From: an uncultured Nitrososphaerota archaeon | GTDB taxonomy: Archaea; Thermoproteota; Nitrososphaeria; Nitrososphaerales; Gagatemarchaeaceae | Direction: 5' to 3' | Assembly: GCA_963838925.1 (NCBI GenBank) | Contig: CAWISW010000002.1 | Coordinates: 96,001-160,000, forward strand | DNA: 64,000 bases | In this document: positions 1-64,000 of the stretch, one piece after another | Numbering within the stretch: the first letter of the stretch is position 1 | How the letters are laid out: every line of letters begins with the position of its first letter | Program-made: the position numbers and the translations under genes | The notes under the pieces: model-generated | Seen by the model: only the letters and a program-made list of their open reading frames with translations | Databases searched by the model: none | What the model was told of the DNA's origin: nothing

Positions 1-35
1 CAGCCTTCGAGTACTCCCCTGAAGCAGACAAGATC

Positions 36-1112
36 ATGGCCGTGTCCCTCGGGCCGCAGCACCCGGGCGCCGGCCACTTCCGGATACGCCTCTGGCTCGA
101 CGGCGACTACGTCGTGAGGGCGGACCCGGACCCCGGATACGTCCACAGGGGCGAGGAGAAGATGAGCGAGTACCGCAACTACATCCAGAACGTCCCGCAC
201 CTCGAGAGGCCGGTCATCCTCGACAGCTCGGGGATACTCTTCGCTTACTCGCTGGCTGTAGACCAGCTCATGAACAACAAGATCCCGCCGAGGGCCGAAT
301 ACCTCCGCGTGATAATGGCCGAGTTCAACAGGATCATCTCCCACGAGTACTACCTGGGCATCCTCGGGCTCTTCGTAGGCCAGACGACGATGATCACCTG
401 GTGCATGGGCGACAGGGACCTCTTCATCGACCTCGCAGCGAGGATCGCCGGCGCCCGGGTGACCTTCGCGTACATCATCCCGGGAGGCGTGAGGAACGAC
501 ATGCCCGAGGGCCTGGAGGTGCAGGCTTTCGAGACGCTGGACTGGTTCGACAAGAGGATGGACGAGTACGAGAAGATATTCTTCAAGAACCCGCTCTGGG
601 AGGAGCGGTCCAAGGGCGTGGGCGTCTTGACGAGGGACGACGCCATCAAGCTGGGAGCCACAGGAACTGTCCTCAGGGCCTCCGGCGTGGCGCACGACAT
701 CAGGAAGGCGGAGCCCTACGGCGCCTACCCTGACTTTGACTTCTCGGTGTCCTCCTTCAAAGAAGGGGACTGCTGGGCGAGGGGCTACGTCGCACTCCAG
801 GAGATGCGCGAGTCCGTGAAGATCCTGAGGCAGGCCTTCAAGAACCTCCCCCCAGGCCCGGTGAGGCTGAAGCTCGGGCCGCAGCCGAGGGTGCCCGCGG
901 GCGAGGTCTACGCCAGGACGGAGGCCGCCCACGGGGAGATGAGCTACTTCATAGTGAGCGACGGCAGCCCCAAGCCCTACAGGCTGAAGCTGGGCGTCCC
1001 GAGCTTCAAGAACATGAGGACGATACCGCACCTCCTCAAGGGAGTGCACGTCGCAGACATCCCTCCCGTGTATTGGGGCCTCAATTACTGGCCCGTGGAG
1101 GCCGATCACTAG
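36..1112 (+). CDS. nuoD: NADH-quinone oxidoreductase subunit D; the frame is open to the window edge, so the true start may lie upstream
   Basis: GPQHP, GYVHRGEEK, AEFNRIISH, PGGVR, GE-x-YARTE and PYRLK motifs. No CxxC Ni ligands, so not a hydrogenase large subunit. Confidence 0.93.
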   Translation: MAVSLGPQHPGAGHFRIRLWLDGDYVVRADPDPGYVHRGEEKMSEYRNYIQNVPHLERPVILDSSGILFAYSLAVDQLMNNKIPPRAEYLRVIMAEFNRIISHEYYLGILGLFVGQTTMITWCMGDRDLFIDLAARIAGARVTFAYIIPGGVRNDMPEGLEVQAFETLDWFDKRMDEYEKIFFKNPLWEERSKGVGVLTRDDAIKLGATGTVLRASGVAHDIRKAEPYGAYPDFDFSVSSFKEGDCWARGYVALQEMRESVKILRQAFKNLPPGPVRLKLGPQPRVPAGEVYARTEAAHGEMSYFIVSDGSPKPYRLKLGVPSFKNMRTIPHLLKGVHVADIPPVYWGLNYWPVEADH

Positions 1113-1195
1113 TGCTAATTTTCTAGTCAGCCTACTCGTCAAATTAACATGTTGGTGTAATCATCGCTCCATGCTTCATAATTTGGTCCATCACC

Positions 1196-2287
1196 CTACT
1201 GGATGAGTAGGCTTTCAGCAAGTTTGAGAAATTCGGCCTTGTCAGTTTTCAGTTCCCTCAATAACAGTTTCCATCTTTCGTGACGAAGCTCGGAATCTAT
1301 CGGTTCGAAAATAAGCTTCACCTTGGCCTTCTTCTCGGGATGCCTTAGTCTTAGCATCTTCAGCAGACTGAGAATCTCTTCTACCCTCCACAACTGGAGT
1401 TGACGAACGCCGTTCGAGTCTGGCTTGCCAAGATGGGCATGAAATCCAAGCATAGATAGCGACGATTGAACCCAGACCAGGAGTTCAAGGTTCTTATTAG
1501 TAAATGACATTCGAGGTTCGAACGCCCTATCGGCTCTTAGCCACAGTCTTCCTTCCGCGTCAAAAAGGCCTGCAAGATATCCTAACACAAATTCGACGCT
1601 CTCTACTCCAGCGGGAACTGTCAGTCTTCCTTCCAATAAGAAGCCAAAGCTCGCATCAAGTTCTGATTCAAAGGACCATTCGTATCCGGCCATTGTGGAG
1701 AGTCTTGGTCTTACCCTAACAGGACCATGCGGAACCATTAGTGATGTCAGGAGGTCAATCATTGCAGGGTGCGTCGAAGCCGTTCTTACTCTAATTGCTC
1801 TACCATGGCGCTTGACATTGAGATCACCGCGAGCTAGCCCCAGCAGGTACCCCTTCTGATAGGCGTCTCCTTCAAACGGAACCTTTTCGAACTTCCTCAC
1901 AGATTTGATTTGCGCTTCGACTTTGTCTCTCAGCGGTATTCCTCGTTTACGAAGATGGTTGAAGACAGAGACCGGGCTCACGACCTCTCCGGCGATTTGT
2001 TTCAGCGACTCTCCATTCTTGTACTTGGTTACCCAGACATCGACCATATCATCTGTGATTTTCCTGATATGCGCAGCGGGGTCGCGCCTTCTGATTCCGT
2101 TCCTCTTCAGATGATGCAATATCGTCGACTCGGCCGTCTTCTGACTCGCATACCTCAAGTCGTAGATCTTCGCAATCTTCGCAGCCGAGAGCTTCTGCTC
2201 AAGGTACAAGCGCTGGAGGTCGGCCTTTGTGGGCGGCCACTCAAGATTGGGTGAGTTGCTTGTCTTGGCGCCCTCTCCGTCAGTCAT
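1196..2287 (-). mobile_element. Free-standing double-motif LAGLIDADG homing endonuclease with N-terminal HTH repeats
   Basis: YLLGLARGDL and YLAGLFDAEG motifs. HTH-like segments LYLEQKLSAAKIAKIY and YKNGESLKQIA...VFNHLRKRG. Visibly more AT-rich than the flanks. Confidence 0.82.
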
Positions 2288-2390
2288 TCATTCGTTATTC
2301 TTGCAGACTATATGAACGGCAACGCTCGAAACCGGAATCGCCACTATTCGCACGTCGGTGGGAATTTGTCCGAAAATCCCCGGTAATACA

Positions 2391-2398
2391 TATATAAG
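2391..2398 (+). promoter_or_regulatory. TATA box upstream of the R15P isomerase-prs operon
   Basis: TATATAAG lies about 26-33 nt before the in-frame GTG at 2424. Confidence 0.55.
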
Positions 2399-2423
2399 CT
2401 CCTACGAAGGCGAAACGGTTCAC

Positions 2424-3416
2424 GTGGAAACCCTAAAGGACGGAAAAGAAGAATTTCCAAAGGTCTCTGTGGACGAAGCGTATGACAACCTAAAGTCGAT
2501 GCGCGTCCATGGCGCGGGGCGGATCGCGAGGTATGCGGCCCAAGCGCTGAGGGACTATGCAAAGGACGCCAAGGCGAAGACCTCCAGAGAGTACTGGGGA
2601 ATCGTCCTGAAGGCGGGGGAGAAGCTCAGGTCTGCAAGGCCCACTGCGGTCTCCCTTCCCAACGGCGTAAACTACGTCCTGTACGGCGGGAGGACCTCCT
2701 TCGAGTCCGGCGGGTCAGTGGAAGACATCAGGAACGCCACAGTTAACACCGCGAACGACTTCATCACGTCCAGCATCGAAGCCGTCAAGGAGATAGGAGA
2801 GATCGGGGCGAGGAGGGTCAAGAACGGAGACATCATAATCACACACTGCAACAGCGAGGCTGCCATGAGCATCCTGAAGAAGGCCTACGACATGGGGAAG
2901 GGCATCAAGGTCTACTGCGACGAGACCAGGCCCAAGTTCCAGGGGCACAAGACGGCAGCGACGCTCGCGGCATACGGCATCGACACCACGCTGATCTGCG
3001 ACTCTGCGTGCAGGGTGACCATGTCCGGCGCAGACAGGGCGATAGTCGGATGCGACGCCATCTCAGTCAACGGAGCCTTGGTGAACAAGATCGGCACCTC
3101 GCAGGTCGCCACGATCGCCCACGAAGCGAGGGTAAACTTCTTGGTGGCCGCTGAAACTTATAAGCTCGATTTCAAGACCTTGACGGGAGAATTGGTCGAC
3201 ATCGAGGAGCGCGACTACACGGAGATCGCCTCAAAGGAATGGATGACCCACAACCCGAAGGTAAAGTTCAGCAACCCAGTGTTCGACGTCACTCCGCCCG
3301 AGTACATCGACTTTTACGTAACGGAGAAGGGCATCGTCCCGCCCGGCGCGATATTCAGCCTGATGAAGGAGCTCTACCAGTACACAGAGGGAGCTCAGGC
3401 GAAGCCCGCCCATTAA
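2424..3416 (+). CDS. Ribose-1,5-bisphosphate isomerase (eIF-2B/MtnA family)
   Basis: RPTAVSL, THCNS (catalytic Cys), ETRP-x-FQG, VGCDAI (catalytic Asp), NKIGT and NPVFDVTP motifs. Next to RuBisCO. Start placed at GTG 2424, after the TATA box. Confidence 0.85.
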   Translation: METLKDGKEEFPKVSVDEAYDNLKSMRVHGAGRIARYAAQALRDYAKDAKAKTSREYWGIVLKAGEKLRSARPTAVSLPNGVNYVLYGGRTSFESGGSVEDIRNATVNTANDFITSSIEAVKEIGEIGARRVKNGDIIITHCNSEAAMSILKKAYDMGKGIKVYCDETRPKFQGHKTAATLAAYGIDTTLICDSACRVTMSGADRAIVGCDAISVNGALVNKIGTSQVATIAHEARVNFLVAAETYKLDFKTLTGELVDIEERDYTEIASKEWMTHNPKVKFSNPVFDVTPPEYIDFYVTEKGIVPPGAIFSLMKELYQYTEGAQAKPAH

Positions 3417-3432
3417 TCGGAGAACGAGTAAG

Positions 3433-4326
3433 ATGATAATCTTTGGCGGTTCTGCAGGCGAGACTCTAGCAGTCAGAGTGTCGCTCCTTACGGGAGCTAA
3501 GCTCGGCAAGGTCAAGAGGCAGAGGTTCCCAGACGGGGAGCAATACCTGAAGATCGAGGAGGACATCAAGGGGCAGGACATCGTATTCATCCACCCACTT
3601 GGAGGCAGGCCGGACGAGCTCATCATGGAGTACCTGCTCACGATGGACGCTTTTAAGAGCGCGAGCCCAAAGTCGATAAGCGTCGTCATCCCGTACTTCG
3701 CCTATGCCAGACAAGACGCTAGGTTCCACCCCGGAGAGCCCCTGAGCTTCCATCTGGTGGCCAAGCTGCTAGAGTCCGCAGGCCCGAGCAGGATATTCAC
3801 GATAGACGTACACCTCCAGAGGGTCCCGTCCCTGAAAGAGGTCTTCAAGGTCCCGGCCTTCAACCTGACGGCCGTCCCGTACATCGCGGAGTACATCAAC
3901 AGGATATACCAGCCGAAGAACCCGATCATCATCGGACCGGACGACGAGTCGGAGCAATGGGCGAAGGTCGCGGCAGCCAAGATCAAGACCGACTACGCGA
4001 TCCTCCAGAAGACCAGGTTCTCCTCAACGGAGGTCAAGGTCAAGGTCAAGGGCGGCGAGAGCGTCAACGTCAAGGGGAGGGACGCGATAATCATCGACGA
4101 CATCATCAGCACGGGCAACACCATCGTGGAGGCCGCGAACCTGGTGAAGAAGGCAGGCGCGCGCAAGATCTACGTAGGGTGCACGCACCCCGTCCTCAGC
4201 CTCAACGCGCTCCCGCTGATGTACAGCAACAACATAGAGGGCGTGGTAGGCACCGACACCTTCGCGGGGCCCATAAGCTTCGTGACCGTGGCGCCCGTGA
4301 TAGCCGAAGCGCTGAAGAAGAAGTAG
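3433..4326 (+). CDS. prs: Ribose-phosphate pyrophosphokinase (PRPP synthetase)
   Basis: FPDGE, VIPYFAYARQD, IIDDIISTGNT PRPP-binding loop and CTHPV motifs. Confidence 0.93.
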   Translation: MIIFGGSAGETLAVRVSLLTGAKLGKVKRQRFPDGEQYLKIEEDIKGQDIVFIHPLGGRPDELIMEYLLTMDAFKSASPKSISVVIPYFAYARQDARFHPGEPLSFHLVAKLLESAGPSRIFTIDVHLQRVPSLKEVFKVPAFNLTAVPYIAEYINRIYQPKNPIIIGPDDESEQWAKVAAAKIKTDYAILQKTRFSSTEVKVKVKGGESVNVKGRDAIIIDDIISTGNTIVEAANLVKKAGARKIYVGCTHPVLSLNALPLMYSNNIEGVVGTDTFAGPISFVTVAPVIAEALKKK

Positions 4327-4528
4327 AGTCGGACAACCGACCCTGGATTCTCACCGCTTCGTACGGCCATGCATGGCTATGGGCACCTCTAGGGACCTTG
4401 CGGTAGCTCGATTCCTATAGATCTCTCGCCGAAGCGAGCGAGAGGAGACGCGGCCGCAGAAGTGACTTTGTGAATAATGAGGAGGGGGCCCGATTAGGGC
4501 CTGGCCGAGCCTTGGTAACTCTGCCGAC

Positions 4529-4696
4529 TCAGAAGTTCGTCGCTGGGGCGCCGGAGTTCTTCAGGTAGTGGAGCTCGTAAGGCTTCCCGGCCGTTCCCAC
4601 GCAACACGTGCACCCGTAGTCCGCGCACTGCAGGGAGTTGTCGTGGGGGCATGACCCGCACGAGCAGAAGATGTCGCCCTTGATGTGGTTCTTCAC
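4529..4696 (-). CDS. Small Cys-rich metal-binding protein (55 aa), absent from the ORF track
   Basis: Hand translation: MKNHIKGDIFCSCGSCPHDNSLQCADYGCTCCVGTAGKPYELHYLKNSGAPATNF. The GTG start is preceded by a GGGGTG SD-like sequence and lies 14 nt after the RuBisCO stop. Codons are GC3-rich like the host's. Confidence 0.72.
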   Translation of the reverse strand: MKNHIKGDIFCSCGSCPHDNSLQCADYGCTCCVGTAGKPYELHYLKNSGAPATNF

Positions 4697-4710
4697 TATG
4701 AGCACCCCTT

Positions 4711-6138
4711 CTACTCCGACCGGAACATGTGCCTGTAGTCGCTCTCCTTCTTTCCGAGCTCAGGCACTGCGGTCATCGCGGAGGCGACCGCGTACTTTTG
4801 CCCGAAGAACTGGAGAGCCGCCTGCAGCTCGGGGTGGTCCTTGGCGTAGTCGTCGACAGGGATCTTCTTCATGTAGGCATCCACTGCCTGTCTCGCAGCG
4901 GTGGCGCCCGCCTTTGTCCCCCATGGGTGCCCGTGTACGCTCCCGCCGTTCTGGAGCGAGATGTCGAGCCCCATCAGGTCGAGCGAGTAGTGGTAGTTCT
5001 GCGGAGTGAGGCCGCCTGAAGAGACGCCAAACATCGGCTTGATGTGCTCCATCGGCCCCTGGATCGCGTCCATCACCTCTGGGATCTCTACGAACTTTAT
5101 CGCGTCTCCCAGCTTCCCTCTCGCAGTGCCTACGTGGATCAAGTCTCCGCCAGCTACCCTGCTAAGCCCCGCGATCACCTTGAAGCTGATCCCGTGCCTC
5201 GGGTGGCGCGTGAGCGCCGCGTGCGACGCCCTGTGGAGGTGGATTGGGACGTTAATGCTCGGGTCCTCCGCGAGCACCCTCAGCGAGGGATACCAGCTGC
5301 ACATGATGTTGAGCATCAGGCCCCTTGCGCCGTGCGCGATCATCTTGTCCGCTACCTCGAGGGTCCTCTCGGAGTCGACCGTGACCTCAGGCGCGTACAT
5401 GTAGTCGCCCTCAGGGTGGGCGCCCTCCGACTTGGCCTTGTCGAGAGCCTCGTAGACCTTCGCGACGCGGTCTAGGAGGGGGGAGCACCACTGGTTGTGG
5501 TACGTCTCGTCGTCCTTGAACGTGTCAACGCCTCCCAACGCGGCGTCGTAGAACTGCTGAGCGGCTCCCTGGTCGGTGACGCCCATCTTCGGCTTGATCG
5601 TGATGCCGACGTGAGGCCGTCTGCTCTTCTTGGTGCCGACTATGTCCCTCAGCCCTTCGACGCCGAACTTCGGCCCCTTGAAGAGCTTCAGGACGTCCTT
5701 TGGCAGCGTGAAATCTATCCATTTGCAGTTCGGAATCGGAGTGAACCCCATCCAGTTCCCAGTGACGAAGGTGAACAGGTCGGGGATCCCCCTGTTGTCC
5801 ATGTCCAGAAGGTAGGTCGGGAAGGCCACCTTGACCCACCCCGAGTGCTTCATAGAGCCTGAGGGGTCTTCATACTTCCACGAGTAGAGCTTTGCGGCGG
5901 TCTTGGTAGAGAGGTCGGTTGCCGTGGAGACATCGGTGAAAGTCCCGACCGACTGCTCTGCAGCGATGATGACTCCCGCCTGGTCGATCGTGACCCTCGG
6001 GTCGCACGTGATGAAGAAAGTCGCCAGGACGTTCTTGTCGACGTCGACCTTCTCGGGAGTGGTGGAGAACAGGTCCCCCCTGTCGTGCTCGACGCTTGGG
6101 GCGCTCCATCTCTTCTCAGTCATCGCTTCTGTTGTCAT
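4711..6138 (-). CDS. rbcL: Ribulose-1,5-bisphosphate carboxylase large subunit, divergent form III-type
   Basis: AAEQSVGT (E60/T65), GN (N123), TIKPK (K175/K177), DTFKDDE (K201/D203/E204), HLHRASH (H294/R295), HVGTARGKL (H327/K334), SSGG (S379/G381) and QNGG...GHP are all present. Confidence 0.9.
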   Translation of the reverse strand: MTTEAMTEKRWSAPSVEHDRGDLFSTTPEKVDVDKNVLATFFITCDPRVTIDQAGVIIAAEQSVGTFTDVSTATDLSTKTAAKLYSWKYEDPSGSMKHSGWVKVAFPTYLLDMDNRGIPDLFTFVTGNWMGFTPIPNCKWIDFTLPKDVLKLFKGPKFGVEGLRDIVGTKKSRRPHVGITIKPKMGVTDQGAAQQFYDAALGGVDTFKDDETYHNQWCSPLLDRVAKVYEALDKAKSEGAHPEGDYMYAPEVTVDSERTLEVADKMIAHGARGLMLNIMCSWYPSLRVLAEDPSINVPIHLHRASHAALTRHPRHGISFKVIAGLSRVAGGDLIHVGTARGKLGDAIKFVEIPEVMDAIQGPMEHIKPMFGVSSGGLTPQNYHYSLDLMGLDISLQNGGSVHGHPWGTKAGATAARQAVDAYMKKIPVDDYAKDHPELQAALQFFGQKYAVASAMTAVPELGKKESDYRHMFRSE

Positions 6139-6335
6139 GTGAACGAATTTTTTGGCGCCTCGGAGGTTATTTATGTTTTATCCGTTGCGTGGCGATTCGT
6201 AAGACGGTCTCGACGACAGGAGTCGAATCCTCGGAGGCCGTCCTCGAATTTGTCAACGAATTTTGGGCCGCGGTCCTCTCTAGGCATGATTCCGCCTTCG
6301 TTAAGCTTAAAACGGGGCCGCATTTTGGCGCCTCG
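6139..6335. promoter_or_regulatory. Divergent promoter between rbcL and the kinase-tkt-rpe-tkt-tal operon
   Basis: AT-rich TATA-like tracts at about 6168-6181 (minus strand) and TTAAGCTTAAAA at 6301-6312. TTTTGGCGCCTCG is repeated at 6150-6162 and 6323-6335. Confidence 0.55.
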
Positions 6336-7381
6336 TGGCTTCGGGCTTGGCGAGTCTTTCGTCGGACGGCTTGACCGGACTCCTCAAGAAATTCCAAGGA
6401 AAGCGGCTACTCGTCGTCGGTGATTTTCTGGTCAGCAGGTTTGTCGAGGTCTCAGCGAGGAAGCTAGCCCGCGAGGCGCCCGTTCCCGCAGGCGACTACG
6501 TGGGAGAGACGCTCCTCCCCGGCGGAGCCGCGAACCTCGCCAACGAGGTGGCATCCCTGGGCGGGTCGGTCTCTGTGATAGGGGCGGTGGGCGAAGACAA
6601 CTACGGGGTCTGGCTGAAGGAGGACCTCGCGAGGAACGGCGTCGGCACCGACGGGATAGTGGTCGACAAGACGAGACCAACCTCGCTCAGGACGTGGATC
6701 ATGGTAAACCGCCTGCACTACCTTCGCATAGACCAGGAGGTAAGGAAGGAGGTGCAGCTGTCGATCACAAAGTCCTTCGCTGCCTCCGCCGAGGCAAAGA
6801 TCCCAAACGTCGACACAGTGGTGTTCTCAGACTACGACAGGGGCGTGGTCACATCCTCGCTCATAAGCTCGGTCGTGGCCGCGGCTAGGAAGGCCGGCAA
6901 GATAGTCGTCGCTCAGCCCAAGGACAGGCACTACATGGACTTCAACGGGGTGACCTACGTGAAATCGAACCTGGGGGAAGCCACGCACGCGACCCAGATG
7001 GCGATGGTCAACGAGACCAGCCTGAGGAACATGGGTGTAAACCTTATGGGAAGGCTCGACTGCAAGGGGATCGTGATCACCCGCGGAGAAGAGGGCATGA
7101 CGGTCTTCGATCGCGAGCAGATAACCAGCTTCCCCCTCGCCTTCGGAAGGAAGAGCTTCTTCAACAAGGTCGGTGTGAGAGACGTCATGACGGGCGTGTT
7201 CTCCCTCGCGGTCGCAGCAGGCGGCTCGATAACCGAGGCGGCGTGCCTGAGCAACATCGCAGGGACCGTGAGGAGCGAGAAGCCGAGGACGTCCACTTTG
7301 ACGATCCAGGACCTGGAGAAGCGGTTGGGGTCGATGGACGACTTCCTGAACCGCATCTCCCAGATGCCGGTGAGGCGTTAA
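6335..7381 (+). CDS. PfkB/ribokinase-family sugar-phosphate kinase, RfaE domain I-like, with an atypical GVRD motif
   Basis: LVVGD, PGGAANLA, GAVGEDNYG, RID-x-E, SDYDRGV, N-x-x-E (NLGE) and ITRGEEGM motifs. The anion-hole motif reads GVRD instead of GAGD. Confidence 0.8.
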   Translation: MASGLASLSSDGLTGLLKKFQGKRLLVVGDFLVSRFVEVSARKLAREAPVPAGDYVGETLLPGGAANLANEVASLGGSVSVIGAVGEDNYGVWLKEDLARNGVGTDGIVVDKTRPTSLRTWIMVNRLHYLRIDQEVRKEVQLSITKSFAASAEAKIPNVDTVVFSDYDRGVVTSSLISSVVAAARKAGKIVVAQPKDRHYMDFNGVTYVKSNLGEATHATQMAMVNETSLRNMGVNLMGRLDCKGIVITRGEEGMTVFDREQITSFPLAFGRKSFFNKVGVRDVMTGVFSLAVAAGGSITEAACLSNIAGTVRSEKPRTSTLTIQDLEKRLGSMDDFLNRISQMPVRR

Positions 7382-7384
7382 GAT

Positions 7385-8209
7385 ATGGGCATGGCAACTT
7401 CGCAGGAGATAACGAGGCTGCAGGACATCTCGAGGAACACCAGGAAGATCATCCTCGAGACGCTGGCTGAGGCCGGGTCGGGCCACCCCGGAGGCTCGCT
7501 ATCAGCGGTCGAGCTCCTCGTCACGCTCTACTTCTACAAGCTGAGGCACGACCCCAAGAACCCGAAGTGGGCTGACAGGGACCGCTTCATTCTCAGCAAG
7601 GGGCACGGCGCCCCGCTGCTCTACTCGATCCTCGCCCAGTCCGGATACTTCCCGTTGTCAGAGCTAAAGTCCCTGAGGAAGCTTGGCGCGCTCCTCCAGG
7701 GCCACCCTGACATGGACATACCCGGCGTCGAGATGCCGGCGGGCTCGGAGGGCATCGGACTCTCGGTCGGCGTAGGCCAGGCTCTCGCCGCGAGGCTCGA
7801 CGGAAGGCCCACCAGGACGTACGTCCTGATGGGGGACGGAGAGCAAGGGGAGGGCGAGGTCTGGGAGGCTGCGATGTCGGCGTCCAAGTTCAAGCTAGAC
7901 AACCTCGTCGGCATGATCGACAGGAACGGAATCCAGCAGGACGGGCTCACCGAGCAGATCATGCCGCTCGAGCCGCTCGCAGCCAAGTGGCGCGCCTTCA
8001 ACTGGAACGTCATCGAGGTTGACGGCTACGACTACCTCCAGCTGATCGAGGCCTTCGACACGGCAGAGATGACGAAGAACAGGCCCACCATGATAATCGC
8101 CCACACCGTCAAGGGCAAGGGCATCTCCTTCATGGAGTGGTCACCGATGTATCACGGCACCGCTCCCACGAAGGAGAAGATGGAAGACATCTACAAGGAG
8201 CTAAAGTAG
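7385..8209 (+). CDS. tktA: Transketolase, N-terminal (TPP-binding) subunit
   Basis: SGHPGGSLS, DRDRFILSKGH, LQGHP, GDGE-x-x-EG and HTVKGKG motifs. Confidence 0.95.
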   Translation: MGMATSQEITRLQDISRNTRKIILETLAEAGSGHPGGSLSAVELLVTLYFYKLRHDPKNPKWADRDRFILSKGHGAPLLYSILAQSGYFPLSELKSLRKLGALLQGHPDMDIPGVEMPAGSEGIGLSVGVGQALAARLDGRPTRTYVLMGDGEQGEGEVWEAAMSASKFKLDNLVGMIDRNGIQQDGLTEQIMPLEPLAAKWRAFNWNVIEVDGYDYLQLIEAFDTAEMTKNRPTMIIAHTVKGKGISFMEWSPMYHGTAPTKEKMEDIYKELK

Positions 8210-8215
8210 GAAGGG

Positions 8216-8944
8216 ATGATGGTGGAGAAGACGATGCCGCTCGCGGAAATCAAGAGAAAGATCAAGATCGCCCCATCGATACTCGGCGGGGACCAGGCAA
8301 ACTTCGCGGCGGGGCTCGACATCGCGGTGAAGGGAGGGGCGGACCAGGTCCACCTCGACGTCATCGACGGCCACTTCGCCCCAAACATCACGTTCGGCCC
8401 GGGGACGGTGAAGGCCCTGAGGAAGAGGACCGACATGAAGTTCGACACCCACCTGATGATAGACGAGCCCGAGAAGTTCGTCGACAAGTTCCTGGACGCA
8501 GGGTCAGACCTGTTCTGCTTCCACGCAGAAGCGCTTACGGGGGAGCGCTTCGACGCCCTCTACTCGAAAATCCACGCGCAAGGTAAGGTGATAGGGCTGG
8601 CCTTGAAGCCCGCCACCGAGATGCCCGCGTGGGTGGAGCAGAGGCTGGACAAGCTCGACACCCTGTGCGTCATGACGGTGAACCCCGGATTCAGCGGTCA
8701 GACGATGATCATGTCGGTCATGCCCAAGCTGGAGAAGATCACGCAGATGCTAAACGACAAGGGTCTACCGATAGACATCGAGATCGACGGCGGAGTGGAG
8801 CTCGAGACGTTGGAGCACGTAGTCCGCCGTGGGGGCAACGTCCTTGTGGCGGGCGCTGGCGTGTACTACAAGCCCGACCCGATCAAAGCGGTCGGGATAC
8901 TCCGCGAGAGGGCAAAGCAGGCGGTAGCAGCGGGGGCAGCTTGA
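8216..8944 (+). CDS. rpe: Ribulose-phosphate 3-epimerase
   Basis: IAPSIL, HLDVIDGHFAPNITFG, DTHLMI, MTVNPGFSGQ and IDGG motifs. Confidence 0.96.
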   Translation: MMVEKTMPLAEIKRKIKIAPSILGGDQANFAAGLDIAVKGGADQVHLDVIDGHFAPNITFGPGTVKALRKRTDMKFDTHLMIDEPEKFVDKFLDAGSDLFCFHAEALTGERFDALYSKIHAQGKVIGLALKPATEMPAWVEQRLDKLDTLCVMTVNPGFSGQTMIMSVMPKLEKITQMLNDKGLPIDIEIDGGVELETLEHVVRRGGNVLVAGAGVYYKPDPIKAVGILRERAKQAVAAGAA

Positions 8945-8945
8945 G

Positions 8946-9905
8946 ATGCTAGAGAAAATGGGTGCAATGCGGACTGCCTACGGCGAGGCTCTCGTCGAGC
9001 TCGGCGCGAGCAACCCGCGCATCGTGGTCCTCGGCGCCGACACCACAGAATCAATGAAGTCGGGCATGTTCGGGGCCAAGTATCCTGACCGGTTCTTCAA
9101 CCTCGGAATAGCCGAGCAGAACCTCGTGGGGGTCTCCGCTGGGCTCGCCTTCGGGGGAAAGATCGCTTACGCAGGCACTTACGCCATCTTCGTCCCCGGA
9201 AAGTGCGTCGACCAGATACGCAACATGCTCTGCTACGCCGACCTGGACGTCAAGATAGTATGCTCACACGCTGGAATCACAGTCGGGCCTGACGGGGGCT
9301 CGCACGAGCAGGTCGAGGACATCGCGCTCATGCGGTGCGTGCCTCACATGAGGGTCGTCGTTCCCGCAGACGCCGTCGCGGTCAAGGGCATAGTCAAGGC
9401 CATCGCAGACATCCCGGGCCCCTTCTACGTCAGGATAACGAGGGGAGTCGTCAAGGGCTCCAACACCCCCATCGTCTACGAGAACGGCTTCGAGTACAAG
9501 CTCGGCAAGGCCAACGTGATCCGCGAAGGCAACGACGTCACGCTATTCGGGTGCGGGATAATGCTCCCGGAGGCGCTGAGGGCGGCGGAGTCCCTCGCCA
9601 CGAAGGGAGTCCAAGCCAGCGTCATCGACATCCACACCGTGAAGCCGATCGACGCGGAGACGATAATCAAGTACGCGAAGAAGACCGGCTGCGCCGTCAG
9701 CGCGGAGGAGCACAACGTGATGGGAGGGATGGGCTCAGCCGTCGCCGAGGTGCTGAGCGACCAATACCCGATACCGCTCAAGCGGGTTGGGGTCATGGAC
9801 ACGTTCGGCGAGAGCGGAGAGGCGCAGGAGCTCCTCAACAAGTACGGCCTGACCTCCGCCCACATCGAGGAAGCGGCGCGCCAAGCCATCGCGATGAAAC
9901 GATAG
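8946..9905 (+). CDS. tktB: Transketolase, C-terminal subunit
   Basis: GIAEQNL, DQIRN, GPDGGSH, TVKPID, EEHN and DTFGESG motifs. Confidence 0.95.
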   Translation: MLEKMGAMRTAYGEALVELGASNPRIVVLGADTTESMKSGMFGAKYPDRFFNLGIAEQNLVGVSAGLAFGGKIAYAGTYAIFVPGKCVDQIRNMLCYADLDVKIVCSHAGITVGPDGGSHEQVEDIALMRCVPHMRVVVPADAVAVKGIVKAIADIPGPFYVRITRGVVKGSNTPIVYENGFEYKLGKANVIREGNDVTLFGCGIMLPEALRAAESLATKGVQASVIDIHTVKPIDAETIIKYAKKTGCAVSAEEHNVMGGMGSAVAEVLSDQYPIPLKRVGVMDTFGESGEAQELLNKYGLTSAHIEEAARQAIAMKR

Positions 9906-9930
9906 CTTTATTAGAAAAATCTCGGGAAGC

Positions 9931-10614
9931 GTGCTCGAATTGAAGTTCTATCTTGATACCGCGAACCTAGCTTCAATCAAGAAGTACCACTCGATGGGGC
10001 TGGTCGACGGAATCACCACGAATCCCTCGCTGATCGTGAAGGAGGGCGGGGACTTCGAACAGACCATCAAGGCCATCGCCAAGGAGGTCTATCCGCATCC
10101 GGTGAGCGCCGAAGTCATCGCCACCGACTACGAAGGGATGGTGGCGGAAGGAAAGCGCAACAAAGCCTGGGCAGAGAACGTGGTCGTCAAGATTCCCATG
10201 ATACCCGAGGGAATGAGAGCGACGAAGACCCTCAGCTCGATGGGGATACCAATCAACGTCACGCTGATCTTCTCGGCCGTCCAGGGACTGATCGCGATGA
10301 AGGCAGGAGCGTCGTACATCAGTCCGTTCATCGGCCGCCTGGACGACATCGGCCAAGACGGAATGGGCCTCATCAAGGACCTGGTCGAGATAAGGAACAA
10401 CCAGAACTACAAGTTCAAGACTGAGATACTGGTGGCGAGCATCAGGCACCCCATCCACGTGCTACAGGCCGCGAAGCTCGGCGCCGACATCGGCACGATG
10501 CCCGCCGAAGTCATGGAGAAGATGTTCTCGCATCCTCTCACCGACAGCGGGTTGAAGCGCTTCCTCGACGACTGGAACAAGGCGAAGAAGGAAAAGCCCT
10601 CGCTGACCGTCTGA
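9931..10614 (+). CDS. tal: Transaldolase (small TalC/FSA-fold type)
   Basis: LDTAN, TTNPSL, VVKIP and NVTLIFS motifs. SAEV (Glu) and SPFIGR (Phe) are the transaldolase rather than FSA signature residues. Confidence 0.92.
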   Translation: MLELKFYLDTANLASIKKYHSMGLVDGITTNPSLIVKEGGDFEQTIKAIAKEVYPHPVSAEVIATDYEGMVAEGKRNKAWAENVVVKIPMIPEGMRATKTLSSMGIPINVTLIFSAVQGLIAMKAGASYISPFIGRLDDIGQDGMGLIKDLVEIRNNQNYKFKTEILVASIRHPIHVLQAAKLGADIGTMPAEVMEKMFSHPLTDSGLKRFLDDWNKAKKEKPSLTV

Positions 10615-10700
10615 CAGACAATTCTGGACGACGATGTCGTCAGGTACGCAGCCCTAGCCTTCGTCCCTATTCGGTCCCTTGACAATGCCGAGGTCGAAGG

Positions 10701-11459
10701 TCACGGCGCGGCGGCGTCCGCACTAGAAGATCGCAAGTTTCCCGCGAGATAGACCGCCACGTAGATCGACGACAGGATCACGAGCGAGGAGAAGAGAGCT
10801 CTGTGCGAATAGTCGAACGATGACGTGAAAATGTACACGCTCTTGTATCCCACGTATTCGAGGAAGACGAATCTCAACCCAAATCCTAAGGTGCTGGCTA
10901 GGAGGAATACGTCTGCTTTCATCTTCAGCGTACCGGCCGCGAGGGAACTGACGCTATAGAAGAACGGGATGAAAGTGGATATGAAGATTGAGAAGTGGCC
11001 GTGCTCGGCTATCCATCCGTCTGACTGTTGGATGTCATTTTCAGAAATGTGGACGTAGCGCAGCCCTTTCAAGAGCAGCGGTCTGGGGACAAGCCTGCCC
11101 GCCGCGTACTCTATCGGAAATAGGGCGGCCGCCAGGCACACAAGAAACGTCGTATAGGGATTGAATATCCCTGTCGCCGACAGAAAGCCATAGGCCGGAA
11201 CGAGGACGTAATCGGGGACTGGCGAGATCCAGATGCTCATGAACATGCCCAGGTACCCTGCTATCGAAAATGGCCACGGCAGGCTCTCCTGGTTGAGACT
11301 ATAGGACGACACATTGACAAAATTGAAATCTGCGTTCAGCAACGCCAAGACGCTCACCGATAGTGCGAGGATCGAAGTTACGAAGAGATAGTGCCGGTAT
11401 TTGCCCCACCGTGCGAGCCCGTCCAGTCCTGACCCAATGGCGGCATTCGAAATCGGCAC
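10701..11459 (-). CDS. DedA/VTT-domain membrane protein
   Basis: Several TM segments and a DedA-like pattern SPVPD...AYG and HG...IFISTFIP...SLAAG. Confidence 0.7.
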   Translation of the reverse strand: MPISNAAIGSGLDGLARWGKYRHYLFVTSILALSVSVLALLNADFNFVNVSSYSLNQESLPWPFSIAGYLGMFMSIWISPVPDYVLVPAYGFLSATGIFNPYTTFLVCLAAALFPIEYAAGRLVPRPLLLKGLRYVHISENDIQQSDGWIAEHGHFSIFISTFIPFFYSVSSLAAGTLKMKADVFLLASTLGFGLRFVFLEYVGYKSVYIFTSSFDYSHRALFSSLVILSSIYVAVYLAGNLRSSSADAAAP

Positions 11460-11545
11460 GAATGGATTCCCATCGGAATTCTACCGCGGCGCATTTAGCC
11501 TTTGAAGGGCTCCCCGAACCCGCGCCGTGCGATTCCGCGCTCGGA

Positions 11546-11977
11546 CTATTTCGAGATGACGCTCTTGACGTCTGCGAGGTAGAGGCTGAGCCTGCTGACC
11601 TCGTACCTCAGCATCTCAAGGTCCATTGTGCTGTAGTAGTTCTGGTTGTTCCTCACGTAGCTCGAGATGGCCCCGTATCTGTCGTAGAAGTGCTTCGGGG
11701 CAAGCTCGGGCCACCTCGACTCTATCTCCCTCAGCGCGAGCCTCCTGTCGTAGCTCCCCTTTGGGACCTTGTGCAGCAGGTGCTCTACCAGGATGTCTGT
11801 CACCTGTGATAGCACTATCCATGACTTCTCGGCCGCCTCCCTGAACTGGAGGACGCCGCCGGGGCCGCCCCTAGCGTAAGTGAAAGTCCTACCCTCGTAG
11901 GATGTGTTCTCCGCCGCCTTCAGCAAGGCCGGGAGCTCGCTCATGAGCTTCTCGGAGTTCTTCCAAAGCTCCGGCAT
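11546..11977 (-). CDS. Hypothetical protein, PaREP1/HEPN-like
   Basis: AAEKSW...TD-x-L...S-x-x-RR-x-x-LRE...YDRYG pattern resembles the archaeal PaREP1 family. Start placed at ATG 11977. Confidence 0.5.
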   Translation of the reverse strand: MPELWKNSEKLMSELPALLKAAENTSYEGRTFTYARGGPGGVLQFREAAEKSWIVLSQVTDILVEHLLHKVPKGSYDRRLALREIESRWPELAPKHFYDRYGAISSYVRNNQNYYSTMDLEMLRYEVSRLSLYLADVKSVISK

Positions 11978-12146
11978 ACTCACGGCGTAGTTCTGAGTGT
12001 TTAGCTTCTTGCTCACGAGAAACCTCGGTCCTTTGACGACATTTAAGAATATTGCGACGAACGAAAGGCCGCCCCGCCGACGGCTGACGAAAGGGCCGAC
12101 CGCCGCTAGCATTTAAAGCGCCAAGCCTCGGGAAGGGCGCGAAGAA

Positions 12147-12758
12147 ATGCAGACGCCGACAGGTGCGCAAGGCAAGCCAGTCGCCGACTCCATCCCGAGG
12201 TTCCTTTCGTCCCTGGGCGGGCTCCACGTCGAAGCGCGCGTCGTCAGGAACGGGCAGGAGACGACCGAGGCCCTGCGAGGGATCCTCTCGAAATCGGGCT
12301 GCAAGTCGGTCGTCGTGGCGGGGATTCCAGCCCGCTACTCGGCGGCCGTGAAGGCCGCCCTCGCCGGGGTCAAGGCCTATTTCGTGGACGACCTCCAGAA
12401 GCTCCCACAGAACGAGGCCGTCGGGGTCCTCGCGGCCGCCGACGCCGGGATCACGTGGGCGGTGAACGGAGTCGCCCTCGAAGGCGCGATGCTGGAGGTG
12501 GTCTATGACGACGCCGCGAAGCTGGCCTCCTCTCTCCCAATCGTCCACATCGCGCTACTCGAGTCCTCGAGCGTTCTGCCCGCCCTCGTGGACGCAATGC
12601 CACTCGTCGGGGGCATAGTAAGGGACGCGCCTCCGGGCCGGAAGCCGATCATCTCATTCATCTCCGGCCCGAGCAAGACGGGGGACATCGAGATGAGGCT
12701 GCTGTACGGCGTCCACGGCCCGCACACGGTCCACGCGGTCGTCCTCGACTGGCATTGA
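12147..12758 (+). CDS. LutC-like LUD-domain protein
   Basis: ADAGIT, SLP-x-x-HIAL and ISGPSKTGDIE...GVHGP motifs. Confidence 0.85.
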   Translation: MQTPTGAQGKPVADSIPRFLSSLGGLHVEARVVRNGQETTEALRGILSKSGCKSVVVAGIPARYSAAVKAALAGVKAYFVDDLQKLPQNEAVGVLAAADAGITWAVNGVALEGAMLEVVYDDAAKLASSLPIVHIALLESSSVLPALVDAMPLVGGIVRDAPPGRKPIISFISGPSKTGDIEMRLLYGVHGPHTVHAVVLDWH

Positions 12759-12771
12759 ATGGAGATCACCG

Positions 12772-14886
12772 ATGACCAACAACCGCCCCGCCCTCCTCGC
12801 GAAGCTCAGGGCAGCCCTGAAGGACAGGGAGTCCTCTGACAAGTTCTGGGACGCCATGACCAAGGCGAGGGCGAACAGGACGGCCCTTCTAGAGAGGGAG
12901 AAGCTCGACATGCAAGCCATCAAGCAGTCCAACAAGGCCATCAAGACGGCGGCCGTGGCCGACAGGACCCTGGTCGACGAGTTCGCGGAAAACGTCCGTA
13001 AGAACGGCGGGAGGGTGTTCATGGCCAAGACAGGGGGCGACGCCATCCGGTACGTCGAGGGACTCTCGAAGAGGGTGGGTGCGAAGCTGATAGTGAAGGC
13101 AAAGTCGCTCACTTCGGACGAGATAGAGTTCACCCACGAGCTCGAGAAGGTCGGCGTCCGCTCGGTCGAGACCGACCTGGGGGAGCTCATCATCCAGCTC
13201 GCCGGGGAGACGCCCGTACACCTCGTCATGCCCGCCGCACACAAGTCGGTGAACGAGATCGCCCAGCTGGTCTCGGGTGCCGTCGGGAAGGACGTGCCGC
13301 CGGAGGACCAGGCGATCCTCGGGGCAGTGAGGGCATACCTGAGGGGGCTCTTCCTCACAGCCGACATAGGAGTCTCTGGGGCAAACATCGGGGTCGCCGA
13401 GACGGGCTCAATCGTCATCGAGACGAACGAAGGGAATGGGAGGCTGGTCACGAGCGTCCCGAAGATACACCTAGTGATAATCGGGATGGAGAAGATCGTC
13501 CCAAAGTGGTCGGACGCCACGTACCTGGTGAAGGGGCACAGCGCGAGCGCGACCGGCCAGAACATGACCGTCTACGTCTCGGTGATAACCCAGCACGGCC
13601 CTCTCGCGGGCTCGACGGAGGGGAGGGAGTACCACGTCATCATCCTCGACAACGGCAGGAGCAAGATGAGAGACGACCCGTGGTTCTCGGACGCGCTGAA
13701 CTGCATCAGGTGCGGCGCGTGCATGAACGTTTGCCCAACTTACGGCGTCGCCGGTGGCCACACCTTCGGCTACATCTACCCGGGGCCCATCGGCATCCCA
13801 TGGACGGCCGAGGTGCACGGCCTGGACAAGGCGACCTTCGCGCACCTCTGCGTTTCCTGCGGCCTCTGCAAGGAGATCTGCCCCGTCGACATCAACATCC
13901 CCATGATGATAGCCAAGGTCAAGGAGGAGGAGGTCCACGAGAACGGGCAGCTCGCGGTCAACGACTTCTTCATGTCGTCGGAGTCGCTCGCCAAGCTCGC
14001 GAGCGCGACCGCGCCGGCCTCCAACTGGCTCCTTCGCAGGGCGGCCACCAGGGCGGTGATGGAGTCCCTCGCTGGTGTCGACAGGAGGCGGACCCTCCCC
14101 TCATTCGCCAGGAAGAGGCTCAGGGCGAGGATATCGCCCCTGGGGACGGGGACCGGGGACGCAGGAAGGGTGGTGTTCTTCCCAGACATCTACGCCGACT
14201 TCAACGACCCGGAGCTAGGCGTCAGGGCGGTGAAGATCCTGCTCGCGCTCGGCTACAAGGTCGAGGTGCCGGGCCTGAGGTGGAGCGGGATGCCTTACAT
14301 CTCGTACGGGGACATCTCCAAGGCGACCGCCGTGGCGAAGGGCAACCTCGAGGCGCTGAAGAAGTACCTGGATCAGGGGTACTCCGTGGTGTCCACTGAG
14401 CCGACCGCCGTCTACATGCTCAGGGAGGTCTACCCGACCCTCGTGCCCGGCGAGCTCGCCGAGAAGGCGCGCACCATGAGCTTCCCGTTCTTCGGATTCA
14501 TCCAGGGCGGGCTCGGCGGCCTCGGGTTGAAGCCTGCCTTCCCCGCCGACGAGGCGATCGGGTTCCACATACCGTGCCACGACAGGTCCGTCTCCAGCGG
14601 CAAGCCCGCGATAGCATTCCTTGGGGCGGCAGGGTACAAGGTGCAGGTCGTGGAGAACGGCACCTGCTGCGGCATGGCCGGGACGTTCGGCATGAAGCAC
14701 GGCGACCTGGGCTACAACCTCTCTATGGAGGTTGGAGACCACCTCTTCCGCCTGCTGAAAGAGAGCGGACGAAAGCTGGTCGCGACCGAGAGCAGCGTCT
14801 GCTCCATGCAGATCGCCGACGGCGCCAGCCTCAGGGTAGTCCACCCGCTCCACGCTGTCGAAGAGGTCTCGCCCCAACGCCGGTGA
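12772..14886 (+). CDS. LutB-like Fe-S protein fused to a CCG (LutA/GlcF/GlpC-like) region; 2-hydroxyacid dehydrogenase
   Basis: ETDLGE-x-IIQ, HLVMPAAH, NEGNGR, CIRCGACMNVCP, CVSCGLCKEICP, HIPCH and TCCGMAG motifs. Confidence 0.85.
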   Translation: MTNNRPALLAKLRAALKDRESSDKFWDAMTKARANRTALLEREKLDMQAIKQSNKAIKTAAVADRTLVDEFAENVRKNGGRVFMAKTGGDAIRYVEGLSKRVGAKLIVKAKSLTSDEIEFTHELEKVGVRSVETDLGELIIQLAGETPVHLVMPAAHKSVNEIAQLVSGAVGKDVPPEDQAILGAVRAYLRGLFLTADIGVSGANIGVAETGSIVIETNEGNGRLVTSVPKIHLVIIGMEKIVPKWSDATYLVKGHSASATGQNMTVYVSVITQHGPLAGSTEGREYHVIILDNGRSKMRDDPWFSDALNCIRCGACMNVCPTYGVAGGHTFGYIYPGPIGIPWTAEVHGLDKATFAHLCVSCGLCKEICPVDINIPMMIAKVKEEEVHENGQLAVNDFFMSSESLAKLASATAPASNWLLRRAATRAVMESLAGVDRRRTLPSFARKRLRARISPLGTGTGDAGRVVFFPDIYADFNDPELGVRAVKILLALGYKVEVPGLRWSGMPYISYGDISKATAVAKGNLEALKKYLDQGYSVVSTEPTAVYMLREVYPTLVPGELAEKARTMSFPFFGFIQGGLGGLGLKPAFPADEAIGFHIPCHDRSVSSGKPAIAFLGAAGYKVQVVENGTCCGMAGTFGMKHGDLGYNLSMEVGDHLFRLLKESGRKLVATESSVCSMQIADGASLRVVHPLHAVEEVSPQRR

Positions 14887-14942
14887 CGGACGTACGGGCG
14901 CCCTCTTGATTTAAGAGGACAGCCTGAGTCGGGGGTGGCGAC

Positions 14943-16037
14943 ATGGAAGAAAGGCTCCTCATGGTGCCCGGCCCGACCAACCTCTCCAAGCGGGTCAGGG
15001 ACGTGCTTGCCCAGCCCCAGGTGGGGCACACGGACCCAGACTTCGCGAGGAACTTCTCAGAGACCCTCCAGCTCGCGAGGAAGGTCTTCAGGAACAACGA
15101 CGGATACCAGTTCGTGTTCACGGGGACCGGAACCGTCGGGATGGAGGCGGCCGTCGCCGCCACGGTCCAGCCCGGGGACAAGGTCCTGGTCCTTAACACG
15201 GGCTACTTCGGCCAACGGATGGTCGACATCAACAAGTGCTACGGTGCCGAGGTAGAGGAGCTCGGGTCTGACTTTGGGTTCCACGCCGACCCAGACGCGG
15301 TGCGGAAGAGGCTCGCCGCGGGGCGCTTCAAGGCCCTCTACGTCACGCACGTCGACACGGGGACGACGGTGTGCAACCCGATAGCGGAGGTCGTGAAGGA
15401 GGCCAAGGCGGCCGGCGTGCTCGCAATCGTGGATGGCGTCTGCTCCGTTGGCGGCGTCGAGCTTGACTTCGACGGGATTGGTGCAGACCTTGCATTCACC
15501 GGCTCGCAGAAGGCGCTCTCGGCGCCTCCAGGCGCGGTCCTGATAGCGGTCTCGAAGGACTTCCTCGCGCAGCTGGAGGCCAAGAAGGACAAGGTCAGGA
15601 CATACTACGCCAACCTTCTCAGATGGAAGGGCGTCATGGACGACCCGAGGACCTACTTCGCCACGCCGGCGGTGCAGCTGATGCAGGCGCTGCACCAGGC
15701 CCTGACGGAGGTCGAGGAGGAAGGGCTCGAGAAGCGTTGGAGCAGGCACAAGGCGAACGCCCGGATAATCAGGGAAGGCATAGAGGCCACCAAGAGCGGG
15801 CTCGTGGTCGAGCCGGGCTACCGGGCAGACACCGTGACCGGAGTCTGGACTGTTGCTGGATCAGCACCCGCCATCCAAAAGACCCTCCGGGAGAAGCACG
15901 GCATCGACGTGGCAAGGGGGCTTGGGGAGAACAACACCAAGATGCTCAGGGTGGGGCACTTTGGAAACCTGACCGAGAAGCAGGCCCGCTACTTCGTGGA
16001 TTCCTTCGGAGAGTCGCTAAAGTCCTCCACGCCCTGA
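14943..16037 (+). CDS. Alanine-glyoxylate/serine-pyruvate aminotransferase (class V PLP)
   Basis: MVPGPT, GTGT-x-GME, GYFG-x-R, HVDT-x-T, VDGVCS, GSQKAL (PLP Lys) and RVGH motifs. Confidence 0.88.
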   Translation: MEERLLMVPGPTNLSKRVRDVLAQPQVGHTDPDFARNFSETLQLARKVFRNNDGYQFVFTGTGTVGMEAAVAATVQPGDKVLVLNTGYFGQRMVDINKCYGAEVEELGSDFGFHADPDAVRKRLAAGRFKALYVTHVDTGTTVCNPIAEVVKEAKAAGVLAIVDGVCSVGGVELDFDGIGADLAFTGSQKALSAPPGAVLIAVSKDFLAQLEAKKDKVRTYYANLLRWKGVMDDPRTYFATPAVQLMQALHQALTEVEEEGLEKRWSRHKANARIIREGIEATKSGLVVEPGYRADTVTGVWTVAGSAPAIQKTLREKHGIDVARGLGENNTKMLRVGHFGNLTEKQARYFVDSFGESLKSSTP

Positions 16038-16143
16038 TGGAGAGCTCGAGCAGAGGGCCTTTCGTCGCGTGTCGCATCGACAGGGCAAAGGCCTTCCGAG
16101 ATGATTAGGTTTTATACACCCCGGACTCGCTCAAAAAAATCTG

Positions 16144-17941
16144 ATGTCCACTTCCCCTCCGGAGAAGATTCTGGGTATCGACCTCGGGACGACCAACTCC
16201 GCCGCCGCGGTCTACGAGGGTTCGGGCGCGATATCCATCCCTAGCCAGGACGGCGAGGCGGTCGGCGGCAAGATGTTCCCATCGGCGGTCGCGTTCTTGT
16301 CCGACGGGAGCGTGATTGTAGGCGAGAAGGCGAAGAGGCAGATGTCGGTGAACCCCCACGGCACCGTGTTGGAGATAAAGCGGAAGATGGGGACCGAGTA
16401 CAAGGTCGAGATAAACGGTCAGAAGTACACTCCCGAGCAGATATCCGCGTACATCCTGAGGAAGATAAGGTCAGACTCGGAGGCCTACCTCGGGGCGACG
16501 GCAAGGAAGGCCGTCATCACCGTCCCCGCCCACTTCAACGACAACCAGCGGCAGGCCACGATGGAGGCAGGGGCCATGGCGGGACTGGAGGTGATCAGGA
16601 TAATCAACGAGCCGACGGCGGCCTGCCTCGCCTACGGTCTCGACCGCGCGGCGGCGACCGGCCCGGGCAAGCTGAGGATCATGGTCTTCAGCTTCGGAGG
16701 GGGCACGCACGACGTCACGACGATGGAGATAGAGGGCGAGACGTACAAGGTCCTCGCGACCAGCGGCGACACCCAGACGGGCGGGGCAGACATAGACAAC
16801 GCGATCGTCGAGAGGCTCGCCAACCAGTTCTACAACGAGACGGGCGTGAACCTCAGAGAGAACCTGCCCGCGATGGTGAGGCTGAAGGAGGCGGCCGAGA
16901 AGGCGAAGATCGAGCTCTCTAGCGAACTCACCGTCGAGGTCGGGGTGCCCTTCCTAGCAAGCGTCGACGGCGTGCAGAAGCACCTGAAGTACGAGCTCAC
17001 CCAGGCTGAGCTGGAGCAGATCGCCCTCCCGATTGTCAGGAGGGTGGACGGGACGATCCGGTCTGTCCTCATCGACTCGAGGCTCGCGCCTGAGGACATC
17101 GACAGGCTCATCCTCATCGGTGGCCAGACCAAGATGCCGCTCGTCAGGAGGGTGGTCGAGCAGTACATGGGGAAGGTCGCAGAGGAGGGCGTCGACCCCA
17201 TGCAGTGCGTCGCCATCGGCGCGGCCTACCAGGGCGCGGTCCTGGCGGGGAAGCTCAATTACAGGCTGCTGGACGTCACCCCGCTCACCCTAGGCATAGA
17301 AGACGCAGCGGGGACTGTCCAGAAGATCATCTACAGGAACACGCCAATACCGGTGTCGAGGACACAGTCCTTCACGACGGCCAAGGACGACCAGACAGAG
17401 GTGAGCATACACGTTGTCCAAGGGGAGCGGCTCATGGCCGTCGATCTGCGTCTCCATCGGGCTCTTCGACCTGAAGGGCTTCAAACCCAGGCCGAGAGGC
17501 GCTGCGCAGATACAGGTGGGCTTCGAGATCGACGCGAACGGCATAATGAACGTCTCCGCGAAAGAGCTCGCGAGCGGAGTGGAGCAGAGGGTCAACATCA
17601 CGGGGAGGATGAAGATCTCCGAGGAGGAGAGAAAGCGCCTCATCGAGGAGAGCAAGATGTTCGCGGGCATCGACCGCGCCCGAAGGGAGGAGGCTCTGCT
17701 CATCAGCAACGCCGATCAGCTCGTGTATAAGGCGAGGAAGATCCAGGGGGAGCTCTTCCTCCCGCGCGAGAGGGTGGACCAGCTGAACAGGGTCTGCGCA
17801 GAGCTCAAGGCGATTGCTGAGCTGCCCCTCGACTACGACCAGGAGAACCAGAAGCTCGAGAACCTGAAGGCGAAGCTGGTCGAACTCGCGGACCTCATAA
17901 ACGACACGATCGACGTGTACGAGATGGGCGAAGCCGCCTAG
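16144..17941 (+). pseudogene. dnaK: Hsp70/DnaK paralogue interrupted by one extra base near 17444-17446 (pseudogene or sequencing error)
   Basis: GIDLGTTNS, TVPAHFND, RIINEPTAA and LLDVTPLTLG are in the first frame. The continuation CVSIGLFDLKG...PRG-x-x-QIQVGFEIDANGIMNV is in the next frame. Removing one base gives 598 aa. Confidence 0.82.
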
Positions 17942-17943
17942 GG

Positions 17944-19401
17944 TCAGGCCGACCGGGCCGAGTGGCTCGTGACGGTCTGGGGGCCGGCCGCCTCCGTCGA
18001 GTTGAGGAGCAGCCTGAACGGCTGCGAGAGCGCCACGCCCTTCGTGCTCATCGCTATGACCATGATCGTGTATGCCCCGGCTGCCTGGTTATGGAAGGTG
18101 AACGGAATCTGCGCTGTCTTCCCTTGTTCCAGGGTGGTCTTCACAGTGACCATCTGGACGGTCTGGTTGATGTCGTTCCTCAGGGCCGCGAAGAAGACCG
18201 CCTGCTGCGAGTGGTCCTGGTTGTTCATGAAGGAGAAGCTTATGCTCGGGTTGTAGGAGAAGGCGTCGAGCACGGGGGCGGCCGCGAGGTTCGAGTAGGT
18301 CGGCGTCCCTTGCATCGTGAAGGAGTCGTCAGAGTACTGGCTGGCGTACGTCGGGTTCAGCGCCTCCATCAGGTCTGATGCCATTCCGTCCCTCTGGGTC
18401 ACGGGAGGCAGGTCGAAGACCCTCTCGATGAACTTCATCAGCGACGTGTGGTCGGAGAGGGTGTGGTCGATGTAGCCCTGCTTCGCGAAGGGGGAGATCA
18501 TCAGCAGCGGGACGCGGAAGCCCAGGCCGTACTTGTCGACCTGCGGGGGGACGACGTGGTCATACCACCCCCCGTAGTCGTCCCAGGTGAGGAATATCAC
18601 CGTCGAGCCCCAGTATGGGCTCGCCTGAATCGCGCTGATCAGCGACTGGACCCAAGCCTGGCCTGTAGCCAGGTCGTAGGGCGGGTGCTCGTTCTGCCCA
18701 TCCTGGGCTGTGACGTAGGATACCGCGGGAAGGTTGCCGTTCTGCACGTCGACGAGGAACTGGTTGCTCGACTTCTCGTTCGCAGCCATCGTGGCGTTGT
18801 CTGCCACCGAGGATATGAGGCCGAGGGCGTTCTCGTTTCCTACGTTGTAAGGCGAATAGTAGCTCCAGGAGACCTTCGCCGCAGAGAGCTCGCTCACGAT
18901 CGAGCCGATGTTCATCATCGCCGGACCCTGGGTTATCGAGTCGTCGACGCCGTCGTCCTGTCCAGCCACCAAGTAAAGGTGGTTGGGGAGCGACGGGCCC
19001 ATCGCGGAGGTGAAGTAGTTGTCGAAGAGCGTGTAGTTCTGCGCGAGGCTCCAGTAGTAGGGAATGTCGTTCTGGTTGTAGTAGCCGAAGGTCTCGGTGG
19101 ATCCCTCCGCCTGCAGGAAGCCGTCCATCTGCCCGTTGTCATAGGCGGCGTGCGCGCATATGGTCGAGTGGCAGAGGTCCACGATCGGCCCGGTGATGTG
19201 ATACGGGTGCACCGTCGGCGGGTCGTTCTTTATCCCGTTCGCCCCGGGGAACGTCCCAAAGTAGTTGTCGAACGTGTGGTTCTCCTGGAAGATGACCACC
19301 ACGTGCTGTATGGGGTTAGCAGCCGAGGTCGCGGCCATCGATGCCTGCGCGACGGGAGCGAGGAGCAGGAGGAGCAGCGGCGCGAGGAACAGCCTCTTCA
19401 C
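17944..19401 (-). CDS. Secreted phosphoesterase (phospholipase C / AcpA acid phosphatase family) with a C-terminal beta-rich domain
   Basis: Signal peptide; [38 protein letters not shown] and GFRVP motifs. Confidence 0.88.
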
Positions 19402-19599
19402 GAATGTCCCCTACCGGACCGCCGCGACCGTCGCGCAAGGCCAGGCCTCGCGTGAGTCACGCGCGAGACGCATGATTCTTACAGTGCTTCCCCGGAAAAT
19501 TCGGGGCCAGTGTGTTATTTATTCATTTTTTCACGGCGATTTCACACGGGTTTGCTAATTCCGGGACCCGACACAAAGGATTTAGCGCGTCCCCCGCAC

Positions 19600-20391
19600 G
19601 TGGCCAGCGTGTCCGCCGCGAGGCCTCCCTCAGACCCCCGGAGCGAGGAGAGGCTGATACCCATGATTCGGGCGCGACTCGCAGAGCGGCTCGTCAAGGA
19701 GGGGTTCAGGCCGAAAGAGGCGGCTAGGGCCCTGAACGTGACCCAGTCGGCCGTCACCCAGTATCTCAAGCAGAAGAGGGGAGGGAACGTGGCGGCCCTC
19801 ACGTCGATCGACCGCCTGATCGACCCCCTCGCCGAGAAGCTGGTCAAGAGGATGCGGTCTGGCCTCGGCGGCGTCGAGACCACCGAGCTCGTCGAGACTG
19901 CCCGCCAGGTGATGGTGATGAACAGGGGGAGGATGATCGTCCAGGAGCAGCCGAAGCGCCCTGAGCGGGACGAGGCATTGCGGGTCTTGAGGGAGCGCCT
20001 GAAGCTGGAGCTGACAGCCGCCGAGAAGTACCTCGAGCTGTCCAACCAGACGGCAGACGACTACTCGAAGATGCTCCTCCGCATGATAGCGGCCGACAGC
20101 ATAAGGCATGGCGACGTCGTCTCGCAGGTGATGTCCTGGCTGGAGGCGGGCAGGGAGTCGGACGTCGAGATGCCCGGAAAGGCGATCCTCGAGAGCCTCA
20201 TCGCGCTCGAGGACTCAGCCCACGAGGCGAGCTTGACCAAGAGCATACACATCGGCCATCCCATAGCACAGCTGCTCTTCCAGTGGATAGACGCGGACGA
20301 GGAGAAGCACGAGGCGATAGTCTCCAAGATGCTCAAGCTCGAGGTGGACCGGAACAAGCAGGCCCGCGCGAAACGCCGCCCGTCCGCCTAG
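19600..20391 (+). CDS. HTH transcriptional regulator fused to a ferritin/rubrerythrin-like domain
   Basis: HTH EAARALNVTQSAVTQYL. C-terminal E...DSIRH and E...DEEKH di-metal patterns. Start uncertain (GTG 19600 or 19609). Confidence 0.7.
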   Translation: MASVSAARPPSDPRSEERLIPMIRARLAERLVKEGFRPKEAARALNVTQSAVTQYLKQKRGGNVAALTSIDRLIDPLAEKLVKRMRSGLGGVETTELVETARQVMVMNRGRMIVQEQPKRPERDEALRVLRERLKLELTAAEKYLELSNQTADDYSKMLLRMIAADSIRHGDVVSQVMSWLEAGRESDVEMPGKAILESLIALEDSAHEASLTKSIHIGHPIAQLLFQWIDADEEKHEAIVSKMLKLEVDRNKQARAKRRPSA

Positions 20392-20984
20392 TTTATCCTC
20401 GAGTTCGAGACGTAGACGCCGCCGTTCTGCTCGATCACCCCGTATTCGGCAAGGGAGGCCTGCGCCGGGCCGCGGGTGACGCTGCCGTTGCTAGCGTTGA
20501 AGGTCGCTCCGTGGCATGGGCAGTAGAGCTCTGAGCTCTGGAAGTCGACCGTGCACGGCCTGTGAGTGCATGTCGAGCTGAAGGCCTTCCACTGTCCGTT
20601 TAGGCTAACGAAGATGGAGCTTCCGTGCGTCGGGTGGTTGAAGTAGGCTGACGTCTTTCCTCCAAGGCTCGAGACCTGCGCGACGAGGACATATCCCGTG
20701 GGTGCTGCAGCCGAAGAGGATTGGGATGAGGATGCCGCAGACTTCGAGGACGCCGACGTCGACTGGGATGATGACGTTGCGCCCGCGGACTCGGGCGGGG
20801 CTTGGGTCGTCGACACCTGACTCGTAGCCGAGCCTATCGGAGGCAGCTGTACCTGTCGCGCCTGTTGCTGCGCGCTTGTTTGGTTCGCTCCCACCTTCGA
20901 CGCAATCTCGAAGATCCCCACCGCGCCGACCACCATGAGGGTCGTCGTCGCTATTGCCGTCCTGATGAACTCGCGCCTATTCAT
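20388..20984 (-). CDS. Tat-exported Rieske [2Fe-2S] protein with a Ser/Thr-rich linker
   Basis: MNRREFI twin-arginine signal; CTHRPC and CPCHG Rieske boxes; GPA motif. Confidence 0.9.
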   Translation of the reverse strand: MNRREFIRTAIATTTLMVVGAVGIFEIASKVGANQTSAQQQARQVQLPPIGSATSQVSTTQAPPESAGATSSSQSTSASSKSAASSSQSSSAAAPTGYVLVAQVSSLGGKTSAYFNHPTHGSSIFVSLNGQWKAFSSTCTHRPCTVDFQSSELYCPCHGATFNASNGSVTRGPAQASLAEYGVIEQNGGVYVSNSRIN

Positions 20985-21035
20985 GCCGTCTAACCACTGC
21001 CTTGCCTCGTCGTAAGCGACCTTGACCGGAAGAGC

Positions 21036-21440
21036 TCACTCGTTCACTGAGTAGATGGCGCTCGTGCTGGTCGTTGTTGTGATTGTGCTGTTCCCGGTCG
21101 CCCCTCCTAGACCAGGGTACTCGGAGTGATGGTGGTGGCCGCCGTCGAACGTCCCTCCGGCCTGCGACCCGTCGTCGGACCCACTCCCCACGGGTATGGT
21201 CGCAGGGGAGGCGCCGGACGTGGCGGTGGCGGTGCCGTTGGACGATGTCACGCTGGTCGTGGCAACCGACTGAGTGACAGGCGAAGCGCTAGCGGGCGCT
21301 CCGTTGAAGGGGTTGATGACCAGAATCAGACCCGAGGCGATCGCCAGACCCACGAGAAGGAGGACCGAGTACACGGACAGCTTGTTGTGCAATCCGCCTA
21401 CGACCTCCGCTCGAACCTGCCGTGCGTCAAGGAGAAACAA
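21036..21440 (-). CDS. Small membrane-anchored Ser/Thr-rich protein with an HHHH motif
   Basis: One TM segment, low-complexity tail and GGHHHH. Co-oriented with its neighbours. Start uncertain. Confidence 0.5.
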   Translation of the reverse strand: MFLLDARQVRAEVVGGLHNKLSVYSVLLLVGLAIASGLILVINPFNGAPASASPVTQSVATTSVTSSNGTATATSGASPATIPVGSGSDDGSQAGGTFDGGHHHHSEYPGLGGATGNSTITTTTSTSAIYSVNE

Positions 21441-21565
21441 ACTGGCATGCTAGGATGAGCCTCTGGGGTTGGAGTCATTCTCGACACAGCACCTTGCTTT
21501 GAGTTCGTGCTCGGCCCTCGCCTTATAACGGGTATGGTGCATCTGTCTAACTGCTCTCGCGGCAG

Positions 21566-21895
21566 CTAGTCGCGGAACACGACCGCGAGGAAGAAGAGGA
21601 GCAATATCACGAACTCCATCGCCGCGACGACTATCTGGTCTGTCTGATATCCGACCGCGAACACAAAGTCGTCCAGCTGCCTTATCACTATCTGGACCGC
21701 GAAGAGCCCGAAGGCGCCCGAGACCAGCAGCAGCCGCCTCAGGTGCGTCTTCCTGTAAGCAGAGAGAGACAGCGCGAGGAGGACGAGCGCGAAGATGGCG
21801 ATGGCGAAGTCCAGGACCTCCTGGGTCTCGAATCCCTCGTCGAGGTCGACGAGAGGCGAGACCAGCAGGGAGTGAACCGCGCTGACCTCGATCAT
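21566..21895 (-). CDS. Small 3-TM membrane protein coupled to the HTH regulator
   Basis: Hydrophobic helices and an AYRK-x-x-x-RRLL pattern. 4-bp overlap with the upstream regulator. Confidence 0.7.
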   Translation of the reverse strand: MIEVSAVHSLLVSPLVDLDEGFETQEVLDFAIAIFALVLLALSLSAYRKTHLRRLLLVSGAFGLFAVQIVIRQLDDFVFAVGYQTDQIVVAAMEFVILLLFFLAVVFRD

Positions 21896-22515
21896 CGCCT
21901 GCCCTCTCCCTCCGAATACGCGATGAATATGTCCGCCAGCCTACTTGACCATCTCTCCCAGACCGTGGGGTGGTACGTTTTGATGAACGTTGCTATTTCC
22001 CCGCCTCCGACGACGCTGTAGGTCACCGCCCTGCCTTCTTGGCGCCTGGCGACGATCCCAAGGTCCATCAGCCTCTTCAGGTGCCAGGACACGGTGGGCT
22101 GGGATACCTTGGTGGCATCCGCCAGCGCCTCTTGGGTGGACTCCGGATGTTCTATGATGTTGAGGAGAAGCTCCCTCGGCCTGTCCAAGCTCAGGACACT
22201 CAACACGTCTCGTTGCCTCTCCCCAAACAGGTCCGCAGGATAGAAGAACTTGTAGAGGCCGCGACGCACGGAGATGATGCGCCTGTCCCTTTCGAGCCTC
22301 TGGACGTGATACTGGACGTCCCCCATGGCGAGCGAGAGTGTCCGGCATATCTCCCTGAGGTGGACGCCAGGGTGGGAGGTGATGAACTCCAGTACCCTGC
22401 GCTGTGTCGCGTCGAGCGAGTCGACCGGCCGCTTGTCTGGGGACGAGCCGAACGGCGGCCTGTCCTCTGACCATTGCCGGCTCGCGCCGAGTCCCAACGT
22501 TGGCGGCCCGCCCAT
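21892..22515 (-). CDS. Double winged-helix transcriptional regulator
   Basis: HPGVHLREI...GDVQYHV and TQEALA...SQPTVSWHLKRL segments. Confidence 0.85.
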   Translation of the reverse strand: MGGPPTLGLGASRQWSEDRPPFGSSPDKRPVDSLDATQRRVLEFITSHPGVHLREICRTLSLAMGDVQYHVQRLERDRRIISVRRGLYKFFYPADLFGERQRDVLSVLSLDRPRELLLNIIEHPESTQEALADATKVSQPTVSWHLKRLMDLGIVARRQEGRAVTYSVVGGGEIATFIKTYHPTVWERWSSRLADIFIAYSEGEGRR

Positions 22516-22625
22516 TCGTCCCTTAAACCTCTCTCGCTGGTGGTCACGTCAGTTGGCCTTCGAGTCACTCTCGCACCGTGGGGCAAGAACCCGTCCCGTC
22601 GTCCGGAATGGGCAGCGGGTTCTCA

Positions 22626-23621
22626 TCAGCATGGGGTATACCCGCCCACCCCCGTGGGGAAGATGTTTCCTGAGCTGTCGACGTTCAAAGCGATAGCAGG
22701 AAGAGGGCTGGACGCCGGGCCGCGGAGGACCCTTCCAGAGCTGTCGAACTCCGAGCCGTGGCACCCGCAGTAGAATACGTTGGCCGAAGGCTCGTAGGTC
22801 GTCTCGCAGCAGACGTGGGTGCACAGGATGCTGAACGCTGCGAGGGTCCCGTCGCTCCTCTTGAAGAGGACGTTGGGATATCCCGATGGGTACTCGAAGT
22901 ACATGGGGGAGCCGACCTGGAGGTTGCTCGTGTTCGTGATCGGGGTGGAGGGCGAAGCGACGGTCGCTGATGCGGCGGGCGAGGAGGAGGACGAGGATGA
23001 CGGGATCTTTATCGACCCGAGCACCACGCCGAGCCCGATCAGCACCGCGAAGCCGGCAATCGTCGTGACGAACGACCTTCGCGAGTAGTTGAGCTCCTTC
23101 GCGACCCTCCTCTTCGAGACAAGGAACTGGACGTTCCCCCTGCCTAGCAGGCCGAGGACTATCACCGACCCCTGCAGGGCCAGCAGCGCGTCGAAGGCGA
23201 CCAGACCGAAGAGGTAGGACGCGAAGTAAGGTATCGTCATGTTGTACTGGGGCGCTGTCATGATGTCGCCCAGCTGGAGCACGATCCCCAGGACGGCCGC
23301 CGCGAGGCTGGCGAGGTATATGCGCTTCGACCCCAGCAGGTTCATGAGGCCAAGGGTGACGTCGAGGATCACGATTATCACGAGGCCGATCGCGTGCGAA
23401 ACGGCCAGTATCCAGAGGGAGCCGTCGGTGGCGAGGAGGTAGACGCCCGCAGCGGCAGACAGCAGCATCACGTACCCCATGTAGCGCTGCAGCTTGCGGA
23501 GGCTGTTCAGCGCGTGGTGGGTGCCGCCCTTCACCTTCTCCTGTCCCTTTTGGTAGAAGAACGGGATCATCGCCTCCTCGCCTGTCTCGAACCACTCTGG
23601 GACTGGGTCTCCGGGAGTCAT
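22626..23621 (-). CDS. Polytopic membrane Rieske [2Fe-2S] protein with an internal twin-arginine motif
   Basis: Four N-terminal TMs, then YSRRSF plus a TM, then CTHVCC and CGCHGS boxes. Confidence 0.85.
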   Translation of the reverse strand: MTPGDPVPEWFETGEEAMIPFFYQKGQEKVKGGTHHALNSLRKLQRYMGYVMLLSAAAGVYLLATDGSLWILAVSHAIGLVIIVILDVTLGLMNLLGSKRIYLASLAAAVLGIVLQLGDIMTAPQYNMTIPYFASYLFGLVAFDALLALQGSVIVLGLLGRGNVQFLVSKRRVAKELNYSRRSFVTTIAGFAVLIGLGVVLGSIKIPSSSSSSSPAASATVASPSTPITNTSNLQVGSPMYFEYPSGYPNVLFKRSDGTLAAFSILCTHVCCETTYEPSANVFYCGCHGSEFDSSGRVLRGPASSPLPAIALNVDSSGNIFPTGVGGYTPC

Positions 23622-24238
23622 CTCTTGAGGCCACCCTCCCTCATCTTCCCGACGTACTGGGTCGTCTTGTAGACCGCGACCCCGGTCGTCGCGATGAGGA
23701 CGGCCTCGGCAAGGGCGAAGGGGACGTTGAGCCCCGCCGCAGCAGAGTGTATGACCATCAACGAGATCGCGCTCAACGACAGAGTCCCGTGGAAGTAGAG
23801 CGAATCCCTGAACCTCTCAAGGAAGGCCGTCCCTGTGAGCCACACCACGAGCGCTAGGGTCGCTGAGACGTATCCCAGGAGGATCTCGACGTTGAGAGGC
23901 CATGTGATGAAGTATGCGACGTGCAGCACCAGGAATAGCCCTCCCAGGGCTGCGACCGTGATGTGGGCCCGCCTCATGAGCTCCAGGTTCTTGAAGCGCT
24001 TCAGAATCCGCCGCCGGAACAGCATCAGGACGGCCGTCGCCGATATGAGCGCGAGGGCTAGGAGGCCGAAGACGTCGCCCAGCAACAGTCCAGACCCGCT
24101 TGCGCTCAACTTTCTCACCAGTGGCGTCCACCCGATTCGCGCCGCCGCTAGGTGACTCGTGGTCGCGTTGAGTTCGTAGTTGCCATGACCTCGATGTCCG
24201 GATTCTTCCTCCGTCGTTAATAATGGGTTGTGGTGCAA
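23618..24238 (-). CDS. Multi-TM membrane protein with paired histidines (ferric-reductase/cytochrome b-like); true start probably downstream of the ORF start
   Basis: RRAH-x12-H and YFH-x12-H spacing in TM helices. ATGA overlap with the Rieske gene. Confidence 0.6.
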   Translation of the reverse strand: MHHNPLLTTEEESGHRGHGNYELNATTSHLAAARIGWTPLVRKLSASGSGLLLGDVFGLLALALISATAVLMLFRRRILKRFKNLELMRRAHITVAALGGLFLVLHVAYFITWPLNVEILLGYVSATLALVVWLTGTAFLERFRDSLYFHGTLSLSAISLMVIHSAAAGLNVPFALAEAVLIATTGVAVYKTTQYVGKMREGGLKR

Positions 24239-24374
24239 ACCTCGATACTGGAGCGCGCCTACGGCGACGCGATGCCGCGTCGGAGTAAACCAAACTTTAC
24301 CACAGCATCAAACCTTGTTGTCTGGGCTCGGTATCACCGCATCACGGCGTATCATTGCCGAGAGATTCACCGAC

Positions 24375-25022
24375 ATGAGCAAATTCGAGAAGAACTGGAA
24401 GCCGGCAGCGTCATCCGGAAGCTTCGGACAGAAGACCAAGGAGACCATCAGAGGCCCACAGCCCCTGAAGCCGCAGATACAGAAGGCCACCGGCCAACTC
24501 AACCAAGAGATTCACCGCCTAGACGGCGCGCTGAACCGCATGAAGCAGAGGGAGACGGCAATCTTCAAGAAGACCGTGAACGCCGTCCAGCAGCACGACG
24601 AGGCGACGAGCAAGGCGTACTCGAACGAGCTCGCCGAGGTCAAGAAGATGACCAAGATCGTCACCCAGTCCAAGATAGCTCTAGAGCAGATCACGATGCG
24701 CCTGCAGACGGTCACCGAGTTCGGCGACTTCACAGCAGTCCTCGCGCCGGCGATTGGCGTCATCAAGAACGTGCGCGCGAACCTCGCGACGGCGTTGCCA
24801 GACGCTCAGGGCGCTCTCGGCGACATCGGGACCGAGCTGAGCACGATGATGAGCGACGTCGGCGGGCTCACAGGCTCGAGCTTCTTCATGGGAAGCGAGA
24901 CGAGCGAGGAAGGAGAGAAGATCATGGCGGAGGCCGCGGCCATCGCAGAGAAGCGCATGGGCGAGACCTTCCCAGAGGTCCCCTCCGCGGCGGACGAGTC
25001 CGTCTTCAGCAGTGGAAGCTAG
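24375..25022 (+). CDS. cdvB: ESCRT-III / Snf7 family protein (CdvB paralogue)
   Basis: Coiled coil with YSNELAEVKKM, LEQITMRLQTV-x-EFGD, PDA and EEGEKIMAEA motifs. Start at ATG 24375. Confidence 0.85.
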   Translation: MSKFEKNWKPAASSGSFGQKTKETIRGPQPLKPQIQKATGQLNQEIHRLDGALNRMKQRETAIFKKTVNAVQQHDEATSKAYSNELAEVKKMTKIVTQSKIALEQITMRLQTVTEFGDFTAVLAPAIGVIKNVRANLATALPDAQGALGDIGTELSTMMSDVGGLTGSSFFMGSETSEEGEKIMAEAAAIAEKRMGETFPEVPSAADESVFSSGS

Positions 25023-25053
25023 CTGCAGTTAGTAGAGCAAGCTAGAAGTGGGT

Positions 25054-25083
25054 CATCCGGCCGCTTTCTTAGGCGGCCGGGTG
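25054..25083. terminator. GC-rich hairpin between the convergent cdvB and arsC-like genes
   Basis: CCGGCCGC (25057-25064) pairs with GCGGCCGG (25073-25080). Confidence 0.45.
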
Positions 25084-25117
25084 GCGCCTTCATCCTTTTC
25101 TGAAGCTGGTGTCCGAG

Positions 25118-25555
25118 TCAGCTTCTACCTGTCGAAGACTGCTTCTTGGCCAGGGCGCTTACACTCCTCTCGATCTGGTCCCGGACGAACCTGATCACCT
25201 CGATGGGTTGCCCCTGCGGGTCTGGGATGCTCCAAACTATGGCTTTCTTCCGAATCTTCTTGCGGAAGTTTCCAGGGAGTGAGTTCTCAAGCGAGCCGTC
25301 TGTAAGGACAACCAGATCCGCGTCATCTATCATCTCTCCGGTGAGTTCCTTTGGGGCGCCCCTGGATATGTCCACCCCGACCTCGCGCATGGCCTCAATT
25401 ACAAGCGGGTTCACGTGAGTCGAAGGCACTGTCCCAGCGCTCGAAGCGGTCAATCCGAACTCTCTTGCGAATCCTTCTGCCATCTGGCTTCGGCTGGAGT
25501 TCTCGATGCACACGAACAGCACGGAATCAGGGGTTCTACCCCTTCTGTCGGACAA
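25118..25555 (-). CDS. Low-molecular-weight phosphatase / ArsC-like protein
   Basis: VLFVCIENSSRSQMAE (CX5R), SAGT and W-x-IPDP motifs. Start placed at TTG 25555. Confidence 0.82.
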   Translation of the reverse strand: MSDRRGRTPDSVLFVCIENSSRSQMAEGFAREFGLTASSAGTVPSTHVNPLVIEAMREVGVDISRGAPKELTGEMIDDADLVVLTDGSLENSLPGNFRKKIRKKAIVWSIPDPQGQPIEVIRFVRDQIERSVSALAKKQSSTGRS

Positions 25556-25643
25556 TGCCAGGCCTCGAGCGATTGTCGGAGGACGGATTATTATTGACTG
25601 ACTCGGGGCGCACCTCTCCCTGACTGGTTGAAGCCCCAACCGG

Positions 25644-26345
25644 TCAGCTCGACGACCCTGCTCCCCAGAGCAGCTCGAGGAACTGCATGAAGTGGCTCGC
25701 GACGGCGCTGCTCTCCACCCATCCCGCCGCCGAGAGGTCCGGGAGACCTATCAGCGCTGTGCCGTCGTCAACCAACAAGTCGAACGCGACGATGCTACCC
25801 GTCCTCGCCTCCACATTGGCAGGAAGCCCCCCGAGCTCTTTCTCGTCGGTCATGACGCGGATCTTGACGCCCCGCGAAGCTGCCTTGCGTATCTCCTCTA
25901 ACAGCGTGCCCGACCCTTGGAGCGTCTCTGCGGGAGTCACGAGCATCATGCTTGACCGCGCGCCTCTGATCATCTCCACGAGCTTCGAGAGGACCCTCTC
26001 CTTCCCGCGGAGGGTGTATACCAGCTCCGCTTGGTCGGAGGGGGTTGCCTTGTACATGGCCTCAAGCGACGCGAACGTCTCCTTGAGCCTGGCCTGTATA
26101 TCGCCCAGGACCGTAGCCGGTTCCCTCGCCCTGTAGACCGCTGGCCTCCTGGTCACGAGCTCCACCCAGCCCAGGTCTCCGAGCCGCCTGAGCGCCTCGT
26201 AGGCGCTGGGGTAGGGCATGGAGGCCTTTGCCGCGACCTTCCTCGGGTCGCTAGGCCCCAGCTTCACGAGGAAGACGTAGCACCTGGCCTCGTAGCTTGT
26301 AAGCCCAAACTTCCTCAGCTCCCTCGACAGCTCGTCTTCTTGCAC
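25644..26345 (-). CDS. TrmB-family transcriptional regulator
   Basis: FGLTSYEARCY N-terminal wHTH; RGVKIRV and LLVDD in the effector domain. Confidence 0.88.
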   Translation of the reverse strand: MQEDELSRELRKFGLTSYEARCYVFLVKLGPSDPRKVAAKASMPYPSAYEALRRLGDLGWVELVTRRPAVYRAREPATVLGDIQARLKETFASLEAMYKATPSDQAELVYTLRGKERVLSKLVEMIRGARSSMMLVTPAETLQGSGTLLEEIRKAASRGVKIRVMTDEKELGGLPANVEARTGSIVAFDLLVDDGTALIGLPDLSAAGWVESSAVASHFMQFLELLWGAGSSS

Positions 26346-26427
26346 TAGGATTCCCTCTGATTGCTGCGAGAAGCACTTATATAGGTATTAGTAGCGTTCG
26401 CAACTAACTAATCCTTGGTGCAAATGT

Positions 26428-27900
26428 TTGGCAAAATACGACTATGATGTGATAATCGCGGGCGGCGGCATGTCCGGTCTCCTCACGGCATCCGCGATAG
26501 GCTTCTTCTCAAAGCAAAAGGCTCGGGTCCTCGTCGTGGACAGGAACACAGCAGACGAACCCGGAAAGAAGACCAACGCAGGCTGGATCTGTGGCGACGC
26601 GGCTAGCAAGAAGAGCATCGGCTTCATCGAGAAGAACATCGGGATCAAGTACGGTACGCCAGAGCTCGAGCACCCGGTGAAGGGGATCTATGTCTACTCC
26701 CCCGACCACCAGACCAAGGTCCTATTCGAGGGCGAAGGCTACATACTCAACCGGAAGCTCATGCCCAAGCGCCAGGTCAAGGACGCGAAGGGCTTCGGGG
26801 TCGAGTTCAAGTTCGGGACCACCGCGGAGAAGCTCATCGCCGAGGACGGCTACATCAGAGGGTTGGCGGGCCGCGAGTCGGATGGCAAGCCCTTCAAGGC
26901 GAGCGCGCAGATGGTCATCGACGCCTCTGGCTCCTCCTCGGTCCTGAGAAAGTTCAACCCAATCGACAGCTTCATCGAAAGGGAGATCGACATCGAGGAC
27001 ATGGAAGCGACAGGCCGCTATCTCATGGAGTTCGACCAGGGGGTCAAGGACGAGACCTACTTCACGCCGGACTATTGCCTCATACACCTTGACCAGGTCA
27101 TCGCCCCCGCCGGCTACGCCTGGGTCTTCCCCAAGGGCAAGAATAAGGTCAACATCGGGCTGGGAGTCTCGAAGCCCGGTCTCGACAGGAGGAACAAGAA
27201 GCTGGGGAAGAACGACACGCTCTCAACACTCATTGACCAGTACGTCAAGGACAACCCCTGCATCAAGAACGGCAGGCTCTCGACCAACCCCGACGACAAG
27301 GGGAACGAGAAGGGCAACTGGCAGGTGCCTGTCCGAAGGCAGAACGACTGCATGGTGGCGAACGGGTTTGCAGTCATCGGCGACGCTGCGTGGCTGCCCA
27401 GGCCTCTCGACGCGGGAGGGATGGGGCCCGCGATGTACGCCGCGATGATCCTGGGCAAGGTGGCGGCTCACGCAATCGAGGCGAACGACGTCTCCCAGGA
27501 AGGGCTCTGGCAATACAACTCCGAATACATGGCCACCCACGGCTACCAGATGGCCTCCTTCGAGGTGCTAAGGCGCTACCTCCAGACCGTAACCAACGAG
27601 CAGATCAACTTCGGGATGAAACACTTCCTCACCCAAGAGGACATCGACGCCATCACTGAGAGGCGTCACCCCAGATTCAACGCGATCAGCAAGCTGAACC
27701 CAATGCTCCTCATGAGGGTCGCGAGCCAGATGGAGCTAGCGAAGGGGCTGCGCTACACCGCGGACAAGAGCGAGGCGCTCGTCCAGCACAACCTGAAGTA
27801 TCCCGCCACCCCGAAGGGCTTCCCAGAGTGGAGGAAGCAGCTCCTCGTCGAGATCGACGACACCAAGAAGCGCTTCAACCTCTCCGGGGCGGCAGCGTAA
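26428..27900 (+). CDS. Geranylgeranyl reductase family flavoprotein (digeranylgeranylglycerophospholipid reductase-like)
   Basis: DVIIAGGG, ICGDA, IDASG, PAGYAWVFP and GDAA motifs. Confidence 0.87.
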   Translation: MAKYDYDVIIAGGGMSGLLTASAIGFFSKQKARVLVVDRNTADEPGKKTNAGWICGDAASKKSIGFIEKNIGIKYGTPELEHPVKGIYVYSPDHQTKVLFEGEGYILNRKLMPKRQVKDAKGFGVEFKFGTTAEKLIAEDGYIRGLAGRESDGKPFKASAQMVIDASGSSSVLRKFNPIDSFIEREIDIEDMEATGRYLMEFDQGVKDETYFTPDYCLIHLDQVIAPAGYAWVFPKGKNKVNIGLGVSKPGLDRRNKKLGKNDTLSTLIDQYVKDNPCIKNGRLSTNPDDKGNEKGNWQVPVRRQNDCMVANGFAVIGDAAWLPRPLDAGGMGPAMYAAMILGKVAAHAIEANDVSQEGLWQYNSEYMATHGYQMASFEVLRRYLQTVTNEQINFGMKHFLTQEDIDAITERRHPRFNAISKLNPMLLMRVASQMELAKGLRYTADKSEALVQHNLKYPATPKGFPEWRKQLLVEIDDTKKRFNLSGAAA

Positions 27901-27919
27901 TAAGTCCGGCCGGGAAGCG

Positions 27920-29590
27920 GTGGCGAGACCAAAGATGGTCACGAAATCGCTCGACGACGAGATAATCCTCCTCTGGAAGGAGCTGAGCCCGTCCGGGGCC
28001 TACACCTGCGGCTTCGAGGAGTACGCAGGGAAGCTCTTCATCCCGAGCGAGGAGAACATCCGGCGCGCCCTCGAGCGGGTGAGGTCCCTAAGGAGGAGGG
28101 CCGAGAACGACCTTCAAGCCAGGCTGCTCGACAGCTTGGAAGTCTCGCTCTCGTTCGACGAGCCCCAGCCCGTCCTCGACGACATCGTGGGAAGCATCTT
28201 CAACCACCTCACGAAGGAGGGCGTGAACGAGAAGCACCTCGCGTCCCTGGTTTCGGACTCCATCAAGGCGATAGACGTGACCCAGAAGAGGTTCAGCAAG
28301 CGCAGCGTCCCGGCCGCCGTGAAGGCGCTGACTCTGTACAGGCTGGACGGGGTGATCGAGATCGTAGACGCCATATCCGGACAGATCAAGGGCAAGGAGC
28401 TGAAGAAGGACTGCGAGAGGCTCAAGGACAAGGCCAAGAAGTTCGTCTCCCTCTTCGCGCTACCAGGGTTCGGCAAGGGCACGTTCGAGGAGGTGGAAAA
28501 CGTCTTCAAGAGGACGAAGTTCGAGCTGGGGCGAGAGCGGTTCTACCGCGTCGCCCTCGAGAACGGCATGGACTACGGCGAGACGCCCGACGAGCTCGAG
28601 AAGAAGGCGATAGCGTGGCTCGACGAGGAGCTCCCGCGCTATAGGAACGTCACGAAGAGGCTCGCCAAGGAGTACAAGTGCGAGGCCACCCCCGAAGCGG
28701 TCGAGAAGCACCTTGTGGACAGGGCGAGGCTCAAGCCGAAGGACCTGCTGAGGGTCACCAACGCGATGAGGAAGGTCATCCAGGATTTCGTCGACGAGGA
28801 CGTAGTCAGGATAAACAAGAAGTACAAGACGAAGGTGATCGAGACCCCGGCCTTCCTCTCCGGCATGCTCCCCACGGGGGCCGCCTCCTTCTTCGACACG
28901 TTCACGAAGAAGCCCTTCCAGCTCTACTTCCTCACGACCGACCCCAAGAGGGACCCGGCGAAGTCTGTCTCCCAGCTCATGGACCTCCTGGTTCACGAGG
29001 AGTACGGGCACTGCGTCAACCACTCCAACAGCGTGCTCCACTTCGGAGGCCGCCCTAGCAAGCTCGAGCTCATCCCCACCCTGCTCCAGGGGCCCATCAC
29101 CGAGGGGCTCTCCTTCAACCGGGAGCGGGAGTTCCTCGAGGCCTCGCTGAAGCTCGAGGGCAAGGGGACGCTCACGAGGGCTGAGAAGGCCTACGTAAAG
29201 CAGCTCGAGAAGTACGGCGGGCTCCGCCTGATCAACGCCGAGCTGGAGTTCCAGACGCGCAAGTGGAGGCTCATCAGGTTCCTGCGCGTGATAGGCGACG
29301 TCCGAGTCAACACGGGAAGGCAGACCCTCTTCGAGTTCATCGACTGGGCCCACGCTCGGACGGGCGTCCCTAGGAGCAACGTCTACTACCAGCTCTTCCC
29401 CGCGCACGAGGGGATGTTCCCCGGCTACGCTACCGCCTACGCGGTCGTCGGAGAGGAGATCCACGCTATCGAGGACACGATAATGGACGACAAGGCGAGG
29501 GTGAAGTTCTCGACCTACCTCACGGGAGTGGGCTTCCCACCGCGCAGCATCTACAGGAAGATGCTTGAAGACTTCGCGGCAGGCCTGTAG
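27920..29590 (+). CDS. DUF885-like putative metallopeptidase
   Basis: HEEYGH zincin-like motif, downstream TEGL, and PGYATAY near the C-terminus. Confidence 0.55.
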   Translation: MARPKMVTKSLDDEIILLWKELSPSGAYTCGFEEYAGKLFIPSEENIRRALERVRSLRRRAENDLQARLLDSLEVSLSFDEPQPVLDDIVGSIFNHLTKEGVNEKHLASLVSDSIKAIDVTQKRFSKRSVPAAVKALTLYRLDGVIEIVDAISGQIKGKELKKDCERLKDKAKKFVSLFALPGFGKGTFEEVENVFKRTKFELGRERFYRVALENGMDYGETPDELEKKAIAWLDEELPRYRNVTKRLAKEYKCEATPEAVEKHLVDRARLKPKDLLRVTNAMRKVIQDFVDEDVVRINKKYKTKVIETPAFLSGMLPTGAASFFDTFTKKPFQLYFLTTDPKRDPAKSVSQLMDLLVHEEYGHCVNHSNSVLHFGGRPSKLELIPTLLQGPITEGLSFNREREFLEASLKLEGKGTLTRAEKAYVKQLEKYGGLRLINAELEFQTRKWRLIRFLRVIGDVRVNTGRQTLFEFIDWAHARTGVPRSNVYYQLFPAHEGMFPGYATAYAVVGEEIHAIEDTIMDDKARVKFSTYLTGVGFPPRSIYRKMLEDFAAGL

Positions 29591-29707
29591 GCAGAGGAAC
29601 CGTCCAAACGCGTCCGAAAGTCGGCCTCGGGTCGACAATTGTCGGGACTCGTCTCGGAAGATTGAAATATCATCCGGGAAACGCGGCCAACAGAAGGCAG
29701 CGCGAGC

Positions 29708-30892
29708 GTGCCCAAACAGATCACGACTTTCGAGGATTTCATCCGGCACATCCTCAAGCTGGTGTTCTGGGTCGTCCTGCTGACGCCCTTGGTCATTCTT
29801 CCAATCTATCTCTTCTTCTACACTCTCTTGGGGCGAAGCTTCGTCAACGTCTTCACGCTCTCGACGAACCCCAGCCAGCTGACGGCCCTCATGACGCAGC
29901 TGATGACCACCGAGCCCACAAAGACGCTCTTCCAGCTCACGACCTTCCCCGGCTTCACGTTTGCAGCCGTCTTTTCGACCGTTTTCATGGTGTGGGTCGA
30001 GCGAAAGTTCATCGCAAAGGTCCAGCTGAGGGTCGGCCCCCAGTACGCTGGGAGATTCGAAGGAATACTGCAGAACTTCGCGGACCTCTTCAAGCTCCTC
30101 TTCAAGGAGATCATCGTTCCGGACGGGGTGGACAAGACCATCTTCCTTTCCATCCCCCTCGCCCTGATGTTCATCTCGGGATCGCTCCTGGCGCTCGTGC
30201 CGTTGGGACCGACGACCTATATCGCAGACCCCTCCATCGGAGCGATCTTCGTCTTCGCGATAGTGAGCTTCACGCCGCTCGTCGTCATGCTCGCCGGATG
30301 GTCGAGCAACAACAAGTACTCGCTCCTCGGGTCCTTGCGGGCGCTCCACCAGATGGTGGCATACGAGATCCCGATGATACTCTCGGTGGTCGGGGTCGTC
30401 GTGCTCTCAGGGTCACTCGACCTGGTCAAGATAGTGTATGCCCAGAGCAGCGTCTGGTTCATCCTTTTCCAGCCGCTGGGGGCTATGGTCTTCTTCATCT
30501 GCGTCCTCGCCGAGCTCGAAAGAATCCCGTTCGACCTCCCCGAGGCCGACTCGGAGCTCGTCGCCGGTTGGCAGACCGAGTATGGCGGCATGAACTTCGG
30601 AGTCTTCCAGCTCGCGACCTACATCAAGTTCTACGCACTGTCTGGCATCTTCGCGACCTTCTTCTTGGGGGGTTGGTACGGGCCGGGGTTCCTCCCGCCT
30701 GTGGGCTGGTTCCTCATCAAGACGTTCGTCGTGATGCTGGCGATGATGCTCCCCAGGGCGATCCTTCCCCGCGTGAGGATCGACGTCCTCTTGAGGGGAG
30801 GATGGACCAAGCTCATGTTCCTCTCCTTCCTCAACCTCTTCATCGCGCTCCTCGTGCTCTCCCTCGGCCTCTATCACATCGGAGGCATCTGA
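29708..30892 (+). CDS. nuoH: NADH-quinone oxidoreductase subunit H
   Basis: ERK-x-x-A-x-x-Q-x-RVGP, SNNKYSLLG and ERIPFDLPEADSELVAG motifs. Confidence 0.95.
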   Translation: MPKQITTFEDFIRHILKLVFWVVLLTPLVILPIYLFFYTLLGRSFVNVFTLSTNPSQLTALMTQLMTTEPTKTLFQLTTFPGFTFAAVFSTVFMVWVERKFIAKVQLRVGPQYAGRFEGILQNFADLFKLLFKEIIVPDGVDKTIFLSIPLALMFISGSLLALVPLGPTTYIADPSIGAIFVFAIVSFTPLVVMLAGWSSNNKYSLLGSLRALHQMVAYEIPMILSVVGVVVLSGSLDLVKIVYAQSSVWFILFQPLGAMVFFICVLAELERIPFDLPEADSELVAGWQTEYGGMNFGVFQLATYIKFYALSGIFATFFLGGWYGPGFLPPVGWFLIKTFVVMLAMMLPRAILPRVRIDVLLRGGWTKLMFLSFLNLFIALLVLSLGLYHIGGI

Positions 30893-30896
30893 GCGC

Positions 30897-32528
30897 ATGG
30901 GCACTCTTTCGGAGATCAAGGGCGCCTGGATCGCAACGTGGTCGGGCATACGGCACGCCTTCAGGCCCAGGATGACCCTCCGTTACCCCGACCAGAAGCT
31001 CGACCTCCAGGGCCCTGGGTATCACTTCGACGCCAAGAACGGCGTTGGCCTCCACGGGTTCAAGGGGAGGCACGTGCTGCGCGAGGAAAAGTGCACGGGC
31101 TGCCAGCTGTGCGCGATAGCCTGCGACGGGGTCGCGGTAGCCATCGAGATGCAGACGATGGTGAGGAACCGCCCCCAGAACAAGAAGAACTACTGGCCCG
31201 CGGTTGACTACGGAAGATGTGTTTTTTGTGGGTTGTGCATAGACCCAGATACTCTTGTGGTGACAAACCCGAGCCTAAAGCGGATGAGCGCCATTTCCGT
31301 GGGAGACCTGGTCCTGACACACACGGGCGCGTACAAGCCAGTCACTAAGGTGTGGGATATGAGGTACACGGGAACCCTCTATCGGATACACGTCTACGGG
31401 AAGCCCGAACCGCTAGTGTGCACCGCTGACCACCCAATAATCGCGGTCTCTCGTCCAAAGTCCAACAGGAAGGACGGGAGGCTTTTGAGGACAACACGGC
31501 CTCTCAAATTCTTCAAACCTGGTGAGTTGAAGCCTGGGGACTATCTTGTGAGCCCCATAGTGAAAAAGGAAGTTCCAGCGACCACTTACGAGAAGGAAGT
31601 TTCGATGTATAAGTTCGGTCTGGTGAAGAGGAAACTTGTTCTTGATGCTTCGCCCGACCTCTTCAGGCTAATCGGCCTCTATCTCGCCGAGGGGTCGTGC
31701 GATGGCGGCAGGCGAGTCAATTTCGATTTCAACCTGAACGAGACCGACACTTTGGTTGCGGATTGCAACGACCTGCTACAGAAGTTCTTCGAAAAACGCG
31801 GCGTCCTAAAGAAGAACGGCAAGAACGGAATCAGGCTGTGCCTAAGCTCCGCAATAGCTGAGGACTTCTTCTCCCAGTTCGGGAAAGGCGCGCCAAACAA
31901 ACGGCTTCCGGATTGGGTCTTCTTCGCAGAGCACGAGAAAATCCTCCAAGTCATGAAAGGAGAGTGGCAAGGGGACGGGTGCAGAATCAAGCAACCTCGT
32001 CAGAAATATCTTAACTTCACGACTACCTCGGAGGTTCTGGCTTTTCAGCTTCAGCAGCTGCTCGCAAAGGTCGGAGTCGTGGCGACCCTCGAGAGGTCAG
32101 AGCCGGAGAACAAGCTGCCATCCTATCATGTCGACGTATTCGGAAGATGGGCGATCAAGCTCGCAGCGATGTGGAAGATAGAGCTCGACTATCGCCCCAC
32201 CAAACACGCAGACAAGTTCCACATCTCCGAGAACTACGTCTATCTTCCAATCAGGAAGATTGAGACGACTGAAGTGACAAACTACAGAGTGATGGACGTT
32301 ACTGTCGATAATGACCACACATTCGCTCCTTTGGGGCTCGCGACCTCTAACTGCGTGGACGCCTGCCCCTTCGACGCCCTGTCGATGAGCAACGACTACG
32401 AGCTCTCCGCCTACGACAAGGCCAGCCTGAAGTACACCCCTGACATGCTGATGCTTCCGCCGCCAGCCGAGCTCGGGACTGCCAAGGTCAAGTTCGACCC
32501 GAAGAGGGGGACCGTGACCCATGGTTGA
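30897..32528 (+). CDS. nuoI: NADH-quinone oxidoreductase subunit I containing an intein (171-aa extein)
   Basis: T-x-x-YP, GRH and CTGCQLCAIAC, then DYGRCVFCGL|intein|CVDACPFDAL. Lies between nuoH and nuoJ. Confidence 0.93.
   Translation: MGTLSEIKGAWIATWSGIRHAFRPRMTLRYPDQKLDLQGPGYHFDAKNGVGLHGFKGRHVLREEKCTGCQLCAIACDGVAVAIEMQTMVRNRPQNKKNYWPAVDYGRCVFCGLCIDPDTLVVTNPSLKRMSAISVGDLVLTHTGAYKPVTKVWDMRYTGTLYRIHVYGKPEPLVCTADHPIIAVSRPKSNRKDGRLLRTTRPLKFFKPGELKPGDYLVSPIVKKEVPATTYEKEVSMYKFGLVKRKLVLDASPDLFRLIGLYLAEGSCDGGRRVNFDFNLNETDTLVADCNDLLQKFFEKRGVLKKNGKNGIRLCLSSAIAEDFFSQFGKGAPNKRLPDWVFFAEHEKILQVMKGEWQGDGCRIKQPRQKYLNFTTTSEVLAFQLQQLLAKVGVVATLERSEPENKLPSYHVDVFGRWAIKLAAMWKIELDYRPTKHADKFHISENYVYLPIRKIETTEVTNYRVMDVTVDNDHTFAPLGLATSNCVDACPFDALSMSNDYELSAYDKASLKYTPDMLMLPPPAELGTAKVKFDPKRGTVTHG
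31236..32351 (+). mobile_element. Intein (372 aa) with a LAGLIDADG homing endonuclease, inside nuoI
   Basis: Block A CIDPDTLV, block B CTADHP, LIGLYLAEGS and KGEWQGDG endonuclease motifs, block F VMDVTV, block G ATSN followed by +1 Cys. Confidence 0.93.
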
Positions 32529-33075
32529 CGCGACGGACGCCGCGTTCATCGCCCTAACGGTAGTCACGCTCGGCGGAGCGATCATGGCCCTCGAGGCCAA
32601 GGAGATAATCTATGGGGCTGTGGGCCTCGCGGGCAGCTTCTTCGGCGTCGCCTCGCTCTTCTTCCTCCTCGACTCCCCCTTTGTAGCGGTCTTCCAGATC
32701 ACGGTCTACGTGGGGGCGGTCGCAGTCCTGGTCCTCTTCACGGTGATGCTCGTAAGGGAGGGGAGATGGTTCGGCGACTCCATGGGCCCTGCCGCGAGGG
32801 TGGCCGCCGTGGTCACCGTCGCCGCCCTGGTGATCTCCCTCGTCTCCAGCTACATAGCCGCGGGCCTCTCGACTGCGAGCGAACAGCCGACCCCGCCCAG
32901 CTTCGTGGGCATAGGGCAGCTCCTCACAGGGCAGTACGCCCCGGTCCTCGAGGTGCTCGCGCTCGTCCTGGCGGCCTCCGTCCTCGGTGCCCTCACGCTG
33001 GCCAAGGTCGAGCCTTCGGGCGAAGGCGGCTCGGTCACCAGGGCGCAGGGGCGCGACGAAGGGGAGAGGTCGTAG
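32521..33075 (+). CDS. nuoJ: NADH-quinone oxidoreductase subunit J
   Basis: QITVYVGAVAVLVLF motif and operon position. Confidence 0.93.
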   Translation: MVDATDAAFIALTVVTLGGAIMALEAKEIIYGAVGLAGSFFGVASLFFLLDSPFVAVFQITVYVGAVAVLVLFTVMLVREGRWFGDSMGPAARVAAVVTVAALVISLVSSYIAAGLSTASEQPTPPSFVGIGQLLTGQYAPVLEVLALVLAASVLGALTLAKVEPSGEGGSVTRAQGRDEGERS

Positions 33076-33081
33076 CGGCGA

Positions 33082-33390
33082 ATGGCGATCGCTCTCTCGG
33101 ACTACCTCATCGTCTCCGCGCTGCTCTTCGCGATCGGGGTCTACGGCCTCTTGACGAAGAGGAACGCCATGCGGCTGGTCTTCGCCGTGGAGATCCTCGT
33201 CAACTCCGCCAACATCAACTTCATCGCGTTCAACAGGTTCCTGTGGCCGGCCGCGGTAGGGCAGACTGCCGTTCTCTTCTCGATCGCCCTGGCGGCGGCC
33301 GAGGCGGCGGTTGTCCTGGCCATCGTCGTCGTCGCCTATAGGATCCACGACGACGTCGACGTCGCCGAGCTGAAGAACCTAAGAGGTTAG
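33082..33390 (+). CDS. nuoK: NADH-quinone oxidoreductase subunit K
   Basis: LFAIGVYG, VEILVN, AAAEAAV and L-x-G C-terminus. Confidence 0.94.
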   Translation: MAIALSDYLIVSALLFAIGVYGLLTKRNAMRLVFAVEILVNSANINFIAFNRFLWPAAVGQTAVLFSIALAAAEAAVVLAIVVVAYRIHDDVDVAELKNLRG

Positions 33391-33496
33391 GCCACTTGGA
33401 TATGACGCTAGTTCCCGAATCCTTAGTGTGTGCAGTGGGGGGAGAAAGTTCACAGAGCCCCGTCGTCGGTGATGGAGTGACAAGGTCCTGACCGAG

Positions 33497-35005
33497 GTGC
33501 CCTACGCGCTCCTGCAGGTGGTCCTCGTGCCACTGGTCGCCGCCGTGGCCTCTTTCGCGCTCGGGGGCAGGCTGGGAAGGCACGTGGGCTGGATAGCGTT
33601 CGCGTCCCTGGTGTACTCCTCGCTCCTGCTCCTGTCAGTTGGGGTCGGTCTGTACGGAGGCGGCGCTCCTCTGTCAGAGACCTACACGTGGGCGCCAGCA
33701 GCCGGGCTGAGCTTCGGCTTCCTGGCAGACGGGCTCAGCCTACCCGTGGCCCTCGTCATGTCGCTCGTGTGCGCCGCCACCGCCGTCTACTCGATGCCAT
33801 ACATGCGGCACAGGTTCGAGGACCAAAGCGGCGGGGATGACAAGCGCCGGTTCGGAGTCTACTACCTCAACTTCGTCCTAGTGGTGACAGGGCTCCTCGG
33901 GGTCTCGCTCTCGACCAACCTGATCGAGCTCTACCTCTTCGTGGAGCTTATGCTCATCCCGACTTTCTTCCTCCTCGGCCTCTTCGGCTACGTGCAGAAG
34001 GGAAGGGTCGCGATAATGTACTTCGTCTGGAACCAGCTGGGGGCGTTCATCTTTCTGGTGGGGATACTCGTCGCATACTCGGCGACCGGGAGCTTCGCCG
34101 TGTCCTCGCTCGCGAGCCTGGGGACCGGCTCCTCGCTCGCCTACTGGGTCTTCTTCCTCGTCATGCTGGGGTGGTTCGTCAAGATGGGCGTCTTCGGAGT
34201 GCACATGTGGCTTCCCACTGCCGAGGCCGAGCCCCCGTCCTCCTTCGCCCCGATAATGGCGACGGCGGTGGGCGTCGGGAACTACGTCGTCGCTCGGCTG
34301 CTCGTCCAGTACATGCCCACGGTATTCCAGAGCTTCTCCGTCCCCTTCATGGTCGTCGCGCTCCTGACGATGGTGTTCGGCGGGGCGATGACGCTGGTCC
34401 AGGACGACGTCAAGTACCTCTTCGCCTGGTCCACCATGAGCCAGAACGCGTACTCCCTCCTCGGGATAGGGAGCCTCACGGTCCTCGGCATGTCGGGCGG
34501 CGTCTTCTACTTCCTCAGTCACATCCTCGGAAAGTGCATCCTCTTCTCCGTCGCCGGCATCCTGCTCGTCAGGACCGGGACTCGCGACATGAAGCAGATG
34601 GGGGGGCTCGCAAGCAAGATGCCGGTGACCGCCGCGCTCTGCCTCATAGGCGGGCTCATACTCTCCGCCGTGCCTCCGACGAGCGGCTTCCAGGCAGAGT
34701 GGATAATGTTCGCCGGGATCTTCTTCCAGGGCGCCAATGGCGTCACCACGAACCTCGTCATCGCGTTGCTGGGCATCATCGCCACCGCACTGACCGTCGC
34801 GTACACCTTCTGGCCTGTGAGGAGGATATTCTTCGGGGCCCTTCCCGCGCACCTCCAGGGGGTCACAGAGGCGCCGCTCTCCATGACAGTCCCCCTCCTC
34901 GCGCTCGCCGCGATCTCGATCCTCCTCGGGATCTATCCTGACCTCGTGACCAAGATGCTGGTCAACTTCGCCAGCTCGCTGCCGTTCTTGAAGGGAGGCA
35001 TTTGA
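33497..35005 (+). CDS. nuoM: NADH-quinone oxidoreductase subunit M, copy 1
   Basis: DGLS, FVELMLIP, VKMGVFGVHMWLP and FQAEW motifs. Confidence 0.88.
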   Translation: MPYALLQVVLVPLVAAVASFALGGRLGRHVGWIAFASLVYSSLLLLSVGVGLYGGGAPLSETYTWAPAAGLSFGFLADGLSLPVALVMSLVCAATAVYSMPYMRHRFEDQSGGDDKRRFGVYYLNFVLVVTGLLGVSLSTNLIELYLFVELMLIPTFFLLGLFGYVQKGRVAIMYFVWNQLGAFIFLVGILVAYSATGSFAVSSLASLGTGSSLAYWVFFLVMLGWFVKMGVFGVHMWLPTAEAEPPSSFAPIMATAVGVGNYVVARLLVQYMPTVFQSFSVPFMVVALLTMVFGGAMTLVQDDVKYLFAWSTMSQNAYSLLGIGSLTVLGMSGGVFYFLSHILGKCILFSVAGILLVRTGTRDMKQMGGLASKMPVTAALCLIGGLILSAVPPTSGFQAEWIMFAGIFFQGANGVTTNLVIALLGIIATALTVAYTFWPVRRIFFGALPAHLQGVTEAPLSMTVPLLALAAISILLGIYPDLVTKMLVNFASSLPFLKGGI

Positions 35006-35006
35006 G

Positions 35007-37148
35007 ATGGCGCCGGCTACCGCTTCCATCCCCTCGATCTACGTGTGGCTCGTCGTCATCTTCCCGTTCGTGGGCGCCCTCCTCACGCCTCTCCTCGCCA
35101 GGCTCGGCGGCAGGGTGAGGGACTACGCGGCGGTAGCCTTCACCGGCCTCTCCGCGCTCTTCTCCTTCCTGCTGCTCGTACCCGTCCTGCAGGGAGAGAC
35201 CCTCTCGGTCTACAACTCAGTCATCCCGACTTCCGTGCCCTGGATCTCCGAGCTGGGGATCAACATGGGCGTCCTCTACGACCCTTTCACGATAATCATC
35301 GTCAACGTGGTCACCTTGATCGGGTTCCTCATCATGGTCTACAGCCTCGACTACATGAGGGGCGAGCACGGCCTCACCCGCTACTGGTTCTTCATGAACT
35401 TCTTCCTGGGGAACATGCTCCTGATCGTCCTCTCGAACAACCTCCTCTCGCTCTTCATAGGCTGGGAGGGAGTCGGCCTCTGCAGCTACGCGCTGATAGG
35501 CTTCCACTATGGAGACGAGGAGGCCAACTGGGTCGGCACGCCCGGGCAGAAGACCCTCGGGGAGGAGCAGGCCTACTCGCCGTCGCACGCGGGGATGAAG
35601 GCGTTCGTCATGACCAGGATAGGGGACGTGGCCATGCTGGTAGGCCTCTTCCTCGTGTTCATCTACGCTCACACCTTCAGCTTCCAGGCCCTGGCCAGCA
35701 GCAACTCGTGGGCTACCTCCCTCTCCAACGCGGGGTTGCTCGTGCCCGCTGCGCTCCTGCTCTTCGGCGGCGCCATCGGAAAGTCCGCCCAGTTCCCGCT
35801 CCAGGAGTGGCTTCCCGACGCGATGGCAGGCCCTGCGCCGGTCTCCGCGCTCATCCATGCCGCGACGATGGTCAACGCCGGAGTGGTCCTGGTGGCAAGG
35901 ATCGGCCCCATCTTCTACTTCGCGATGGAGGCGAACCCCTCACTCGTGCAGCCGTTCTTCACGACCGTGGCGTGGATGGGGGCGATCACGGCGTTCCTCA
36001 TGGCGACCCAGGGGATGGTGGGGTTCGAGCTCAAGAAGATACTCGCGTACTCGACGGCCTCGCAGATAGGATACATGATAATGGCCCTGGGGATCGCGGG
36101 CCTCTCAACAAACTTCCCCCTGGGCCTCTCCGCGGGACTCTTCCAGCTCATGTCCCACGCCATCTTCAAGGCGTGCCTCTTCATGGCCGCCGGGGTCCTC
36201 ATCCACGTCACGGGGACCAAGTACGTCAGCGGCATGGGAGGCCTCAAGGACAAGATGAAGCTCACGTTCGCGGTCTTCCTCATCGCGGCCGCCTCCCTTT
36301 CAGGCATCCCTCCGTTCGGCGGATTCTGGAGCAAGGAAGAGGTCCTTGAGGCCGCCTGGACCTCGGGGCAGTGGGGGCTCTTCGCGGTCGGCGCGCTGAC
36401 GGCGGGGATAACCGCATTCTACACCTTCAGGATGCTTGGCCTCATCTTCTACGGGAAGGGCAGCGACCACGCCTCCGAGCACGAGCCCCACGAGGTAGGC
36501 CCGCTCGGTTGGGTCCCATACGCGATCCTCGGGGTGATGACGGTGGTCCTAGGAGTGCTCTCGCCCCTGTTGAACATCGACGGGGCGCTGCAGAGCGCCG
36601 CGGTCACATACATCCACGGGCTGTACCCAGGGGCCGCGCTCCCGGGCGTCCCCACCTCCCTGTCTCTCGACCTGGCTTCGACCGGCATCTCCTTCGCGTT
36701 CGTCCTGGTCGGACTCGTGGCGGCCTACACGCTCTACATCGCCAGGCGCGTCGAGCCGAGCAGCCTCGTCGGGCAGACCGGCTTCATGCACGGGATCTAC
36801 AGGTTCCTGGAGAACAGGTGGTACCTGAACGCGATCTACTACAGGGTCTTCGTCGACCCTCTCATCTCCGCCTCGAGGTGGCTCCTCGCAGGCTTCGAGC
36901 TCAACGGGCTCGAGAGGGTCAACTCGGGCACGGCCGCGCTATGGGTCTACATCTCCCGGGCAGGGAACTGGGTCGACGGCAGAGTGATCGACACCTTGGC
37001 GACCGACGTGGCGATCGACGGTGAGGCGATCTCGAGGGCGCTGAGGCGGATCCAGAACGGCGTTCTCGAGAGATACGCGCTCATCTTCTCGATAGGCCTC
37101 GCGACAATCCTCATCCTGTTCATCCTGGCGACGGGGGTCCTGGGCTAG
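35007..37148 (+). CDS. nuoL: NADH-quinone oxidoreductase subunit L with an extended lateral helix
   Basis: GWEGVGLCSY, GKSAQFPL-x-x-WLPDAM-x-GP-x-PVSALIHAATMV and HAIFKA motifs. Confidence 0.95.
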   Translation: MAPATASIPSIYVWLVVIFPFVGALLTPLLARLGGRVRDYAAVAFTGLSALFSFLLLVPVLQGETLSVYNSVIPTSVPWISELGINMGVLYDPFTIIIVNVVTLIGFLIMVYSLDYMRGEHGLTRYWFFMNFFLGNMLLIVLSNNLLSLFIGWEGVGLCSYALIGFHYGDEEANWVGTPGQKTLGEEQAYSPSHAGMKAFVMTRIGDVAMLVGLFLVFIYAHTFSFQALASSNSWATSLSNAGLLVPAALLLFGGAIGKSAQFPLQEWLPDAMAGPAPVSALIHAATMVNAGVVLVARIGPIFYFAMEANPSLVQPFFTTVAWMGAITAFLMATQGMVGFELKKILAYSTASQIGYMIMALGIAGLSTNFPLGLSAGLFQLMSHAIFKACLFMAAGVLIHVTGTKYVSGMGGLKDKMKLTFAVFLIAAASLSGIPPFGGFWSKEEVLEAAWTSGQWGLFAVGALTAGITAFYTFRMLGLIFYGKGSDHASEHEPHEVGPLGWVPYAILGVMTVVLGVLSPLLNIDGALQSAAVTYIHGLYPGAALPGVPTSLSLDLASTGISFAFVLVGLVAAYTLYIARRVEPSSLVGQTGFMHGIYRFLENRWYLNAIYYRVFVDPLISASRWLLAGFELNGLERVNSGTAALWVYISRAGNWVDGRVIDTLATDVAIDGEAISRALRRIQNGVLERYALIFSIGLATILILFILATGVLG

Positions 37149-37150
37149 CG

Positions 37151-38662
37151 ATGAGCTTCGTCCTCTCCCTGCTAATCCTCCTCCCCCTCTTGGGGAGCGC
37201 CGTCACCTACGCTCTCTCCAGCCTCGGGTCGGGAAGGAAGACGGCACCCTACCTCGCGGCTGGGTTCGCCTGCGCGACTCTCCTCATTGCGGGCTACGCC
37301 TTCTGGTCTGTCTACTCGAGCACCCCCGCCCTCGGGCAATACGCACTGACCGAGGACCACCCATGGATCACCCTCCCTGGGTTCGGGGTGGACATACTCC
37401 TCGGGCTCGACGGTCTTAGCGCGCCGCTCGTCCTCGTCTCATCAATCGTCGCGGTACTGTCGATCCTGAGCTCGAGGTCTCTGATAGCCAAGAGGGAGCC
37501 CGCGTACTACGCGCTCCTCCTCCTGGTCGAGGCCTCGGTGATGGGCGCGTTCACGTCTCTCAACCTCATCGTGTTCTACCTATTCTGGGAGCTGACCCTC
37601 ATCCCGATGTTCTTCCTCATCGGGGTGTGGGGAGGCGACAGGAGGAAGTACGCCGCTCTGAAGTTCATCATCTACACGTTCGCAGGGAGCGCAGTGATGC
37701 TCCTCGGGTTCCTCGCCCTTTACTTCGGCGTGTCGCCCTCGACCTTCGACATCCCCAACCTCGTGGGGAAGATACCCGCGGGGCTGCAGTACCTCCCTCT
37801 CCTTGCCGTCTTCGTAGGCTTCGCGGTCGAGCTCCCCGTCTTCCCCTTCCATAGCTGGCAGCCCGACGCATACGAGCAGGCTCCCGCCCCGGTCAACTCG
37901 CTCCTCTCGGGCATCCTTCCAAAGTTCGCGGGGTACGCCGTGATCAGGATCGGTCTCGGCCTCTTCCCGCAGGCCGCCTTCCAGTACGCTTGGGCCTTCA
38001 TCCTGGTGGCTGTGGTCTCCATGTTCTACGGCGCGGTGGTGGCCCTCCTCCAGAGCGACCTGAAGCGGATGTTCGCCTACACCAGCATCAGCCACATGGG
38101 ATTCGTCCTCTTCGGTGCGTTCGCGACCGTCGCCTCCGGCAACCCCCTCGGGATAGAGGGAGCGATCTTCCTCATGTTCACTCACGCCCTGGCGGTCGGC
38201 GGGCTCTTCACCATCTCGGGGTTCGCGGAGAAGCTCTCTGGGAGCAGGGAGATTCCGCTCCTCGGGGGGATGCGGCGCCAGGCTCCCCTGCTCGCCGCCC
38301 TGCTGGCGGTCTCCAGTTGCGCCATGATGGGCATCCCGCCCTTCGCCAGCTTCCTCGCCGAACTGATGGTCATCTCCGGAGGGATCTCCGCCTACTCCTC
38401 GACCGCAATCACGGTCCTGGTGCCTGTGATAACCGGGGGCTACTTCCTCTGGATGCTGAAGCGGGTCGTCGTCGACCCCGCGCCCCAGGCAGCCGAGGGC
38501 GGGAAGGCCGCATCTGACGTCTCGACGGCGGACGCCACGATAATCGCGCTCTACCTCGTCCCCCTGATCCTCCTCACGATCTTCTCCTTCGTCGTTCTCA
38601 CGCCAGCCGCTCCTGTCGCACAGTGGACCGCGAACCTCGTACACGGAACGGTGCACCCATGA
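37151..38662 (+). CDS. nuoM: NADH-quinone oxidoreductase subunit M, copy 2
   Basis: GLDGLS, FWELTLIPMFFLIGVWG, PFHSW-x-PD, AYTSISHMG and FLAEL motifs. Confidence 0.9.
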   Translation: MSFVLSLLILLPLLGSAVTYALSSLGSGRKTAPYLAAGFACATLLIAGYAFWSVYSSTPALGQYALTEDHPWITLPGFGVDILLGLDGLSAPLVLVSSIVAVLSILSSRSLIAKREPAYYALLLLVEASVMGAFTSLNLIVFYLFWELTLIPMFFLIGVWGGDRRKYAALKFIIYTFAGSAVMLLGFLALYFGVSPSTFDIPNLVGKIPAGLQYLPLLAVFVGFAVELPVFPFHSWQPDAYEQAPAPVNSLLSGILPKFAGYAVIRIGLGLFPQAAFQYAWAFILVAVVSMFYGAVVALLQSDLKRMFAYTSISHMGFVLFGAFATVASGNPLGIEGAIFLMFTHALAVGGLFTISGFAEKLSGSREIPLLGGMRRQAPLLAALLAVSSCAMMGIPPFASFLAELMVISGGISAYSSTAITVLVPVITGGYFLWMLKRVVVDPAPQAAEGGKAASDVSTADATIIALYLVPLILLTIFSFVVLTPAAPVAQWTANLVHGTVHP

Positions 38663-40155
38663 TGGCGGACTACATCCTCTTTGCCGTGGTCTCCCTTTCC
38701 GCCGCGGCTCTCGGAGTCCCGTTCCTCCAGTTCGCTGGCAAGCGGGGGAACCTCCCAGGCTACCTCCTCATCGCCGCGCTCCTCGCGGCCCTCGCGTTCA
38801 CAGTCCTCAACGCGGCCACCGGCTCGACCAGCTCCGCGCCCTTCGGGACGCTCCTCACCTCTGACCAGCTGGGCAACCTGTTCGCGATCCTGACGGTCTT
38901 CGTGACGCTCTTCGTCGCTGCCGCGTCGCTCACGCTGGTCCCCTCGGGCCGCTCGAGCAACACCCCGCTCTACTACTCGCTCCTCTCGTTCGCGGCGCTC
39001 GGGATGCTCCTCATCTCTTACTCAACCGACCTGCTCATGCTCTTCGTCGCCTGGGAGCTCATGAGCATCCCGACCTACGCCCTAGCCGGCTTCCAGAAGG
39101 ACAAGGAGGAGTCCAACGAGGCCGCCGTAAAGTACGCCGTGCTCGGCGCTCTCTCTTCCGCGATCATTCTGTACGCCATCAGCCTCACCTACGGGCTGAC
39201 CGGGACGACAGGTATCGCCGCCGCAGCGGCCTCTCTGGGCTCGCAGCTCACCAACCCCGTCGCAGGCTTGGCCGTGCTGCTGTTCATCGTGGGCTTTGGG
39301 TTCAAGATGTCGATCGTTCCCTTCCACATGTGGGCCCCCGACGCCTACGAGGGCGCCCCCACCCCGATCGCGGCCCTCTTCGCGGCGGGCACGAAGAAGG
39401 CAGGGTTCGTCGCCACGATAAGGGTCGTCCTCGCGATCTCCACGGTCTACTCGCTCGCCCCGCACGGCGGACTCTTCACCATCCCCAACGTCCTCGCCGT
39501 CCTGGCCCTCGCCACCATGACGCTGGGAAACCTCGCCGCGCTCACGCAGAAGAGCATGACACGCCTCCTCGCGTATTCCAGCATTGCCCAGGCGGGCTAC
39601 ATCCTGATCGGCTTCGTGATCTACTCCTACGGACAGGGGGACCCGGCCTTCGCCCAGCAGGCCCAGATAGGGCTCACGGGAGCGCTCTTCCATATCATCA
39701 ACCACTCCGTGATGAAGGGGGCGGCCTTCCTGGGCGCGGGGCTGGTCATACTCAAGCTGGGCAGCGGGAGCGTGGAGACATTCAACGGGCTGGGAAAGAG
39801 GATGCCGGTTACGGCATTCAGCATGGCCGTCGCCTTCCTCGCGCTCGCGGGGGTGCCGCCGTTGAGCGGCTTCTGGAGCAAGCTGCTCCTCTTCACCTCG
39901 GTCCTCAACGGGCCGTACGCGTGGCTGGCGGTCGCCGGCGTCCTGAACAGCGCCCTCAGCATGGGCTACTACGGATGGGCGATCAAGCGGATGTACATGG
40001 ACGAGCCGGACGGCGAGTCCAGCCGCGTCGAGGAGCCGCTCTCGTTCGTCCTGGTGCTTGGCGTCCTGGTGGCCCTCATAATCGCCTTCGGAATATTCCC
40101 GGGGCCGTTGATCTCATTCGCACAGAACGCCGTGCCGGCGCTGGCAGCCCCCTAG
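38659..40155 (+). CDS. nuoN: NADH-quinone oxidoreductase subunit N
   Basis: EAAVKY, GFKMSIVPFHMWAPDAYEGAP, RLLAYSSI and GF-x-x-K motifs. ATGA overlap with nuoM2. Confidence 0.93.
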   Translation: MMADYILFAVVSLSAAALGVPFLQFAGKRGNLPGYLLIAALLAALAFTVLNAATGSTSSAPFGTLLTSDQLGNLFAILTVFVTLFVAAASLTLVPSGRSSNTPLYYSLLSFAALGMLLISYSTDLLMLFVAWELMSIPTYALAGFQKDKEESNEAAVKYAVLGALSSAIILYAISLTYGLTGTTGIAAAAASLGSQLTNPVAGLAVLLFIVGFGFKMSIVPFHMWAPDAYEGAPTPIAALFAAGTKKAGFVATIRVVLAISTVYSLAPHGGLFTIPNVLAVLALATMTLGNLAALTQKSMTRLLAYSSIAQAGYILIGFVIYSYGQGDPAFAQQAQIGLTGALFHIINHSVMKGAAFLGAGLVILKLGSGSVETFNGLGKRMPVTAFSMAVAFLALAGVPPLSGFWSKLLLFTSVLNGPYAWLAVAGVLNSALSMGYYGWAIKRMYMDEPDGESSRVEEPLSFVLVLGVLVALIIAFGIFPGPLISFAQNAVPALAAP

Positions 40156-40159
40156 GCGT

Positions 40160-41020
40160 CTAAAAGTCCCGCTTGACTGAAAAGTCTGTGAGCTCCATGA
40201 GGAGCGAGGTGGCGTCGCTCTTCCCGAGCAGGGAGAGCCTGTCCTTCGCCTTCTTCGCGTAGGAGTCGGTCATCGCCTGCAGCCGGTCCAGGAGCGCCCT
40301 CTCGTCGCCCCTCCGCCTCAGCGCCGCCGTGATCTTGTCTTCCGTCCCCCAATCGAGGATGTCGTCGTGGGCCTGGTATGCTATCCCCAAGAACCTGCCG
40401 TATTCTGTGAGCGCTTCCAGCTTCTCCGGCGAAGCCCCGCCTACGAGCGCTCCCAACCTCACCGCGGTCTCGAAGAGCGCCGCGGTCTTCTTGGAGATCA
40501 CCTCCAGGTACTCGTCCCACTCGAGCTTGTAGACCTCAGGGTCGATCGTCAGTTCGGCGTACTCCCCCTCGCACATGTTCATTGCCGCGTTGCTTATCGT
40601 CGTCGCGACCCTCCGGTCGGGATACCTCGCCGCAATCGCGAGTATCATAGCGAACACAAAGTCCGCCGTTAGGAGCGAGGTGCTGTACCCATATCGCACG
40701 TGGAACGCGGCCCTCCCTCTCCTGGAAGCCTCTTGGTCGATTATGTCGTCGTGGATTATCGACTCGGCGTGGAGGAGCTCGACGGCGACCGCGGCGTCAA
40801 GGACCACGTCGTCGTCAGCGTGCCCCACGGCTTCAGCGGCCAGGAGCAGCACAAGAGGCCTGATGCGCTTCCCACCGTCGAGAGCGTACCTCAGCGGCCC
40901 GTGGAACCGGGAGTCCGAGTACCTGCTCAGCTCTCTCTCTATGGCACCGTTGATTCTTTCGAGATGCTGCTTGGTCTTGACCTCTATCCTGTCTAGGAAC
41001 TCTAGGTCTTTCTTGGCCAA
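40160..41020 (-). CDS. Polyprenyl diphosphate synthase (trans-IPPS)
   Basis: GGKRIRP, HDDIID...RRG, KKTA and YQ-x-x-DDILD motifs. Start placed at TTG 41020. Confidence 0.9.
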   Translation of the reverse strand: MAKKDLEFLDRIEVKTKQHLERINGAIERELSRYSDSRFHGPLRYALDGGKRIRPLVLLLAAEAVGHADDDVVLDAAVAVELLHAESIIHDDIIDQEASRRGRAAFHVRYGYSTSLLTADFVFAMILAIAARYPDRRVATTISNAAMNMCEGEYAELTIDPEVYKLEWDEYLEVISKKTAALFETAVRLGALVGGASPEKLEALTEYGRFLGIAYQAHDDILDWGTEDKITAALRRRGDERALLDRLQAMTDSYAKKAKDRLSLLGKSDATSLLMELTDFSVKRDF

Positions 41021-41053
41021 TAGTGCGGGACCGGTGCGCAACAGGCCCGCGTG

Positions 41054-41065
41054 ATATATATAATA
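41054..41065. promoter_or_regulatory. Shared TATA tract of a divergent promoter
   Basis: ATATATATAATA between the divergent starts at 41020 and about 41081. Confidence 0.5.
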
Positions 41066-41080
41066 TTTTGCGGGTTTGTG

Positions 41081-41806
41081 ATGCCGATGCTCCGATTCCG
41101 CCTCCACCAGCTCTACCTGCCCTCGCTTGGTAGGTACCTGCTCCCTCTCCCGAAGCTGACAAGCGCCCAAGTGTCCCTCCTCTCCGCCCATCTGGAAGGA
41201 GAGGGCTTCCGCCTCTCGGTCGGAGCGGATCCCCGCAGGCTGACGGCGATGAAGTACAGGCAGCGCATCACGATCGACGGTGGGCTCGGGCTCGCGTCGT
41301 CCGGCTCTGACGTGCTGGACGCACTCGGCCCTGCAGTCCCTGAGCTGCTCTCCTCTGAAAGGTCGGAGTCTGGCAAAGTGGGCTCAAAGGCCACGGCGTA
41401 CTTCTCGTTGAAGAGGTCTGGGGGTTCGACGGAGCTCCAATTCTTCCCACGGATGGAGTCGCTGAGGACCTGGACTTGCCTGCGCAAGGACGGGTTGTGC
41501 GGGCTCACGCCCGACGAGGCGGTGGTCCTCAACCATCTCTTGGGGAAGGCTTCTGGCACTTCCTCGGTTGAGTGCGTCACCGCAAGGCCGAGGGACGGTT
41601 CGAAGCCTCTCCAGTTCGGCAAGAACGTCTACTACAAGTCGACGGTTCGCGTGAAGGAGTTCCTCTCCTCGCTCAGAACGATCGAATCCGGGGGGGAGCA
41701 ATCCGACTCCTTCCTCCCTAGGGACTCGGTCATGGCCGTGGCGCACGCGCATGTGGAGACTCGCCTAGACAGGGCAGAGCTAGGCGAGTGGTGTTTCTTT
41801 CAGTAG
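41081..41806 (+). CDS. Hypothetical protein
   Basis: About 240-aa ORF filling the gap after a TATA tract. No recognised motif. Confidence 0.55.
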   Translation: MPMLRFRLHQLYLPSLGRYLLPLPKLTSAQVSLLSAHLEGEGFRLSVGADPRRLTAMKYRQRITIDGGLGLASSGSDVLDALGPAVPELLSSERSESGKVGSKATAYFSLKRSGGSTELQFFPRMESLRTWTCLRKDGLCGLTPDEAVVLNHLLGKASGTSSVECVTARPRDGSKPLQFGKNVYYKSTVRVKEFLSSLRTIESGGEQSDSFLPRDSVMAVAHAHVETRLDRAELGEWCFFQ

Positions 41807-41864
41807 CCGGCTCCCCGACGCCCAGAAACCTCTAATTGGTGCTCGCGGGAGCCACGAGCCAAGG

Positions 41865-41959
41865 GCCCCGGTAGTATAGTCCGGTCAAACTGAAACGCAG
41901 TATCGAGAGTATGCTGGCCTTTCGAGTCGGCGACGCGGGATCGAATCCCGCCCGGGGCA
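41865..41959 (+). tRNA. tRNA-Glu(TTC) with a 20-nt non-canonical D-loop intron (41888-41907)
   Basis: Acceptor GCCCCGG/CCGGGGC+A, D-stem GTAT/GTAT, anticodon arm CTGGC-CTTTCGA-GTCGG, T-arm GCGGG-ATCGAAT-CCCGC. BHB-like motif: bulge CAA, helix CGGT/ATCG, bulge AGA. Confidence 0.9.
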
Positions 41960-42031
41960 CCTTTTACAATAAGCCCTTTTCTCGCTCTATTTGACTAAAT
42001 GAGGCTGAAATGAGCCGACAAGACAATTGCT

Positions 42032-43087
42032 TCAGCCGTCGCTGCGCGAGCGAACGCTCGACCGTTGATGGCGTCCGAACATGCCTTCTACCCCCGTCAA
42101 GACCGCCATCACCCTGACTCCTCCGTGCATGTTCTCCTCAACCCTGGCACCCCAGACGATTCTGACGTCAGGTCTGAGGGTGCCCGTTATTTCGTCGCTC
42201 GCGGCCATGACCTCTTCGAGTGTAACGTCTCCTCCCCCCGTCACGTGCACCAAAACTCCGTAAGACTTTGAAACGTCTCGTAGGTCCAGGAGCCTGCCGT
42301 CTATTGCGTTCTTGGCTGCGTTCCCGACTCTCCTCTTGCCGGAGGATTCTCCCACGCCTATGGCAGCCAACCCCCTTCGCTCCGTTATCGCCTTTAGGTC
42401 AGCGTAGTCTATGTTGATGAGGGACGCCGTGGTTATGGTCTCGGTGATGCCCTTCACGAACTGACACACCAATTCGTTCGCTACCCCCAAACCCTGCTCG
42501 AGAGGTAGGTCACCTGCGACCTTTGAGAGTCTGGAGTTGTCAATCACGACCACCGTGTCGCAGTACTCTCGAAGCTTGTCGAGGCTCTTTCTGGCTTTCT
42601 TGTACCTGTACCTCTCGAAGGAGAAAGGAAGCGTGACGACCCCGATCTTTAGGATACCCTCTCCTGGGAGGGCCTTTGCGAGCACGTTTATCGCACCCGT
42701 ACCGGTCCCTCCCCCCAGACCCGCGCAAAGAAGGAGTATGCTCGACCCCGCAACGGCCTCTCTGAGCTCCTTAAGGCTCTCGTAGGCAGCCTTTTCACCG
42801 ATTTCGGGATGGCCGCCTGCGCCTTGACCATGAGTGATTTTCTCGCCGATGAGAATCCTAATGTCGGCCTTCGTCACGCTCAGGTGCACCGCGTCGGTGT
42901 TCGCGGCGATGAGCTTGCAGCCCTCGATTCCTTTCTCCTTCATCCAAGAAACAATGTTGCTTCCTGCTCCACCGATGCCTACGACGCAGACCCTGGGACG
43001 TGCTGCTGCCACAGCCCCTGCCAACCTGGCAGCCTCCGACAGATCCTGGGACGAAGAATCTCGCTCGATGGTATTCGTTGGCACCAA
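42032..43087 (-). CDS. ftsZ: FtsZ-family GTPase
   Basis: GIGGAGSN, NTD, GAGG-x-PEIG, GLGGGTGTG, TLPF-x-FE and T7 loop INIDYADL. Short C-terminus. Confidence 0.88.
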   Translation of the reverse strand: MVPTNTIERDSSSQDLSEAARLAGAVAAARPRVCVVGIGGAGSNIVSWMKEKGIEGCKLIAANTDAVHLSVTKADIRILIGEKITHGQGAGGHPEIGEKAAYESLKELREAVAGSSILLLCAGLGGGTGTGAINVLAKALPGEGILKIGVVTLPFSFERYRYKKARKSLDKLREYCDTVVVIDNSRLSKVAGDLPLEQGLGVANELVCQFVKGITETITTASLINIDYADLKAITERRGLAAIGVGESSGKRRVGNAAKNAIDGRLLDLRDVSKSYGVLVHVTGGGDVTLEEVMAASDEITGTLRPDVRIVWGARVEENMHGGVRVMAVLTGVEGMFGRHQRSSVRSRSDG

Positions 43088-43159
43088 AGTCAGTCCTACG
43101 GCTTCTTCTCACCGTCCAGCGCGATTTAAGGCCGACTCTGAAGACTTGCAAGGAGCTCT

Positions 43160-43316
43160 CGGCTCGACGCGATTCGAACTCGAATCGACCGGCTCTAGAC
43201 TGGCACCATCGCCGCCAGGCCTCCAAAGCCGAGGGATTCGACCCAGATGGTCTAACGCCCGCCAGGGGCACATCCATAAATAAGCTTCGTTTTGCGCTCT
43301 ATTTATCAAGAGGAGG
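43160..43316 (+). repeat. Degenerate tRNA-derived repeat of about 155 bp, copy 1
   Basis: Core AGGGATTCGACCCAGATGGTCTAACGCCCGCC (43232-43263) matches 43879-43910 at 29/32. The tail resembles the tRNA-Glu 3' end and its downstream flank. Confidence 0.75.
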
Positions 43317-43423
43317 ATGAATTACGCCATGTTTGGGGCATTGTACCCGTGGGAAAAACGCGGTTCAACGATCCCACGAATGTGATTAAATTATGGGGAG
43401 CTCGATAGCGGTCGGGTGCGGAC

Positions 43424-43783
43424 TTGGCAAGAGAACTCCTTCTTGGTGAGACGATTCTGAACAGAGGTGGAACAATGGTTGTCCCTGAGAAGGTACTTGA
43501 GGGACTGAGGCTTAAGCCGAAGCCGGGCGAGAGGTCCAAGCTACTGTGGACTCTTGAGGGAGGCGAGGTGATTGTCACCAAGGGGACGCCGCAGTCGGAT
43601 TGGAGAAAGACCATGCTCAGGAAGAATGGGACGGCGGCCGTCCCCAGGCACATTCAGCAGGCGCTGAACCTGAGAATCACCTCCAACAGCGAGGAGAAGG
43701 TGCTGTGGATACGGAAGGGGGACCAGATAGTCGTCAGGAAGGGAAAGCGCACACGAGTCCCGCGTGGACGTAACGCACTCTGA
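43424..43783 (+). CDS. Tandem AbrB/SpoVT-like DNA-binding protein
   Basis: Two repeats of T-x-L-x-x-x-GT-x-x-VP-x-x-(V/I)-x-x-x-L-x-L...LW...G-x-x-(I/V)V-x-KG. Confidence 0.7.
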   Translation: MARELLLGETILNRGGTMVVPEKVLEGLRLKPKPGERSKLLWTLEGGEVIVTKGTPQSDWRKTMLRKNGTAAVPRHIQQALNLRITSNSEEKVLWIRKGDQIVVRKGKRTRVPRGRNAL

Positions 43784-43806
43784 CGTCAATGCAATTACGA
43801 GCCCGC

Positions 43807-43962
43807 GGGCCTGGCCGGATTCGAACACAAATCAAGTGGCCTTGAAAGGCGGTCTTGACGCTGGGCCCCGAAATGCTCAGGGATTCGAACCAGATGGTTC
43901 AACGCCCGCCCGGGCACCACTTCAAAACAAGTGCGTTCTATGCTCTATATGTCGAAAGGAGG
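43807..43962 (+). repeat. Degenerate tRNA-derived repeat of about 155 bp, copy 2
   Basis: Aligns with 43160-43316. Its reverse complement contains GCCTTTCAAGGC (Glu-like anticodon loop) and GTTCGAATCCGGCCAGGCCC (T-loop and acceptor-like). Confidence 0.75.
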
Positions 43963-44014
43963 CAGAAACGACCGACAGGAGGGGCGTCATGCTCGCCAGG
44001 TTGGGAGCGCCTCG

Positions 44015-44063
44015 TAGCGGGCCTGCGGGACCCGCCCCTGAGCGGGTTATCAAAGTGGATTCC
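44015..44063 (+). repeat. Left direct repeat of the heme island (att-like)
   Basis: TAGCGGGCCTGCGGGACCCGCCCCTGAGCGGGTTATCAAAGTGGATTCC; 43/50 identical to 54351-54400 by hand alignment. Confidence 0.8.
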
Positions 44064-44109
44064 GTTCAGCACGACTGAGTGAAGTTGGGCGCCTCTCTTC
44101 CCTCTTCCG

Positions 44110-45141
44110 TTAGGACCTCGTCGTGGTAGTCTTGTGAACCATCTCGACGATGCTCCGAAGGTTTTCTGGAGGTGTCTCCTTTAGGACACCGTGGCCAAGA
44201 CTGAAGATGTGCCCCGCCTTGCCTTCCGATTGTCGCAAAATCCTCCCGACCTCCCGCCGCATGGGTTCTCCTCCTGTCAACGCTACGGCCGGGTCGAGGT
44301 TCCCCTGAATGCCGGCGACGTTCCTTGACTTGGCCCAGGCGTCGCTCATCTCTATCCGCCAGTCGACGCTCAGGACGTCGGGACCGGTCTCAATGAACTT
44401 CTCGATGAGAGGTGCGGAGTTCGCGCAGAAATGTATCCGCGGAACCTTTCCGTCGAGTGACTGTAAAACCTCCTTTGTGTACTGGGAGACATACAACTCA
44501 TAGTCCGAGGGCGAGAGGCAGCCTACCCAGCTGTCGAAAAGCTGAATCGCATCGACCCCGTGTGAAATCTGTGATGAGAGGTATGTCTTCACCATCTTGG
44601 TGAGCACGCTCATCAGGCTGTGCCAGGTCTGAGGCTCGCCATACATCATTCTCTTTGTCCTCTCAAGGTCTCTGCTGGGCTGCCCCTCGATTATGTAACC
44701 CGCCAGAGTGAACGGCGCCCCAGAGAACCCAATCAGAGGAACCTGGTCGCCTAGCTTTTGGACGGTCGCGTCGATGCCGTCGAGAACATATCCGACGTCC
44801 TCATCTGGGTTGAGGTCCTTGAGCGAGTTGACTTCATCGGCAGTCCTGATTGGATTGGCCACAACGGGCCCAACGTTCTCTTCTATCTTGAAGCTGACCC
44901 CCATTCCTTCGAGAGGGAGCATGATGTCCGCGAAGACTATCCCCGCGTCCACGCCAAGCGCATTCACAGCGTCTACAACGGCCTGAGACGCCAGGGAAGG
45001 GTCCTTGGCCACTTCCAAGATTGACCTACCGCCCTTCAGTGCGCGGTAGCTTGGCAGGTACCTGCCCGCCTGCCTCATGAACCAGACGGGGGTGTGCGCC
45101 GGCTCCTTCCTGTTGCACGCGTCAATGAACGTCGAGTTCAT
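44110..45141 (-). CDS. hemE: Uroporphyrinogen decarboxylase
   Basis: PVWFMRQAGRYLP, LIGFSGAPFTL, QLFDSW, QGNLDP and LGHGV motifs. ATG 45141 overlaps the hemL stop. Confidence 0.95.
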   Translation of the reverse strand: MNSTFIDACNRKEPAHTPVWFMRQAGRYLPSYRALKGGRSILEVAKDPSLASQAVVDAVNALGVDAGIVFADIMLPLEGMGVSFKIEENVGPVVANPIRTADEVNSLKDLNPDEDVGYVLDGIDATVQKLGDQVPLIGFSGAPFTLAGYIIEGQPSRDLERTKRMMYGEPQTWHSLMSVLTKMVKTYLSSQISHGVDAIQLFDSWVGCLSPSDYELYVSQYTKEVLQSLDGKVPRIHFCANSAPLIEKFIETGPDVLSVDWRIEMSDAWAKSRNVAGIQGNLDPAVALTGGEPMRREVGRILRQSEGKAGHIFSLGHGVLKETPPENLRSIVEMVHKTTTTRS

Positions 45142-46463
45142 CGCATTGGTCTCCTTGCGGCGCACTCCGTGAATGCCCTCCTGCTCGCCTTGATGAATGC
45201 GTCGACGTCCGCAGGGGTGTGGGCGGTGGAAAGGAAGACGGTCTCGAATGCAGATGGAGGAAGATAGATTCCCGCTTCCAGCATTAGGCGATGGAATGTG
45301 GCGTAAAGACTCGTGTTCGAGCGCTTTGCCTCCTCGAAGTTCGTCACCTTCGTTTCGGAGAAAAAGACTCCCAGCATCGAGCCCCTCCTGTTCGTAGAGA
45401 TGGCGACACCCGCCCGGTTGGCTTCCTCTGTGAGTCCGCGCTCGAGCCGAGCCGAGGTCGCTTCCAGCCGGCCGTAGCTTCTGCCCTCCTCCATGATGGA
45501 GATGGTCGCAAGCCCGGCCGCTGTCGCCACCGGGTTCCCTGACAGCGTTCCGGCCTGATAGACCGGCCCCTCTGGCGCGACCAGCTGCATCATTTCGTCT
45601 GCCGCGCCATACGCTCCGACAGGGAATCCTCCTCCTATGACCTTCCCCAAGCAAGTGATGTCCGGTCTTACGTCGAGGAGGGCCTGCGCTCCTCCCAGAG
45701 AGAGTCTAAAGCCCGTAATCACCTCGTCGAAGATGAGCAGGGAGCCGTCGTCGGTGCAAAGCCGGCGGGCCGCCTCTAGGAAGCCGCTCTTCGGCGGGAC
45801 GACCCCCATGTTCCCCGCGACCGGCTCCAAGATGACGGCCGCGAATTCTCCTGGATGGTCGTCGAAGGCCGATTTTAGCGCGTCTGTGTCGTTGTAAGGG
45901 ATTGTGATCGTTTCGGCAGCTACGGCGGCGGGGACGCCGGCAGAGGAGGGAACATCGAGTGTCGCCAAGCCTGACCCGGCGTTGGTTAGGAACGGGTCGG
46001 AGTGCCCATGGTAGCATCCGTCGAACTTCAGCAGCATGTCACGCTTCGTGTACGCCCTCGCAAGCCTGAGTGCGGACATCGTCGCCTCGGTGCCTGAATT
46101 GACTAGCCTGACCTTCTCGACGCTCGGGACTGTTGCGCAGATTTTCTCTCCTAACCTCAACTCGTTTTCGGATGGCGCGCCGAAGCTAGTCCCCTTCCTG
46201 AGGGCCGCGGAGACGGCCCTCATGACCTTTGGGTGGGAGTGGCCTGCTATCAATGGCCCCCAAGAGCAGACATAGTCCGCGTAACTTCGGCCGTCGACGG
46301 ACCAGATACGGGACCCCTTTCCGCGCGCGATGAACACCGGGTTCCCTCCGACGGCGTTGAACGCGCGGACTGGGCTGTTCACTCCGCCCACCATGACCCT
46401 CTGAGCGCGTGCGAAAAGCGCCTCGGACCTCCTTCGCGCCTTCTCCGGAGCTTTCGTCCCCAT
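45138..46463 (-). CDS. hemL: Glutamate-1-semialdehyde 2,1-aminomutase
   Basis: GGVNSPVRAF, NSGTEATM, FDEVITGFR, GKVIGGG and YQAGTLSGNP motifs. Confidence 0.96.
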   Translation of the reverse strand: MGTKAPEKARRRSEALFARAQRVMVGGVNSPVRAFNAVGGNPVFIARGKGSRIWSVDGRSYADYVCSWGPLIAGHSHPKVMRAVSAALRKGTSFGAPSENELRLGEKICATVPSVEKVRLVNSGTEATMSALRLARAYTKRDMLLKFDGCYHGHSDPFLTNAGSGLATLDVPSSAGVPAAVAAETITIPYNDTDALKSAFDDHPGEFAAVILEPVAGNMGVVPPKSGFLEAARRLCTDDGSLLIFDEVITGFRLSLGGAQALLDVRPDITCLGKVIGGGFPVGAYGAADEMMQLVAPEGPVYQAGTLSGNPVATAAGLATISIMEEGRSYGRLEATSARLERGLTEEANRAGVAISTNRRGSMLGVFFSETKVTNFEEAKRSNTSLYATFHRLMLEAGIYLPPSAFETVFLSTAHTPADVDAFIKASRRAFTECAARRPMR

Positions 46464-46500
46464 CTCGGTGGTCGCCTTCTCGCTAACAGGACGCCGAATG

Positions 46501-47262
46501 CTAACCGAGCAGCCGGACGAGTTCTGCAGCGTCGGTCCTCACGCAAGTGAAGATGGGCGTCTCCGTTTGCGTGTACGCGCTCGCCTCAGTGCCCCTCAGT
46601 TCTTCGACCAGCGCTAAGAACTCTGCTGGGTCGTCGCCTTCAAACGCGAGAACGAACTCTTGGTCGTCCAGACCGAAGGAGTAGCCTGTGTTTATCTTGA
46701 TTTTGGGATACTTGTGCCCCACCTTGAAGTGCTCAGCCATGATCCTTTGCCGCTCTGTGAAAGGCAACCTATACCACGACCTCTTCTTGACGAACGGGTA
46801 GACGAAGAGGTACTTCGTCTGCTTCTGGTTTTGCCCATCCGCGCTTTCCGTCCCCTCCTGACCGGGGTGCTTGTGTGACCCGAGGTAGTGGGACCGCCGT
46901 GTCATTGCGAGGTAAGAGTAAGGCGTGTCGAGATACCGCCCAATGCTGGTGGCAAGGACCGCTGAGATGAGCTCCTGGAAGGATTCGAGGTTCGAAGAAT
47001 CGGCCAGCATCATGAAATCGGTGTCGCCCCTGATGCCGACTAGTGAGAAGAGCTGAAGTCTCGAGTCGGACTGTCTCGCGAGGAGGCTGGCGAGCTCATC
47101 CCTAGCGGCCTCTCTCTCGGCGTCTGGCAGGGATCTCCATCCCCTTGCGACCTTGAAGAAGGTGTACTTCAGGAACCTCGAGCCCAAGGTTGCTCTTTGA
47201 CCGGTCGCCTCGGTAGTCGGGTTCTCTTCCAACGCTGGTATCACTGCTCCTCTCTCAGCCAT
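46501..47262 (-). CDS. chdC: Coproheme decarboxylase / chlorite dismutase family (HemQ)
   Basis: YPFVK-x-x-x-WY-x-L...ERQRIMAEH, YSFGLDDQEF and ET-P-IF motifs. Inside the hem operon. Confidence 0.85.
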   Translation of the reverse strand: MAERGAVIPALEENPTTEATGQRATLGSRFLKYTFFKVARGWRSLPDAEREAARDELASLLARQSDSRLQLFSLVGIRGDTDFMMLADSSNLESFQELISAVLATSIGRYLDTPYSYLAMTRRSHYLGSHKHPGQEGTESADGQNQKQTKYLFVYPFVKKRSWYRLPFTERQRIMAEHFKVGHKYPKIKINTGYSFGLDDQEFVLAFEGDDPAEFLALVEELRGTEASAYTQTETPIFTCVRTDAAELVRLLG

Positions 47263-48233
47263 GCCGCCAGCTGTTCAGCAAAGTACGAGATTATGATGTC
47301 CGCGCCCGCCCTCTTGATTGACAGGGTTGCTTCCATTGCCGCGCCCCTCTCGTCGAGCCACCCTTTCTCGCTTGCCGCTTTGATCATCGAGTACTCACCG
47401 CTCACGCTGTAGGCCGCTATGGGGAGGTCGTATCGCGACCGCGCCTTGCTGATGACGTCGAGGTAGGCTAGGGCGGGCTTGACCATGATGATGTCCGCGC
47501 CCTCCTTGATGTCGGTCCCAATCTCCCTCATCGCCTCTCTGGAATTACCCGGGTTCATCTGGTATCCTCTCCTGTTGCCGAAGGCGGGGGCCGATCCCGC
47601 TGCATCCCGGAAAGGCCCGTAGAAGGACGAAGCGTACTTCGCCGAGTAGCTCATTACAAGCCTGTCTTCGTAGCCCGATTCGTCCAGCGTGCTCCGGATC
47701 GCGAGCACCTGCCCGTCCATCATCGCGCTCGGGCAGACGATGTCCGCTCCAGCGCGGGCGTATTGCAACGCCGCCCTTGCTAGGAGCGGCAGAGTCTTTT
47801 CGTTGCTGACGTCCCCGTCTTCGACGACGCCGCAATGGCCGTGAGACGTGTACTCGCACAGGCATACATCAGCCGCTACAACGAGCGAATCAAAGCGGCT
47901 CTTGAGCTCCCGGATCGCTCTGGGGACGATGCCGTCGTCGGAATACGCCTCGGACCCGGACTCGTCCTTGGAGGCGGGTATACCAAAGAGGAGGACAGAC
48001 CTTATCCCCAGCTCGGCGAGTTTCCCCACGTGGTCAGACATCGTGTCCACCGAATACCGGTTGACTCCAGGCATCGCCTTCACGGGTTGGACGACATTGT
48101 GGCCTTCCTTGACGAAGACGGGGGCCATGATGTTCGAGACGTCCACACGGTTTTCGCTCACAAGCTTCCTGATGGAATCGGTTCTCCTTAGCCTGCGGAG
48201 CCGCGAATCGGCACTGCTCGGCTTCTCAAGCAT
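47241..48233 (-). CDS. hemB: Porphobilinogen synthase (Zn-type)
   Basis: DVCLCEYTSHGHCG, PSAMMDG, FYGPFRDA, MVKPA and VSGEY motifs. Confidence 0.96.
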   Translation of the reverse strand: MLEKPSSADSRLRRLRRTDSIRKLVSENRVDVSNIMAPVFVKEGHNVVQPVKAMPGVNRYSVDTMSDHVGKLAELGIRSVLLFGIPASKDESGSEAYSDDGIVPRAIRELKSRFDSLVVAADVCLCEYTSHGHCGVVEDGDVSNEKTLPLLARAALQYARAGADIVCPSAMMDGQVLAIRSTLDESGYEDRLVMSYSAKYASSFYGPFRDAAGSAPAFGNRRGYQMNPGNSREAMREIGTDIKEGADIIMVKPALAYLDVISKARSRYDLPIAAYSVSGEYSMIKAASEKGWLDERGAAMEATLSIKRAGADIIISYFAEQLAAWLREEQ

Positions 48234-49020
48234 TCGGGGTCACCATCGACAGCTCTCGCCCCACTTCTTGAAGAAGGGCTTCGAACGTGTGGGCCTTCGG
48301 CGCCACTATCCTCTCGAAACCATGCTCCATGGCAGACTTCGCGGTCACCGGCCCTATGCATCCCGCGAGCTTGCGTTTCATCACTGAGGATCCTTTCCCG
48401 CCGAGCCGCGACGTGAATCCCTCCACGGCTGAAGGACTTGCGAAGAGTATGGCATCGGCCCCTTCAAGCCCCGCAAGGGCGACGCCCCCTGAGCTGAGCG
48501 CTTCCGTCCTGTAGATTGCGTGCTCGACAACTTCGAACCCCCGGCGAGCGAGGACGTCGACCATCTTAGGGTCTCCCATGTCTGCTCGGAGAAGGAGGAC
48601 GCGCTGCCTTTCGATGTTGGTTTCTCCCAAAGGAAGCTCGGAGGCTAGCTTGCGGGTCAAGAACTCGGACGGGACGAACGCGACAGGAACGCCGGACTCG
48701 CGTAGCTCCCTTGCCGTGCCCTCGCCGACGGCGGCCACGGATGGCCTTCCGTGCCACCTTAGGTCGAGGCCGAGGAAGTCCATCCGCTCCCTGAACAAAC
48801 TCGCCCCTCTGCCCGAAGTGAAGACCAGCCAATCGAACGTGCCGATGGCCATGAGAGAAGAGTCAATCGGGCTCCAGTCCCGCGGCGGGAGGAGCTCGAG
48901 GCACTCCACCGAGATAGGCTCGAAGCCTAGAGCTCGCACCTTGGGCGCGAACTCCTCGTTGCCTTCCTTTGTCCTGGTCAACACAACCCTCTTCCTCGCC
49001 GCGTTTCCCGACGACATCAT
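48226..49020 (-). CDS. hemD: Uroporphyrinogen-III synthase
   Basis: VLTR, WLVFTS, AAVG-x-x-TA, Y-x-T, FASPSAV and IGPVTA motifs. Confidence 0.9.
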   Translation of the reverse strand: MMSSGNAARKRVVLTRTKEGNEEFAPKVRALGFEPISVECLELLPPRDWSPIDSSLMAIGTFDWLVFTSGRGASLFRERMDFLGLDLRWHGRPSVAAVGEGTARELRESGVPVAFVPSEFLTRKLASELPLGETNIERQRVLLLRADMGDPKMVDVLARRGFEVVEHAIYRTEALSSGGVALAGLEGADAILFASPSAVEGFTSRLGGKGSSVMKRKLAGCIGPVTAKSAMEHGFERIVAPKAHTFEALLQEVGRELSMVTPNA

Positions 49021-49943
49021 GAGGCAGCTCCCTTCAGTATCTTGGCTCCTCCCGCCCTAAGGAGTCCCTCTGCCAGTCTCCTGCCCAGTTCCGCACCGTC
49101 TGCGGCCGGGCCGCTGAGTTTGCTCCTTACCAAGTCCTTCCCGTCCTCGCTGGCCATCATCCCCACCGCTGTGATTGTCCCTCGGGAGACCTTCGCACAG
49201 CCCCCTATAGGCACGTTGCAGTCTCCTCCAAGAGCTCTTGAAAACGCCCTCTCGCAAGTTGATTCCACTCTGGCGGAGCCGTCCTCGATCCGTGAGAGCA
49301 ACTTGGCTGTCTCTTTGTCTTTCTCCCTCATCTCTACGGCGATGACGCCCTGACAGACGGACGGGATCATCTCGTCGACTGAGAAGACCTGGGATATGCG
49401 GCTCGCCTCGCCGATTCTCTCGAGCCCTGCAACGGCCAGGACTATTGCGTCGTATTCAGAGGCGAGCTTTCTGATCCTTGTGTCGACGTTCCCCGTCAGG
49501 TCGACGACTTCAATATCACCACGCATCCTAAGGAGCTGAGCCTTCCTCCTCAGGCTCCCCGTCCCCACCCTCGATCGTCGGGGGAGCGTAAGGAGAGTGG
49601 CACCACCTTTGGCGAGAAGCCCATCCCGCGGGTCCCCCCTGGGCGGAGTCGCCCCGATTGCCAGGCCGTCGGGAATTTCGTTGGGCAGGTCCTTCATGCT
49701 GTGGACGGCCAGGTCTATATCGCCTTCGAGAAGCCTCGACTCGATCTCACTCGTGAAGGCTCCCTTCGCTCCTCCTGACGCGACCCTGTCCGGGGCTGAC
49801 GAGTCTCCTCTCGTGCTGATGGGAACCAGCTCGAAAGTTATCTCTTTGAAACGGCCCCTCAGCATGTCAGCCACCAGCTTCGTCTGCGCTTGTGAGAGCC
49901 TGCTCGGCCTCGATCCTATCCTGACCACCCTCCGGTTGTTCAC
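49017..49943 (-). CDS. hemC: Hydroxymethylbilane synthase
   Basis: IGSR-x-S-x-L, AVHSMKD, GTGSLRR, GNVDTR and GGDCNVP motifs. Confidence 0.95.
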   Translation of the reverse strand: MNNRRVVRIGSRPSRLSQAQTKLVADMLRGRFKEITFELVPISTRGDSSAPDRVASGGAKGAFTSEIESRLLEGDIDLAVHSMKDLPNEIPDGLAIGATPPRGDPRDGLLAKGGATLLTLPRRSRVGTGSLRRKAQLLRMRGDIEVVDLTGNVDTRIRKLASEYDAIVLAVAGLERIGEASRISQVFSVDEMIPSVCQGVIAVEMREKDKETAKLLSRIEDGSARVESTCERAFSRALGGDCNVPIGGCAKVSRGTITAVGMMASEDGKDLVRSKLSGPAADGAELGRRLAEGLLRAGGAKILKGAAS

Positions 49944-51169
49944 GCCTTGCCGCCCCGCCCGAAGACTTGGTGGATTACGTCGAGCCTCTCTTCTTGCGGA
50001 AGTTCAGGAGTCGAGGACTTTGCGAACTTCGTCGGCGAGGCCAGCAGCTTGCTCACGAGCCTCCTGCTCATGACCTCGACCACCATCCTCTCTCTCGTCG
50101 AAAGCCCGGGCATCCTCCTGAGCGCGGCGCCGGTCTCTTCCTTCCTCATCGTCTCGGCCCACTGGTGCAGGTTGGAGAGGGCCGACGTGAGTCTGCTAGC
50201 TACAAGCCACCTTGAGAACCGCTCCGCCTCATCCAAGACGAACTCGTCCGCCCTGTCAGCACCTGCGGCTCTTGGGAGGGCAGCCGCGGCGCTAGCCAAG
50301 TCGTCGAGGTTGTAGACCGCAGTCATGCCTTTGTTTAGAGCAGGGTCGATGTTTCGGGGAAAGGCCAGGTCGAGGATGACCTGACGTTTCCTCGTGCCCA
50401 ATGAGCCTTGCTTTAGCAGATAACCCGAATGCTTCGTGGCCGAGATTATCAGGTCGCAGCGCCTCGCAACCTCCGCCATTTGTAAGCGTGTCAATCGGGT
50501 CACACCAGGGAATTGCGACGCCTTCCTTCTCGTGGCCATGTATACTCTCGAGTCCATCAGTTCTCCTGCAGCAAGCCTGATCGTCTTGCCAGAGCCTATT
50601 AGGAGCACTTTTCTCGGGCGGCTTCCGAGCTTCTCGAGGGCGAAGCTGAGGGCGAAGGCGCTCACCGACCTGCTCCCCTGAGCGGTGCCGAGGGGCTCCC
50701 TGGCTCTTCTTCCGACGCTCCCCGCTATGTCGAAGAGAGAGGAGAGGACTCCTTTCGAAGTTCGTGCGGTCCGAGCTCTTATCCCTGCCTCCCTGACCTG
50801 AGAGAGTATCTGGTCCTCTCCCAGGACCATCGAGTCCAGCCCCGATGCGACCCTGAACAGATGGATTATCGCGCCGACGTCTCTTTGGATGTAGAACGAG
50901 TCTGGGGACGTGTCAACAAACCAGGAGAAGAACGCCTTCTCGGTAATGTCAGGGTCTTTCGTGACGAAGATTAGCTCTATCCTGTTGCAGGTGACGAGTT
51001 CGGCGAACTCCGTCACACCAGGTAGATGCTTGAGCACTTCCGACCCGCTGGATCTTCTCTTGTCTATCCGCTCTCGCACGGCCAATTTTGCGGTCTTGAA
51101 CGAGGTCCCTATGATGATGATTCTTACTGACCCTTCTCGTCTCGAGCGCGCGGCTTCCTTCTCCCTCAT
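49940..51169 (-). CDS. hemA: Glutamyl-tRNA reductase
   Basis: TCNRIE, HLFRVASGLDSMVLGEDQILSQV and DLAFPRNID motifs. Start uncertain. Confidence 0.92.
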   Translation of the reverse strand: MREKEAARSRREGSVRIIIIGTSFKTAKLAVRERIDKRRSSGSEVLKHLPGVTEFAELVTCNRIELIFVTKDPDITEKAFFSWFVDTSPDSFYIQRDVGAIIHLFRVASGLDSMVLGEDQILSQVREAGIRARTARTSKGVLSSLFDIAGSVGRRAREPLGTAQGSRSVSAFALSFALEKLGSRPRKVLLIGSGKTIRLAAGELMDSRVYMATRRKASQFPGVTRLTRLQMAEVARRCDLIISATKHSGYLLKQGSLGTRKRQVILDLAFPRNIDPALNKGMTAVYNLDDLASAAAALPRAAGADRADEFVLDEAERFSRWLVASRLTSALSNLHQWAETMRKEETGAALRRMPGLSTRERMVVEVMSRRLVSKLLASPTKFAKSSTPELPQEERLDVIHQVFGRGGKA

Positions 51170-51334
51170 CTCTCTGGTAGCGCGCGATGCGGAAGCGACC
51201 GGGGCGATGAGGTTTGACTTCAAAAAACCGGCGCACCGAATCCGAATATCTTATTTAACGTTTGTTAGGTATTCTCATTATTGAAAATCGCCTTGGACCG
51301 TTTAATATTGCCAGAGCCCGGACTCATCCACCCG

Positions 51335-51709
51335 ATGAGAGGCGCGAAAGGCAATCCGGCCGTGACTCGGATTCAATCGTGGGCGGAGGAGGTCAGAGAG
51401 GAAGAGGCCGACAGGGCACTAAGGCAGCTTCAGACTGTGAGCGCCAAGGACAAGAAGACGCTCAACTCTTTGAGCAAGAGGCTGGTCGACGAGATTCTGA
51501 TCTCTCCCAGCGTCTTCGCGGAAGAGAGCAGCCACGCGTTCCCTAATTCGAGGCGGTTGCCAATTGTCTGCAGGATGTTCGAGAGGCAGGGGGTGAGTTG
51601 TGATGCGTCCCACTGTGTTGCCTGCGACGCGTTCAAGGTCGGCGTTCCTCTCGAAGAGAGTTGCGGGATGATAATGAGTAACGAAAAGAATAGGGGAGCA
51701 TGGCGGTGA
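51335..51709 (+). CDS. Stand-alone HemA dimerisation-domain-like protein with a Cys-rich tail
   Basis: WAEEVREEEADRALRQL...LSKRLVDEILISP parallels the adjacent HemA C-terminus WAETMRKEETGAALRRM...MSRRLVSKLLASP. The tail contains C-x4-C-x2-C. Confidence 0.7.
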   Translation: MRGAKGNPAVTRIQSWAEEVREEEADRALRQLQTVSAKDKKTLNSLSKRLVDEILISPSVFAEESSHAFPNSRRLPIVCRMFERQGVSCDASHCVACDAFKVGVPLEESCGMIMSNEKNRGAWR

Positions 51710-52608
51710 AGGGCGTTCTCCTCCTTACCTACGGGACGCCGAGTTCCCTTGACCAGGTCGAGGCGTACTATACACACATCCGCGGGGGCAAGCGACCATC
51801 AGATGCCCAGCTAGCCGACCTTGTCGCGAGGTACAAAGCCATCGGCGGTAGCTCCCCGCTGATACGGATAACCGAAGGCCAAGGAACGAAACTGCAGGCC
51901 AGGCTGAGGAGTGAAGGCTCATCTACCAGAGTCTATTGCGGGATGAAGCACTCGCCCCCCTTCATCGCCGATGTGATGAGGCAGGCATCAGAGGACGGGG
52001 TGAAGGAAATGCTGGCGATTCCTCTCACACCGCACTATTCCAAGATGAACACCGAGACTTACGTGCTGTCTGTCGAGATGGCGAACTACAACTTGACTAA
52101 CAAGATGAAGCTAGACTTCGTGAAGTCCTGGAACACCAACCCGAAGCTCCTAGATGCATGGGCGAAGAGGGTCGAGCAGGCCCAGGCCGGCCTTCCCCGT
52201 GACAATTCTCTCATCTTCTCCGCCCACAGTCTTCCGGAGAGGACTTTGGCAGAGGGAGACGTGTATAGGTCCAGGCTCCTCGAGACATCGGAACTCGTCG
52301 CATCCCGGGTAGGCAGGGAGGATTGGTCATTTGCATTTCAGAGCGCGGGGCACACCGGGGAGCCTTGGCTCGGCCCCGATATCATCGAGCATCTCCAGAG
52401 CCTTTTCGACGGCGGCCAGCGCAGCTTCATCATCGCCCCTATCGGCTTCGTCTCTGACCACCTCGAAGTGCTATACGACATTGACGTGGAGTGCATGGGA
52501 TGGGCACGCGAGCATGGCGCGAGCCTAGTGAGGTGCAAGATGCTCAACGACTCTGATGAGTTTATCGATTGCCTCCACTCCTTGGTCGTCGAGGGGGGTT
52601 TCGCCTGA
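51700..52608 (+). CDS. hemH: Ferrochelatase (probably coproporphyrin ferrochelatase CpfC)
   Basis: LL-x-YGTP, IGG-x-SP, GMKH-x-x-PFI, FSAHSLP, QSAG...WLGP and GFVSDHLEVLYDID motifs. Confidence 0.93.
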   Translation: MAVKGVLLLTYGTPSSLDQVEAYYTHIRGGKRPSDAQLADLVARYKAIGGSSPLIRITEGQGTKLQARLRSEGSSTRVYCGMKHSPPFIADVMRQASEDGVKEMLAIPLTPHYSKMNTETYVLSVEMANYNLTNKMKLDFVKSWNTNPKLLDAWAKRVEQAQAGLPRDNSLIFSAHSLPERTLAEGDVYRSRLLETSELVASRVGREDWSFAFQSAGHTGEPWLGPDIIEHLQSLFDGGQRSFIIAPIGFVSDHLEVLYDIDVECMGWAREHGASLVRCKMLNDSDEFIDCLHSLVVEGGFA

Positions 52609-53747
52609 TGGCCATGAGGCAGTCACAACTTGTAGGGTCGAGCGTCGAGCGCGCCCAGACGCTCTTCTCTGAGAAGCCCGTGCTCGTGTTCTGGGAGACC
52701 ACTAGGGCCTGCAAACTCTCGTGCGTCCACTGTAGAGCGTCCGCCATAAGGGAGCCACTTCCCGGCCAACTGACGACGGAACAAGGGAGGAAGCTGATCG
52801 AACAAGTGGCGTCCTTCGGCAAGCCAGGACCAACGATGATCTTCACGGGCGGGGACCCCTTGCTCAGGGACGACCTCTTCGAGCTGCTAGGACACGCGAC
52901 AGAGCTTGGCGTCCGCTTCGCGGTTTCGCCCGCCGCCTCTGACCTCCTCACATACGACAAGCTAAGGCGCCTCAAGGAGGCTGGCGCCGTGGCGATTTCC
53001 CTGAGCCTGGATGGGGCTTCAGAAGAGACTCACGACGCTATTCGGCGCGAGGCGGGCACGTTCAGAAGGACCGTCCAAGCGGCGCGGGATGCCGCAAGCC
53101 TGGGATTGAACGCCCAAGTCAACACCACCGTGATGAGTAACAACTTTGGAGAGCTCCCGAAGATCTTCCGCCTTGTCGCGGGCCTAGGCGTGAAGACCTG
53201 GGAAGTCTTCTTCCTGGTGAAGATTGGGAGGGGAACCGGGGTCGACGACCTCTCCCCCGAAGAGTGCGAGAGCGTCTGCAACCTTCTCTACGACGCGTCC
53301 CACCTTGGCATCACAGTGAGGACCGTCGAGGCGCCGTTCGTGAGAAGAGTCGCTCTCCAGAGGTCTAGGTCGCCCGAATACTGGAAAGACGCCACGTACC
53401 AGACCCTCAAGGCCGACCTCCTCCAGGGGAGCGGGGAGGGCACGGGTCACTCTACTCTCAACCCAAGGGGAACTTTGGACGGGGACGGGATAGTCTTCGT
53501 GGGGTTCGATGGCTCGATATCTCCCGGGGGGTTGCTCCCCCTTCATCTGGGGAACGTCAAGGAGCAGAGCTTGAGGGAGGTCTACAGGGAGAACCTGTTT
53601 CTTAGGCAGGTACGGGATCGAACGCTGACCGGGCCCTGCGGCGTCTGCGAGTTCAAGCAGATTTGCGGGGGGAGCAGGGCGAGGGCCTACGCCAAGAGCG
53701 GGGATGCCCTCTCCTCCGATTCGGCGTGCATTCTGGTCAGCCCTTGA
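52608..53747 (+). CDS. Radical SAM/SPASM protein of the AhbD/NirJ-like group
   Basis: WETTRACKLSCVHCRA, TGGDPL and SLDG...HD-x-x-R, with C-terminal CGVCEFKQICGGSRARA. Confidence 0.85.
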   Translation: MAMRQSQLVGSSVERAQTLFSEKPVLVFWETTRACKLSCVHCRASAIREPLPGQLTTEQGRKLIEQVASFGKPGPTMIFTGGDPLLRDDLFELLGHATELGVRFAVSPAASDLLTYDKLRRLKEAGAVAISLSLDGASEETHDAIRREAGTFRRTVQAARDAASLGLNAQVNTTVMSNNFGELPKIFRLVAGLGVKTWEVFFLVKIGRGTGVDDLSPEECESVCNLLYDASHLGITVRTVEAPFVRRVALQRSRSPEYWKDATYQTLKADLLQGSGEGTGHSTLNPRGTLDGDGIVFVGFDGSISPGGLLPLHLGNVKEQSLREVYRENLFLRQVRDRTLTGPCGVCEFKQICGGSRARAYAKSGDALSSDSACILVSP

Positions 53748-54235
53748 CCCCGCTCGTAAATGCCGTCGTGCTCTGGGTGCACCTGTTCAGCGCCGTCCTA
53801 TTCGTCGGCGGGTCGTTCTTCATGTGGATCGTCGTGGTCCCTGCGTCTCACGCCCTAACCGAAAATGAGGCGGAGCGGACCCGAATGGTCGGTAGAATGG
53901 CGAAGCAGTTCGCCAAAATCGTCAACCCAGCGCTTGCGGTCCTCGTCGTGACTGGAATCTACAACGTCACATGGTACCTGCCCTCGGTTGGAAGTCTCTT
54001 CGGCTCCTATGCGGGCCACCTTCTTCTGTTCAAGCTCTCGGCGGTTGTCGCGCTAATCGTGATGATCTACGTCAGCAACGTCTACTTCGGAAGGCGGATC
54101 ATGAGATTTGCGAGGGAAGGGAGGCTCGAGGAGCTGAAGGCCCTGAGAAGGACTAGCAGAGTCATCTCGTTCGCGAACCTGGGGCTGATGGTAATCATCC
54201 TTCTAGTTGTCGTCGTCATGCAGACGACGACGTAG
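53744..54235 (+). CDS. 4-TM CopD/HemJ-like membrane protein
   Basis: LWVHL...FVGG in TM1, VTG in TM2 and FKL in TM3. TTGA overlap with the radical SAM gene. Confidence 0.65.
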   Translation: MTPLVNAVVLWVHLFSAVLFVGGSFFMWIVVVPASHALTENEAERTRMVGRMAKQFAKIVNPALAVLVVTGIYNVTWYLPSVGSLFGSYAGHLLLFKLSAVVALIVMIYVSNVYFGRRIMRFAREGRLEELKALRRTSRVISFANLGLMVIILLVVVVMQTTT

Positions 54236-54350
54236 ACTGCTGCTGGAAGCTTGCCGACTTACCCAAGAAGACTTGGCCCCATTGGAGACAGCCAATAGAG
54301 AGTAATTCCAGCTCACTCAGACAATATGAGCTTAGAACTGCCTCATGCTT

Positions 54351-54400
54351 TAGCGGGCCCGACGGGATCCGCCCCTGAACGGGTTCTCGAAGTTGATTCC
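54351..54400 (+). repeat. Right direct repeat of the heme island (att-like)
   Basis: TAGCGGGCCCGACGGGATCCGCCCCTGAACGGGTTCTCGAAGTTGATTCC. The reverse complement of the first 18 nt (ATCCCGTCGGGCCCGCTA) resembles a tRNA 3' end. Confidence 0.8.
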
Positions 54401-54479
54401 ACACGACGATAACGCCCGTTTTTTCAGCGCGGAGTTCTCAAGAATTCATTTATCTGCCGTGGTGAGCGTCCCGACGACC

Positions 54480-54602
54480 ATGACGACTGGCCACGCCAAG
54501 ATACGAGCAGTCATGGTCATGATCGTGATAATGGTCGTTACAGCGGCCCTCGCTCTCTTGAAAGTGGGCGGTTTTCCAAGTGCATCCCAGCCACCGCGCT
54601 AA
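54480..54602 (+). CDS. Putative 40-aa single-TM peptide
   Basis: MTTGHAKIRAVMVMIVIMVVTAALALLKVGGFPSASQPPR, with TTTATC about 30 nt upstream. Confidence 0.4.
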   Translation: MTTGHAKIRAVMVMIVIMVVTAALALLKVGGFPSASQPPR

Positions 54603-54665
54603 ACTTTCTGAGGTCAGGATCATTCAGAGGACGCTCAGCCCAGATTCAACGAGGATGGAAGGCGC

Positions 54666-55712
54666 ATGAACCGAAAAGGGGTCTGCTACGACGCCGGCAG
54701 CTATATGGGATTCAACTGGCGCCCGGTCTTCGAACCCAAGGTCGTCCGCCGCGAGCTCGAGATAGTCAGGAAAGACCTTCACTGCAACGCGGTCAGCATC
54801 GGCGCAAGGGACATCGGGCGGCTAGTGACCGCCGCGACTGCCGCGCTCGAGGAGGGACTCGAGGTATGGCTCTCGCCTCTGCTGTGGGACAAGAGCGAAG
54901 ACGAGACCGTCGCGTACTTGGCCAAGGCGGCCGGGCCTCTGGAGGCTCTCCACAAGCAGTGGCCCGACAAGGTGGTTTTGAGCGTCGGCGGCGAGTCCAC
55001 CCTCTTCATGCACGGGATACTCGAGGGGAAGAACATCATCCAGCGGCTCGGGAACCCAAAGGCCAGAGCGCGAATAATGGCCGGCGAGCACAACGGGCCG
55101 CTCAACGCGTTCCTGGCGAGGGCCGTGGCCGCCGTCAGGAAGGAGTTCAAGGGCAAGCTGACGTATCACTCCCTAATCTGGGAGAAGGTCGACTGGAGCC
55201 TCTTCGACTATGTCGGCGTGGACCACTACCGGGCCAAGGACATCGAGGACAGATACGTCGAGATGCTGAAGCCGCTCTTCGACACCGGCAAGCCCGTGGT
55301 CACGGAGTTCGGGTACAATACGTACCAGAGCGACGGGAAGCTCGCCCAGGTCCTCCTGGGAGGAGGGGACGTCGACTCCAAGTCGCAGTTCTTCCACAGC
55401 CTCCCGGTCGTCGGAAGGTTCGTCCGTCCCAAGGTGAGGGTCATCCACCCGCGCGACGAGGCCTGGCAGGCGCGCAAGCTCGTCGAGACCCTGAAGGTCC
55501 TCGACGCCGCGGGCGTGGACGGGGCCTTCGTGTCGCAGTTCGTGTCCCAGACCAACCCCTACGAGGAAGGCCCGAGGTACGACCTGGACACGACGAACCA
55601 GAGCTTGGTGAGATACTACGAGGGCGGGAAGCATGGAACGACCTACCCTGACATGCCGTGGGAGCCGAAGGAATCGTTCATGGCGGTCGCAAGATATTAC
55701 GCCGAGCACTAG
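54666..55712 (+). CDS. Hypothetical TIM-barrel / glycoside-hydrolase-like protein
   Basis: KGVCYD, DLHCNAV, GLEVWLSP, VDHYR, PVVTEFG and WEPK motifs. Confidence 0.6.
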   Translation: MNRKGVCYDAGSYMGFNWRPVFEPKVVRRELEIVRKDLHCNAVSIGARDIGRLVTAATAALEEGLEVWLSPLLWDKSEDETVAYLAKAAGPLEALHKQWPDKVVLSVGGESTLFMHGILEGKNIIQRLGNPKARARIMAGEHNGPLNAFLARAVAAVRKEFKGKLTYHSLIWEKVDWSLFDYVGVDHYRAKDIEDRYVEMLKPLFDTGKPVVTEFGYNTYQSDGKLAQVLLGGGDVDSKSQFFHSLPVVGRFVRPKVRVIHPRDEAWQARKLVETLKVLDAAGVDGAFVSQFVSQTNPYEEGPRYDLDTTNQSLVRYYEGGKHGTTYPDMPWEPKESFMAVARYYAEH

Positions 55713-55853
55713 AATCAGCCTCTGAACCTTACTGGACTCGTCGTCTCACACCACGCGCATTGTGATGAACGACCGTCAGGTGGAATAGGGTACCTGGCGA
55801 GGTGACATGGAGCACCCAAACATTGATTTCCGGCGTGCGACGACCGAGGGGAG

Positions 55854-56837
55854 ATGGAGGACATCATCTCAGTCGAGGACCTGGTCGTCGTCTATCAGGA
55901 CGGGACGCGGGCGGTCGACGGCATCTCCTTCGCCGTCAAGAAGGGCGAGTTCTTCGGGTTCCTCGGACCCAACGGAGCGGGCAAGAGCACCGTCATCAAG
56001 ACGCTCACCACCCTTCTCAGGAAGACCTCTGGGAAGGTCTCGGTCGCGGGAGTCGACCTCGACTCTGATCCCGCCGCGATACGCAGGTCAATCGGTGTCC
56101 TCACGCAGGAGTCGAGCCTCGACGTCGACCTCAAGGGAAGGGAGAACCTCAGGCTCCAAGGCCGCCTCCAGCAGATGCACGGGCGCGCCCTAGACGAGAG
56201 GGTCGATGAGCTCCTCAAGCTGGTCGAACTCGACAAGGTCGGGGACAAGGAGGCCGGGCGATACTCAGGTGGGATGAGGAAGCGGCTCGACCTCGCCTGC
56301 GCGCTGGTGCACAGTCCGAGGATACTCTTCCTCGACGAGCCGACCACGGGTCTGGACCCCCAGTCGCGGACCACCATCTGGCAGCACCTAGAGGAGCTGA
56401 GCAGGAATCAGGGCGTCACGATCTTCCTCACAACCCAGTACCTCGAGGAGGCCGACCGGCTCTGCCGCCAGCTTTCGATAATAGATCACGGAAAGCTCAT
56501 AGCCAATGGGAGCCCTTCAGAGCTCAAGGCGAGCATGGGCGGGGACGCCATCGACCTGACGCTCGAGGCTTCTGCGAAGGCGAAGGCAAAAGAGATTCTC
56601 AAGTCGATTCAGGGGATCTCGGGCGTCATGGACTCTGACACCGGGGTGACCGCTTACGCCAAGAACGCGGGGGAGGTCATCACGGAGGTCGTCACTGCCC
56701 TCGACCGGAGCGGCATCCGCCCATCGTTCCTCAGCATCTCTTCTCCAACGCTCGACGACCTCTTCCTCAAGAAGACAGGCAGGCGTATAAGGTCTGACGA
56801 CCTGCAGAGGAAGGAGACAGAGCCGTTCCTGATGTGA
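55854..56837 (+). CDS. ABC-2 (DrrA-like) ATP-binding protein
   Basis: GPNGAGKS, YSGGM, LDEPTTGLDP and TTQYLEEAD motifs. Confidence 0.92.
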   Translation: MEDIISVEDLVVVYQDGTRAVDGISFAVKKGEFFGFLGPNGAGKSTVIKTLTTLLRKTSGKVSVAGVDLDSDPAAIRRSIGVLTQESSLDVDLKGRENLRLQGRLQQMHGRALDERVDELLKLVELDKVGDKEAGRYSGGMRKRLDLACALVHSPRILFLDEPTTGLDPQSRTTIWQHLEELSRNQGVTIFLTTQYLEEADRLCRQLSIIDHGKLIANGSPSELKASMGGDAIDLTLEASAKAKAKEILKSIQGISGVMDSDTGVTAYAKNAGEVITEVVTALDRSGIRPSFLSISSPTLDDLFLKKTGRRIRSDDLQRKETEPFLM

Positions 56838-56898
56838 GGCGGTCGGCCTGACCCTGCTCTACGACACCGAGTCACACTTCCGAAGAGGCCTGACGAAG

Positions 56899-57615
56899 AT
56901 GATCAGGAATCCGACTCTCCTCGTCACATACTTGGTCGAGCCCATCGCCTTCCTCGTCCTCTTCTCCCAGATGTTCACAAGGCTGGGCGACTTCCTTCCT
57001 CCCAACTCGGGAGGGTACGTGGCCTACCTCACGCCCGGGATCCTTGTCTTCTGCGCGCTCATCGGCTCTCCGCAGGGCGGGGTCTCTATCGTGAACGACA
57101 TCAACTCGGGCTTCCTCTCGAAGGTCCTCCTGACCCAGTCCTCGAGGTCCGCAATATTGATCGGGAGGCTCTTTACAGACGTGACCCTCGTCGTAGGAGA
57201 GGCGGTCATCACTATCATAACGGCGGCAGTGATGGGGGTGACCATCTCGTCTGGCCTGCCAGGAATCCTCCTGATCCTCGTGACGATCGCGTTCTTCGAG
57301 ATGGCCCTCTCGGGCATCTTTCTGGCGATAGGCATCGCCACCAGGAAGACGGAGACGCTCTCCGCCGTCTCGGGGTTCCTCTACCTCCCCATGATCTTCC
57401 TCAGCACGTCCATGTTCCCGGCCGCCTTCCTGCCGGGCTGGGCCCAGACGGTATCCAACTACAATCCCGTCACCTACATCTCGAACGTGACGCGTGAGCT
57501 GGTCTCCGGTGGGTTCAACCTCAACACGCTGGTCGAAGGCTATGCCCTGACGGGACTCATAGCCCTCGTGACGCTCGCCGCGACCCTCTACCAGTTCAGA
57601 AGAGTCGTGAGTTAG
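56899..57615 (+). CDS. ABC-2 permease (true start possibly near 56848)
   Basis: Six TMs with FLS-x-x-x-FP and NPVTY motifs. Follows the ATPase. Confidence 0.88.
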   Translation: MIRNPTLLVTYLVEPIAFLVLFSQMFTRLGDFLPPNSGGYVAYLTPGILVFCALIGSPQGGVSIVNDINSGFLSKVLLTQSSRSAILIGRLFTDVTLVVGEAVITIITAAVMGVTISSGLPGILLILVTIAFFEMALSGIFLAIGIATRKTETLSAVSGFLYLPMIFLSTSMFPAAFLPGWAQTVSNYNPVTYISNVTRELVSGGFNLNTLVEGYALTGLIALVTLAATLYQFRRVVS

Positions 57616-57783
57616 CCGCAAGCCCAGCAAGCCAGTTCGATTCGAGTAGATGCCTAGGGGATTGTTACCAAATGGCCATAATCACGCCCGGCGCATCAAT
57701 CTTAGCCTGCGGGCTCATCGCTCGCGGCAATCGTTAAGAACGAGCACCCGGGTCGAAGTGGGAGCGGCGAGGCGTGTCCTGAA

Positions 57784-58704
57784 ATGATAGAGACGGAGGG
57801 CCTTACGAAGAGGTTCGGCAGCCTTACCGCCGTCGATAGCGTCTCCTTCAAGGTGGAGGAGGGGGAGGTGTTCGGCTTCCTCGGGCCAAACGGGGCAGGC
57901 AAGACAACCACCGTCAGGATGCTCTGCTGCCTAATCTCAAAGACCAGCGGCGAGGCCAGGATCGCGGACTACGACGTCGGCAAGGATTCGGACTCCCTGA
58001 AGATCCGGAAGCTCATAGGCTTGGTCCCCGACAGCGTAGGTCTCTACGACGACCTCACGGCCTACGATAACCTGGAGTTCTACGGCAAGCTCTATGGCTG
58101 CACCGAGGCGCAGAGGAGAGAGAACATAGAGCGCTTCCTCAAGATGCTTGGCCTCTGGGAGAAGAAGGACGTGACGGCGGGGACGTTCTCGAAGGGGATG
58201 AAGCAGAAGCTGGCCATCGCACGGGCGCTCATCCACGACCCCCAAGTGCTCTTCATGGACGAGCCGACGGTCAACCTCGACCCTGAGTCTGCGAAGACTG
58301 TCAGGGACTTCATCCTCGAGCTCAAGAGGGAGAAGAAGACGGTCTTCCTGAACACGCACAACCTCGACGAGGCGCAGAGGATCTGCGACAGGATCGCGAT
58401 ACTCAACACCAAGCTGATGGCCATCGGCACCGCGGAGGAGCTCGAGCGCTCCGTCCGGGGAAGGCAGACGGTCGTGCAGCTCGCGCAGGTGAGCGACGCG
58501 ATCATCGGGGCATTGGGGAGGCTCTCGACCGGGAAGGTGACGAGGGACGGCAACAGCATCACGGTCGACGTGATGAGCCCCGAGAAGGAGAACCCGGAGA
58601 TCGTGCGCGCAATCGTCGGGGCCGGGGGCGACGTCCAATCCGTCTCCATCAGCACCTCGACGCTGGAGGACGCCTACCTGAAGCTGGTGAAGGAGACAAC
58701 ATGA
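57784..58704 (+). CDS. ABC transporter ATP-binding protein
   Basis: GPNGAGKT, FSKGM, MDEPT and THNL motifs. Confidence 0.92.
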   Translation: MIETEGLTKRFGSLTAVDSVSFKVEEGEVFGFLGPNGAGKTTTVRMLCCLISKTSGEARIADYDVGKDSDSLKIRKLIGLVPDSVGLYDDLTAYDNLEFYGKLYGCTEAQRRENIERFLKMLGLWEKKDVTAGTFSKGMKQKLAIARALIHDPQVLFMDEPTVNLDPESAKTVRDFILELKREKKTVFLNTHNLDEAQRICDRIAILNTKLMAIGTAEELERSVRGRQTVVQLAQVSDAIIGALGRLSTGKVTRDGNSITVDVMSPEKENPEIVRAIVGAGGDVQSVSISTSTLEDAYLKLVKETT

Positions 58705-59438
58705 ACCTATCGAAATCATGGATAATCGCCAGCAAGGATCTGAAGTCGTTCCTCCGCAAGAGGACGGTCCTATACACTGTCGTGGTCCTGCCTCTGATGC
58801 TCTCAGTGCTTTTCCCGCTGGTGGTCGAGATCTCGAAGAGGAAGGGGGGAGGAATCCCTGCAGCCCTCTTGCCGGGTTACCTGGACGCCTTCGCGTTCTT
58901 CTTCGTTATCATCCCGGCGATCGTACCGACCCCCATCGCGTCATACAGCATAGTCGGCGAGAAGATAGAGAAGAGCCTGGAGCCGCTCCTCGCGACTCCC
59001 ACGACTGACGGCGAGATACTTCTAGGAAAGTACCTGGCCGCGTTCCTCCCGGCCATAATAGCCACCTACGCTGGCGCCGCGATTTACATGACGCTAATGG
59101 ACAGCGTCACCTACGGCACGCTCCACCATCTCTTCTATCCAAACTGGGGCTTCGCCCTCATCCTGCTGGTCCTCGCCCCCCTGTCGGCGACGTTAAGCGT
59201 CGAGGCGAGCGTGATCGCCTCGTCGAGGGTCAGCGACGTCCGCTCGGCATCGCAGCTAGGGAGCCTCATGTTCCTCCCCTTCATGGGCATCTACCTAGCC
59301 AGCGAGATCGGCCTGATAACACTCAACACCACCAACCTTCTCATCATCGCCGGCGTGCTCGCACTGGTCGCCCTCGCCCTTTTCCGCGTCAGCACCGCCA
59401 CCTTCCGCAGGGAAGAGATACTCACGAAGTGGAAGTAA
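58701..59438 (+). CDS. ABC-2 type permease
   Basis: GEK-x-x-x-SLEPLLATP...ILLGK motif and multiple TMs. Confidence 0.88.
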   Translation: MNLSKSWIIASKDLKSFLRKRTVLYTVVVLPLMLSVLFPLVVEISKRKGGGIPAALLPGYLDAFAFFFVIIPAIVPTPIASYSIVGEKIEKSLEPLLATPTTDGEILLGKYLAAFLPAIIATYAGAAIYMTLMDSVTYGTLHHLFYPNWGFALILLVLAPLSATLSVEASVIASSRVSDVRSASQLGSLMFLPFMGIYLASEIGLITLNTTNLLIIAGVLALVALALFRVSTATFRREEILTKWK

Positions 59439-59505
59439 TCTCCGGTTCTCCAAGGAAGGATGGGCGGAGAGCCCGATCGGACTCTCTAGGCGGATGATTG
59501 TTTGC

Positions 59506-59892
59506 TTACATTCGGCCTGCAGGCTGGAATAGGCCTACGACGTTCCCCTCGCTGTCCTTGAAGTACGCCGTGAAGCCCATGTCTCCTATCGCCTGCTTCT
59601 TCGAGACCTTCTTTCCGCCTGCCTTCTCGACCTTCTGAAGCGCCTTGTCGATGTCGGCCACGCTGATGGTCACCACTATCGATTTCAGCGGCCCCTCCCT
59701 CTTCCCCATCCCGCCGTTGATCGACCCGGCGTTCTTCGGCATCCCGTTCTTGTCGCTCTCGGTGGTGCCCAGCATCCAGTACGCCATCGGCCCTTCCCAT
59801 TTCATGATGTTCCATCCGAACGCGTCGCTGTAGAACTTCGAAGCGCGCTCCGGTTTGTCTGCAGGGATCTCAAAGTGAACCACTGAATCCAT
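59506..59892 (-). CDS. VOC/glyoxalase-family protein
   Basis: VVHFEIP, FY-x-x-x-FGW, INGG and AYFKDSEGN motifs. Confidence 0.9.
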   Translation of the reverse strand: MDSVVHFEIPADKPERASKFYSDAFGWNIMKWEGPMAYWMLGTTESDKNGMPKNAGSINGGMGKREGPLKSIVVTISVADIDKALQKVEKAGGKKVSKKQAIGDMGFTAYFKDSEGNVVGLFQPAGRM

Positions 59893-60049
59893 GCCACACC
59901 ATTCTCCGGCGGATATTTAACGACCACAGGGAAAGGATTTCTGTAAAGTCTTTTGCGCCGCTTCTTTGGTTGTGTTAGCCCCCGTCTGCCGGACTCAACT
60001 CAGTTAATTAGCTGGGAATTGCCGCTAGTTCTTGGGCTGGTCGCACGAG

Positions 60050-60145
60050 TTGATAACTACTCAACATATCGTCTTAGTTGTCGTCCTTACTGCAATTGTG
60101 ATAGTCGTGGTTTTCGTACTGAAGAAGGTTTTGAAGAAGGGCTAG
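60050..60145 (+). CDS. Putative 31-aa single-TM peptide with a Lys-rich tail (alternative TTG start at 60032)
   Basis: Hand translation MITTQHIVLVVVLTAIVIVVVFVLKKVLKKG, with TTAATTA at 60004-60010. Not in the ORF track. Confidence 0.45.
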   Translation: MITTQHIVLVVVLTAIVIVVVFVLKKVLKKG

Positions 60146-60301
60146 GACCCGAGATTCTTCTGAATCTTCTGTTCTTGTTCTTCCTGAGTGATTAGGCATT
60201 TCTCTTCAACAGCCCGGCTAGGGACGTGTCATGTTGTCCAGAACGTCAGCTTCGTCTGCCTTGGCCATCCAGGGAAAGGATGGCGTCGCTCGGGCGGCGC
60301 C

Positions 60302-60898
60302 TCACTGCTTCGCGAATCTCTTCTTCATCAGGTGCCTGAGGGCCCTCTTGTCATACCTGTATTCCCTGTCCGTGTCCAGCTCCCCAAAAAACTGGTCCTC
60401 CGTGACCCTTCGGAACAGGACCCTCGAGATCCACAGAGACGCGTCTCTCGTCTTCCCGAATGGCAGCTCCATCACGTAGAACGGATAGTCGGCGGCCGTA
60501 GGAACCACGCCGACGAAAGGCAGGAAGAGCGTGACCAGCCTGGAGCCCGCCGAAAGCTCTTCCTCGAATCGCTCTACGTCGCCTTCTTGCTCATAGTGGC
60601 CGCAGTAGGCGACCGTCGCGTCGTGGATGTCCGAGTCGGCGAAGTCCTCGTTCCTTATCTCTATTCGGTCGGAGAGGCCGAGGCTCTCGACGTACGCCGC
60701 GGCCTTGGCGGCCCTGCCCGCGTGCATCTCGATCCCGACGGCCTTCTTCACGCCGAACTCCTTCACCGCCACGACGCAGAGCTGGCCTCGGCCGCATCCG
60801 AGGTCGTAGAAGACGTCACTCTTGGTCGTCCGCGCGAGCGTGAGGAGCTTCCGGACATGCCTGTTGCTCTGATAGTCCTCCGGCCCCAACCTGTTCAT
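60302..60898 (-). CDS. Class I SAM-dependent methyltransferase
   Basis: VFYDLGCGRG motif I, AVGIE and DATV motifs. Confidence 0.8.
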   Translation of the reverse strand: MNRLGPEDYQSNRHVRKLLTLARTTKSDVFYDLGCGRGQLCVVAVKEFGVKKAVGIEMHAGRAAKAAAYVESLGLSDRIEIRNEDFADSDIHDATVAYCGHYEQEGDVERFEEELSAGSRLVTLFLPFVGVVPTAADYPFYVMELPFGKTRDASLWISRVLFRRVTEDQFFGELDTDREYRYDKRALRHLMKKRFAKQ

Positions 60899-60925
60899 CG
60901 CAAAGAGTCCCCCGGCGCCTCCTGA

Positions 60926-62380
<1,455 letters not shown>

Positions 62381-62434
62381 CCCGAGCAATCGGTCAAGCT
62401 TATCGCCCCGCCCATCGGGGCAAGGGGCAGGTGA

Positions 62435-63622
62435 ATGGGAATCCCGGACGATAGCCTAGGCCTAGTCGAGACCAAGGAATTCACATTCGCATCGCCACCT
62501 CATGAGATGCCCCTCGAGAGCGGGGCGCGGCTCGGCCCGATTTCCCTCGCCTACGAGACCTACGGGGACCTGGACAGAGACAAGTCCAACGCCGTCCTGG
62601 TCCTCCACGCCCTTTCGGGAGACGCCCACGCCGCAGGCTTCCACGAGGGCGACAAGAGCCCTGGCTGGTGGGACAATATGATAGGCCCCGGAAAGGCCTT
62701 CGACACCGACAAGTACTATGTCGTGAGCTCGAACGTCATCGGGGGGTGCAGGGGGTCAACCGGGCCGTCCTCTCCGAACCCGAAGACGGGCAAGCCGTAC
62801 GGGTCTGACTTCCCGATCGTTTCGATAAGAGACATGGTGGACGCCCAGAGGCACCTCCTCGATCACCTCGGCATAGATCGTCTCCTCTCGGTGGCAGGCG
62901 GCTCGATGGGTGGGATGCAGGTCCTCCAGTGGATGGTCTCATACCCCGAGAGGATAAGGTCGGCGATCCCGATCTCGACGGCGCTCAAGCACACGCCTCA
63001 GCAGATAGCCTTCAACGAGGTCGGCAGGCAGGCAATAATGGCTGACCCCAACTGGCGGGACGGGCACTACTACGAGCACTCGCCGCCGTCGAAGGGGCTC
63101 GCCGTGGCAAGGATGGTCGGGCACATCACGTACATGAGCGAGACGTCGATGGCGGAGAAGTTCGGGAGGCGGCTGAAGGAGACGAAGCGGACTTTGAAGT
63201 TCAGCCCTGAGTTCGAGGTCGAGGGCTACCTGGAGAACAGGGGCGAGAACTTCGTCAAGAGGTTCGACGCAAACTCGTACCTCTACATAACAAAGGCGAT
63301 GGACAACTTCGACGCCGTCGGCACGAGGACCCACTCCGAGATCTTCAAGGGGCTCAAGGCCAAGGTCCTGGTCATCGCGTTCAAGTCTGACTGGCTGTAC
63401 CCCGCGCACCAGTCGCAGGAGATTGTCAAGGCCTGCAAGTGGGCGGGCGTGGACGCGACCTACTGCGAGGTCCACTCGACCTATGGACACGACGCCTTCC
63501 TTCTGGAGAAGGAGGAGGAGACCAGGCTCATCAAGCACTTCCTTGGCTCTACCTTAAACCACCGCGACGGCGCCACCGAGAGGGCGACCTCTCATGAGAT
63601 TAGACTACCGGGTCATCGCTGA
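62435..63622 (+). CDS. metX: Homoserine O-acetyltransferase
   Basis: HALSGD, GGCRGSTGP, GGSMGG, FDANSY and GHDAFL motifs. Confidence 0.94.
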   Translation: MGIPDDSLGLVETKEFTFASPPHEMPLESGARLGPISLAYETYGDLDRDKSNAVLVLHALSGDAHAAGFHEGDKSPGWWDNMIGPGKAFDTDKYYVVSSNVIGGCRGSTGPSSPNPKTGKPYGSDFPIVSIRDMVDAQRHLLDHLGIDRLLSVAGGSMGGMQVLQWMVSYPERIRSAIPISTALKHTPQQIAFNEVGRQAIMADPNWRDGHYYEHSPPSKGLAVARMVGHITYMSETSMAEKFGRRLKETKRTLKFSPEFEVEGYLENRGENFVKRFDANSYLYITKAMDNFDAVGTRTHSEIFKGLKAKVLVIAFKSDWLYPAHQSQEIVKACKWAGVDATYCEVHSTYGHDAFLLEKEEETRLIKHFLGSTLNHRDGATERATSHEIRLPGHR

Positions 63623-64000
63623 CTGGATCGGGCAGGAGTCCAGCGTCCTGGACCTGGGGTGCGGCGACGGGGAGCTGCTCTCGATACTCGTAAAGGAGAA
63701 GAACGTTAGGGCGAACGGCATCGAGATCGACGAGCAGGCAATCTACAATTGCGTCGAGAAGGGGTTGAGCGTCTTCCACGAGGACATCGAGGCGGGCCTC
63801 TCCGGCTACCCGGACGAGTCCTTCGACTACGTAATCATGAACAGCAGCCTTCAGCAGGTGAAGGACCCGGACAAGGTCTTCCAGGAAGCGCTGCGCGTGG
63901 GGAAGAAGCTGATTGTGGGCTTCCCGAACTTCCTCCAGTACACTTCGAGGCTTCAGATGCTGTTCTCAGGGAGGGTGCCCGTGACGCCGTCGCTCCCGTA
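63594..64000 (+). CDS. metW: Methionine biosynthesis protein MetW, truncated at the window end
   Basis: Hand translation MRLDYRVIADWIGQESSVLDLGCGDGELL...FDYVI...LQ...GFPNF. Follows metX. Confidence 0.88.
   Translation, partial: MRLDYRVIADWIGQESSVLDLGCGDGELLSILVKEKNVRANGIEIDEQAIYNCVEKGLSVFHEDIEAGLSGYPDESFDYVIMNSSLQQVKDPDKVFQEALRVGKKLIVGFPNFLQYTSRLQMLFSGRVPVTPSLP

Follow-up and report, generated by a model that had tools for sequence, protein, structure and literature searches.

How does an archaeon that encodes a form III RuBisCO without a phosphoribulokinase (PRK) supply that enzyme with RuBP? The question is raised by a 64,000-nucleotide stretch of DNA (the window) from a Gagatemarchaeum-like soil thaumarchaeon, in which genes for ribose-1,5-bisphosphate (R15P) isomerase and Prs face a convergent RuBisCO gene, rbcL, which in turn diverges from a kinase-tktN-rpe-tktC-tal unit of non-oxidative pentose phosphate pathway (PPP) genes (Table 1). 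Open reading frames and profile matches bore out the order and orientation given for all eight genes in the original prediction, with a gap of 16 nt between the isomerase gene and prs and gaps of 1 to 25 nt throughout the kinase-to-tal unit. The answer that we favor, with somewhat more confidence than doubt, is that the R15P isomerase, a second Prs, the form III RuBisCO, and a small Cys-rich ORF make up a cassette just upstream of a core operon and form a PRPP-fed shunt in an aerobic heterotroph, with the kinase excluded.

TABLE 1 Features of the RuBisCO locus, in positions of the window
Feature	Position	Strand	Evidence and remarks
Ribose-1,5-bisphosphate isomerase (e2b2 type)	2358..3416	+	TIGR00511 376.6 bits, cut-off 314; first gene of the cassette
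Prs, ribose-phosphate diphosphokinase (PRPP synthase)	3433..4326	+	TIGR01251 282.9 bits, cut-off 113
Small Cys-rich ORF	4529..4705	-	Conserved in the prs-rbcL gap; no Pfam match
RuBisCO large subunit, 475 aa	4711..6138	-	PF00016 + PF02788; divergent archaeal form III lineage
TATA-like box of rbcL	6164..6174	-	26-36 nt upstream of the rbcL start codon
Short inverted repeat, CGAC-N6-GTCG core	6210..6226	.	Between the two promoter boxes; candidate regulator site
TATA-like box of the kinase	6297..6313	+	22-33 nt before the kinase start codon
HldA/RfaE-like PfkB sugar-phosphate kinase	6335..7381	+	TIGR02198 224 bits, cut-off 345; first gene of the PPP operon
Transketolase N-terminal half (tktN)	7385..8209	+	PF00456, E 2.2e-54
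Ribulose-phosphate 3-epimerase (rpe)	8216..8944	+	NF004076 201.5 bits, cut-off 165
Transketolase C-terminal half (tktC)	8946..9905	+	PF02779 + PF02780
Small (type 3B-like) transaldolase/F6P aldolase family protein (tal)	9931..10614	+	TIGR00875 282 bits, cut-off 246
PaREP1/HEPN-like helical protein	11546..12112	-	Likely start near 12019; tied genomically to the RuBisCO clade

The catalytic motifs of the RuBisCO were predicted to be intact, and alignment to the solved form III enzymes 2cwx, 8dht, 6hun, and 1geh agrees, with a residue-for-residue match at the E/T of the N-domain, GN, KPK, KDDE, HxHRxxH, HVG, GKL, SGG, and GG..GHP. The protein scores 288 bits against the type III equivalog model TIGR03326, under its cut-off of 497, and in its tree it sits on a long stem, within a thaumarchaeal clade of 18 rows that includes marine heterotrophic Thaumarchaeota (SH-aLRT 100). 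Because of this long stem and the score under the cut-off, the enzyme may have an altered substrate. Within the family, RuBisCO is found in 14 of 97 genomes.

No gene for PRK, AMP phosphorylase, or ribose-5-phosphate isomerase was found in the window, as the original prediction had noted, and the first two absences hold well beyond it. PF00485 gave no match in the whole genome, and the only genome match to AMP phosphorylase scored 33.6 bits, the cut-off being 535; this protein is TrpD and was rejected as a candidate. The genome searched (1.84 Mb in 3 contigs) is 87% complete, so that absences from it are not proof; across this and 7 other genomes of the genus with RuBisCO, the PRK family and an AMP phosphorylase above the cut-off were each found in 0 of 8. 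The cluster had also been thought to explain a lack of rpi, a point overturned by an rpiA in another of the contigs (169 bits with a cut-off of 126).

These counts bear on classical salvage, in which nucleotide or nucleoside ribose is broken down from R1P or AMP via R15P to RuBP and the adjacency of Prs and PPP genes is incidental. Archaeal form III enzymes serve salvage by default (PMC9700705), the same family has a second, canonical form III cassette with R15Pi-rbcL followed in 4 of 5 loci by a ribokinase/R1P-kinase-like PfkB, and one PNP-family phosphorylase is encoded in our genome. Yet beyond the missing AMP phosphorylase, the cassette studied here has no ribokinase-like kinase, the one further PfkB protein of the genome has no NCBIfam match, and a dedicated Prs paralogue accompanies the RuBisCO clade; we regard salvage as improbable at this locus.

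Of 97 family genomes, 15 encode an R15P isomerase scoring above the cut-off. Among them are 13 of the 14 RuBisCO-bearing genomes; the odd one out, G192, has an rbcL truncated by a contig end. Another eIF2B-like gene of the genome, present across the family, encodes MtnA and was rejected as a further R15P isomerase. The translated cassette Prs shows RQD, DxH, and DDIISTGNT, which we take to be the Prs motifs. It is 30% identical to a second Prs on another contig and 52 to 54% identical to the Prs of the marine clusters, and phylogenetic analysis separates the RuBisCO-linked copies from the housekeeping Prs of the family (98/95 support) and makes them sister to the marine-cluster Prs (99/98 support). 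Among genomes of the genus, 7 of 8 with RuBisCO have 2 to 5 Prs matches, some being fragments, and 13 of 15 lacking it have 0 or 1; in G184, the module copy is split and the remaining matches reach at most 165 bits. The cassette Prs is a dedicated second paralogue, extra to the housekeeping copy, and its grouping with the marine-cluster Prs supports a route from R5P through PRPP and R15P to RuBP. A real functional isomerase-prs-rbcL cassette is likewise supported.

Since PRK and AMP phosphorylase are missing, an extra Prs paralogue is present, and the linkage recurs in a marine lineage, this route is the best reading of the locus, and that branch of the original prediction stands. From gene identities, distribution, paralogy, and synteny, we infer its metabolic fluxes, PRPP-to-R15P step, and physiological role as follows. 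The non-oxidative PPP, with RpiA encoded elsewhere, would yield R5P, which the cassette Prs would convert to PRPP; removal of one phosphate, by a Nudix-type or other hydrolase or spontaneously, would give ribose-1,5-bisphosphate; R15P isomerase would turn this into RuBP, and RuBisCO would join RuBP and CO2 into two 3-PGA, with the Cys-rich ORF presumably co-transcribed with rbcL. The presence of 10 NUDIX genes in the genome speaks for the scheme, whereas their absence from the cluster and its surroundings counts against it. Such a PRK-independent, AMP-phosphorylase-independent variant of the archaeal pentose-bisphosphate pathway would most likely operate in an aerobic heterotroph as a sugar/pentose shunt that incorporates CO2, with no step for the kinase. 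As in the Thermococcus-type pentose-bisphosphate (AMP) pathway, R15P isomerase and form III RuBisCO would take a ribose bisphosphate to 3-PGA, whereas here no AMP phosphorylase and no R1P kinase were found and a Prs paralogue stands at the entry.

Why leave out a kinase that adjoins rbcL? The gene occurs in 82 of 97 family genomes, among them all 26 of high quality; it adjoins tkt and/or rpe at all 20 loci examined and is part of the same operon in other families of the class, while no homologue was found in 5 of 5 marine genomes carrying the orthologous RuBisCO-PPP cluster. Its best solved relative is HldA 4e84 (E 8.7e-30), its next-best family model is bifunctional HldE (169 bits), and among models for other sugars, ribokinase scores highest (55 bits). 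Like HldA/RfaE domain I (D-glycero-beta-D-manno-heptose-7-phosphate kinase), its best family, which it matches over the full length, it keeps the catalytic Asp and EAPVP; unlike HldA, it falls under the equivalog cut-off, has GVRD for GAGD and VSRF for LDRY, and is embedded in a PPP operon. Although all 26 high-quality genomes have the kinase, a GmhA-like gene was found in just 15 of them. Because of its far wider distribution than RuBisCO, its HldA/RfaE-like character, and the lack of a match in all five marine relatives, the kinase is unlikely to stand in for PRK, and the predicted PfkB branch from Ru5P to RuBP is not sustained. A broader version, in which the kinase either phosphorylates R5P at C1 to R15P or acts on Ru5P like PRK, and the divergent layout is functional, draws on the fact that HldA, the closest characterized relative, phosphorylates the anomeric C1-OH of a terminal-phosphate sugar, on the divergence from HldA at a sugar contact (VSRF) and in the anion hole (GVRD), and on the adjacency of kinase and rbcL wherever contiguity permits (7 of 8 genomes). 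We consider it very unlikely, since most kinase-bearing genomes have neither RuBisCO nor R15P isomerase and R15P or RuBP would be dead ends there. The kinase-tktN-rpe-tktC-tal operon is a family-wide core unit that probably predates the cassette, and the kinase lies outside the latter.

The intergenic spacer tells the same way. Its 196 nt between rbcL and the kinase gene contain a pair of distinct, conserved TATA-like boxes separated by about 128 nt. The rbcL box shows one substitution across 6 genomes with the divergent arrangement, is unique in the window, and was matched in 0 of 100 shuffles; its position suggests a promoter. The kinase box, also unique in the window, is kept in 7 of 7 aligned relatives, including one in which rbcL is inverted. 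Thus, the divergent layout originally described is real, but the single shared promoter gives way to two boxes, of which the kinase's own survives the inversion. Between them, the inverted repeat has core columns that all 6 divergent-arrangement spacers keep and that do not align in the rbcL-inverted relative, consistent with a candidate regulator site.

Linkage of RuBisCO to PPP genes was conserved when relatives were checked: a separate, marine lineage also has genes for Prs, R15P isomerase, and the non-oxidative PPP next to a RuBisCO of this clade. At 15 of 17 loci of the thaumarchaeal clade, rbcL has both tkt and tal no more than 7 kb away, in two lineages with differing gene order, a count of relatives that are not independent; outside the clade, the figure is 2 of 63, where one locus has just tal and the other just a tktC-like gene. 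Baldrarchaeota, Methanomethylicota, and one Nitrososphaerota record have the Prs-R15Pi-rbcL string too (3 to 4 of 6 outside loci holding Prs). Against the preferred shunt, in one close relative (L130) rbcL is accompanied by the Cys-rich ORF and the PaREP1-like gene, with Prs, isomerase, and PPP genes all missing within 7 kb. Moreover, the adjacency in the soil genus descends from one ancestor (proteins at least 87% identical), so the cassette could have come to lie beside the PPP operon by a single chance insertion.

Two companions of rbcL had been overlooked. The Cys-rich ORF (58 aa as listed, 55 aa from its likely start, MKNH at 4696) begins 5 to 14 nt past the rbcL stop codon, is open and directly 3' of rbcL in every one of the genus's 8 RuBisCO-bearing genomes, and travelled with rbcL in the sole inversion. 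Seven Cys and one His are invariant among 11 sequences, and only 2 clusters of similar size were found among 1.84 billion representatives. The second gene lies within 7 kb of rbcL at 15 of 17 clade loci, immediately 3' of it in the marine lineage, and its product has invariant TY.RGGP.G, YDR, YDRY, and RNN motifs. Three weak signals make it PaREP1/HEPN-like: an ESM Atlas value of 0.92 to PaREP1 clusters, a Foldseek match to HEPN 2hsb (E 0.057, probability 0.99), and sub-threshold Pfam PaREP1 matches in two homologues.

Does the PPP linkage instead point to carbon fixation? In Thermodesulfobium, a transaldolase-variant Calvin cycle with form III RuBisCO reportedly uses PRK; our locus likewise combines such a RuBisCO with transaldolase, transketolase, and epimerase, but has no PRK and no evident autotrophic context. 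The original prediction, as well as Reji and Francis, envisaged an autotrophic or mixotrophic Calvin-type cycle in which 3-PGA passes through gluconeogenesis to F6P and GAP, through tkt/tal/rpe/rpi to R5P, and then through PRPP and R15P to RuBP. The genome's full set of non-oxidative PPP enzymes, its class I aldolase-like protein, its IMPase-family protein, which might act as an FBPase, and the RuBisCO-PPP linkage kept in two lineages all fit this cycle, and the authors of PMC10640624 interpret the genes as carbon fixation. The same source, however, describes the Gagatemarchaeaceae as organotrophic and without PFK, and RuBisCO is patchy among them. The genome gave no match to NiFe hydrogenase, the lithotrophic energy source tested, to FBP aldolase/phosphatase, or to class II aldolase; the 4-hydroxybutyryl-CoA dehydratase N-domain also had no match in it, all in keeping with heterotrophy. 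Using Prs in place of PRK would further cost one extra ATP equivalent per turn. Autotrophy is not favored, and we think a Calvin-type cycle rather unlikely.

The nearest counterpart of the PRPP-fed shunt is found in basal marine (pSL12-like/heterotrophic marine) Thaumarchaeota, whose RuBisCO is orthologous (72 to 74% identical), with Prs and R15P isomerase adjacent, tkt, tal, and rpe within 7 kb, and no AMP phosphorylase. They differ in gene order, in a fused transketolase of 670 aa, in PPP genes only 30 to 49% identical, and in an SDR-family gene in the kinase's place; the Cys-rich ORF was not detected in 9 marine loci. The operon structure had been thought undescribed, but bioRxiv 10.1101/2019.12.22.886556 and PMC7300363 already propose a PPP-PRPP-R15P-RuBisCO cycle of the same logic with gene co-location for these organisms, and PMC10640624 notes rbcL-R15Pi-prs adjacency for Gagatemarchaeaceae. 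Hence, this is not a newly discovered Calvin-type cycle; rather, the locus of this soil thaumarchaeon supports the route to the RuBisCO substrate proposed earlier for its marine relatives.

ORF coordinates together with domain and family-model matches bear out the eight genes of the original prediction, in the order and orientation that it gave, and the intergenic distances inside each unit, isomerase to prs and kinase to tal, are 1 to 25 nt. Functions at the locus are assigned here from sequence and genomic context. The genome to which the window belongs comprises 1.84 Mb in 3 contigs and is rated 87% complete; the genomes compared with it are incomplete, MAG-grade assemblies. tRNA and Rfam scans of the 64-kb window gave no match. 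The cassette of ribose-1,5-bisphosphate (R15P) isomerase, Prs, and RuBisCO is flanked by the gene of a 363-aa protein that carries a weak LAGLIDADG_3 domain and is poorly conserved in relatives (42 to 66% identity, against ~90% for the adjoining genes there). Between tal and a PaREP1-like gene lies a membrane protein gene found in some relatives only, and 3' of the cluster a LutB-like fusion gene precedes a class V aminotransferase gene, an order kept in relatives.

Features of the RuBisCO locus, in window coordinates
Feature	Position	Strand	Remarks
363-aa protein	1196-2287	-	weak LAGLIDADG_3 domain
R15P isomerase	2358-3416	+	TIGR00511, 376.6 bits (cut-off 314)
Prs (cassette copy)	3433-4326	+	
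Cys-rich mini-ORF	4529-4705	-	55-58 aa; 5 nt past rbcL stop codon
RuBisCO large subunit (rbcL)	4711-6138	-	both Pfam domains
TATA-like box, rbcL side	6164-6174		26-36 nt from rbcL ATG; conserved
Short inverted repeat	6210-6226		between the two boxes; conserved
TATA-like box, kinase side	6297-6313		22-33 nt from kinase GTG; conserved
PfkB kinase	6335-7381	+	
Kinase C-terminal tail	~7340-7378		conserved
tktN	7385-8209	+	
rpe	8216-8944	+	
tktC	8946-9905	+	
tal	9931-10614	+	
Membrane protein	10701-11459	-	VTT/DedA-like (UptA-like)
PaREP1/HEPN-like gene	11546-12112	-	three weak family signals
704-aa fusion, LutB-like	12772-14886	+	LUD domain, 4Fe-4S dicluster, CCG domain

The window RuBisCO aligns at every catalytic motif with solved form III enzymes (2cwx, 8dht, 6hun, and 1geh) and branches among archaeal enzymes, and the ORF downstream of rbcL, the one scanned, has no match to the small-subunit Pfam family. 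With carboxylase residues, archaeal form III branching, and no small subunit at the locus, it is placed in form III, with 288.3 bits on the type III equivalog TIGR03326, under the curated cut-off of 497. RuBisCO is encoded in 14 of the 97 species genomes of the family; eight of these enzymes share at least 90% identity with that of the window, all in its genus, and six are of a different type, with 34 to 36% identity. This second type is canonical form III (597.9 bits on the same model), lying beside R15P isomerase and never beside the kinase-headed operon; Prs is present at one of its five loci, and a ribokinase/R1P-kinase-like PfkB gene lies 3' of rbcL at four (L109 to L112, from genomes G208, G161, G229, and G201), with L108 (G155) differing. 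The rbcL of G155 contains an in-frame TAG. A RuBisCO-alignment scan of species genomes returned 80 loci, and in the tree the window enzyme falls into an 18-row thaumarchaeal clade on a long stem (SH-aLRT 100), composed of soil records and MAGs of marine heterotrophic Thaumarchaeota, 72 to 74% identical. RuBisCOs 90 to 93% identical to the window's occur in the records AcS1-13 and palsa_1368, MAGs assigned to Gagatemarchaeaceae in the available portion of PMC10640624, AcS1-13 under Ca. Gagatemarchaeum.

Where do archaea with form III RuBisCO obtain RuBP if they have neither phosphoribulokinase (PRK) nor AMP phosphorylase? This is a standing question, and the absence of both genes, originally noted for the window, extends to its whole genome and to seven relatives. 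The PRK family (PF00485) has no match in the window's genome, at 87% completeness, or in the 7 further genomes of the genus that bear RuBisCO, with a positive control that matched 11 of 14 reference genomes. The best AMP phosphorylase (TIGR03327) match in the window's genome reaches 33.6 bits against a cut-off of 535 and is TrpD, and none of the same seven genomes has a match over the cut-off. A ribose-1-phosphate (R1P) kinase of the ribokinase-like PfkB kind was not found, the other PfkB protein of the genome having no NCBIfam match; from the archaeal AMP/pentose-bisphosphate pathway, the R15P isomerase beside RuBisCO is what the genome shares. It encodes one PNP-type phosphorylase and ten NUDIX genes, none of the latter in the cluster. 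The original prediction used its PRPP branch to explain a lack of rpi, an argument that falls because rpiA is present on another contig (169 bits, cut-off 126), and the Calvin regeneration enzymes tkt, rpe, rpi, and tal are all encoded. Of the FBP aldolase/phosphatase and 3HP/4HB genes that it had also named, class V FBP aldolase/phosphatase and the 4-hydroxybutyryl-CoA dehydratase N-domain were not found in this genome, nor were class II aldolase and NiFe hydrogenase; it encodes one IMPase-family protein and a single class I aldolase-like protein that stays under all FBA cut-offs.

Could the PfkB kinase perform the step from Ru5P to RuBP, as first proposed? It is encoded in 82 of the 97 family species genomes and in all 26 high-quality ones, compared to 14 of 97 for RuBisCO, and so mostly in genomes without RuBisCO or R15P isomerase; among the genomes carrying the marine RuBisCO cluster a homologue was absent from 5 of 5, an empty result that shows little, with completeness not given and no positive control. 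On this distribution we reject a PRK substitute, and likewise an R5P 1-kinase, as the main reading. R15P isomerase exceeds the TIGR00511 cut-off in just 15 of the 97 genomes, and the family-wide eIF2B-like gene, tried as a hidden R15P isomerase, was ruled out as MtnA, indicating that RuBP or R15P would have no consumer in most kinase-bearing genomes. At the 20 loci examined around kinase homologues, tkt and/or rpe adjoin the kinase throughout; tktN lies directly 3' of it at 17 of 17 family loci, and the remaining three, which belong to other families of the same class, have the tkt/rpe association too, with a kinase that is RfaE-like and 28 to 38% identical. The kinase-tktN-rpe-tktC-tal operon is a core pentose phosphate pathway (PPP) unit, independent of RuBisCO.

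The best family of the kinase is RfaE domain I/HldA (224 bits, under the equivalog cut-off of 345), compared to 55 bits for ribokinase, the top-scoring model among those for other sugars, and 32 bits, against a cut-off of 330, for ATP-R1P kinase; its closest solved relative is HldA 4e84 (E 8.7e-30). The catalytic Asp and EAPVP are retained, GAGD is changed to GVRD, and LDRY is changed to VSRF in this family. The C-terminal tail, ending in PVRR in this family, is missing from more distant RfaE-like homologues. A literal heptose-7-P kinase is one candidate reading. In f9 and f10, two further families of the class, kinase-like genes have a GmhA-like gene 3.5 to 6 kb away, as does a kinase-like frame with a stop in one f2 genome, and in the window's genome a glycan cluster includes a GmhA-like gene. 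That gene, however, lies 360 kb from the kinase, which has no GmhA partnership of the HldA kind, and scores 98 bits against a cut-off of 209; its homologue, encoded by 48 of the 97 genomes of the family and 15 of the 26 high-quality ones, was not found in the other 11, although all 26 bear the kinase. Matches resembling rfaE domain II are weak, one being CoaD and the other perhaps an FAD synthase. For the kinase itself, candidate substrates are heptose-7-P and, with phosphorylation at C1, other sugar phosphates of the PPP such as F6P or S7P. The glycan cluster (L107, C2:460000-469000) encodes a flippase, the GmhA-like SIS protein, two NDP-sugar epimerase/dehydratases, and a 431-aa protein whose C-terminal domain is of the transaldolase/FSA kind, and may represent a heptose-type sugar pathway.

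The 196-nt spacer between rbcL and the kinase gene, read in the original prediction as a shared divergent promoter, has instead two separate conserved TATA-like boxes, and the inverted repeat between them may bind a regulator. One relative has rbcL turned around, with all genes there reading in the same direction, and keeps the kinase box, indicating two units, each with its own predicted leaderless promoter. Coregulation of the cassette and the kinase-PPP operon is possible.

The isomerase-prs-rbcL string upstream of the kinase is confined to those members of the genus that have RuBisCO: in the window and five other complete loci, with one further locus cut by a contig end and one genome having the pieces on separate contigs. 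Among family genomes, R15P isomerase adjoins RuBisCO wherever contiguity allows. The second Prs of the window's genome is 30% identical to the cassette copy. Within the genus, 7 of the 8 genomes with RuBisCO have 2 to 5 Prs matches, fragments among them, and 13 of the 15 without it have 0 or 1; G184, whose module copy is split and whose remaining matches reach at most 165 bits, is a weak case. A tree of 30 Prs sequences, in which the housekeeping rows all come from one family and the second copy of the window's genome is a long branch, splits 20 RuBisCO-linked copies from 10 family housekeeping copies (support 98/95) and makes the cassette Prs sister to the marine-cluster Prs (99/98). Within 7 kb of rbcL, tkt and tal occur at 15 of 17 thaumarchaeal clade loci versus 2 of 63 others (one tal only, one tktC-like only), and Prs at 11 of 17 versus 6 of 63, counts that include non-independent relatives and soil records with a probable overlap with the 97-genome family set. 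The synteny raised in the original prediction is kept between RuBisCO and PPP genes in both the soil and the marine lineage. By these relationships, the Prs beside RuBisCO is a dedicated paralogue that travels with this RuBisCO clade in soil and marine groups alike.

The best-supported function of the cassette, on sequence grounds, would be a route from R5P through PRPP, R15P, and RuBP to 3-PGA. The nonoxidative PPP and RpiA would provide R5P, which the cassette Prs would convert to PRPP; one phosphate would be removed from PRPP in a postulated step that gives R15P; R15P isomerase would then form RuBP, and RuBisCO two 3-PGA. This would be the archaeal pentose-bisphosphate pathway with Prs substituting for AMP phosphorylase or R1P kinase; tkt, rpe, rpi, and tal are shared with the Calvin-Benson cycle, including its transaldolase variant, and PRK was not found. 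The available part of PMC10640624 reports phosphofructokinase (PFK) to be absent from Gagatemarchaeaceae, and in an organotroph reported to lack it, hexose and pentose phosphates would reach 3-PGA with CO2 uptake. A closed autotrophic cycle, for which there is no supporting context, is not favored.

The original prediction knew of no description of the operon structure, yet much of it is in print. Reji and Francis, in the accessible text of 10.1101/2019.12.22.886556, proposed for basal marine Thaumarchaeota a route from the PPP by way of R5P, PRPP, and R15P (formed abiotically or with a Nudix hydrolase) into RuBisCO and on to gluconeogenesis, with several pathway genes on the same contigs; sections of PMC7300363 restate the PRPP scheme for the marine group. 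Orthologous RuBisCO, Prs, and R15P isomerase, colocation with PPP genes, absence of AMP phosphorylase, and a Nudix homologue are all matched here; the marine gene order is prs-R15P isomerase (-), rpe (+), fused tkt (-), and tal-SDR gene-rbcL-PaREP1-like (+). As far as the consulted excerpts go, PMC13374868 counts rbcL as one of the marine group's most expressed genes, and PMC10640624 describes rbcL, R15P isomerase, and prs as adjacent in three Gagatemarchaeaceae topsoil genomes. Our literature search on RuBisCO, PRPP, and Nudix in archaea found just two papers, both already cited here, and that on archaeal heptose-7-phosphate kinase and pentose phosphate found nothing relevant. Since both route and adjacency are already in print, the window cluster is a further case of a described arrangement and reveals no new kind of carbon-fixation pathway; the present analysis contributes the Prs paralogy, the exclusion of the kinase, and two extra linked genes.

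These two genes were overlooked in the original inventory. All 8 genomes of the genus with RuBisCO, plus one further relative, keep the Cys-rich mini-ORF open, with seven Cys and one His invariant across 11 sequences. The ORF has no Pfam match and just 2 clusters of similar size among 1.84 billion representatives, and is restricted to the RuBisCO lineage of the window, with no known family. A complex prediction with a RuBisCO dimer and 2 Zn scored 0.00 against a mark of 0.32, uninformative either way. The PaREP1-like gene lies within 7 kb of rbcL at 15 of 17 clade loci, soil and marine, versus 0 of 63 others, and no literature linking PaREP1 with RuBisCO was found. Its product is modeled as a helical bundle (pLDDT 82.5) with invariant RGGPGG, YDR, YDRY, and RNN motifs, and these Gly-rich and Arg/Tyr/Asp motifs could bind phosphate.

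The PRPP route has so far been founded on extract work and genome inference. As a PRK substitute the neighboring PfkB kinase can be discounted, and the dedicated Prs, together with this exclusion and the two conserved linked genes, gives a short, testable list of enzymes for reconstitution. It is a long shot that the PaREP1/HEPN-like protein or the Cys7His mini-protein is the missing part of an RuBP supply independent of PRK and AMP phosphorylase, acting as the phosphohydrolase between PRPP and R15P or as an accessory or regulatory factor for RuBisCO; if so, soil and marine heterotrophic Thaumarchaeota would have in common a complete, genetically encoded PRPP shunt.
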